The translations under genes and the position numbers were made by a program. 64,000 bases of DNA from Scyliorhinus canicula (Eukaryota), in the NCBI RefSeq assembly GCF_902713615.1, contig NC_052148.1, positions 252,150,690 to 252,214,689 of the forward strand. Direction: 5' to 3'. Position 1 is the stretch's first letter, and each line of letters opens with the position of its first letter. Under the pieces are notes generated by a model. It did no database searches, was not told the origin of the DNA, and saw only the letters and a list, made by a program, of their open reading frames with translations. Positions 1-64,000 of this stretch are shown here, one piece after another.

Positions 1-12269: not shown

Positions 12270-13075
12270 CGGAAAATCCCATATACATGCCACCAAGTGT
12301 CTCGGTGCTTCCCAAGGCTCTGCCATTTATCATGTATTCCCTTGCCTTTTTTGTCCTGCCCACATGCATCACCTCTGACCTATCCTGATTGAATTCAATT
12401 TATCACTGATCGGCCCATCTGACCCACTCATCTATATCCCCCTGTAATCTAAGACTATCCCCCTCACTATTTACCAGCCCACCAATTTTCGTACCATCTG
12501 CAAACTTACTGATCAACCCTCCTACATTCATATCTAAATCATTTATATAAACCACAAACAGCAAAGGCACCAACACTATTTCCTCCCTTGCCTCACTCAA
12601 CAGCCTGGGATACATTTAATCCGGCCCTGGAGATTTGGCTACTTTTAATCCTGCCAGAGCACTCTCCAGACTGCAGCTCCCCTCTATCTATGTTAATCTT
12701 TTTAATTTTCTCACAGTTCTTCTCCCTGATTTCTATACCTACACCGTCCCTCTCACGAGTGAACACCAACACAAAATATTCATTTGGAACCGTACTCCAT
12801 CCTTTGGCTCCACACACAAATAACCACTGTGTCCTTAATGGGTCCTATTCTTTCCCTAATTATCCTTTTTCCCTTATTGTGCTTGTAAAACAATTTAGGA
12901 TTTTCCTTTATTTTACCTGCCAGTCTCCTTTCATGCCCCCTTTTTGCTCTCCTAATTTTCTTTCTAAATTCCCGATAAGCCTCAAGGGCTTCTGTTGTTT
13001 TAAGCCCTCAATATCTGCCATAAGCCTCCCTTTGCCTCCGTGTCCAATGCTGTTTATCCCTTGGTATCCAGGGTT
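12270..13075 (-). mobile_element. Rearranged CR1 ORF2 (RT) fragments
   Basis: LLFVVYINDLDMNVGGLISKFADGTKIGG (FADD motif region); YPRLLSEAREEI. Confidence 0.85.
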
Positions 13076-14247
13076 CAAGTGGAAAGGATTTGATTCAACA
13101 ATTTTATTTTCCCATTCTGTGTATTTTTGCATTGTGCCTTTCAGCTACAATGTTATTTCCTTACCTCGGATCTGTCATCTTATTGAATAGTATTTGAAAG
13201 CTGTGTCGCCTTTTTATGAACATTAGTTTTAAGGTTTAACCAACTGACCGGTTCTATTGTATTTTAACTTGCTTTTAGAAATGGTATTCTAGAAAAGCGG
13301 AAAAGAAGTAACCCTTTGGAACATTGTTGTCTAAGAAAAATCCATGGAAGAAGTTTGCTTTTGGTAAGTGAAGTACAATACTGCTGAATTAACTTACAGG
13401 TATTCTGAATATTACCAGAATTCTCCGTGACAATCTTTGATGCAGCCAAGTAAACCTGTGTAAATTGGTGAAACCTGACTATGCTATGCAGCTTTCTGTG
13501 TGTGGGAATTGAGATGGACTGCAATCTTGGGCTGGATTTAGTTGGGCCAACAGGGCTCCTGCCCTCTGGTCCGAAAAGGGAATCCTTGTCAGTTCTGTCA
13601 GGAGGCTTTCGGAACCAGTTGCTCCTCAGGTACTAATGTGGCCACCGTCAGGCCTTCCCTGAGGAGGTTCAAGACCCTGACAGCGGAGGTGCCCCCTGCT
13701 GAGAGCTGTCAGCCAATCAGTGACTGACAGCTCCTCATTGCCTTCAGCTGACAGCAGTGATCCCACCGGAGGTCCAGGATAAGCAAGGGACCCTGGGCAC
13801 AGGTTAACGAGGGCGTATTGGGGTTTACGGGTGGGTGTCATGGTAGATTGGGTTGGAAGGTGGTGTCAGAGTCAAAGACAAGGGCAGTGACTGGTAATGA
13901 GGCACAACGTTCTCTCCCCCTCTTCACCCCCCTCCTCCCAATTAAATGCTGGAAAACCCAGTAGTGAGTACATGCACTCCGAAAACGTTAGTCCCATTTC
14001 TTGTGGTTGCAATAAAGGGATAATGTGTTCCTGAATGAGCCAACATGTGCAACTGAGGGGGAAAGGAGCTCTAAATATGCACCAACATTTAATGGAACAG
14101 TCACCAAGTCAGCTGATAGAGGTTTGAAAACGGGCACATATCAAGTTCTGCCCTTCCTGACCAATGCAAGGTTCATTATAGTCTATCATATCTATGTTTA
14201 TAAGTCACGTGCGGGATGTTACAATTTGAAGAACGATAAAAGACCCT

Positions 14248-14895
14248 GGCAGGATCCTCTGGTCACTGATGCTGAAATTGCGTTTGGCAATCGGCTGGAG
14301 AATACCCGTTTCCGACAAAATCGGGGGCGGCACCACTTTCGCAATGGTCTGTCCTCTCCAAAGTGGTATACTCACCGAGTACGCTGTGCGCCATATCGAC
14401 GGCCTCAGTACGTTGCCTGAGGCCCATCCACCCCCGATCAGCCGAGTTCCTGCCTGCATCGATCGCGTGTGATATCATCCGTCGGGAACTCAGCGTGGCG
14501 GCAGCGGACTCTGTCCAGCGCCACCACAGTTGGGGAAGGGCCAATACGTGGGCAGGGGGGACTTTGTCAGGGCTGTGAGTACTGTTGGGGTGTGGTCTGA
14601 GGCTCAGGAGCCAGTCAGAGGGGGGGGGGGCAGAATTTTGCCGACGGGGTCCGCGAGCGGCCGGCACCATGTTGCACGGCACGGCCGATGCAGGCCGCCG
14701 CCTTGCACATGTGTGGTCATGGACCCGGAAATTCTCCGGGCTGTATCGGCAGCTAGAGCCAGGTGCTCTATGCTGACGGCATGCTAGCCCCCAGTCAAAT
14801 GGAGGATTGGTGGCTGTTTTGCGTTTTTCGGTCGTAAAACGCCACCGTTCCCATGCCGACGTGAGGACATAGACTCAAATCAGAGAATCCAGCCC
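14248..14895. mobile_element. Harbinger-type MITE
   Basis: GGCAGGATCCTCT ... AGAGAATCCAGCCC termini with 3-bp TSD CCT/CCT. Confidence 0.75.
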
Positions 14896-15009
14896 CCTAT
14901 CACATATCTTCATAAATATATTGCTTCTGAACACATTTACAAATTTGTTGAAACAAGTGCATACAAATCTCAAGTGAATATTAAATACTTAAAGTGACAT
15001 TATTCAAGA

Positions 15010-15297
15010 TTCAAGATAGCGCCGCAGCATGGCGACTCCCTGCAAACTCTCTCAACCAGACCCCTTTCTTTTATCTCTTATCATCGTTCTGACCTACTAA
15101 AATTCTTTTCCACTTGATATATAATCTTTGCTTAGCCCTTGCTCCGCACTATAACCAATCACTATTTATTGATGTGCTATTTGTCAATGTACTCTGTCGA
15201 TTATTCTTTTGTCTACTATGTACATACTTGGCCGCAGAAAATTACCTCTCACTGTACTTCAGTACATGTGACAATAAATATCAATCAATCAATCAAC
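15010..15297 (+). mobile_element. Short non-autonomous element with a Rex-type 3' tail
   Basis: Starts TCAAGATAGCGCCG; ends cactgtac...gtgacaataaa plus (TCAA)n, like 3535-3590. Confidence 0.5.
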
Positions 15298-15313
15298 CTG
15301 TTCCATATGTCCT

Positions 15314-16038
15314 GGGCGGGATTCTCCCAACGGGAGTTTAAGTGCCGAAACCGGAGTAAAAACCGGAGTGTTTTACTCCGGTGGCGTTGTCCATTCCCAG
15401 ACCACTATTCTCCGCCCTCCGTGGGGCTAGCAGGGGCGTCGCGTGATTTACGGGGGCGGGGCCTCGGCGTGGCATCAGAAATCCGGCGCCGCATAAAAGA
15501 CGCGGCACCTTGGGTCCCGCCCATGCGCAGTTTGGCCGGCGGCAACTAGCGCATGCACAGTGGTGCCGGTGCCAACCGACGCATTGGCGGTAACCTCGCG
15601 GAGCGCTCCGGCCCCTCACCAACATGGCGCCGGGGTTCTGGGGCTGGTCACACAAGGAAGTAGGTCCGGGGGCGGGAGAGGCCGGCCTGCCGATTGGTGA
15701 GCCCCAATTGCGAGCCAGACCCCAGAGGAGGCCCCCCCCGGGAACGGAGCCCCCCCACCCCCCCACAGGCCGGCAACCCAAGCCTTCGCGACGAGTACCG
15801 GCCGGCAGTGACCAGGTGTGGACGGCGCCGGTGGGACTAGGCCGTTTACACCCGGCCCATTTGGGCCGGAAAATCGCCGCTCATTGGGGCAATTCTCCGA
15901 GCGGCCCGGCGTGATTCACGCGGCGCTGGTTTTGGGGGGTAGGAGAATCGCGTGCGGGGGTCAGGGCGGCGTGGCACGATTCGCGCGGTGCCCCGGCGTT
16001 TCTCCCACCCGGTGGGGGAGGGGGAGAGAATCCCGCCC
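15314..16038. mobile_element. Harbinger-type MITE, well preserved
   Basis: Perfect 13-bp TIR GGGCGGGATTCTC / GAGAATCCCGCCC; 3-bp TSD CCT/CCT. Confidence 0.85.
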
Positions 16039-16814
16039 CCTATCTTTGCCTGCAACGTTTTGCAGTAATATGCATATTCCACTTTCACCTTCGATGACTC
16101 CCTCTTCTCCCAGATATAATCCCCAAATTGCATTCTCATCTGCTCATCTAATGTAACTGGCGGGAATTAGTGTAATGGAAGTTTAATAGAGACTGAACTA
16201 GAAGAGGTTCTGGCATCTTCTTATAAATCAGGTCCTAACACCAATATCTTGAAATGATTAAAGCCGTAACCAGCTGGGCCATGTATTATCTTAATTTACA
16301 GGATGTGCCATTTAAGTGCCATTTAATTGGATACTTCAAATATCCGCCTAATATTTCACCCTCGGGCTTATGAAGAGAGAGTTTAGTGTCATATTCAATT
16401 AAAGATTTCCCAATGAGGGTCACATGTCATTTTATCGCTCCTAAAAATGTGACAGATTGAAAACACAAAAGGATTATGACGTCATAAAGGCTGGGAATAT
16501 CTAAAGGATTCAGAAATCATTGAAGCATCCTAAATACAAGAGAGCTAGCTCAGTTGGCCATACGACTAGCTTGCAAATGAGATTAATGTCAGCAACGCTG
16601 AGTACAATCCCAGTTCAGGCTGAGGTAGACTCAGAGCTTCATTCTATCTGTAGTAAACAAATCATGGCATTTTGTGGTGGTTAGGTGACTGCTGATAGTC
16701 GTGGTTGGGTTCAAAACTGAAGAAGATTTGAAATGTGAAAAGTATAACAAGGTTATAACACATGCCTGGTTAAAAGATAATGGGGGTGATTCTCCCAAAA
16801 GGGAACAAAGTCCC

Positions 16815-17186
16815 TGTCATGATATGCAAACATGCAGCTAATGAACACATGGAATAGGACACGACCAATGAGCAGTCAGAACACTCAGGGGTGGTATCTC
16901 ACTATAAAAAGGATGAGGCACTCACACCCCACCTCTTTCCACAGACCAACATCTACAGTGTGAGACAGGGTGTATCCTCAGCATCACACCCCAGCTCGTG
17001 GCTTAGAGCAAGGCTGGTTCAGTTAGACTGAGTTACTACATTTAGATTAACAGAGAGAAGAACTCATTGAGAACTGTACTAATAGTTCAATAAAACACAT
17101 TGAACTTGCTTCAAGTTCTGGAGCATCTTTTACTCAAAATTGTATCAAGTGGCAGCTTGTGTTATTCCAAATTACATAACACAACA
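16815..17186 (+). mobile_element. Solo LTR inserted near the terminus of a MITE
   Basis: TGTCATG...ACAACA; CCAAT, TATAAAA and AATAAA; perfect 5-bp TSD GTCCC. Confidence 0.9.
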
Positions 17187-17439
17187 GTCCCACTGTCTCA
17201 CTCTAATATGCAGATTTGCTAAAAAACGTGATCTCGCCCGTTGTGGGCAGGATTCACATCGCAACGTCTCGCGAGATTGCATTGAATCTCGTGAGGCATT
17301 ACAAGCTGGGTAGATCCCGGGAGTGGATCTCCCGGCTTCAAGGCCACTCTGCGCCATGGTGAATTGCTTTTCTGGCGCAGCGTGGCCATTGGATCACCCA
17401 GTAATTGCAAACTTAGCCTCATCACCAGCTGAATCCTAA

Positions 17440-18320
17440 GTAACTCAATTCCTGACTCCTCAAAGCCTGTCCACTATCTACAAGGTACAAATAATGAGTG
17501 TGATGGAATACTCTCCACTTGCCTGGATGAGGGCAGCTCCACAAGAGTCAGGAAGTTCGACACCATCCAGGAAAAGCACCCCGTCGATTTGCATCCCATA
17601 TGCCACCTCCATCTTTCACTCACTGCACCACCGATACACAGTGGCAGCAGTGTGTACCATCTACAACTGTGATGGGCAACCTAAACTAGTGACTGGGCCA
17701 CATGAGTGGCTCCCCTTCATCTCAATGGGCCGCAAGATTGAAAGTGGGAAAGTTCATTAACTGTGACCCTTGACTAAGATTGAATACATTTCATACATGC
17801 TGAATATTTCATAAGTTATAGAAAATGCATAATCATTCATATATTAATAGAACTGTCGTCAACTTCAAGATGTAAAAACAAAAGAAATATTTCTACTTTA
17901 ATACACAGAGAGAGCGCATGGCTCTTACAGTCAATGTTGACCGCAATCAGCACGCACCTCTCTTCAGTTACGCTTTATGTGTGTATCACTTCAGTTAAAC
18001 CGATAGGAAAAAAGCTATGCGAATGGAAACCAGTGGAATGTGGCAACGCTGCACGTGGGCAACAGTCAACAAAATGTCTCGAGGACCACACTCAGAACCC
18101 CGATGGACCCCACGTGGTTCCCTGGCTGCCAGGTTGCCCACTACTGATTTGTAAGATTCACCGCAGTAACTCACCAATGCTCCTTTCATAGCACCTTCCA
18201 AACTCGCAATCTCTACCACCTAGTAGGACAAGGGCAGCAGATACATGGGAACACTCACCACCTGCAGGGATGGGCAATAAAATGCTGGCCTTGCCAGCGA
18301 CGTCCACATCCTGTGAAATT
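17440..18320 (+). mobile_element. CR1-group LINE 3' fragment split by a hAT MITE
   Basis: SVMEYSPLAWM motif identical to 38022-38402; sequence resumes after 18146. Confidence 0.75.
17667..18146. mobile_element. hAT-type non-autonomous DNA transposon
   Basis: TIR CTGTGATGGGCAACCT / AGGTTGCCCACTACTG; decayed 8-bp TSD ATCTACAA/ATTTGTAA. Confidence 0.7.
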
Positions 18321-18684
18321 ATTTTTTCTAAAATTCCTTTGTGCAGTCATGAAAAAAGATGCTCTGAATGATATTCAGAGTAGTCCACATTCACAAGTAA
18401 TATTTCTGTACTAAAAAGGGATGATTCACAAATACTTACTCCTAATTTAGAATTGGCTATTGTGCTGGCAGAGAACTTCATTAGATGAGCGTAAGGGATG
18501 AAAATAGAATAACAGAAGATTGTCATAGAATCGATAGAGAGTAATGCTTTCCACTGGTAGGAGGGTCAGTTAACAAATTTATAATTAATTATCAATGGAA
18601 CAATGGAAGTGATGGGGAGGATTCATTTTACGTAGTGGGTTCTTATGAAATATACTGGGCTGTATTCTTCGCGCTCCCCCAGTC

Positions 18685-19012
18685 GAGCTGACTGGTGGTG
18701 ATTTAACCTGAGGATCACCACACCTCAGGCGAGGGGCACGGTTGAGAAGGCGGGGCCTTCATGAATAACCTCAGCCGGTAGGGGAATTGAAACCGTGCTG
18801 CTGGCCTTGTTTAGCATCACAATCCTGGGTTTCCTCCGGGTGCTCCGGTTTCCTCCCACAAGTTCCGAAAGACGGGCTTTTAGGTAATTTGGACATTCTG
18901 AATTCTCCCTCCATTTAGCCAAACTGGCGCCGGAATGTGGCGACTAGGGGCTTTTCACAGTAACTTCATTGCAGTGTTAATGAAGCCTACCTGTGACAAT
19001 AAAGATTATTAA
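18685..19012. mobile_element. Fused SINE fragments: MetaSINE-like (minus, 18685-18825) joined to the 3' half of a V-core SINE (plus)
   Basis: First part matches 57570-57705; second has gggtttcctccgggtgctccgg and the tail seen at 38770-38835. Confidence 0.65.
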
Positions 19013-19019
19013 TGAATTA

Positions 19020-20388
19020 AATGAACCTAATGTCTTATTTAAATATGCTGATCTGGATCGCGGCCAGCGAGGATGCAATCCAGATCACGCCAAGCAGAGC
19101 AAGTTGGGTGATTCACAATCGGCCCGGTGTCATGAATGGAGCCCAATTCTCGCCGGAAGTGAATTGCTTGTGATTCATGTTCTCATTGGGGGTGCTATTT
19201 GTTCTGCAATTCAAGACGTGCAGAGGGCTAGCACTCTGCCAGCGACAATCGGAAGCAATTCCCAGCCCAGTGAGCATTTTAACCACTGAGGCTGGAATTA
19301 GCGCTAAAGAGCATGACAAGTTGGAGCTATTTGTAACTGCTGCATTCACCATTGCAGCCATGAAGATGACTCAGAGAAGACCTGCCCCCCCCTCCCCCCC
19401 GCAATTTCAAGAGTCTGAAGTGGACCCACTGCTCGATGCCAATGAGTAGAGGAGGGACACCCTCTTCCCCAGGGTAGATTGCAGACTCTAACTCGCCCTC
19501 CTGACCAGCTCTTAGGAGGAGGTGGCACAGGCCGTCAGTGCTGCCAGCCAACCAGGAGGAGAGAGCCCGTGATCCTGAGGGGTGGGTGCCATGGTGAGGC
19601 CTCAGCTGTGAGAGGGGAAGTGTGCAAGGGAGCTTTTCAAAGGCCACTGTGCAGGTGGCTTTTAGTTGGGCTGAGCTCTGCTAATCCCCTGCTTACTTTG
19701 CAGTGGGATTGCACTTCTGAGGAGTGCCCAGAGGAGTGCCAACACCTGGTGGGCTGGTGATTGAGCATGGCCATGCCCATCCCCTTGATGACCACACTGG
19801 GGTATGAGGGTTTCCAGAGGGGTGGTTTGGGTGGTCTCGCACATCAACAGAGGCTCTCTGCACATTTACAGGACACAGTGAGCACTCAGTAGTGTGAATA
19901 GCCAGGAGCCTGAAAGTAGCACTAGTGGGGTGTGTTTAAATCATATCGTGAGGGGGAAACCCTGAGTGCACGGACTAGGACCAAATCATTTTCCGCTATT
20001 GCCCCCAGTCCAGGCAGCCAGCCGACAATTTAAAAATACTTTTTTTTTACCCTCTCATTCCCGCTTGACAGCCATGACGCCCAGTACCCGTTTGTGAATA
20101 TTTGCACCACTTTGCGCCCATGTGACATCCGCCAGAGAGGGGCGGAGCATCACGGAGGGGCGGCGCATGCAGTGTCCAATCCACTAATGAGATTTAAATC
20201 CATGCAAATGATGGTTTTGCACGGGCCCACCGGCACGGGATGCAATTTTCACTAATGTCGCCAGTGCGGGGACTGGGGCATGGCGTCGGAATTGGCGCTG
20301 GGCGCAAATCACGATTTTCCCATTGCTCGCTATTCTCCGCCCAATCATAATTCTCGCTGCCGGTGGCGGGAAGCAGAGGAATCAGCCC
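19020..20388. mobile_element. Harbinger deletion derivative
   Basis: Contains a Myb/SANT-like relic; right terminus GAGGAATCAGCCC; left terminus possibly at 18657. Confidence 0.6.
19366..19560 (+). pseudogene. Myb/SANT-like DNA-binding protein relic (Harbinger accessory ORF)
   Basis: Manual translation MTQRRPAP..QFQESEVDPLLDANE*RRDTLFPR...*EEVAQAVSAAS fits the F..E...LL ... W..VA..V pattern. Confidence 0.7.
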
Positions 20389-20503
20389 ACCGTATACACC
20401 AGGCAAAATATACCGTGACTATGTTTAGACCATGGATGGATGGCGTTATGGATTTGAATCTTGTTTTCCTTCCAATGCACTTGATCATTTTCTGAGTGAT
20501 AAG

Positions 20504-20690
20504 GGGCAGGATTTTCTATCCGGCCAGGCTCGCTTTCTGGTGCAGCGTGCCCCAGCCGGCATTGGAATCCTCTGTTCCGGCAGCCAGCCAACGGGGCTTC
20601 CCATCGTGGCCATCCCACGCCGTCGGGAAACCCGCGGGCGTGGGTGCTCTGCTGGTGAAGCGGAGGATCCCGCTGACGGAGAATTCCGCA
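20504..20690. mobile_element. Short Harbinger-type MITE
   Basis: GGGCAGGATTTTC ... GAGAATTCCGC termini. Confidence 0.55.
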
Positions 20691-21090
20691 GGAGGTTTTT
20701 CTTTCATAAATTTCATTTTTTTATTTAACATTCCCGGACAGCTTACATAAAGAAGGCAATTGTGGCAATTTAGAAAATAATGACAGGATGCGTTTGGAAA
20801 TGATTGCATTAAGAGTACAAATATCTCCCCTGAATGTGACTGCTACAAGTACGGAAAGATATGGGGCGTTTCTACTGGGTAGACTGGACGGGCTACAGAT
20901 TCTTCAAAATCAAAACCGTGAACACCGGTAACCCCAGATTACATAGATACATAGAAGATAGCAGCAGGAGATCTTTTGGCCATTTGAGCCTACTCCGCCA
21001 TTCATAATGGTCATGGCTGATCATCCAGCTCAATAGCCTTAATCTGCTTTCTCCCCATAGCCTTGCTCCCATTCTCCCCAAGTGCTGTAT

Positions 21091-21295
21091 TTTTTTTTTA
21101 AATTACTTTTTCTGAGTTACAAAGCCAGGGCCCAGGATGTGGTCAGGAGCGAACCCCCAATCCAGCTCCCTGCCTGCTCCAAAAACCAACCCAAATTCAA
21201 ATTGAATCCAATTCATGGTCCCCACAAGAGAGAGATACCAGATCTGAGCCAAAAGGCTACTACACTTGATCTTAGCCAAAAGACCGAGAAGCGAT
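21091..21295 (-). mobile_element. U2 snRNA-headed chimeric retrocopy (candidate SINEU-like element)
   Basis: U2 nt 1-38, then a U2 nt 12-28 copy, about 140 nt of non-U2 body and a poly(A) tail; TSD CCCAAGTGCT(G/A)TAT at 21077-21090 and 21296-21309. Confidence 0.85.
21258..21295 (-). pseudogene. RNU2: U2 snRNA 5' fragment (nt 1-38)
   Basis: ATCGCTTCTCGGTCTTTTGGCTAAGATCAAGTGTAGTA, one mismatch to the vertebrate U2 5' end. Confidence 0.92.
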
Positions 21296-23293
21296 CCCAA
21301 GTGCTATATCTAGCCGCCCCTTGAATATATTCAAAGTTTTAGCATTAACTACTTGCTGTGGTAATGAATTCCACAGGCTCACCACTCTGTGTGAAGAAAT
21401 GTCTCCTTATATCTGTCCGAAATGGTTTCCCCTGAATCCTCGCACTGTGGCCCCTGGTTCTGGACACACCCATCATTGGTAACATCTTCCCTGCATCTAC
21501 CCTGTCTAGTCCTGTTAAAATTTTACAAGTCACTATGAGATTCCCCCTCATTCTTCTGAACTCCTGCAAGACCAATCCCAACCTAGTCAATCTCTCCTCA
21601 TATGTCAGTCCTGCCATCCCTGGAATCAGTCTGGTAAACCTTCGCTGGATTTTAGGGTAATAGCCTCTAACAAACAAATAAACTGTGGGAGAAATGGCAT
21701 GGTATGTGCTGCAGCTGGTGTACAACACAACCTCAGAATACGTTGGTGCAGTCTATTCACAATAGACTGGCAAGACAGGAGACGCTCTCCGCTTCTGAGT
21801 TTATGGATTTTCCTATGTAGCTTCAGTCGATGAATGTTACTGATGCCTTATAAGAGCACTAACAGAAGTTAATGAGCCAGTCATTTGGCTGTGATGTACA
21901 TTAAGGCTGCTCGTTGCTTTAATTGAAGCAATTTAAGACAAAGAGTATAATCTGCTCCCTTCTTCAATCTTCATTCTTTCCATTAGTCCAACACTTGTTA
22001 GTCCTTTCCCACACCCCCACCACAAAATAAAACAATGATGTTTTTGTCACAGGAGACATCGACTCCTGGCTTAATTTATTGTTGTTTAATGTAATCTTCT
22101 GTATGGATATATGTTGATGAATTCAAATAATGTAAAAAGATTTTGTATGTTCTGCTGACTTCCTAAGTTCTCAACCAGTTCCACTGCTAACAAGGTATCT
22201 GGAGATGCAGAAAATAACTCTTATGCCACTGCTGCCACTCTGAGATCACAGAGATAACAGTTTAATGGTTAGACTGGGATTCAATGCAACTGAATCAAAC
22301 AAAATCTCCTTCGAAACTACCCTGGAATTATCAATTCCCTTGTCCAAACTACCAACCGACTCATGAATTTTAAAAGATGGAAATCACTTCGGTTTCAAAG
22401 CTTCCAATCTTGATGCAATAAATAATTTATTGAGGTTGTTAACATTTAAAAAAAAACATTATTGATCTGTCTTTCCTGCTGATCTGAGTTTTTGAACAAA
22501 AGGCTGCAAAATGCTAATAAAACGCACGAGTGCACAATTAATCTTTCAGTCCTCCGTTTGGAACAACAGGAGTAATTGGAGATTGCGCCAGTTCCGTACC
22601 AAATTAAATGTTGAATACAGTTAAGTCAGGTAAATAAAATTGCTACACTGCTGTACGTCTTGATCAGTAATCTCCGAATAGTTCTTAATGCCTGATGCCC
22701 TCAAGGTGCAGGGTCTGAGATTTTAGCCCGGGCTAAGGCACAGACGCATAGTGGACCACTGATCAGGGTGGCGAACTGTGCATTCTCTTCTCTTTGCATT
22801 CCAAAGCGAACAGTTCTTCCATCCGCAGCCTCTTTTAATTCAGACTACCTCAGGAACTTCACCTGTCTTCGCTTGGCTAGCCGTGGGGCTCATTCATGCT
22901 CCGAACTAGTGAAGGGCTAATGGTGTGTCGAAGGAAATCAATAATCTGCCAATAATGCCCCGACAACGTTCGAGGAGCTTTCTGGACTTAGTGGGCCCTC
23001 ACTGTTTCCATTTCCTTTATCTGGTTGAACATGTCTGTTGTATCTTTACAGGTTCAGGCTACCTGCTAAAATATGCAAATTAGTCAGAGGCAGTAAATTG
23101 GGTCAGGTTCTGGACTTGGGTCTACTTGGCGATTCTTCCGCTCATGGAGTGGCCCAATAGAATTTCAGGCTCCAGGCTTTTGAACCACTGGGACTTTGTC
23201 ACAAATTGCGCTGAATTTCATTCAATGCATCCTACCTTTCTCGTTGATTTTGTATATCCAGGCAAAACTAAACAGGATGGATTTAATCATCAC

Positions 23294-25490
23294 TGTTATG
23301 GCGGCCACGGAGGACACGGCGGGGTTGTCAATAGATCTCCCCATGGGCTTCGCGGAATACGAATTCCCCTATTGGGCGGGTGGAGGCTCGCTTGGTGGGA
23401 GTTCAAAACTCGCAGCTGGCATCTCCGTAGGTCCCCGGGCTGGGACGTAAATGTTGTATGTCATGGCAATGGCCCTTTTTGTTACTTTAATAAAGGGAGA
23501 TATTGCTAGAAGACTGGTCCTGACAAAGTTACTACTTTGGCGACGAGGAGTAAAAACAAGTTTTTCTGAGCAACCTTCCGAGTTGAATTTGTGTAGCTTC
23601 TCTGGTAAGAAACGAAAATGCCTCTGATAAACTTGAACCGTATTAACGGAAAAGACTGGCCTGATACATGGAGCGCATATGTTACTTCTTCTGGGCTAAT
23701 AACTTGGTAGAACTTGGAAGCAAAGAAGTGATTCTGCTGACAGCATGCGGGGCCCCGACATTTAGCGTATAAAAAAGGCTGACCTAACCAAATGCTGCTG
23801 AATTCAAAATGTTTCATGAGCTCGTAGACTTAGTGTGAAATCACTATAACTCGAAGCCCTCTATAATCCTCCAGGGATATCACTTTAATACAGTGGGGGA
23901 GGACCCCTTGCAAACCCATCATTGAATTTGTAACCAGGTTGCGGAAACTGGCAGCACACTGTGAATTCGGCCCGTCCCTGGCTGAGATGTTGCGAGACAG
24001 ATTGATATGCGGAATAAACAATGTTACAACTCAAAGGAAAGTTACTGGCAGAGCCAAAACTGGTCTGATGAAAAAGCCATTGAGATAGCCCTATCTCTGG
24101 AGAATGCAGAAAAAGGGGCTCAGGCGCTACACGGGGCACCTGACCGCAATGTCATCCAGTTAGGATGAGAGGCCTCGAGTTACAGTGTCCATTCCTCAGT
24201 TGAAGGCGCCTGTATGAATCACCCATCATCAAATCGGAGCTCAGTTGGTGTGCCCGAGCCCTCTCGGAAATTTCATGACAATCCTCAGGATGCTGGGGAA
24301 CCCGCTCAGGAAGTTTCCAAATGTCAGACGAGGGACTATTGTAAATACTATAAAAGCATTGCTGCTGTCTCCATGATTGGAGAGCAGACATTTGATCATC
24401 TCCAAACGTATCCGATCCTTGAGTTTGGAAGACACTAGAGCCAGATAAGCCACCTGCAAGGGGAAACCTTTGTGGATTGTTTGTGGGTACAAGATTGTTT
24501 GTGGATGGTTTGTGGATGAAGGGGAGGCAGTGACGTAGTGGTATTGTCAATGGAAAAGTAATCCAGAGACCCAGAGTAATGCTCCTGGGACCTGGGTTTG
24601 AATCCCACCTGGGCAGTTGGTGGGATTTGAATTCAATAAAGATCTGGAATTAAAAATCTAATGATGACCATAAAACCATTGCTGTAAAAACCCATCTCAT
24701 TCACTTATGTCCTTTAGGGAAGGGAATCTGTCATCCTTACCTGGTCTGGTCTACATGTGACCGGTCCGGACCCATAGCAATGTGGTTGACTCTTAACTGC
24801 CCTCAGGGATGGGCAATAAATACTGGCCCAGCCAGCGACACCCACATCCCATGAAGGGAAAAAAAAATTAAGGGTACTACAGTGACCCGGTGACCTACAG
24901 TCAGTAGTCAGCCTGACATCCACTCATCATTGTGGGAGGACAGGGACTAAATCTTATGGGGAGAGATTGGCTTCAGTGGATCAGGCTGGATTGGCTGGAG
25001 ATATTCAGACTGGGTGTTGGTGGACTGTATGAAGTGGACTGTATGAAGTTATCAGCAAATACCCTGAAGTCTTCCAAGAGGGCCTTGGGAAAATAAGAGG
25101 AGCTAGAACCAAAATCTGTGTCGACCCCGATGCTATCCCTAAATATTTCAGAGCAAGATCGGTTCCATATTCTCTGTTGGAGAAGGTGGAGGCCAAGCTT
25201 GGACGCCTGGAAAATCTAGATATAATAAGACCCGTGCAATTCACAGAGTGGATGGTGCCTGTTGTCCCCATCCTTATGCTGAACAAATTGGTCCTCCTTT
25301 ATGGGGATTATAAGCTTGCGGTCAATCAGGTTTCCAAATTGGATAGGTACCCCATGCCAGGAGTAGAAGACCTATATGCCAAATTAGCATGTGTTCAGAT
25401 ATTCAGTAAGTTAGATATGAGCCACGTCCATCTTCCCCTCAAATTAGACTAGCCTTCCCGCAAATACATCATGATCAACCCGCATAAGGG
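23294..25490 (+). mobile_element. Decayed Mag-like Gypsy element: 5' LTR (about 23294-23536), tRNA-Ser PBS, gag relic (about 23618-24140), PR/RT relic (about 24900-25490)
   Basis: TGTTATG start; AATAAA; PBS TGGCGACGAGGA (23538-23549); MLRDRLICGIN; LMGRDWL; PVVPIL...GDYKLAVN...YPMP...FSKLD. Confidence 0.85.
24524..24868 (+). mobile_element. tRNA-derived SINE whose 3' tail matches the CR1-group LINE at 37190-38545
   Basis: A-box and GGGTTTGAATCCC B-box; ends agggatgggcaataaat...cccacatccc plus A-rich tail. Confidence 0.75.
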
Positions 25491-25870
25491 TTTTTATTTA
25501 TTTTTTTAGAAATGTTTTTTATTGGGTTTTCGAACATAGTATATTTACAGCTGTACACAAAAAAAGAAAAAAATACAAAAGAAAAACAAAGTGAGAAGAT
25601 AGTACAAACAAGTTAAAACTAACAACACTTTATAGTTAGCAAAATCACGTAACTAGTGAGTAAAGAAAAAACAAGGTGTGGGGGTAAGAAAACTGGGGAA
25701 GTGTATATACATCGAGGTACTGGAGAGACATTCACAGTATACCTTTATACAAATCTTATGGGTTCTTCCATTTTTACATATATCTTTTCTTTCCCCCCAA
25801 CACAAAGAGAGTACATACTGCACCGGTAATACGAAAATAGATCAAAGGGAGATATCGCTATAAGACTGAC
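25490..25870 (-). mobile_element. Probable L1/Tx1 3' UTR fragment truncating the Mag element
   Basis: T-rich tail with TTTATTG (AATAAA on minus) at the junction. Confidence 0.45.
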
Positions 25871-25979
25871 CTTGGGAAAGTTATTACAATCACCAACTTT
25901 ATCCTAATAAACTGCTTGTACAATAAGCAAGGGCAGATTATAAAACCAGCAGGTTTCCAGCACTTTAGCTAAAACGGAG

Positions 25980-26265
25980 ATTGCATTTCTGATGCATCTT
26001 TCATATCACCAAGTACTTCACAGTAAAGAGTTCCTTTCATGTACAGGCACTGTTGGTGTGCAGACAGACATTGGCCCAATTAATGCACAGCAGAGTCTCA
26101 TAAACAGCAAAGGAAATCAGTGACCATTTAATCTGTGTTTGATGATTGTGGTTGAAATATTGGCCAAAATAACAGGAGAATTCCCAGCTCTTTGAATTAT
26201 GTCTTTGAACTGCTAACATCTACTTAAGGAAGCAGATGGGACATTAGTTTAATGCCGCCTTTGAT
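25980..26265 (-). mobile_element. Old DeuSINE (SacSINE/AmnSINE-like) fragment
   Basis: aatattggcc...ggagaattccc...gcagatggg...gtttaa resembles the reversed Deu domain. Confidence 0.5.
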
Positions 26266-26689
26266 GCACAAGTGATGGGATGTAGAGTTATCATTGTGAT
26301 TGGCACAGCATGACGGTGGCAATGCAGTCTACTAATGTGGAACTTGGATATCAGGGAGATTCTGTAATCCATCAGGAATGTCGCACTCACAGGGATTGTG
26401 GCTCAGAGAGTAAACAAGCAATATCTCCAAATTCAGTGACCAGTATTCTTTGCAATTCCGGCGCTCCGCTGCAAGTGGCTGATCACCGAATTACTACCAA
26501 TCATTGCTGGCAGAGTGGATTGGTTCATAGAGGTCTCCGTGCATCGTTATTTAACTTCTGCTGTTTTGTCCATTTGCTATTCTGTGGTCTGAATGTTTAT
26601 ACTGACCTTTGTTGGTTCTCTAAAATTCCTGGACACAAACTAAGCGTGGAATTCCCCCAATACCCTGCCAGCGAGTTCAATGGTGCACA

Positions 26690-26716
26690 GTGTGTGTGTG
26701 TGTGTGTGTGTGTGTG
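26690..26716. repeat. (GT)n microsatellite
   Basis: Direct observation. Confidence 0.95.
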
Positions 26717-27449
26717 GGAGGGGTGCAGATTTCCGTGGGAGGCCCAAAAATTACTTTTACACCAGTGTGAATTTACAGCGGGATCTTCTGCTGGTGCTCG
26801 TCATGGCGAATCAGGAAACCCGCTTGACGCTGGTGTGAAACTCCTTTTCATGCTGCTAATGATATGCAGATGAAGGTCTGACCACCTCCCTCGATTCTCC
26901 ACGGCACCAGCGGAAAAACACGCAGGTGCAAAACAAGACTGGAACAACGGTGAGTGCAGATGTCGGGATTCACCTGATCATTGTCTGAGGGCTGCCTCCA
27001 AATTTCAGGCTGGAGGCCACCAGCAATCCTGAACCACGGAACACCACAGCTGTGGGTGGGGGGAACAGCTACAGGTGGATCTTCCAAATTTGGTGTTTTG
27101 GAGGAGGTCTATCTTCCAGTCTCTGAGTCTTCCCGGATATTCAACTTCATTTTCAGGAGGTCCACCTTCTTCAACAGTGGGTCAGTGATGTTGGGTGCCT
27201 TTTCAATATTGCACCTGGATAGGACAGTGGACTATGAACCATCGGGCCTGTCCTGCTGCGGAAAATGATGCAAACCCCCAGTTGCACAATTAATAAAGTT
27301 GGGGCCAGAAGATTTGGTGTGTTTTCCGTCCAGCTCCCGCAGCGGGAAATTCCACGTTCCTGCCCCCAAGACGGGGCTTAGTCCCCGGTTGGGGGAAATG
27401 CGCCTTAAATCTCTACAGGCGGCAGCAGAGTTGTGTTTTTTTGAAGTGA

Positions 27450-27773
27450 GTAATGAATATATCTTGGACAAGTCCACAACCAATGAAGAGGTAAAATCTG
27501 AAACGAAAAACCCTGCTGGCCAAGATCAGGAAGAGATAGCTGGAATTTCCTGAGCATTAATAAGAAATCATGATATACAAAGTCTGATGCTGATGGGAAA
27601 GATCAATGGTAAAAGAGATTGTGGTTGGCAAAGAATGGTCTTTCTAAAGAGTCTCACAAATTGGATGAATGTACTTCCAATGACGATGATCTGTGCCTCT
27701 ATACAAGGATTGACGTGGAGTTCCATGGCTGCCATTGCCGTCTTAGGCATAGTACCTGAAGAGAGAGAGAGAG
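27450..27773 (+). mobile_element. Old RTE LINE 3' end
   Basis: LMLMGKINGKRDCGWQRMVFL...WSSM resembles the RTE C-terminal GKxxGKRxRGRxR motif; (GA)n tail. Confidence 0.65.
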
Positions 27774-28134
27774 GTGGATACAATGCTGAGTCAAGCACGG
27801 AATTCAGTGGCAATTAGATGAACACAATGTCCGTGACCTAGTAGCTGCGCTAGTTAGGCATGCAAATTCTGTAATGGCCTCTAAATCTCGTGAGAGGGCC
27901 AAAATGGAATTTGTCCCGGCAAGAACTTGGTTTGAAATCTTCCTCACCACTACGCCGGTGACATTGTCAACCTGATTTCCATACATTTCAATAAGTTAAC
28001 ATGTACTTACCGGGCTCCACGCTGTAACATCCGCCCTCGCCTTATCCTCCCACTTAGTTGGTGTGGTGTCACACCAGTGTGAATCACTAATGGCTTCCAA
28101 AAATGAAAACCAGTCGCGGTGATCACGCTGAGGG

Positions 28135-28312
28135 CACGGATGTACGTATAGCCCCACGGAGGGACATATAGCCCCACGGATGTACGTATAGCCCCACGGA
28201 TGCACGTATAGCCCCACGGAGGGACATATAGCCCCACGGATGTACGTATAGCCCCACGGAGGGACGTATAGCCCCACGGATGTACGTATAGCCCCACGGA
28301 GGGATGTATAGT
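28135..28312. repeat. 20-bp minisatellite, about 9 copies, two variant units
   Basis: CACGGATGTACGTATAGCCC and CACGGAGGGACATATAGCCC. Confidence 0.95.
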
Positions 28313-29049
28313 GTGAGACATGGCTGAGCAGCATCCTGACACTGCCAACCTGGCACTGCCAACTTGGCACCAGATTGGCAGTCAGGAGGGGCGGACACTC
28401 TGAGTCACCCCATTGTGGGGGGGGGGGGGGGGTTCCCCTTATATGAGGTGGTGGGAGGGAGAGGAAAGAGTCCCAGTGCCTGTGAAGGGGGTGGAGCGGG
28501 GAGAGCCCAGATACCTGCGAGAGGGGTGGGGGGAGAGGGGCGGGCCTTGATGCCTGTGAGGAGGGGGAATAGAGGGGAGAGTCCCAATGCCTGGGAGGAG
28601 TGGGGGGAGGAGCGGAGAGTTCCCCGATGGTGGCTTTGTGGTGGGGAAGTTCCCTGATGTTGGCACTTGTGGTGGTGGTGGTGGTGTGGGGCGGGGGGGG
28701 GGGGGGGGGGGGGGGGGGCTGCGGGGAGTGCCCAGATGTTGGGGTTGTGGTGGGGGGGGGAGTTTGGGGTGGAGGTGGGTATTTTATTTAAGTTGAAGAT
28801 TGAGTTGCCCTTTAAAAACACCACCCCAGTCTAGGGAGTCCTGGTCTTGCTGCTGTTTTTAGGCCCAGTTCCTCCAACTGACCGTGTGGATGTCGGTCCC
28901 CCATTTAAAATCCACAGCGCGTTGTTCAATACTGTATGAAGAGACATGACGACTGGGCTGTCTGTCAGCTTCACACTGCATTTGACCACCTGAGCCAACA
29001 CTGTGCATTTTTGGGAAGACTCTGCCCTGACAGATGAATAATATTACAG

Positions 29050-29720
29050 GGTACAGAGAAAGAGCAGTAAATTGGAATGAGTAGATCGCTAAAACAGATT
29101 TGATAGAACGAATGACCTTCTTCAATACTGAATTTTTAAATGATCTTTGGAGTAGTTGTGGTGGAACTCTCCACATGTTGTTTGAAGCATCCTTCCCATG
29201 TTTGAAAAATTGAAGATCAAAAGACTTCCAAATCAATTCTTGGAACAGAACAGTTTCTAAGCATTCTTCCAAAATGCAATTGTAAGATTCATCCATTCAT
29301 AAGAGGGTAATAATTGAGCAGTGCTATGGCTTGATCCCTATCCGTGATATAAATTCAGCAAGCTCTAGGGAAATTAACAGAGATCCATTATCTGAATCCC
29401 ATTCATAAGGATTTCCCTGCCTTTTGAAAACAGGGGAGGAAAACTTGATGAAATTATTCATGTCTTGTGCGAAACTAGACAACTCCAGGCTGTTTACCAT
29501 GAGCATTGTCAAAGTTCAGTGGTCCCACTGTATCAATATCTGTGTTTTGCGATGAGTCTTTTGGCATAGGAACGATGAAGTACTGGAGTCACAACCACCC
29601 AGTTACTCGGTACGCCTATCGGTAACAAGTCAAGTTTGTTGAGTAACCATTCCTACGAAAGGATCAAAGATCACTAAGACTTTGCCTCTCCCTGTGATAT
29701 CTCTATGAAGAGTTACAGAC
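29050..29720 (-). pseudogene. Highly decayed Gypsy integrase relic
   Basis: IKFSSPVFKRQGNPYEWDSDNGSLLISLELAEFISRIGIK ... ESYNCILEECL resembles the rve core (SDNG ... ERxN). Confidence 0.7.
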
Positions 29721-30270
29721 AAGATCAAATGATGAAAATCATGGAATTACACAGTTCAAAAGGAAGCCATTCAGCCTATCTTTTTTGTACCAGCTTTTTA
29801 AAAGAGCCATTCAATTAATCAGGGTAATCGGCGGAAGACAGATTTCAACAGTATAAGACCGGATCTGGCCAAAGTGAACTGGGAGCAATCACTTATAGGA
29901 AGATCCACAACAGAGCCGTGGGAGTCATTTGAAAAGGAAATAGAGAGAGTACAATGACAACATGTTCCTGTGACGATAAATGGTGGGACCAACAAGTCCA
30001 GAGAACCCTGGATGTCAAAGGTATACAGAATTGGATAATGAAAAAAAAGGAGTCTTATGGCAGATTTAGGGGGCTCAAAACAGTGGATGCTCTTGAGGAA
30101 AATAATAAGTGCAGGGGTTGCCTTCATCGGTCAGGGTATTGAGTATAATATTTAACAAGTCAGGTAGCAGCGGTACAGAACCTTAGTTTGGCCACACTTG
30201 GAATATAGTGTTCAATTCTGGTCGCTGCACTAGAGGCTTTGGAGAGGGTACAGAAGACGTTTACCAGGAT

Positions 30271-31026
30271 TGTCGTGTTAAGCACACTGAGATAACACGG
30301 GCTGCAACTGGATGCAGCTTTAACTGAAAGATACTCCAGACCTTGAAGTTAGTTCGATTTGATTTATTGAACCTGTCACACAGTTAGCACAGTTCTCTGT
30401 GAGTTCGACTCTCTGCTAACCTAAGTGGGCAGCACGGTAGCATTGTGGATAGCACAATCGCTTCACAGCTCCAGGGTCCCAGGTTCGATTCCGGCTTGGG
30501 TCACTGTCTGTGCGGAGTCTGCACATCCTCCCTGTGTGTGCGTGGGTTTCCTCCGGGTGCTCCGGTTTCCTCCCACAGTCCAATGATGTGCAGGTTAGGT
30601 GGATTGGCCATGATAAATTGCCCTTAGTGTCCAAAATTGCCCTTAGTGTTGGGTGGGGTTAGTGAGTTATGGGGATAGGGTGGAGGTGTGGACTTGGGTA
30701 GGGTGCTCTTTCCAAGAGCCGGTGCAGACACGATGGGCTGAATGGCCTCCTTCTGCACTCTAAATTCTATGATCTAAGTGTGGTTACTCTCTCTGACTGA
30801 ACCAGACTAGCTCTTAGCCACGTGCTGTAGGTGTTATGTGATATATGCACCCTGACTCACTCTGTAGATGTCCCCAGTGGAAAGAAGCGGAGTGTGAGTG
30901 CCTCGTGCCTTTTATAGTGGGAAACCACCCCCAAGTGTCCTGCCTGCTGATCGATTAAGTCCTGTTCTCTGTGTTCATTAGCTGCCTGTCTTTATCTCAT
31001 TATGTGCATGTCTGCATATCATGACA
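30271..31026 (-). mobile_element. Solo LTR (family of 16815-17186) containing a SINE
   Basis: TGTC...TGACA termini; perfect TSD AGGAT. Confidence 0.9.
30428..30773 (+). mobile_element. HE1-like SINE inside the solo LTR
   Basis: Full tRNA head, V-type core and CR1 tail; TSD CTAAGTG. Confidence 0.92.
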
Positions 31027-32430
31027 AGGATGTTGCCTGGACTGGAAGGTATTAGCTATGAGAAGAGGTTGGATAAACTCGGATTGTTTTCACTGGAACA
31101 ATGGAGGTTGAGGGGCGACCTGACAGAGGTTTACAAAATTGTGAGTAGCATGGACAGAGTGGATAGTCAGATGTTCTTTCCCAGGGTGGAAAAGTCGATT
31201 TTTAGGGGACATAGGTTTAATGTCCATGGGGCAAAGTTTAGAGGAGATGTGCGAGGTAAGTTTTTTACAGAGGGTGTGAGTGCCTGGAACTCGGTGCCAG
31301 GGGAGGTGGTGGAAGCAGGTACGATAGTGACATTTAAGTGGCATCTTGACGAATACATGAATAGGATGGGAATAGAGGGATACAGACCCCGTAAGTGTAG
31401 ACGGTTTTAGTTGTGACAGGCATTATGATCGGCGCAGACTTGGAGGGCCGAAGGGTCTGATCCTGTGCTGTATCTTTGTACCTAAAAAATAAATTAGGAG
31501 AGGAAAGAGGGGGCATGAAAAAACACTGGCGGGCAAAATAAAGGAAAATCCCACGGAGTTTTATAAGCCCCTCTCTTGGGCAGTCCTTCAGGGTCGAGGG
31601 TGACTTGTTTCTGCTCTGTGGAGGTGGGTTCTGCAGTGGCTGAACAGTCTGATCCTGGATCCGCAGATTCTGCTGCAGGTTTGGCAGGTGGTGCTTGATG
31701 ATGTGGGTGTGCGGGACGCTCTGGATTCTGTGCTCTGTTTCCATTGTTTATGCTAAGCCGCCGTGTGCTCCACCCTGTGAAGCTCCAGGTAATTCACACC
31801 TTCGTGGATGCTTTTTCTCCAGTTGATGGGTTTTAAGGCAAGTGATTCCCACGTGTTGATGCGGATGTTGCCCTCCTCGTGATCGCTTGCCATTATGGAG
31901 CTCAGAGTAGAGCACTTGTTTTGGGAGTCTTGTGTCGGGCATGCGGGCAATGTGGCCCACCCATCGCAGCTGGGGATATTGGCCTGGGAGAGGACGCTCA
32001 TGTTGGTATGCCTATCCTGCCAGTGAATTTGCAGGGTCTTGCGGAGACAGCATTGGTGATCTCTCTCCAAGGATCTGAATTGTCTGCTGTACATTGTCTA
32101 TGTTTCTGATGCATACAGGAGGGCGGGGACCACGGCTGCTCTGTACAGCATGAGCTTGGTGCTGGGTTTGAGGTCTCGCTCTTCGACCACTCCGTTCCTC
32201 AAGTGTCCGAAGACTGCACTGGTGCATCGGAGTCGATGTTGGATTTCATCATCAATTTCTGCTCGCACCGAGGGGAGGCTCCCAAGGTATGGGAAATTAT
32301 CCACATTGCTCAAGGGCTCAAGGTGGACTGTTTTGTGTGGCAGAAGTGGGCACGAGAGAACCTTTGTTTCCTGGATGTTTAGCCTGAGGCCCGTTCTCTC
32401 ATGTGCCTCGGTGAATGCGCCGACGATAGT

Positions 32431-32770
32431 TTAGAACATAGAACATAGAACAGTACAACACAGAACAGGCCCTTCGGCCCTCGATGTTGTGCCGAGCAAT
32501 GATCACCCTACTTAAACCCACGTAACCCGTATACCCGTAACCCAACAATCCCCCCCATTATCCTTACACTACGGACAATTTAGCATGGCCAATCCACCTA
32601 ACCTGCACATCTTTGGACTGTGGGAGGAAACCGGAACACCCGGAGGAAACCCACGCACACACGGGGAGGACGTGCAGACTCCACACAGACAGTGACCCAG
32701 CCGGGAATCGAACCTGGGACCCTGGAGCTGTGAAGCATTGATGCTAACCGCCATGCTACCGTGAGGCCCC
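32431..32770 (-). mobile_element. HE1-like SINE within the RTE
   Basis: (TAGAACA)n tail, V core, tRNA head. Confidence 0.9.
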
Positions 32771-32851
32771 TGAGTTTGTAGCTCAGCCTCTGAATGTGCG
32801 CACACGCAGGCGGTGTCTGCGTACTGCAGCTCAATGACAAGAGGTTGGGGT

Positions 32852-34916
32852 TGATGTGTTAGGCAGGATGGTTCGATGTGGACTGCACTCGATGCAGGGA
32901 AGTTAGAAACAGACGTCTAATACTGGAGAAGATCCAACACTGTTTTATTCAACTATAGAACTGCTATACATATTCAGCTGAGGGTCGACACTATACTGAT
33001 CTGACTGGTGACCTTGTAGTAGCCTGACCAGACTTACTAGCTACCGCATGGTGTTTGCACTTGCTAGCTCGTGGACTCTGACTGTCTCAGTAGCTGGGTC
33101 CTGAGAGAACGGGAAACCTAGTGCCCTCTGGCTTTATAGTGGTAGTGGTCTGTCTGGTGATTGGCTGTATTGTGTTGTATGCTTACTGGTCAGCCTATGT
33201 GTCAATCACTGCCTGTCTGCATCTCATTAGCTACATGAGTGGATATTATGACATCTCCCCTTTTTTTTTAGTTAAATAAATACTGAGGTATGTATATGTA
33301 TATATATATGACGATATGCAAGCGGTGCTTGAACAAACATATAGACATGGGAAGGTGTCGATAGTGCAGATACATGGCAAATGAAGCAATATTTACAAAG
33401 GTTAAATAGATGAATTCAGTCACAAAATTTACAAAAGTTCAGTCTACAGATTCAGTCTTTGTGGTGGGCGATGAATTCTTGTCGATCGCCCCAGAGGTGG
33501 ATCAGGAGCCGCCTGCACGTGGATAGATGGGATCGCCGGCTGCTGAGCGGTGGAGCGGATTTGTAAAGGGCTGCGCAGTGGCTAAGCTTGCCACACTGGA
33601 GACATCGGCATCCTTTTGCCGGACATTGCCACTTTAAGTGGGCGGAGCCACAATTCGGACACGCATGACGCTGATGTCAGTGCGTTCCGTGCGCCATCGC
33701 GCATGCACAGTGCGATCGGTCGACGTACGCACCTGCGCAGTGGGGTTGTCGGTCTCGTCGTCCACTTGGTCGTGGCGCGCATGCGCAGGGATCTGGGAAA
33801 AGCGCGCAAAATGGCCACTCTCCTCGATGCTCAGGGCCTGCATCTGTGCGATGGCCTGCACCCTTTCCGCCTCGTGGGAGGCCAGCTTTGCAGTTTCTGC
33901 CGCCCTGATGTGGGAGTAACGATTCTTGGCATGTTCATGGACAATACACATCTCAATAGCGACAGAGAGGGTCAACTGTTTGATTTTAAGGAGCTGCTGC
34001 CGCAGGGAGTCGAAGTGGACCCCGAAAACGATCTGATCTCGGATCATGGAATCAGCCGTTGAGTCATAGTTACATGACTGTGCTAGGATGCGGAGATGGG
34101 TCAAGAAGGAGTGAAAAGGTACATCCTTACCCTGAAGCCTCTGCTGGAAGATGTACCGTTCAAAGCTCTCATTCACCTCAATGTCGCAGTGGCTGTCGAA
34201 CTTCAACAGGACTGTTTTGAATTTTGTTTTGTCTTCGCCGTCGGCAAATGTAAGGGAGTTGTAGATATAGATGGCGTCATTCCCCGCAGTGGAATCCTGG
34301 CATTCTTCCTGGCATCCGATGCTGCCTCGAGGTCGGAGGCCTCGATGTACAAGAGGAACTTTTGCTTGAAGATTTTCCAGTTGGTGCCGAGGTTGCCGGA
34401 GATGCGGAGTTGCGGAGGAGGTTGGATGTTTTCCATTTCGCTGGATGGCTGCTTGCTGGTCAATGCTGATTCACTCGAGGTAGGTCCGTCAAGATCAAGA
34501 ACACTCTAGTACCATGATGTGTTAGGCAGGATGGTTCGATGTGGACTGCACTCGATGCAGGGAAGTTAGAAACAGATGTCTAACACTGGAGAAGATCCAA
34601 CACTGTTTTATTCAACCATCGAACTGCTATACATATTCAGCTGTGGATCGACACTATACTGATCTGACTGGTGACCTTCTAGTAGCCTGACCAGACTTAC
34701 TCGCCACCGCATGGTGTTTGCACTTGCTAGCTCGTGGACTCTGACTGTCTCAGTAGCTGGGTCCTGAGAGAGCGGGAAACCTAGTGCCTTCTGGCTTTAT
34801 AGTGGTAGTGTCCTGTCTGGTGATTGGCTGTACTGTGTTGTATGCTTACTGGCCATCCTATGTGTCAATCACTGCCTGTCTGCATCTCATTATATACATG
34901 AGTGGATATTATGACA
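32852..34916 (-). mobile_element. Internally deleted gag-only Gypsy (Mag-like) element; LTRs 32852-33253 and 34515-34916
   Basis: Two similar 402-bp LTRs; TSD GGGGT; PBS TGGTACTAGAGTG (tRNA-Leu-like); PPT A8GGGGAGA. Confidence 0.93.
33585..34436 (-). pseudogene. gag: Gypsy gag (frameshifted)
   Basis: MENIQPPPQLRISGNLGTNWKIFKQKF...; FERYIFQQRLQ...SMIRDQIVFGV. Confidence 0.85.
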
Positions 34917-35702
34917 GGGGTGGTCTTGATTTTGGCCGGAGGCATCTGATGTTTTCCGCCTGTCCGGCAGTTTAGCTCTATTCCATCGGTGATGGGGTGG
35001 AGTGTTGTTGCAAGGAAGATGGTAACGAGCATTGGTACGATGACACAGCCCGATCTGACCCCAGTTTGCACACGTATTTGGTCTGTGGTGGTTCTGTTGG
35101 TGAGGATTACGACTTGCTTGTCATCATGGAGCAGGTGCAGAATGGTGCCGAATTTCTGCAAGCAGGTGAATTTGAGGAGAATGTTCCACAGTCCCTCGTG
35201 GTTGACAGATCGAAGAAGACCATTTTCAGAGGTTGATGCTGCTCCCTGCACTTTTCCTGGATTTGTCGCAAGCAATGTCCATTGAGCCTCTTGATGGGCG
35301 GAAGCCACACTGAGACTCAGGGAGGAGCAATTCAGCCACTGGGAGGAGGCGGTTGAGTATTCTCGTGGTGACCTTTCCTGTGGCGAAGAGTTGGGCAATC
35401 TCTCTGTAATTTACGCAGTCACACCTTTTTTTTTTCTGGAAGATGGTCACAATTCAGACAGCTCTGAGACCATCCTGCATGCTCTCTTCCTTCCAAACAA
35501 GCGTATTGAGGATATGGATTCTTGTCAAGAGTGCATCTCCACCGCATTTTGGTACTTCTGCGGGGATTCCATCTGCAGCAGAGGCCTTGTTGTTCTGCAG
35601 CTGTTGGATGTTTTCTTTCGATCTCACGGCGAGCTGGGGTTGCGCTGAGATGGTGGTGGGTAGCGTGTTGAGGGATGGTGTCAAGGATGCTTGCCCCATA
35701 TA

Positions 35703-36026
35703 ATCATAGAATTTACAGTGCAGAAGCAGGCCATTTGGCCCATCGAACCTGCACCAGCTCTTGGAAAGAGCACCCTACTTAAACCCACACCTCCACCCTA
35801 TCCCAGTAACTTAACCTAACCTTTTTGGACACTAAGGGCAATTTAGCATGGCCAATCCACCTAACCTGCACATCTTTGGACTGTGGGAGGAAACCGACGC
35901 ACCCGGAGGAAACCCACGGGGAGAACGTGCAGGCTCCGCACAAGACAGTGACCGAAGCCAGAAATCAAACCTGGGACCCTGGAGCTCTGAAGCAACTGTG
36001 CTAACCACTGTGCTACCGTGCTGCCC
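35703..36026 (-). mobile_element. HE1-like SINE within the RTE
   Basis: Same structure as 45468-45803. Confidence 0.9.
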
Positions 36027-37189
36027 ACAATTGTGTTGAAGGCTGTGTATTGGTTGAGGACGTCCTCATCGTGCTGTCTCCAGTGGCCGTTGACTACCTC
36101 TCTGTCTTTATTGAGTGCTGCTCAGTTTTTGAGTACTTGCACTGTAAATGGTTTGATTTGTGCTGAAGAAGCCGCGCACATCATGGTTGTCGGCGAGGTG
36201 CTGAGTCTCCTGTGCTCTTTCCACCCACCATCTATTCTTTAGGTCACGGGTTCTTTGTTGCACCTCGGCCTCCGGTTGCCTGTAGGCTTGTTTCCTCTCA
36301 CTCGAGTTTGGTGGAGCTGCCTGTTCAGGAATGCCTTGTGCTTGCGGTCAAGGAGACCCTGGATACCCTGATCATTCTTGTTGAACCAGTCTTGGTGTTT
36401 CCTGGTCAAAAGCCCGAGTGTCTCCTGGCAGGAGCTGACTATGATGGCTTTTAAGGCGGGCCAGTTGCAGTGGGCGTTCCGCAGCTCTGGCTTGTTGGTT
36501 GTCGGCAGCCTAGCTGTGAGGCACCGGCAGAGTAGCTTTTCTCTCAGGGTCTCTGAGTCCAGCGATATTGAATATCCTGAGGCGGAGTTTCTTCTGTCCG
36601 TGTGGGTTTGTGGCTGGAAAGGGGAGAGGGAATTGGTCGGTGACCAGTTCAGCAGTCATCAGTTCTGATTGTGGCACAGGCGATACGGACGTCTTTGCGG
36701 TCCCTTGCCCGGTTGATGACATAATCTGTTAGGTGCCAGTGCTTGGAGTGGGGCTGTTGCCATGAGGTCTTCTGCTTGTTCCTCTGGTGGAACACCAGGT
36801 ATTTGTAATGACCTGGTCATGTTCTCAATGTTTTGCAGGAGGAGGACTCCTTTGCCATTTGTTTACCTCACTCCTTCCCTGCCTAACACGCCTTTCCAAA
36901 GGCTTGCGTCCTTCCCGACTCTAACATTGAAGTTGCTGAGGAGAATCAGCTTGTCTCCCTTTGGGATGCGGGACTGCGATTGGTCAAGGCTGGGGTAGAC
37001 GGCCTCTTTTGGTTTGCCCATTGCACCCAATGTCGGGGCGTAGGCACCGATGGCTGTGAGGTCATTGCTTTGGTTTTCTCACCTCTGTAGCATTCATCAG
37101 TGCAACTTTCCAAGGACAAAAAAAGAAAGACTTGCATTTATATCACACTTTTCATGCCCTCTGGATGTCAGAAAGTGGTTTATACAAAT

Positions 37190-38545
37190 GTAACCCATTC
37201 AATTACTGCCCTATCAACCTACTCTCCATCATCAGCCAAGTGATGGAAGAAGTCATCAAGCGGCACTTACTCAGCATAACCTGCTCACGAACGCTCAGTT
37301 CGGGTTCTGCCAGGGTCACTCAGCTCCTGACCTCATTACAGTCTTTGTTCAAACATGGACAAAAGAGCTGAACGCCAGAGGTGAGATGTGAGTGACAGCC
37401 CTTGACATCAAGGTAGCATTTTTCCAAAAATGGTACCAAGGAGCCCTAGCTAAACTGGAATCAATGGGAATCCGGGGAAAACTATCCGCTGGTTGGACTC
37501 ATACCTGGCACAAAGGAAGATGGTTGTGGTGGTTGGAGGTCAATCATCTCAGCTCCAGGACATCACTGCAGGAGTTCCTCAGGGTAGTGTCCTCAGCCAT
37601 CTTCAGCTGCTTCATCAGTGACCACCCTTCCATCATAAGGTCAGAAGTGCGGATGTTTGCGGATGACTGCATAATGTTCAGCACCATTCGCGACTCATCA
37701 GATAATGAAGCAGTCCATATCCAAATGCAGCAAGACCTGGACAATATCCAGGCTTGGGCTAACAAGTGACACCTTACATTCACACCACACAAGTGCCAGG
37801 CAATGACCATCTCCTACAAGAGAGGATCTAACATCGCCCCTTGACATTCAATGGCATTAGCATCACTGAATCCCCCACAAGCGACATAATGGGGTTACCA
37901 TTGATCAGGAACTGAACTGGACTAACCACATCAATACTGTGGCTACCAGGGCAGGTCAAAAGCTAAGAATCCTACCACGAGTAACTCACCTCCTGGCCCC
38001 CAAAACCTGCCCACCATCTACATGGCACAGGTCAGGAGTGTAATGGAATACTCTCCACTTGCCTGGATGAGTGCAGCTCCAACAACACTCAAGAAGCTCC
38101 GCATCATCCAGGACAAAGCAGCCCGCATGATTGCTCCCCCTTCCACAAACAAATCCTCCACAACTGACGAACAGTGGCAGCCATGTGTACCATCTACAAG
38201 ATGCACTGCAGTAACTCACCAAGATTCCTTGGACAACACCTTCCAAACCCACGACTACTACCATCCAGAAGGACAAGAGCAGCAGATGCCTGGGACCACC
38301 AGCACCTGGAGTTCCCCTCCAAGTCACTCACCAACCAGACTTGGAAATATCTCACCTCTCCTCCACTGTCGCTGGGGCAAAATCCTGCATTTCCTTCCCT
38401 AACAGCACTGTGGGTGTCCCGACACATCAGGGACTGCAGCGGTTCAAGAAGGCAACTCACCACCACCTTCTGAAGGGCAACTAGGGATGGACAATAGATG
38501 CTGGCTTGACCAGGGATGCCCACAGCCCGTAAATGAATTTTAAAA
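37190..38545 (+). mobile_element. CR1-group LINE, 5'-truncated, inserted in an old DeuSINE
   Basis: ALDIKVAF; MFADDC; QVRSVMEYSPLAWMSAAPTTLKKL. Confidence 0.88.
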
Positions 38546-38677
38546 AATATGTGCCGCCCAATTCGCGCACGGTAAACTCATGGAACCAGCAATCTGATAA
38601 TGACAAGATTATCTTTTCTGGCATGATGGTGATTTAGGGGTAAACACTGGCCAGGACCCCTAACCCCTCTGCTCTTC

Positions 38678-38854
38678 TAGTTTAGCTCACTGGGCTAAAT
38701 CGCTGGCTTTTAAAGCAGACCAAGCAGGCCAGCAGCATGGTTCAATTCCCGTACCAGCCTCCCCGGACAGGCGCCGGAATGTGGCGACTAGGGGATTTTC
38801 ACAGTAACTTTGTTGAAGCCTACTCGTGACAATAAGCGATTTTCATTTCATTTC
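38678..38854 (+). mobile_element. Short tRNA-derived SINE with (CATTT)n tail
   Basis: tttagctca A-box and ggttcaattccc B-box; tail shared with 18925-19010 and 6090-6175. Confidence 0.8.
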
Positions 38855-39169
38855 TTTTTGAAATTGTATCAAGGAATGAACCAAAGAAGGCAGAACAGGT
38901 CTGATTAGAAGGGCAGCACCTCTGATGGTGTAATGTGCCATTAAGGGCTGTTAGCATGCCGTCACTCGAAGGGAAGTGTGTCATGTGATCAAGTCTTTGT
39001 GTCACTTTGATCTGTGAGACGCGAACACCGCACCCACAGCCCCGCTGCTGACCTCTCCAGGTTTTTTACCTTCGTATATCTGCTCTCATGCGCCTAGTCA
39101 TAATAAATGAACCCGCAATGTATTTACCAAATTCCTTAAGAGTGGTTGCCACCTTAATATAATTATAAA

Positions 39170-39300
39170 CACCTGACAGTGTGACACTCCTTCGGTATTG
39201 CACTGGAATGTAGCCTTGATCTTTGTTTGTCAGCCTTGGCGTAGGGTTCGAAACTGGAACCTTGTGATTCGGAATGCTGCCAACTGAGTTACAGCTGACA
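39170..39300 (-). mobile_element. DeuSINE-like 5' (tRNA head) fragment
   Basis: Reverse of ctcagttgg...ggttccagtttcgaaccc...cagtgcaatacc. Confidence 0.5.
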
Positions 39301-40168
39301 CAAGAAGGCCAAAAAACACCATGAAGGCAAAATTCCTTCCCTGGGATAGTATTAAAAATCATGACCAGTCAGAGGTAACTGTCTTGACATCATCTTGTTA
39401 CATATCATTTTTGAGCCAAACTGATAATCCGGATAAATAAGTTACCACCTTTTGGTAATTCTCTTTGACATTGAACATGAACTTGAGCAGGCAAGCAGAG
39501 CATCTTGTAATATGTGTAACTGTTTTGTCCGACTGTACTTGGGAAAAATCATGATTTAACACTAAGCACATTTTCTACCTCATATTTATTCAAGCTGCAA
39601 ACAGTTTCTGCAGCAAGAATTCTTCTTCTCGCGACTTTTTCCTTGCGACAGAAAATGTTGGTTCTAAATTATTAAAGCTAAGCCCAGAGTTATTATTTCA
39701 AACAATCGTTTGCGAAATTCTCCCGTGCCTTTCAAGTCCAGTATTGTTGACTTGTCAAAGAGTTTTGCTGGATAACATAGGCCACACAGCAGAAGCAGAA
39801 TGGCTGAGCAGCAAAGGAGTTTGAATTCTCTGCTCCTTGTGCAGCACAATATGAAGACTAGCACTTTCTAGATCCAATTGTTGGCTACATTATAGAATCC
39901 CCGAGCTGATGAAATACATCTAAAATAATGGTGAATACTCGGGGAGCATTCCTCCTGCATTAATTTTATTCAGGAGCAATGGACTGAATTTTCTATAGAG
40001 CGCTGGGAGCCTGCAGCGGGACCAGTTCCGACCCCACTTGAGATCGTACCGCGATATTCAGCTGAATTTTGCAGAAGGAAACCGATTATTGGGCCATCTC
40101 CACGATGACCATGTTCAGGAGGTGAGAGGCCCCATTTCCAGAGACAACCTCAGTTACAGGAACCTCTA

Positions 40169-40293
40169 CTGCAAGATTCCCCTACCACCTTACAGAGACC
40201 CAAACTGACTACCCAGCCAACACCCCCCCCCTGCAAGATTCCTCTGCCACCTTACAGAGACCCAGACTGACTACCCAGCCAACAACCCCCCCC
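40169..40293. repeat. Tandem duplication of about 62 bp
   Basis: ctgcaagattcc...ttacagagaccca...actacccagccaaca-C run occurs twice. Confidence 0.9.
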
Positions 40294-41389
40294 ACTCCCC
40301 ACCACACCACAGCGGCACGTGTATGGCAACACACAAGCTCCTCTTTGCTGATTGTCCCTTTTACACCAAGGATTGAATACCTACTGCTTTATCCAGTGAT
40401 TCTTTGCAGTGAAATCACATCATCTGATTAGGTGAGGCCCGGATGCAGCATAGGGCCTGTGCACCTCTAACAGAATTGTGCCTCTGTGGAAAAAATATCC
40501 CTTGATTACTAAATTGCCTGCATACTGCCACTGGGTGTACGTCCATCCTCCCTCAGAAGCTACTTCTGAAATAACAATGCAATTGGCACATCATGCTCCT
40601 GCGCAAAATTTCAGGCACGTCTGTTTCAGATCCTACCACTGTCTGAATGGCAAAATTCAGCCCCGTGTCTCCGGCACGTTCCATCAAGTAGCCTGCCCCT
40701 GAGCTATATCACCAGCTACTTCTGCAATTTGTTATAACCTGCGCAAGGGAATGGACTGCACCGTCTCCTACTGTCAAAGTCATTGGAACCCTTAGTTTTT
40801 ATGTGTGAGGGTTGGGGGGTCGGGGGGGGGGTGGGGGGGGGGGGGGGGGGGGGGAGGGTTGGATAATAATATTTCCAGGCTACAACAGTGATAAACTTCA
40901 AAACCACTTCATTGCCTGTGAAGTACTAAAGTGCGATACTCTGAGGTAGAACAGATTACTACATAAATGCAAGCCCTCTCTCTCTTTCCGTTTTTATGAA
41001 ACCTCCATTAACAGGAGCTGTAACCTACGACTGCCTTTTCCACAAATAAATCAGTGTCTGCAAAGCACCATGAATACCAAAATGTTCTATTCATTCCACG
41101 TGCTGGTTTGCAGAAACCTTTGAACGCACCTCGAAGGGAATGGCCCATTATGAATCGGTAACTGTTATTTATTAGTTTTATTTGCAGTGCAGTTGACTGT
41201 CACATTTTCCAAACCAGAAAATGAATGCAAAGCCAAGGACTAATCACACAGTAAATAGGTTGAAGTATTGGCCGTCAAGATGTGCCCCCGTGGATGTGCT
41301 CCGAGTACATGAGCAACAGTCAACCTTCAATTCATTTTAACATTCTACCCTTGCACACTCTATCCTCCGTAAGTTTGAGGTCATTGAAA

Positions 41390-41865
41390 CTCTGCTGCCT
41401 GTGACTTTACTGACGCAATATCCCGTTTCCCAATTCCCCCCTTTGATTACTGTCAAACGTTTGCTTCCAGTCAAGCAGCGTTTTGATTTTAAGATTTTCA
41501 TTTTTGTTTCCAAACCCCTGCGTGCCTCACTCCCCCTCCATCTCTGTAATCTCCCCCAGCCCTCCAACTGCCCGAGAAATCTGTGCTCCTCTAGTTTTGG
41601 TCTCTTGAGCATTCCCGATTTTCATTGCTCCACCATTGATGTCCAGGCCTTCAACTTCCCAGGCCCAAACTCTGGAATTCCCTCCCCAAATCTCTCTGCC
41701 TCTCCATCCTGCTCTCCTCCTTAAAGACCCTCCTTTGACTAAGTTTTTGATCACCTGCCCTAAAATCTCCCCATGTGGTTCAGTGTCAAATTTTGCTTCA
41801 CAACATTCCCGTGAAACATTCCTCAGGATGTTCCTTATGCTAATACGAATACAAGTTATTGTTAG
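41390..41865 (+). mobile_element. L2 LINE 3' end
   Basis: LPVKQRFDFKIFIFVSK...LCNL...PRNLCSS. Confidence 0.8.
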
Positions 41866-42144
41866 AAATTGTAATTTTGTTTGGAAAAGAGAGCTGAACA
41901 ATAAGAATCAGTGGTTTATATTTTGTTGAACTATACTATACTATTGCCAAGTAAGAACAGCCAGACTTCAGTGGCCAACATTACCATAATGTTCTCTGTG
42001 CCATGGTGTTATGGTTGTTTTCAGTTAACTAGTGTCCCCTGCTCCTAGTGATACATGAGATAACCCATTTTGTGTACCGCTGTTTGCCCAGAGCAAAACA
42101 TTTGCCCACAATTGGAGTGTCATCTTGTTTTACACCAAGCTTAT

Positions 42145-42844
42145 TTCTTTTTCTAAACAAATTTAGAATACCCAATTATTTTTTTCCAATTAAGGGGCAA
42201 TTTAGCATGGCCAATGCACCTACCCTGCACATCTTTGGGTTGTGGGGGTGAGACCCGTGCAGAGACCATAAGACATAGGAGCAGAATTAGGCCACTCGGC
42301 CCATCGAGTCTGCTCCGCCATTCAATCATGGCTGATATTTTCTCATCCCCATTCTCCTGCCTTCTCCCCATAACCCCTGATCCCCTTATTAATCAAGAAC
42401 CTATCTATCTCTGTCTTAAAGACATTCAGTGATTTGGCCTCCACAGCCTTCTGCGGCAAAGAGTTCCAAAGATTCACCACCCTCTGGCTGAAGAAATTCC
42501 TCCTAATCTCTGTTTTATAGGATTGTCCCTTTTGTATGAGATGGTGCCCTCTGGTTCTAGATTCTCCTACAAGTGGAAACACCCTCTCCTCATCCCCTCT
42601 ATCCAGGCCTCGCAGTATCCTGTAAGTTTCAAAAAGATTTCCCCTCATCCTTCTAAACTTCAATGGGTACAGACCCAGAGTCCTCAACCGTTCCTCATAC
42701 GACAATTTCTTAATTCCGGGAAGAGAATTCCAGGACACGGAGAGAATGTGCAAATTCCACACAGACAGTGATCTGGGGCCGGGATCGAACCCGGCTCCTC
42801 AGCGCGTGGGTGACAGTGCTAACCGCTGCGCCACCGTGCCGCCC
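42145..42844 (-). mobile_element. Short SINE split by a CR1 3' end (about 42267-42720)
   Basis: SINE halves 42145-42266 and about 42733-42844 flank LSYEERLRTLGLYPLKFRRMRGNL. Confidence 0.85.
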
Positions 42845-43747
42845 ACATGGAGCTTATTTCTGTGATTCTCCACAGTTGATGTTTTCATTTGCAGTCTGTG
42901 ACGGACTCGCCTCATCTCTGGATTGTTCCACAGCAAAGGGCTTTAACCAGGTCATTAACCAGGCTCACAGCTCCTTACCATGAAGCCCAATGGACTGTGT
43001 TTAGTTGCGGCTCTACTTTCTGCCTGATCTGGCTTTGGTGGCTCTTCAGGCATAGTTTTGAGGATCATAGGCATACATGAGCCTTCCCACCACATCAAGG
43101 TGCTGTTCCGAGGGACATTAATTGAGGCTCTGATGCCTCCTGCACTGTGCTGGAATGAGGCTACCGAGTTGAAAGACAAGAAGATAACTAGTGAGCCTAT
43201 CAGCAGGAAATGCAGGGAGAAGACCGCCTGCAATTGGATGAAAAGCTCTGCAACATCTTTCAAATCTCTTAGTCTGCTGTTCTTCCTTATACGTTGGACA
43301 ATGTTTGGTGGGCTGGATGGAGGTGTGGCAGGTCATGGCCCACCTGTCTGGTTCAGATTGATTGGATAAACGGCAAGTAATGGAAAGGTAAATGTTATAA
43401 TCTGCCTGAATCCTGTTGGCTGGAGGTAATTGATTATCCAATGAAATATTTTAAGTTTATTGACAACTCAAGAATACAAAAGAATCAACAACATGCTAAA
43501 AATAGTCACGAAAATCGGTAACAAGCGAAAAGCATTTACAAGTCACCAAAATAATACAAGATCGCCAGCTCTCAATCCAGCAACCAGAGACAGCTGATTC
43601 TGCCACTTATTGTCAGTTTCTACCTGGAGCCCATTTCTGTATAAGTCTGAGCTGCAGCTTTTGTACATTTGCAGGCTGCATCCTGTCCATGCTCAGGCTT
43701 GGCCAAATTCCCCATCGATCTTTGCGGGCGGCCATTTTAGATGTCCA

Positions 43748-44253
43748 CAGGATCTAACAATCGTCCCTTGACAATCAATGGCACTGCTATTGCTGTATCT
43801 GCCACAATCAACATCCTGGGGGTTACCATTGATCAGAAACTGAACTGGACTAGCCACATTAATATTGTACCTGGATGACTGCAACTCCAACAACACACAA
43901 GAAGCTCAGCACCACCCGGGACAAAGATGCCTGGTTGATCGTTACCCCTTCCACATACATTCAATCCCTCCACCACCGCCGAACAGTGGCACCATCCGCA
44001 AGGTGCAGTTCTGGAACTCACCAATGTTCCTCAGAGAGCACTATTGCAAATTCACGACCACTACCATCGAGAAGGACAAGCTCAGCAGACACCTGGGAAC
44101 ACAATTCACTCACTTGGAAATATATCGCCATTCTTTCACTGTCTCTGGGTCAAAACCCTGGAACTACCTCCCTATCAGCACTGTGGGTGTACCTGGACCT
44201 CGGGGACTGCAGCGGTTCAAGAAGGCAACTCACCACCACCTTCTGAAGGGCAA
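43748..44253 (+). mobile_element. CR1-group LINE fragment (family of 37190-38545)
   Basis: Collinear with 37825-38480, with deletions. Confidence 0.8.
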
Positions 44254-44502
44254 GTAACGCAATCTTGTGAGATGTCACGATGTGAAGCCCATCCATTGTG
44301 AGCAAATCTGCATTATAGAGCGAGCACCATTCAATACTTGTCTCCACAAACAGGGACCAGACTCACCGACACTTGTGAGGGTCTCCAAGGGGGTCTGAGG
44401 GTCCCAGCTGCATGCCCTCTCGCAATGGTGGCACCCTGACACTGCTAATGCCAGCCTTACACCCTGGCAGTGCCAACCTGACACTGTCACGGTGCCCTGG
44501 TG

Positions 44503-44605
44503 GTACTGCCAGCTGGCGGGGGAACTGCAAGGGTGCCAGCTGGCAGGGGCACTGCCAGGGTGCCAGCTGGCAGGGGCACTGCCAGGGTGCCAGCTGGCAG
44601 TGCCA
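44503..44605. repeat. 27-bp tandem repeat (about 3.5 copies) inside a GC-rich MITE-like region
   Basis: TGCCAGCTGGCAGGGGCACTGCCAGGG units. Confidence 0.85.
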
Positions 44606-45467
44606 AAGTGTCAAGCTGGCATTGGTTGTGAACGGGCCGGATGTTCCCTGTGCATGTGAGGTGGGGTGCTGGAGGAGGTGGCAAGGACCTCCTTTGAGTT
44701 GGGGCTTTGGAGTGTTTGGGGGTTGTGTCTGAAGGCTGAGAGAGCGGGGCACCCCTGCTCTGGGTTTTGGCGAGTGGGGCTCCTCAGTGCCGGTAAGGGA
44801 ACTAAATGTAGCCTCAGCTGCGTGTTCCCCGCTGAGGACTCGTATCTAACCAAAGTTGCATTAGAAAGTGCTGTGTTGCTCTGCATTGCGAACACTTGGG
44901 AAGCACACATGGCTCAACACGCTTGCTATGGGATATAGTTCCCATTTGGTTCAATCGCGACCAATGTCAGTGCAAGAACAGATTTTTAGCAAAAGACTTC
45001 AGCAGCGAAATTCTGGGTTGGCAAGAAAATCAGTGGTCAGTTCAAACAGGGCAATTGTTCAGTTTCAATTTAGCATTTATGTATTTAGGAAAACACTTTC
45101 ATCTGCACTCAAAACCTTTTAGAAATATGGCAGGCGCCTGACGTCTGTTACAATCCATCCTGATAGTCCCCGTCAGCGGAACAACAGGAAGAAATATCAG
45201 CTTTTCCGTCTGCTCCTTGGGGTTGATAATACATTGTGTTCCAAAGCAGCAAAACATATTAAACTGAAGAGTATGGCTTGTCTCTGCTTGGAGCCCAAGC
45301 AGAAAGAGGGTGATAATTATTATTCCAAAATCATCCTGAAGGTGGCACTTTGTTATTCCTGTAATTTGACTCCGGTATTTTCACTTGGCAGTCTGATGCT
45401 TAAATTCGATCCTCGCTTTTGACATTGATACATAAAACTGAAAACAGTCTCCGATTCATAGAATTTG

Positions 45468-45803
45468 TTCATAAAATTTACAGTGCAGAAGGAGGCCATT
45501 CGGCCCATCGAGTCTGCACCGGCTCTTGGAAAGAGCACCCTACCTAAGATCAACACCTCCACCCTATCCCCATAACCCAGTAACCCCACCCAACACTAAG
45601 GGCAATTTTGGACACCAAGGGCAATTTAGCATGGCCAATCCACCTAACCTGCACATCTTTGGACTGTGGGAGGAAACCAGAGCACCCGGAGGAAACCCAC
45701 GGGGAGGATGTGCAGACTCCGCACAGTGACCCAAGCCGGAATCGAACCTGGGACCCTGGAGCTGTGAAGCAGTTGTGCTATCCACAATGCTACCGTGCTG
45801 CCC
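45468..45803 (-). mobile_element. HE1-like SINE
   Basis: Close reverse complement of 30428-30773. Confidence 0.92.
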
Positions 45804-47149
45804 GCCAGGATGTGATTCGATAGTGTCTTGCACACCCGTACTTCATCGATGTGTTTGATCAGGTGATGCATTGGCTGTCAGTGGCAGATTTTATTTGTGT
45901 TTTGCCAACTTCATACCTGCCCCAGGAGGAAATTGAAGAATCCCCCCTGTATCAATTGCAGGCGAATTCTACTTTGTCTCCACAGAGCATGGTACCCATG
46001 TCTACTTAAGACCTAATGGCCTCAGTGTGTTACTCTTTGACTTGATTTTGGGCGTGAGGCTCAGAGCAAAGTATCAGTTGGCATCTACACACCAAGTTTG
46101 CCAAAAATTGGTCTCTGCTGTAAAATTCTGTGGCTTCAACCCAGTGGCACGATGACCTGTTCACAGAAACAGACTCTAGCGGGTCCTGGAGATAATCTTT
46201 TTTTTTAAAAGTACGTTCTGCTGGGTTTGTTACAACATTTAGTAGGTTAGAGAAAGAGTTCACATTTAGTGTTTTTATGAAAATGGAATGATAACTGGAT
46301 AATTGGTTATGGCTCCTATGCCAGCGCAGTCTCTTTGAGGGGCAAGCCCTTGAGGTCCGTCTCTGGGCCTTTTGCATGGGAGCGCGTGAATGCCGTCCAA
46401 TGAGGAAAAAGCACGGGGCCTAGATAGAATAGACGCTGGAGCCAGAGAGCCAAGATCTGTTTGGTGACTCTATGCCTGTGTATAGTTTACCTTTGACCTG
46501 TTATCAGTAAACCCTTTTTCCATTATACTGGACTGATGCACCATCAATTGGACTCGAGTCGTGAAGAAGTTTCAAATATCAGGCCTTAATGAACTAGTTG
46601 TGTGCCCGGCAGTCAACTTACAGAGAAAGGCCGACTGCCGGCTGCTACGGGTTCTTATACCCCGCCTCATAGGAGGGGCTACCGGCCTCTCGGCCAATCG
46701 GCGAGCAGTCACATGACTGACCTCAGCCAATTGGCAGAGAGACACATGACCTGCCAGAGCCAATGGGCAGTGAGTCCTCTGTACCAATGGCAGCACTACT
46801 CTGAGGTGCCGTAAACCTCCTGGTCATACCACCACATTCACCCCTTGTGGAGAAAGAAGCCGGGGGGGGGGGGGGTGGGGAGACGAGGAGAGGAGAAAAG
46901 GGAGGGGGGGGGGGCGTCGAACTGGTAGTATGACTAGAGAGAACGAAGTGTACCAAGATGTCTGGTGGCTGCCCACTGGCCCGCGACGAATGTACAAAAG
47001 AACAACAACAACAATACTGCACACAATGCACTTATGAACAACCGAGGAACAAACAAGCAAAAAAAAACAATAAGGAAGATGCAACAGTGTACAAGGGAAC
47101 GCTGAACAACACGAAGAGTCCGACAAAAAGTCCAGTGGAACATCAAATC

Positions 47150-50090
47150 GACTCGATCAGTCTGATGGGTGCCTTCAATGTCCTGCTGGACCTGCGCAGC
47201 GGCGCCGGTGACGTTGGAGCGGTGGTCGTCCGTGACTCCGGGAGCGGCTGTCGTGGTCCTGTGTTCCGTACCCCTGGTTGGTGCTAGCGAAGCACTGGCC
47301 GGGTCAGAGGGTTCCTGTGCGCTGGGTTGCGGGGGCACTGGGGGTGCCGGGGTGGGGGGGGGGGGGGGGGGGGGGGGGGGGGTGGGGGTGGGGGGGGCTG
47401 GGACTGGGGGGGCAGTGTTGGTGTGGGGGGCTGTGGCCGTACGCCGGGGGGTGCCAGGTCCCGAAGGGAGACCATGTCCTGCCGCCCATCGGGATACTCC
47501 ACGTATGCGTACTGCGGGTTAGCGTGGAGTAACTGGACTCATTCAACCAACGGGTTGGACTTGTGCACCCGCACATGCTTCCGGAGCAAGGTGGGCCCGA
47601 GGGTGGCCAGCCAGGCCGGGAGTGGGGATCCTGAGGATGACTTCCTGGGGAAAACAAGAAGACGTTCATGAGGTGTTTGGCTCGTGGCAGTACAGAGGAG
47701 AGACCAAATCGAGTGGAGGGCGTCTAGGAGAACCTCTTGCCAGTGGGAGATAGGGAGATTTCTGGACCGTAGGGCCAGTATTATGGTCTTCCAGACCGTA
47801 CCATTCTCCTGCTCGACCTGTCCGTTACCCCAGGGTTATAACTGGTCGTCCTGCTAAGGCGATGCCCCTGCTGAGCAGGAATTGACGCAGCTCATCAGTC
47901 ATGAAAGAGGACCCCCGGTCGCTGTGGATGTATGCGGGGTAACCAAACAGGGAGAAAATGGAGAGGAGGGCCTTGATGATGGTTGTTGTGGTCATGTCGG
48001 GGCAGGGGATGGCAAAAGGAAAGCGGGAGTACTTGTCAATCACACTTAGAAAGTATATGTTGCAGTTGTTGGAGGGGAGGGGATCCTTGAAGTCCATGCT
48101 GAGACGTTCAAAGGGGCCGGACGCCTTTAGCAGATGCGCTTGCTCGGGGCGGTAGAAGTGTGGCTTGCACTCCGCGCAAATGTGGCAGTCCCTAGTTACA
48201 GTTCTGACCTCCTCGATCGAGTAGGGCAAGTTGCGGGTCTTAATGAAATGGTAGAAGCGGGCTACCCCTGGATGGCAGAGGTCCTCGTGGAGGGTGCGGA
48301 GGCGGTCTGTCTGCGCACTAGCACAGGTAGCGCGGGATAGGGCATCAGGAGGCTCGTTGAGCTTCCCAGGACGATACAAGATATCATAGTTGTACGTGGA
48401 CAACTCGATCCGCCACCGCAAGATCTTGTCGTTCTTGATCTTGCCCCTCTGTGCATTATCGAACATAAAGGCCACTGACCGTTGGTCTGTGAGGAGGGTG
48501 AACCTCCTGCCGGCCAGATAGTGCCTCCAGTATCGCATACCTTCGACAATGGCCTGTGCCTCCTTTTCCACCAAGGAATGGCGGAGTTCGGAAGCGTGGA
48601 GGGTCCGGGAAAAGAAGGACACGGGTCTGCCCGCTTGGTTCAGGGTGGCCGCCGGAGCTACATCGGGCACGTCGCTCTTGACCTGGAATGGGAGGGACTC
48701 GTCGATAGCACGCATCGTGGCCCTTGCAATGTCTGTTTTGATGCGGCTAAAGGCATGGCGGGCCTCCATCGACAGTGGAAACGTGGTGGATTGGATGAGG
48801 GGCGGGCTTTGTTGGCGTAGTCCGGGACCCACTGGGCATAATAAGAAAAGAAGCCCAGACAGCATTTGAGGGCTTTGAGGGAGTTGGGGAGAGGGAGTTC
48901 CATTAGGGGGCGCATGCATTCGGGGTCGGGGCCTATCACTCCGTTACGCACTATGTAGCCGAGAATGGCTAGACGGTGCTAAACACGCACTTATCCTTAT
49001 TGTATGTGAGGTTAAGGAGTTTTGCGGTATGGAGGAATTTTTGGAGGTTGGTGTCATGCTCCTGCTGGTCGTGGCCGCAGATGGTGACATTGTCGAGATA
49101 CGGGAAGGTTGCCCGTAAACTGTGTTGGTCAACCATTCGGTCCATCTCCCGTTGGAAGACCGAGACCCCATTTGTGACACCGAATGGAACCCTTAGAAAG
49201 TGGTAGAGGCGCTCATCCGCTTTGAACGCAGTGTACTTTCGGTCACTTGCGCGGATGGGCAGCTGGTGATAGGCAGACTTAAGGTCCACTGTGGAAAATA
49301 CTTTGTACTTCGCAATCCTGTTAACCAGGTCGGAGATACGGGGGAGAGGATACGCGTCCAGCTGTGTAAACCTGTTGATGGTCTGACTGCAGTCAATGAC
49401 CATCCGGTTTTCCCCCCCAGTCCTAACCACCAGCACTTGGGCTCGCCAGGGACTGTTGCTGGCCTCAATGACGCCTTCCTTCAGCAGCCTCTGGACCTCG
49501 GACCTGATGAAGGTCTGGTCTTGAGCACTGTATCGTCTGCTCCTAGTGGCGATGGGCTTGCAATCCGGGGTGAGGTTCGCAAACAAGGAAGGCGGGTCCA
49601 CTTTGAGGGACGCGAGGCTGCAGACAGTAAGGGGGGGAATAGGGACGCCGAATTTAAAGGTCAAGTTCTGCAGGTTGCATTGGAAATCCAGTCCTAAAAG
49701 TGCTGGTGCACAGAGATGGGGAAGGACGAGGAGTTTGTAATTTTTGAAAACCCTCCCCTGGACCGTGAGGTCCGCTACGCTGCACCCGGTGATTTGGATG
49801 AGTGCGAACCTGAAGCCAGAGCGATTTTGTGCTTAACCGGGTGAACAGGGAGCAGACAGCGTCTTACCATGTCAGGGTGGACAAAACTCTCTGTGCTGCC
49901 GGAGTCTAGTAGGCAGCTCGTCTCGTGTCCGTTTAGGAGGATTTGTGTAGTCGCCGTGGAGAGCGTGCGGGGCCGCGATTGGTCCAGTGTCACATCAGCG
50001 AGTCGTGGCAGGAGCTCTGAGTCGTCTTCTCCCATGGAGTATTCACTGGTGGGGTCCTCCGTGCCGACCCAAACTGGTGGCGTCCGTGGG
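47150..50090 (-). pseudogene. pol: pol (protease, RT, RNase H, integrase), frameshifted
   Basis: LLDSGS; DLKSAYHQ...PFGVTN...YLDN; EKEAQAIV...LLTDQ; H-H-C-C zinc finger; MDF...IDKYSRF...HSDRG. Confidence 0.92.
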
Positions 50091-50984
50091 TCACTCGTGG
50101 TGGCTGGGAGCGGGGACAGAGAGGTTTGTGGGCCGCCCGGGGCCTTGGGGGGTGCGGGGGGGGGGGGGGGGGGGGGGTGATCCACGGTCGCTGCGCAGAA
50201 CAGCAGCAACCGTCCTGGACTGGCAGACCACGGAGTTGTGGCCCTTTTTACCGCAGCTCTTGCAGACTGCGGAGCGGGCCGGACAGCGCGGGCGGGGGTG
50301 CTTGGTCTGGCCACAGAAATAACAGCGGGGCCCCGTGGGCTTATCGGGGTGTCCCGCAGCGCAGGCCTCGGGGGGGGGGGGGGGGTCGGAATCGTCGGGG
50401 GTGAGGGGAGGTGCATGCCAAGTTGCCCAAGGGGTCGCCGCGCGGCCGTGGACATATGCGCGGGCGTTTCGGTCGGCAACCTCCAGGGAGGATGCGAGGG
50501 TTCGTGCCTCAATGAGGCTCAAAGTGTCCTTCTCTAGGAGCCGCTGGCGTATCTGAAAGGATTGCATGCCCGCGACAGAGGCATCTCTGATTAGCAGTTC
50601 AGTGTGCTCCGCCGCGGTAACGTGCGGGCAGGCACAATTTCTCCCCAGGACAATGAGGGCCCGATAAAACTCATCAAGTGACTCACCGGGGAACTGTTGC
50701 CTTGTTGCCAGGAGGTGCCACGCGTACACTTGGTTTACAGGCCTCAGAAAATGTCCTTTCAGGAGATCCATGGCTGCGTCATAGTCCTTTTCATCCTCTA
50801 TCATCGAATAAACGGCGGTGCCCACGCACGAGTGGAGGATGTGGAGTTTCTGCTCCTTTGTTGGTTGATTGTCTGTAGTGGTGAGGTAACTATTGAAGCA
50901 CGCCAGCCAATTTTTAAGAGTTGCTGACGCGTTTGTAGCATGCGAGCTGATGCGGAGACAGTCTGGTTTGATCCGAAGCTCCAT
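50091..50984 (-). pseudogene. gag: gag with two zinc knuckles
   Basis: CYFCGQTKHPRPRC and CKSCGKKGHNSVVC; frame disturbed at a G/C homopolymer. Confidence 0.9.
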
Positions 50985-51726
50985 TTCCAAATTCTAGTTC
51001 ATTAAATTGATGCACCATCAATTGGACTCAAGTCGTGAAGAAGTTCCAAATATCAGGCTTTAATGAACTAGTTGTGTGCCTGGCAGTCGACTTACAGAGA
51101 AAGGCCGACTGCCGGCTGCTATGGGTTCTTACACCCCGCCTCGTAGGAGGGGCTACCGGCCTCTCGGCCAATCGGCGAGCAGTCACATGACTGACCGCAG
51201 CCAATTGGCAGAGAGACACATGACCTGCCAGAGCCAATGGGCAGCAAGTCCTCTGCACCAATGGCAGCACTACTCTGAGGTACCGTAAACCTCCTAGTCA
51301 TACCACCACATGGACGTCTCACTAGTATTGCCTTGAGCCATTACAGCCCCTACAAATGTTGCCACATATTTACAATGACCAAAACTGGTAAATTAGCATA
51401 CGGTATTCTCCATCCAACGTGATCTGAATTGAATTAGTTTATGTTAACGAATTGAATGCCTAAACTTTTTTTTTAAAGTATTTTTTTCTCCCCCTCTTTC
51501 ACATTTTCTCTCGAATTTACACCCACCAACAACAAACAATAATCAACAACAAATATGTCAAACCCCATAACAAGAACAACGATCCCATCCTCCCACCAAC
51601 CCCCAAACATCAGCCCGCATGTTAACATAAACAAATGACAAAAAAGGAATCAGGGATTACCCATAGCCATCTTTAATATACACAGCACCCTCCCCCCCAA
51701 CCCACCCATCCACCCCCCCCCCCCAG

Positions 51727-54700
51727 CTAATGTTCGATGTTATCCAGTTCTTGAAAGTGCATAATAAATAGTGCCCATGACTTGTAGAACCCCTCCGAGC
51801 CTCCCCTCAGTTCGAACTTAACCTTCTCAAGGGTCAAGTATTCCAACAGGTCCCCCCGCCACGCCAGGGCACAGGGTGGAGAGGCTGCTCTCCATCCCAA
51901 CAGGATCCACCTTCGGGCGATCAACGAGGCTAAGGCTACGATATCTGCCTCCGCACCCGTTTCCAACCCTGGCTGGTCTGACACCCCGAATATGGCCTCC
52001 CGGGGACCCGGGTCCAGTTTCACACGCACCACCTTGGAAATTACCCTAAACACCTCCTTCCAATACTCCCCTAGCTTTGGACAGGACCAAAACATATGAA
52101 AGTGATTAGCGCCCCCCCCCCCCCCCCCCCCCCCCGCCGCCCGCAACATTCACACACATTTTCTACTCCTTCAAAGAATCGGCTCATCCTCACCCTCGTG
52201 AGGTGTGCTCTGTACACCACCTTCAGCTGTATCAGCCCCAACCTCGCACATGAGGTGGAAGCATTCACTCTCCGGAGCACCTCACACCAGAACCCCTCCT
52301 CGATAACCTCTCCCAACTCTTCCTCCCACTTTGCTTTGATCCCCTCCAGTGGTGCCTTATCCTTTTTCCAACATAGCTCCGTATACCGCTGACACTGCCC
52401 CCTTCTCCAGTCCCCTTGCCGTCAGCACCTCCTCCAACAACGTGGAGGCCGGTTCCTCCAGGAAGCTCTGTATCTCCTTCCTGGAAAATCCCGAACCTGC
52501 ATATATCTAAACACTTCTCCCTGCTCCTGCCCATACTTCGCTTCCAGCTCCCTCAATCCTGCAAATCGACCCCGAAGAAACAAATCTTTTAGCGTCTTAA
52601 TCCCCTTCTCTTCCCATTTCCAAAAGCTTCCACCCCACCTCCCTGGCTCAAATCTGTGGTTCCCCCGAATCGGCATTTCCCTTGACCCTGCCCCCAACCC
52701 GAAGTGTTGGCGAAACTGCCTCCAGATTTTCAATGAAGCTATTATTACCGGACTCCCTGAGTATTTCCCCGGAGCTATCGGGAGCGGTGCTGTTGCTAGT
52801 GCTTTCAGTCCCGACCCCCTGCACAAACTCTCCTCCATTCTGACCCACTGGGAATCAACCCCTCTGACCCAGCTCCGCACCTTCTCCACATTTGCTGCCC
52901 AGTAGTAGTACATCAGGTTCTGGAGACCCAAACCCCCTGCCTGCCTTCCCCTCTGTAGCAGCACCTTCCTCACTCTGGCCACCTTCCCTCCCCATATGAA
53001 CGAGGTAATCTTTCCCTCAATCTCCCTGAAAAAAGGCTTTGGCAGGAAAATCGGTAGCATTGAAAAATCGCGGCAACACATTAATTTTAACCGCCTGTAC
53101 CCGACCCACCAGTGACAGAAAGACCATCCCACCTTGCCAGATCAGCTTTCACTCTCCCCACTAAACTAGTGATATTATACCTGCGAAGCCTTCCCCACTC
53201 CCAGGCAACCTGCAGCCCCCAGATACCTAAAATGAGTCCCAGCCCTACGGAATGGCTGCCCCCACCTCTGTTTCCTTCCCTTCCACCGGTGCCATAATGA
53301 CATTCAAAACCTCCTAATATTTGAAAACAGCTGCCTCCCTTTCACGAACCCAGTCTGATCCTCACCTATCACCTTCGGGAGGCACTCCTCCAGCCTACCT
53401 GCCAGTACCTTCGCCAATACTTTTGTGTCCACATTCAGAAGTGATATGGGCCGATACGACCCACACTCCGTCGGATCCTTATCTTTTTTAAGCAACAATG
53501 AAATCAATGCCTGCCCCAAGGTTTGCAGCAACACTACCTTCCCTGTCGCCTCTTCAAACATCCCCACCATCAGGGGTGCCAACTTATCCTTAAACTTTTT
53601 ATAATATTCCACCGGAAACCCATCCGGCCCTGCCACCTTCCTCGACTGCATCCTCCCAATCGCATCTTTTATCTCCTGCTCCACTATTGCTCCTTCTAAT
53701 GTAGCCCTGTCCCCCTAGCCTCGGGTACTCCAACCCATCTAGAAATTCCAGCATCTCACGGTCTCCCCCGGGTGGCTCTGACCTGTACAACCTCTCGTAA
53801 AAATCCTCAAAAACCTTGTTAATCAGCTCCGGAGCCACCACCAACTTCCCGGCCCTATCCCTTACCTGAAGAATTTCCCTTGCCGCTGCCTCCCTCCGGA
53901 GCTGACCTGCTAACATACGCCGGCCTTGTCTCCGTGTTCATAAACTGCACCCCTTGCTCGTCTCAGTTGGCGCACCGCCTTCCTGGTGGATAGTCGGTCG
54001 AAGCTCGCCTGTAGTTCCTTCCTCTTTCCCAGCATCGCTGGGTCTCCATCCTCTGCATAACTCTGATCTGCCTCCAACATCTCATCTATTAGCCTCTGCC
54101 GCTCCACCCTCTCTTTGTCCATCCTGGCCTTGAACAAAATTACCTCACCTCTCACTACCGCCTTTAGAGCCTCCCAGACGACTGCCTTCGACACCTCACA
54201 CGTACAGTTGAATCTTACATATTCCTTAATTACCTTTTCAATTTTCTCACAGAATACTTGGTTCCCCAAAAGCCCCACATCCAGTTTCCACCCCGGCCTC
54301 TGCACTATCCCCTTCTCCAGCACCATATCCACCTAATGTGGCGCGTGATCTGACACAGCAATTGCAGAGTATTCCGACCCTTTGACTCCAGCCAGCAAAG
54401 CCTTTCCCACCACAAAAAAATCGATCCGCGAGTATACCTTATGGACTGCTGAGAAAAACGAGTACTCCCGTTCTCTTGGGTGCAGGAACCTCCAAGGGTC
54501 CACCCCTCCCATTTCCATTAGCCCAGCCAGCGCCATCGCCCCCCCTGATGGGACCAGCGAGCGCGGCCGTGATCTGTCCAACCTTGGCTCCTGCACCAAG
54601 GTCCAGTCTCCCCCACAATCAGCTCCGTGTGTGTCTAAGTCAGGGATGGCCCCAAACACCTTCCTCGCGAATCCCACATCATCCCAATTGGGACCGTATA

Positions 54701-55025
54701 CACTTACCAGCATCACTAACCTCCCCTCCAGCGCCCCTGTCACAATCACATATCTACCCCCCTGATCTGCCACCACCTTCTCCATCTGGAAGCTAACCCT
54801 TTTGCTGACCAACACCGCTACCCCTCGAGCCCTTCCATCAAATCCAGAGTGAAACACTTGGCTAACCCAGCCCTTTTTAAGTCTCACCTGGTCCTTCACC
54901 CCCAAGTGAGTCTCCTGCAGCATTGCCACATCGGTTTTCAAACTTTTAAGATGCGCAAGCACCCTTGACCTCTTGACCGGACCTCCTAGCCCTCTCATGT
55001 TCCACGTGACTATCCTAACTGGGGG
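51727..55025 (-). pseudogene. L1 ORF2p (APE endonuclease, partial RT, C-terminal zinc finger)
   Basis: VTWNMRGL...LQETHL...RIDFF...SDH; GPDGFPVEYYK...YRPISLLN...QTGFV; CECC...HMFWSCP. Confidence 0.9.
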
Positions 55026-55599
55026 TCTATCACCCCCCTCCCCCCACCTTTCTTATCCACCATCATCATACCCCTGGGCCCTGCCCCATAAGCCTGACCT
55101 GCTCCTGTCTATTGTTAGCATCGAACCCCTTCCCCCCCCCCTCTCGAGAACCCCCCCTACATTGCCCCCTGAAACAGCATCCCCCAACATCCATCCCTTC
55201 CTCCCCCTCTCGCTCGCCTCGTAGGCCCATTGAAGCCTACTATCCAGGCTGCAATGTCCGCAGCCCTCCTCTCACCTCACCTCCGTTCACTAGCTGACTT
55301 TAGCTAGCTAGTGCGGGTGGCTCCCCCCCCCCCCCCCCCCCGCCTCGATATATAATCTCTTTCCACCCAGTCCCAGAGAAAGAAACAAAACAACCCAACA
55401 ATCCAACCCCTACAATTCGTGAACGTAACATTTAACCGTCGCAACACAGAACGCCAATCAACCCACCATTAACTTGAACTCTGTAACAATGCAAAGAGAA
55501 GTAAATTACAATACAAATCCGTAAAAAGAAAGTTATAACATTTATACATTTTCCAGCTGTTCAAACACAGTCCAAGTCTCTCTTCCAGTTCCGCTCTTC

Positions 55600-56508
55600 A
55601 CGTCTGTCCCAAGCCTTCTGCCCTCATGAATGCCTCAGCTGCATCCGCTGTCTCAAAATAAAAGTCTTTGCCGTTATACGTTACCCTCAACTTCACTGGG
55701 TACACCATACCAAACCATACCCCCTTCTTGTACAACGTCGCCTTCACTCGCCCAAACGCCGCTCATCTTTTTGCCAACTCCACCGTCAAGTCCTGGTAGA
55801 TCCGAACCGCAGTACCATCCCATAGCACCTCCCGCTTCTGCTTCGCCCAGCTTAATACCTTCTCCTTCATGCAAACCTTATGGAAGCAGATAATTACTGC
55901 CCTTGGTGGATCGTTCACTTTGGGCTTCGGCCTTAATGACCGATTAGCTCAGTCTAGCTCGTACCGGGAGCGGTTCTCACCCTCCCCCATCAGCTCCGCC
56001 AACTTCTTAGCGAAGTATTGTGTTGGCCTTGGGCCCTCTGTCCCTTTGGGCAAGCCCACAATTCTCAAATTATGCCGCCTTGAGCAGTTTTTCAAGTCTT
56101 CAAGCTGTGCTCGGAGTCCTCTGTTAACCTCAACAACCCTCCGCAGCTCGTCCCCCATCGAGCTGACCTGGTCGCTGTGTCGTGACATGGCCTCCTCCAC
56201 TTCCTTCATCTTCTCGCCCTGCTCTCTCACCTCGGCCAAAGTCTTTGCCTCCGCCACGTCCACCAGGGCGATTGCCTCCTCCACCAATGACTTCAATGCG
56301 ACCGCCGTCTCCTTCCTCAAGGCCTCCATGTGCCTCGCAAATTATTTTTCCAGCTCCACCGCCATCACCTCGGTCAACTTCTCCACCGTAAATAGTGCGG
56401 CCCCGCTTTGCAGTTCGGCTTCCGCCATCATGTCAACACTTTTATTCGTCTTCTCCTTCAGCGGCGAACCCGCGTTTCCTCCTTTGTTCGACGCTGCTTT
56501 TCGCATCC
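55600..56508 (-). pseudogene. L1 ORF1p (coiled coil plus RRM), frameshifted
   Basis: LEDLKNCSRRHNLRIVGLPKGTEG. Confidence 0.85.
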
Positions 56509-57514
56509 TTTAGCTGCTTATTGTTTTTTACTTTCTTTCTCTTCTCCTCTCTCCCCCTCCACCCTCCTGTCCTTCATCAATCTGAATTATTCTGAATGCC
56601 TAAACTTGATGTAAATTAGACTCTTCAGATTCAGACCTGCCTGCCCCTTTGCAACGTATAAAAGCTGTCTGGCAGAGGCTGGCATTTTTCTTAATCAATT
56701 AGATCCTTCTCTAGGCTTCTGGGTGTAGGTGAAAACACTCTTTGATCCACAAGATCTACAAGTCGAAGTTACAGTCTACGGCCATTAATCTTCGAGGTTT
56801 GCTCTGTAGTTTTGCGACAACAGATGTACCTGCAGTCCGGAGCGCACATAAATACTGCAGTGTTGAGTGAAACATTGTCAACACCAATTTGCTTTGTCAA
56901 AGGGTGACAGCAGATATAATCCAGTAATTGCTAGTGATACAACGTGTTTCTAAGAAGTGTTCAGTTCTTACAAAATGTGGTCAAACAAATCAGTGACAAG
57001 AATGCTATTAAATTAAAAATAGATATGAGAGTAACCTCGAGTAATCGATTTGGAATATTTACGCTGCCTAGTCTTCGACACATCCAGAACTGTCGAATTA
57101 GCATCAGTACAGATGCAGCTATTATACCCAAAGTGATTTACGGAGTAAACTTTCAATTTATCTAGTGCAGCAGCTCCCCCAATCCAGTTCTCTTCCCGTC
57201 ATTTAAAAAAATAATGCTTGCTCCACAAAAACAAAGACAAAACTATGAAAATTAAATATGAATGCGTGAAGCTAATCCTTTTTTGATGGTCTGCCTTTTG
57301 AAACGGCCAATTGATGGTGAAATAAAAACAAAATGTCCAAATGTTGGAAATCTGAAGTAAAATGCTGGAAAAACACGGGAGGTCTGGCAGCTTCTGTGCA
57401 GAGAAGAACAGTTAACGGGCAGGATTTTCACTACCCCTCCCCCTCTCCCGTGACATGTTTTGCGGGTAACATTAGCTAATACTGATGTAGATGCTCTTCT
57501 TTTAGTTAAAGAAG

Positions 57515-57743
57515 ACTTTGTTAAGCAATCCCAGATGATGACCACAGGCTGCTTTGCCCCTTGAGGGGGAGAGCTGACTGGTGGTAATTTAACCTGAGGA
57601 TCACCACACCTCAGGCAAGGGGCAAGATTGAGAAGGCGGGGCCTTCATGAATAATCTCAGCCGGTACAGGAATTGAACCTGCGCTGCCGGCCTCGCTCTG
57701 CATCACAAGCCAACTGGCCCGCCATCTGAACTAAACCAGCCCC
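57515..57743 (-). mobile_element. tRNA-derived SINE with MetaSINE-like core
   Basis: GGGGCTGGTTTAGTTCAG head; GGTTCAATTCC B-box; CCTGAGGTGTGGTGATCCTCAGGTTAAA hairpin core (family name from memory). Confidence 0.65.
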
Positions 57744-58249
57744 CACAATACATTTATATTGGAATGGAATAGAAACTAACATGAAAGCGTGAGCTGTGTT
57801 GTATTTGTGGCTTCTTGTCGAATCCATTAATTGAATGCTGAGAAAGGAAGCATCAATTCTCATTTTGAAACAATTTCTTGCAGAAGAGTCAGATTGGAAC
57901 GGTTCAGCATGCTGGGCGATAATCATTTCTTGCAGGAATTTGTAAGAGTTTAAGTTGAGAGTGAAGAGGTGAAACTGCTTAAAACTTAAATGGACTTGTA
58001 CCTTGGTTTTAATTTGTTGCCAATTGGCTCAGTACATGTTCTACTTACTTGCCTTTTTCAATGCATTGCCAATCCCTCCAGCAAGCTATCCCGTTAATCA
58101 AACTGTAGGACAACTATATATGAAAACAAGAACAAGTTAACTGAATTGCCAGGAATCAAATTGCCTGCACTGTGTGGAGAATTTTATATCACTCTTGCTG
58201 TTGCAATCCTATATTTAAAAAGAGAACTGGAACAATTGGAATTGGATTG

Positions 58250-58562
58250 GGGGTGGCAAGGTGGCACAGGGGCTAGCACTGCTGCCTCACAGCGCAAGGA
58301 TGATTGTCTGTGTGGAGTTTGCACTTTCGCCGCCTGGCTGCTTGAGTTTTCTACGGGTGCTCCGGTTTCCTCCCACAGTCCAAACATGTGCAGGTTGGGT
58401 GGATTGACTATGCTAAATTGCCCCTTAATGTCTAATGGTGTGTAGGTTAGGTGGGGTTACAGGAAAGGGGGGAGTGGGGAATTGGGTCCAGATAGGGTGC
58501 TCTTTTAGATGGTTGATGCAGACTTGATGGGACGAATTTCAGCGCTGCAGGAATTCTATGGA
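58250..58562 (+). mobile_element. Diverged HE1-like SINE (a second fragment lies on minus at about 58745-58905)
   Basis: V core gggtgctccggtttcctcccacagtcc. Confidence 0.8.
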
Positions 58563-59632
58563 ACTTCCAGGGAACTATAAACAAATAAGTTTAACGGCAA
58601 TGATCGGAAAAAGAATGCAATCCTCGTTCAAAGATGTAACAGAAGAGCATTTAGAAACTGAAAGTCTAATAAAGAGTAGTCAGCATTGTCATGACCCCAG
58701 ACCAGACCCCCAAGTTTTTAGTAAGATCCAGCTAGGGATAGAAACGTAGAAAATAGATGCAGGAGGAGGCTTTCAGCCCTTCGGGAAGAGCATCCTACCT
58801 AGGCTCACTTCCTCGCTCTATCCCATAACCCTACCTAACTTTCACCTCTTTGAACACTAAGGGTAATTTCTACATGGTCAGTCCCCCTAATTTGCACATC
58901 CTTGGCACATTATTAGATGTAACATGCTCTTCTTTGGAATAATAGTTCACAGGACTTTTTTTTATGACCAAGTGATAGAGCAGGGCCTTGATTTCATGCC
59001 TCATCTGAAAATGGCACCCAATGTAGTGCTCGCTCAGTACTGCATTGGACATACCACTCATAATTGGCCAGCTCAAAGTATCACTCCCTGTTGAGTTCAC
59101 CATGATGATACGCTCCAATATAGAGAGATAGGAAAAGCTACCAATCAAATAACTCAGTTTTTGTCAATGTTGCCAACCAATAACCATAAACCACCAGGGA
59201 AAAAAAACCAGAAAATAATTTGAATGGCCTTTTTGAGCACTTTTTTGTCTCACTTCTACATATATAACATTGAATGGATTTATTGGATCATGTCCTGTGG
59301 ACAGACACATTGTTAGTCACAAACCTATAGTGCAGTAGTGAGTGCTGTAGCTCTCTGGATATTTCTGCTTACATGTGCATAGGCATGTACATATGGTTCT
59401 TAAATCCTACGGGAATAACTTGACAATATAACACACCAACTGCAAAGAAGACGAGGCCCTCTGAAGATTTTTTAAATTTTCTTCACCCTCTCATAATATT
59501 TGGCAACTTCCATGGAGTGAGCACCAGAAGCTCCATTTTGCAGCATCTCCATCTTTCTGGACACACAAGATGTGCTCCCGCTGGCAGTGGTGCCCACCTA
59601 GTTTACTGAAAAATCCATTGCTTCGAGGAGGG

Positions 59633-60025
59633 TGTGATATTATCATACATGAAGGTAATGTAAGGGTTAATGAAATGGATACAATCAACCACTAGAGGGG
59701 GCTAATCCTAGAAGTATTTAAGGGATGATGCTGAGTCTTGTGGGACACAAGGTTAGAGAAAGTGGCAGGAGCAGAAGCAGGTTAGAAGGACTGAAGATAA
59801 TGAGAGAGCAAGGGAGAAGTTGATTAAGTTAGAGAGTTAGATGTTGGATGAATATAGTGAATGTAGCTTATGAGTGATTAATCAACTGTTTAGTTTATTA
59901 GGGATAAGTGTCGAATCTAGTTAGATGTGTTCAATAAACTAGTTTTGTTGATTTACAAGACTCGTTGTTCTCTGATCAACACAACATATTGAAGCCACCT
60001 GTGGAGCAAGGCAGAGAACAACACA
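59633..60025 (+). mobile_element. Solo LTR
   Basis: TGTGATAT...AACACA; TATTTAA; AATAAA; TSD GAGGG/GTGGG. Confidence 0.7.
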
Positions 60026-62259
60026 GTGGGGAGAACAGGCAGTCACTTTCTGTGAGGCATCAGCTAGCAACTAGGTGGACCCCTGTTTAAGTGGCTGAAC
60101 AAATGGATAATTTCTTTGAAGGTCAAAGCTCCTTCTTCAGCTTGGGAAAGCTCCGTTCTCCCTTTGGCAGCTTCATCACTCTTGGTGTACAAGCCTCTAG
60201 TGTCATGGGCAAGTCAGGGAGGTGCCAGTATAGGGAGTACCCAGCCCAGCTCAACTGCATAAATGTCATTGATCTTGTGTAGACTGCATTGAAATTTCTC
60301 CCCATACAAGGCGATCTAGGAACTCTAGAGTTGAGAAGGACCTGGCATATTCATTTGCCTTAAATACAATACCAGCATAAACACAAATGTTGAAATGTAA
60401 TACTGTAAATGGACCCTGAGGGAATAGTTAAGCACCCTTTTCCAGAATTGTTCATGGCCATGCTCATTAAATCTTGACATGCATAAAAACTCATTACGGT
60501 TTTTCAGTCTTAATTTCCAGGCAGTTGGATTATTGCAGTCTTCACTGTCTATTCAGATTTCACTGGACAAATGCAAAGAGAAATGAAGCGGAAAATATAG
60601 GTCATCTCAGCCTTTTAGGATGGAGAATACTGTGCTTTCCAGCTGGCTGCTTTCAAACATAGTTTAATGGAGCCATTAGGGACAGCTTGTTTCAGGCCTT
60701 TGGAGTGGCAACATTTTGTCAAAGAACATTGTAATTTACTCGGAATAACTTCAGTGATGGAAAAGGACACTGCAGTAGATTGAAGCTAATGATTAACAAC
60801 AGAATATCTGAACACCACAGATTATTTTGCAGTAATGTGCCTGTACTGATAGGAGGCTTGTTCGGTTGTATTATAACCTTACCACCATTCAATTAAGATG
60901 TGTGGATATATTTGTGTATCATTGACAACAGGGTCATTTTGTTTAGGTGGGTAGAGTCTGGTGCGGAATAATGGCAACAGTGTAGGTTCAATACCTGTAC
61001 AGACTGAGGTAGTTCTTGGTGGCTGCCTCCTCCCATTGCCCCCTAGTAATATCATGGCATCAGCTTCAGAAAGAAAGATGGACTATTGATACCTGGGTGT
61101 GTGGGACTTGGGGGATCGTGGAGACCATCACCAGCTTTGCTTGCAGGACTATTGACAAATAAGTGAAATTTGGAAGCTTGGGCACTAAAATTCTGCTGGT
61201 CTCCCATCATACCTCCAGGTGGATACCGTAGAACCCTGATAGAATATCAGGTCACTAACCTTTTTTTTAACTTTTATTCAATGTGCATGGTCCTGTGGTT
61301 CTCTGTCTATAACATGGTTGTAATATTTGTTGATAGAAGCTTCAGTGTGAGCGATATTGAGGTGTGCGCTTGCATAGCATTGTTAACAGTGGTTGATATT
61401 GGTTCAGACACCGAATATTGCTTTATTGAATTCTGTTAAATAAAGAAAAACTTGGACTGCACATCAGAGTGGCATCAATATCCTTTATTCTTGTGGTTCC
61501 ACCTTTTGAAGGTTTATTTCTCCCAGGCACTGCCTCCTCATTTGCCATCTTGTTTGATGGTTGAAATGTTTGGGTCGTTTGCACATCAGAAAAATTGGAC
61601 CATTTTAATCTCTGTTTAAACCTTCTGCCCCCTAGGGTTTCTTTGGCTGAGTGTTTCCCTAAACTATTGGATTCCACCATTTGTGAGGCTTCAATATCCA
61701 GCTAATATCACTGCACTGTCTCTATTTAAGTAGTGTTGAATGGATGGTGTTTTTTTAATTATTTGCAGTTGATCTTCTATCATAACACCCTTATGTATAA
61801 AGTTTGACTAATTCAAAAGCTTGTCCGTGCTAACTTTATAACTTGGAGCAGTTGAAAGTTGGAAATAAATGTGTGTCTCGGGAATGAATTAAATTGGACA
61901 CTATTCCAGCTGGTGAGGCATAGTAGCTTTCATTAAATTGAAGCCATCAATACTGTTGCTAATACAAGCAACAAATCAGACTAGAACATATATATTGTGA
62001 TTTTTGGTTTTACTATCAGATGCTCAAAGCACATTTGGTGGGATATTCCCTGCAGCCCGCTGTGTGTTTTGGGGTGGCCAAGCACCCCCCCCCCCCCTCC
62101 CCCCCGGGCTGCCTGGCGGGATTCTAGAGCTGGGAAGTGTTCATGAAAATAGCAGCAGGATTAGGTTTTGACATGCTACCAGACCGCTAAACCCATCTTG
62201 TTTTCCCAGTAAATTTCCGAGCCGCTTCTTTCTTCTTTTGACAAATCAATGTATGTATT

Positions 62260-62620
62260 TAGGGTGCGATCTAACCAAATTGCAAGAGTCCCATGACGAG
62301 GGTGTCCCCCCCCCAGTCCCGCAGTCCATCTCACAAGCGCAGGACACCTCCAACCTGATCCCCGGTGGGGGGGGGGGGATAATGTCAGCTTGGCACCCTG
62401 GCAATGCTACGAGGGCACATTGGCAGTGCCAGGATGGCACCCAGGTGGCACTGCCATGGTGCCAGGATGCCACCAGCATTGCCAGGGTGCCACCCTGCCC
62501 AGAGGGCAACCACCTGGGGACCTGCAGTCCCCATGGGATTGTCCCCCAAGTGCCGTTCCATCTGATCCCCATTTGAGGGATCTCCCAGCACCTAGTGGCT
62601 TTCCCACACTGCCTTTTGGG
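62260..62620. mobile_element. Diverged GC-rich MITE-like element
   Basis: TGGCA/TGCCA-rich body resembling 44380-44620. Confidence 0.4.
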
Positions 62621-64000
62621 CACAATGGGGTTAATCTCTTTGGCTCTGCCTTACAACACATTTCTCCCACAGTTCGGACCAAGAGCTCAACTCCGGTTGT
62701 TGCTTTGTGAATACGAGGTTAAATTTTGAGAAATGATTGAGACATCAAGCTGGCAAAATATAATCCTTAACGCGGTGATAAGACCACAGTTTCATTGTGG
62801 AAGATATGTAGTTAGCTGAAAGCGGGTGTGAGAGAAGAGGCAGCACATAATTACTGTTGCAGACGTGGAGGGAAAAAAATTCAGAATGCCACTTGCTTAC
62901 TTCTGGCCTTAATGTTTTTGAAGTGCTAATTTTCTGGTAAGAGGCATTAATATTCACAAAACATGTTGAGATGAGCAGTACAATGCAAACATGACAGCAA
63001 AATGGAACAATATAATGGAAATGGCATTCAACCTGAGCAAAGTAGAGCCATTAGACCAGAAAATGATCCATTGCTGTCTGCTGAAAATAATGACCTGTGG
63101 CAACTGAACCACATTACATTGCAACCTGTATTTTACCACAGTTATATTCTAAAACTGAATATTTCAGAGAAACGTGCTGAAATTCTAATGCTGTTATTTA
63201 GATTTAGCATTGACATCAAGAATACAAATTGTAAAGATCACATTTTATATATATATATATATTATATCAGTATATATCACATTATATTGCACTAATATAT
63301 ATCACGCTAACAGGTCCAAGGCCATGAGCACTAAGCATATCTCCACATTTTTCTGCATGGAATTATTTTATATCTCTGTTGCTCATTTTGGCAGCTCCCC
63401 CCTCCCCACCCTCAACCCTGTTCAGCGTTCGCTGGGCGAACAGGCTACTGCTTTGGACCTACATCAATGCTTCTTGTGCTAATTAGCTCAAAGATGTGTG
63501 GCAGCAAATCCTGTGAGGAAAATAATATTACTTCCCTCAACAACATGCCTGATGGGGACGGCAGGCATAATCCCGCATCCTAACGCTCGGCACCACCGTG
63601 AATTAACATCCCAAAGTTGCATTTTTTAACTAAAGCGCCTCGCTAAATTGTCATTAACCAGGAGCCTTCCATAGGGCGCAATGAATATTTTAAGAAACCT
63701 GTGAGAGAAAAATCAACATTAATTTATTCAAAAGCAGCAGCATCAAAGAAATAATTAAAATGTATTCCTAATCTCAGAACATTGCAAACTGCTTTATAAC
63801 CAATGAAGTTTAGTACTAACCATATTGGGGGGGGGGCAGCAGTCAGGAACAATGAGAGCCCATTGAAAACTGATAAGTCATGCAGTCAATGATAAAGGAA
63901 ATGGGGGGAAATATTGAAGAATTACTTTGAAGAATTACTTTGTAGCCGTACTTATAGTCGACATGCCGAGGAAACCAAGATTGAATCTGGAACAGGGATT

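What the first reader, a model, noticed from the sequence alone, without database searches (positions are those of the whole stretch)
50994..51071. Gypsy element with no tRNA PBS: the PBS position pairs with its own LTR poly(A)-signal segment (candidate self-priming)
Seen: on the element (minus) strand the 5' LTR ends ...TGCATCA and is followed after 1 nt by TTTAATGAACTAG (plus 50994-51006), not TGG. This is the exact reverse complement of CTAGTTCATTAAA in the LTR (plus 51059-51071), 52 nt away. The 3' end of the LTR arm would pair next to the U5 edge, the correct geometry for priming minus-strand strong-stop DNA. Established: Tf1/sushi-type chromoviruses self-prime using the transcript 5' end. 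Inference: this element shows no chromodomain, and the arm lies about 60 nt downstream of the TATA box (probably about 30 nt into the transcript) and ends in ATTAAA. It may therefore use a different self-priming scheme (internal cleavage, or the 3' R copy as primer), or hide the 5' LTR poly(A) signal, or both.
Basis: partly seen in the sequence, partly recalled or inferred. Interest (0 to 1): 0.85.

Follow-up and report, generated by a model that had tools for sequence, protein, structure and literature searches.

The report
Self-priming Gypsy retrotransposon, poly(A)-signal primer
This broken shark retrotransposon, like its relatives from corals to sharks, has no tRNA primer site; the bases after its 5' repeat pair exactly with a segment of that repeat ending at the poly(A) signal, so it most likely primes its own reverse transcription, as yeast Tf1 does.

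Summary
A dead 4.8-kb Ty3/gypsy element lies on the minus strand, with 303-bp LTRs about 95% alike and the target duplication GTCCA. One base after its 5' LTR sits TTTAATGAACTAG. This is the exact complement of CTAGTTCATTAAA, 52 nt upstream in the same LTR.

The pairing is not chance. Among related elements fetched from other animals, 23 of the 26 with both LTRs carry the same duplex at the same place. Across 20 families the 13-bp core holds 256 Watson-Crick pairs, no G·U pair and 4 other cells. Ten of the 13 pairs show compensatory changes. In 14 of 20 families the LTR arm ends in AATAAA or ATTAAA.

The lineage has no chromodomain, looks slightly closer to Drosophila gypsy-type elements than to Tf2, and carries an unusual YxDN motif in its reverse transcriptase.

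Best reading: Tf1-like self-priming in a non-chromovirus, probably Mag-like, animal lineage. The transcript start, the poly(A) site and the cleavage step remain untested, because the RNA reads were too sparse.

The scan had already found this on other DNA of the same genome (follow-ups s1-195922 and s1-236501). I rate it a new variant of a known mechanism.

The parts
51311..51315 (-). Target-site duplication GTCCA, upstream copy
   Evidence: same 5 bases follow the 3' LTR
51008..51310 (-). 5' LTR (303 bp, TG...CA)
   Evidence: 95.4% identical to the 3' LTR
51128..51133 (-). TATA-like box (TGTAAG in this copy; TATAAG in the 3' LTR at 46654-46659 and in reads of other copies), preceded by four CCAAT-type palindromes
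   Evidence: row 51132 C>T in all reads. Function as a promoter is inferred
51059..51071 (-). LTR arm CTAGTTCATTAAA, ends in the poly(A) hexamer ATTAAA; proposed self-primer
   Evidence: homologous arm in 20 families
51008..51058 (-). 51 nt between arm and LTR end (rest of R plus U5); begins with the nearly invariant GCCT
   Evidence: R/U5 border not determined
51007..51007 (-). Single spacer base A between LTR end and primer site
   Evidence: the same ...CA-A-TTTA arrangement occurs in most relatives
50994..51006 (-). Primer-binding position TTTAATGAACTAG, exact complement of the arm; not TGG
50091..50984 (-). gag open frame (ATG 50984), two CCHC zinc knuckles
   Evidence: homologues in Scyliorhinus torazame at 46-60% identity
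49775..50512 (-). Protease piece, in a different frame from gag
   Evidence: weak aspartyl protease matches
48969..49664 (-). Reverse transcriptase piece, motif C reads YLDN
   Evidence: RVT_1 E 1e-21; 51% identical to L001
47825..48919 (-). RNase H and integrase piece; no chromodomain downstream
   Evidence: 80% identical to a Scyliorhinus canicula protein
46837..46846 (-). Polypurine tract AAGGGGTGAA next to the 3' LTR
   Evidence: read directly
46534..46836 (-). 3' LTR; its arm copy (46585-46597) reads CTAGTTCATTAAG, one mismatch
46529..46533 (-). Target-site duplication GTCCA, downstream copy

Best explanation
The element belongs to a widespread animal lineage of compact Ty3/gypsy retrotransposons (3.7-4.8 kb, no chromodomain, probably Mag-like) that prime minus-strand DNA synthesis with their own RNA instead of a host tRNA. 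A 13-18 nt segment of the LTR-derived leader, which in most families ends with the poly(A) hexamer, anneals to the complementary bases that start 0-4 nt after the 5' LTR. By analogy with Tf1, the element's RNase H is inferred to cut the RNA right after ...AAA. The new 3' end is then extended through U5 and the rest of R, and the short strong-stop DNA moves to the 3' R. Plus-strand strong-stop synthesis then re-copies the primer into the primer site, which keeps the two arms strictly complementary. What is shown: the duplex, its position, its conservation and its covariation. What is inferred: the cleavage, the source of the primer's 5' end (transcript start or a second cut), and a possible second role in masking the 5' poly(A) signal.
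For: The duplex is exact and sits in priming geometry in the window.

Of the 26 related loci with both LTRs, 23 have an exact duplex of 10 nt or more at the same place, and two more have a decayed version.

Exact stems of 11 nt or more are far commoner upstream of gag than in coding sequence: 33 in 82 kb against 3 in 140 kb.

On 20 families, 91.8% of cells pair, against 29-48% when the register is slid. Fourteen of 18 pairs have changes on both sides, and 0 of 500 shuffles reach the observed score.

RNAalifold finds the same 13-bp helix on its own, with 10 of 13 pairs compensatory and no one-sided change.

The core has 256 Watson-Crick cells and no G·U. This fits templated re-copying better than selection on RNA stability alone.

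L015 and L017 are 98.5% alike, yet they differ by one exactly compensatory pair.

The primer sites differ between families and never start with TGG. The gag ATG follows within 0-10 nt in most families, so there is no room for another primer site.

Another LTR element in the same window has an ordinary TGG site.

Self-priming through such a duplex is established for Tf1 and proposed for relatives (PMC4600332, PMC10085805).
Against: There is no direct RNA or cDNA evidence. RNA reads over the LTR were few, came from both strands, and were mostly from other copies. They showed no start or end hot spots and no poly(A) tails.

In this copy the TATA-like box predicts a start about 32 nt upstream of the arm. 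The primer would then carry an unpaired 5' tail, unlike Tf1.

The helix is A+U-rich, and the 131-nt leader folds no better than shuffles (z -0.64), although the minimum-energy fold does contain the helix.

Cleavage of an RNA-RNA duplex by RNase H is proven only for Tf1.

Nineteen of 48 loci with enough upstream sequence showed no duplex. None of these had a detectable LTR pair, so they are probably truncated or decayed copies.

This copy is itself dead.
Confidence: 0.7

Rival explanations
1. The duplex only masks the poly(A) signal of the 5' LTR so that full-length RNA is made, while reverse transcription is primed by something else.
For: Fourteen of 20 arms end in AATAAA or ATTAAA, and the rest end in close variants. 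Masking of a 5' poly(A) signal by a hairpin is known from HIV-1 (my own knowledge).
Against: The 3' arm always starts 0-4 nt after the LTR end, which is where a primer must sit, and gag starts a few bases later in most families, so no other primer site exists. There are no G·U pairs in 256 cells, whereas an RNA hairpin would tolerate them. In L011 and L012 a canonical hexamer lies outside the duplex.
Confidence: 0.1
2. The duplex is a packaging, dimerisation or translation-control structure in the leader and is unrelated to priming.
For: It lies in the 5' leader next to the gag start codon, where such signals are usually found.
Against: This does not explain the fixed register against the LTR end, the strict Watson-Crick pairing, or the absence of any other primer site.
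Confidence: 0.07
3. The complementarity acts at the DNA level, for example by helping a strand transfer or forming a hairpin in strong-stop DNA, with an unknown primer.
For: Strict Watson-Crick pairing without G·U is what DNA pairing would show.
Against: No known step of LTR replication needs U5-adjacent DNA to pair with R upstream of the poly(A) site, and a primer would still be missing.
Confidence: 0.05
4. A host tRNA, tRNA fragment or other host RNA is the primer, and the match to the LTR is secondary.
For: Internal tRNA segments do prime some elements (half-tRNA sites in copia-type elements, PMC6317226).
Against: The sites begin with TTTA, not TGG. They differ between families in one genome and across phyla, and each matches its own LTR. 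The only tRNA-like gene in the window (His) does not contain the 13-mer. The host's full tRNA set could not be searched.
Confidence: 0.03
5. The match is a chance inverted repeat.
For: The sequence is A+T-rich and short.
Against: Only 0.06 matches are expected in the window. Control windows reach 7-9 nt, and once 11 nt. The repeat is conserved with covariation in 20 families.
Confidence: 0.01

Closest known systems
Tf1, Tf2 and Tj1 of fission yeasts (Tf1/sushi group of chromoviruses)
   Same: There is no tRNA site. The bases just after the 5' LTR pair with a segment of the element's own LTR-derived leader, and the 3' end of that segment faces U5 (PMC4600332, PMC10085805).
   Different: In Tf1 the primer is the first 11 nt of the mRNA, and the leader forms a three-duplex 'pretzel'. 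Here the duplex is 13-18 bp, ends at the poly(A) hexamer and, in this copy, lies about 32 nt downstream of the TATA-predicted start. A second helix is not established. The lineage has no chromodomain. Its RT-RNase H is 27% identical to Tf2 against 30-33% to Drosophila elements.
sushi-ichi and other vertebrate Tf1/sushi elements
   Same: They are vertebrate Gypsy elements for which self-priming was proposed from sequence (cited in PMC10085805 and PMC6317226).
   Different: They are chromodomain-bearing chromoviruses. The original paper (Butler et al. 2001) could not be read here.
Plant Tcn1 chromoviruses and TAR Ty1/copia elements with predicted self-priming
   Same: They show that self-priming has been predicted outside fungi and even outside Ty3/gypsy (PMC6317226).
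   Different: They belong to different superfamilies or clades and different hosts. No link to the poly(A) hexamer has been reported.
Mag lineage of Ty3/gypsy (Mag, SURL/C-clade, Jule)
   Same: These are compact animal Gypsy elements of about 4-5 kb without a chromodomain, spread from cnidarians to vertebrates (PMC2774666, PMC6238403). That matches the size and host range seen here.
   Different: Membership was not tested, because no reference sequences were available in the tools. I found no report of their primer type in the searchable library.
HIV-1 poly(A) hairpin
   Same: It is an RNA structure that holds the poly(A) hexamer of the 5' R (my own knowledge).
   Different: It is a local hairpin that does not involve the primer site, and HIV is primed by a tRNA.

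Membership tests
Ty3/gypsy LTR retrotransposon | LTRs with TG...CA ends and a short target duplication | tested here: met
   303-bp LTRs, TG..CA ends, 5-bp GTCCA duplication
Ty3/gypsy LTR retrotransposon | Domain order gag, protease, RT, RNase H, integrase | tested here: met
   Pfam matches in that order on the minus strand; the same order in intact relatives
Tf1/sushi self-priming chromoviruses | Primer site complementary to the element's own LTR-derived RNA, not to a tRNA | tested here: met
Tf1/sushi self-priming chromoviruses | Chromodomain at the integrase C-terminus | tested here: not met
   No Chromo match in this copy, in four intact Pol proteins, or in the precomputed Pfam lists of 120 homologues
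Tf1/sushi self-priming chromoviruses | Self-primer is the exact 5' end of the mRNA | tested here: inconclusive
   RNA reads gave no start sites. The TATA-like box predicts a start about 32 nt upstream of the arm in this copy. In L085 the arm starts only 66 nt into a 120-bp LTR, so there the start must be near it.
Tf1/sushi self-priming chromoviruses | Three-duplex 'pretzel' leader structure | tested here: inconclusive
   The central duplex is present. A hairpin that starts right after the arm is seen in 14 of 20 families, but no more often than at control positions.
Tf1/sushi self-priming chromoviruses | RT groups with Tf1/sushi in a phylogeny | tested here: inconclusive
   No tree with references was possible. 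In structure-based alignments, identity is 27% to Tf2, 28-29% to Ty3, and 30-33% to Drosophila 297, gypsy, opus, 412 and 17.6. NCBI's automatic names for homologues are '17.6' and 'opus'.
Mag lineage (Mag, SURL, Jule) | RT/RNase H/integrase groups with Mag, SURL or Jule references | not testable with these tools
   No reference sequences could be fetched. Size, missing chromodomain and host range agree.
tRNA-primed LTR elements | Primer site complementary to a tRNA 3' end (starts TGG) | tested here: not met
   The site starts TTTAAT. In the 20 aligned families with the poly(A)-type arm the site starts with TTT (one copy reads TGT). The neighbouring element at 32852-34916 has TGGTACTAG.

The most novel reading that the evidence does not exclude
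These elements use a self-priming scheme distinct from Tf1. The primer is cut internally from R, right after the poly(A) hexamer, and may carry a leader that runs back to the cap. The same duplex silences the 5' copy of the poly(A) signal, and the primer site is rewritten from the primer at every cycle. If so, one 13-bp helix would solve priming, poly(A) choice and escape from tRNA-fragment silencing, in a lineage that is as old as animals and whose reverse transcriptase has YxDN in place of YxDD.
Probability: 0.3. Interest if true: 0.8.

Novelty: new variant of a known kind. Interest (0 to 1): 0.6.

Why it matters
Self-priming has been shown by experiment only in fission-yeast Tf1-type chromoviruses. 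It has been predicted only for their relatives and for a few plant lineages. This finding places it in a different, very widespread animal Gypsy lineage that reaches vertebrates, so independence from tRNA is not a fungal oddity. Such elements would be invisible to defences that target tRNA primer sites, and to annotation tools that require a tRNA site. The tie between primer and poly(A) hexamer suggests a compact solution to the old question of how elements with the signal in R avoid using its 5' copy. That idea becomes directly testable with RACE and strong-stop cDNA sequencing.

Tried and rejected
DNA of the closest relatives. Three look-ups for Scyliorhinus torazame gag homologues returned no DNA because the files were too large. 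Two Logan look-ups also returned none.

Transcript ends.
- Four raw RNA runs were laid on the element and then on the 5' LTR alone. Depth was low, reads lay on both strands, and most were only 85-95% alike. There were no start or end hot spots and no poly(A) tails.
- The reads show a sister family with primer site TTTAATTAACTAC, but they do not link it to its LTR arm.
- No fetched contig ends in poly(A).
- The Logan contigs L083-L085 are circular permutations, not transcripts.

Initiator idea. I considered that a conserved AG 11 nt before the arm's end marks the transcript start, which would give an 11-nt primer as in Tf1. I set it aside because the two pairs upstream of it pair in 19 and 20 of the 20 families, with much covariation.

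Second hairpin. A hairpin after the arm was not supported against controls.

Reference phylogeny. A tree against Tf1/sushi, Mag and CsRn1 was not possible. The rough substitutes were a PDB sequence search and a Swiss-Prot fold search.

Older papers. Key older papers are not held, including SURL 1991, Mag 1990, Levin 1995, Lin and Levin 1997 and 1998.

Chromovirus comparator. The window holds no chromovirus to use as a comparison.

Full report
ANATOMY. The finding sits in a 4.8-kb LTR retrotransposon on the minus strand. Its 5' LTR is 51310..51008 and its 3' LTR is 46836..46534. Both are 303 bp with TG...CA ends, and they are 95.4% identical. The element is flanked by the 5-bp duplication GTCCA. 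Between the LTRs lie:
- a gag frame with two CCHC knuckles, with its ATG at 50984;
- a protease piece in another frame;
- a reverse transcriptase piece;
- an RNase H plus integrase piece.

All of these are interrupted by stops and frameshifts. A polypurine tract, AAGGGGTGAA, abuts the 3' LTR. The copy is dead. Its RNase H-integrase piece is 80% identical to a Scyliorhinus canicula protein, and its gag is 46-60% identical to S. torazame proteins, so the host is a shark.

THE OBSERVATION. One base after the 5' LTR comes TTTAATGAACTAG (51006..50994). This is the exact reverse complement of CTAGTTCATTAAA (51071..51059) inside the LTR, 52 nt away. The 13-mer occurs nowhere else in the 64-kb window, apart from the 3' LTR copy, which has one mismatch. 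Only 0.06 matches are expected by chance. The site does not start with TGG. The gag ATG follows it by 9 nt, so there is no space for another primer site. A different small LTR element in the same window (32852-34916, minus strand) has the ordinary TGGTACTAG site, which makes a useful contrast.

RELATIVES. The gag search gave two foreign loci with DNA (L001 and L002). An RT-RNase H search found more than 1,200 proteins about 50% identical. Their hosts include octocorals, sea anemones, stony corals, molluscs, flatworms, a sea cucumber, crustaceans, a moth, a ray and sharks. A scan of metagenome contigs added 80 loci, and a Logan look-up added three more. The elements are very compact, with 3.8-4.5 kb between LTR starts and LTRs of 120-320 bp.

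Of the 26 loci in which both LTRs could be found:
- 23 have an exact complement of 10-17 nt between the bases 0-4 nt after the 5' LTR and an LTR segment 21-67 nt upstream;
- two more have a decayed version;
- one was undefined.

Exact stems of 11 nt or more with a 15-100 nt loop number 33 in 82 kb upstream of gag, against 3 in 140 kb of coding sequence. Of 48 loci with enough upstream sequence, 25 show the exact duplex at the expected distance from RT and four more show 12 of 13 matches. The other 19 have no detectable LTR pair and are probably truncated or decayed.

COVARIATION. I aligned 20 families from the arm to the primer site (A3). With the register fixed by the window's duplex, 91.8% of cells pair, against 29-48% when the partner is slid by 1-3 columns. 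Fourteen of 18 pairs have changes on both sides, and no shuffle of 500 reaches the observed score. Ten of its 13 pairs are compensatory and none shows a one-sided change.

The core holds 256 Watson-Crick cells, no G·U and 4 other cells. L015 and L017 are 98.5% alike over 700 nt, yet they differ by one exactly compensatory pair. Strict Watson-Crick pairing, together with paired changes between near-identical copies, is what one expects if the primer site is re-copied from the primer during plus-strand strong-stop synthesis, as happens with tRNA primers. This step is inference.

LINK TO THE POLY(A) SIGNAL. In 14 of 20 families the arm ends in AATAAA or ATTAAA. The rest end in TTAAAA, GTTAAA, TTTAAA, CATAAA or ATAAAA. 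The last three bases are AAA in all 20 families, and the next bases are RCCT almost without exception. In this copy, and in most families, no other canonical hexamer lies between the arm and the LTR end. In L011, L012 and L082 one does. So the tie to the hexamer is strong but not absolute.

WHERE THE PRIMER STARTS. This remains open.
- In this copy a TATA-like box lies 62 nt upstream of the arm. It reads TATAAG in the 3' LTR and in all reads from other copies. It is preceded by four CCAAT-type palindromes and predicts a start near 51103, about 32 nt before the arm.
- In L085 the whole LTR is 120 bp and the arm starts 66 nt into it, so there the start must be close to the arm.
- A conserved AG lies 11 nt before the arm's end and looks like an initiator. 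However, the two pairs upstream of it pair in 19 and 20 of the 20 families, with much covariation, so the RNA must reach further upstream.
- RNA reads from four public runs were too sparse and too mixed to show starts or poly(A) ends.
- An unchecked note elsewhere in this genome (s1-198237) reports a perfect 46-bp fold-back at a Gypsy LTR.

WHAT KIND OF ELEMENT IT IS. No chromodomain is found in this copy, in four intact Pol proteins, or in the precomputed Pfam lists of 120 homologues. In structure-guided alignments to Swiss-Prot models, RT-RNase H identity is:
- 30-33% to Drosophila 297, gypsy, opus, 412 and 17.6;
- 27% to Tf2;
- 28-29% to Ty3.

The best solved relative by sequence is Ty3. 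This is a rough test, not a phylogeny. Size, host range and the missing chromodomain fit the Mag lineage as described in PMC2774666 and PMC6238403, but I could not test membership.

COMPARISON WITH WHAT IS KNOWN. Self-priming through a duplex between the mRNA 5' end and the primer site is established for Tf1. It is proposed for Tj1, for other Tf1/sushi elements, for plant Tcn1 and for copia TAR elements (PMC4600332, PMC10085805, PMC6317226). I found no report of it for Mag-type or other non-chromoviral animal Gypsy elements in six full-text searches. The older key papers could not be read, so prior description cannot be excluded. The scan itself has noted this feature many times in this genome, and two follow-up reports reached the same reading.

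VERDICT. The most likely function is Tf1-like self-priming (about 0.7). Masking of the 5' poly(A) signal is a plausible second role. The mechanism's details are inferred, not shown.

Noticed in passing
window 48969-49664 (-) and homologues P0008-P0127: Motif C of the reverse transcriptase reads Y-x-D-N instead of the usual Y-x-D-D in 90 of 110 homologues, and in this copy (YLDN). The lineage is clearly successful, so the polymerase must work with Asn at that place.
   Followed up: partly
A3 columns 23-26; window 51055-51058 (-): RCCT directly after the arm is almost invariant (C in 20 of 20 families at the second place). A hairpin RCCU...AGGY starts there in 14 of 20 families, with many G·U pairs, but control start positions give similar rates, so it is not established.
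   Followed up: partly
window 32852-33253 and 34515-34916 (-): A 2-kb LTR element has 402-bp LTRs that are 95.5% alike, a polypurine tract, and an ordinary tRNA-type primer site TGGTACTAGAGTG. No coding capacity was seen.
   Followed up: partly
window 54333-54998 (-), region 52000-56000: An ORF matches the LINE-type endonuclease family, within a stretch of strong negative GC skew.
   Followed up: no
window 57658-57741 (-): A tRNA-His-like sequence overlaps repeat family D5 (18685-18825 and 57571-57711, 89% alike). This may be a tRNA-derived SINE.
   Followed up: no
L083, L084, L085 (whole contigs): Three runs each give a 3746-nt contig that is a circular permutation of the same element with a single 120-bp LTR. 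This is either assembly collapse of the two LTRs or one-LTR circles.
   Followed up: no
L002 7355-7650: The 5' LTR of this relative carries a 295-bp insertion with terminal inverted repeats (TAGGGATGTGCC...), which looks like a miniature DNA transposon.
   Followed up: no
L020 33-139: A more distant family has a 14-nt duplex in the same position, but its LTR arm lies 79 nt upstream and does not end in a poly(A) hexamer. The priming duplex may therefore be older than its tie to the hexamer.
   Followed up: no
window 46860-46880 and 50369-50385: Single-cell RNA reads show many joints and loose ends made of G runs at two C-rich tracts of the element. These look like library artefacts, not splicing.
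   Followed up: no
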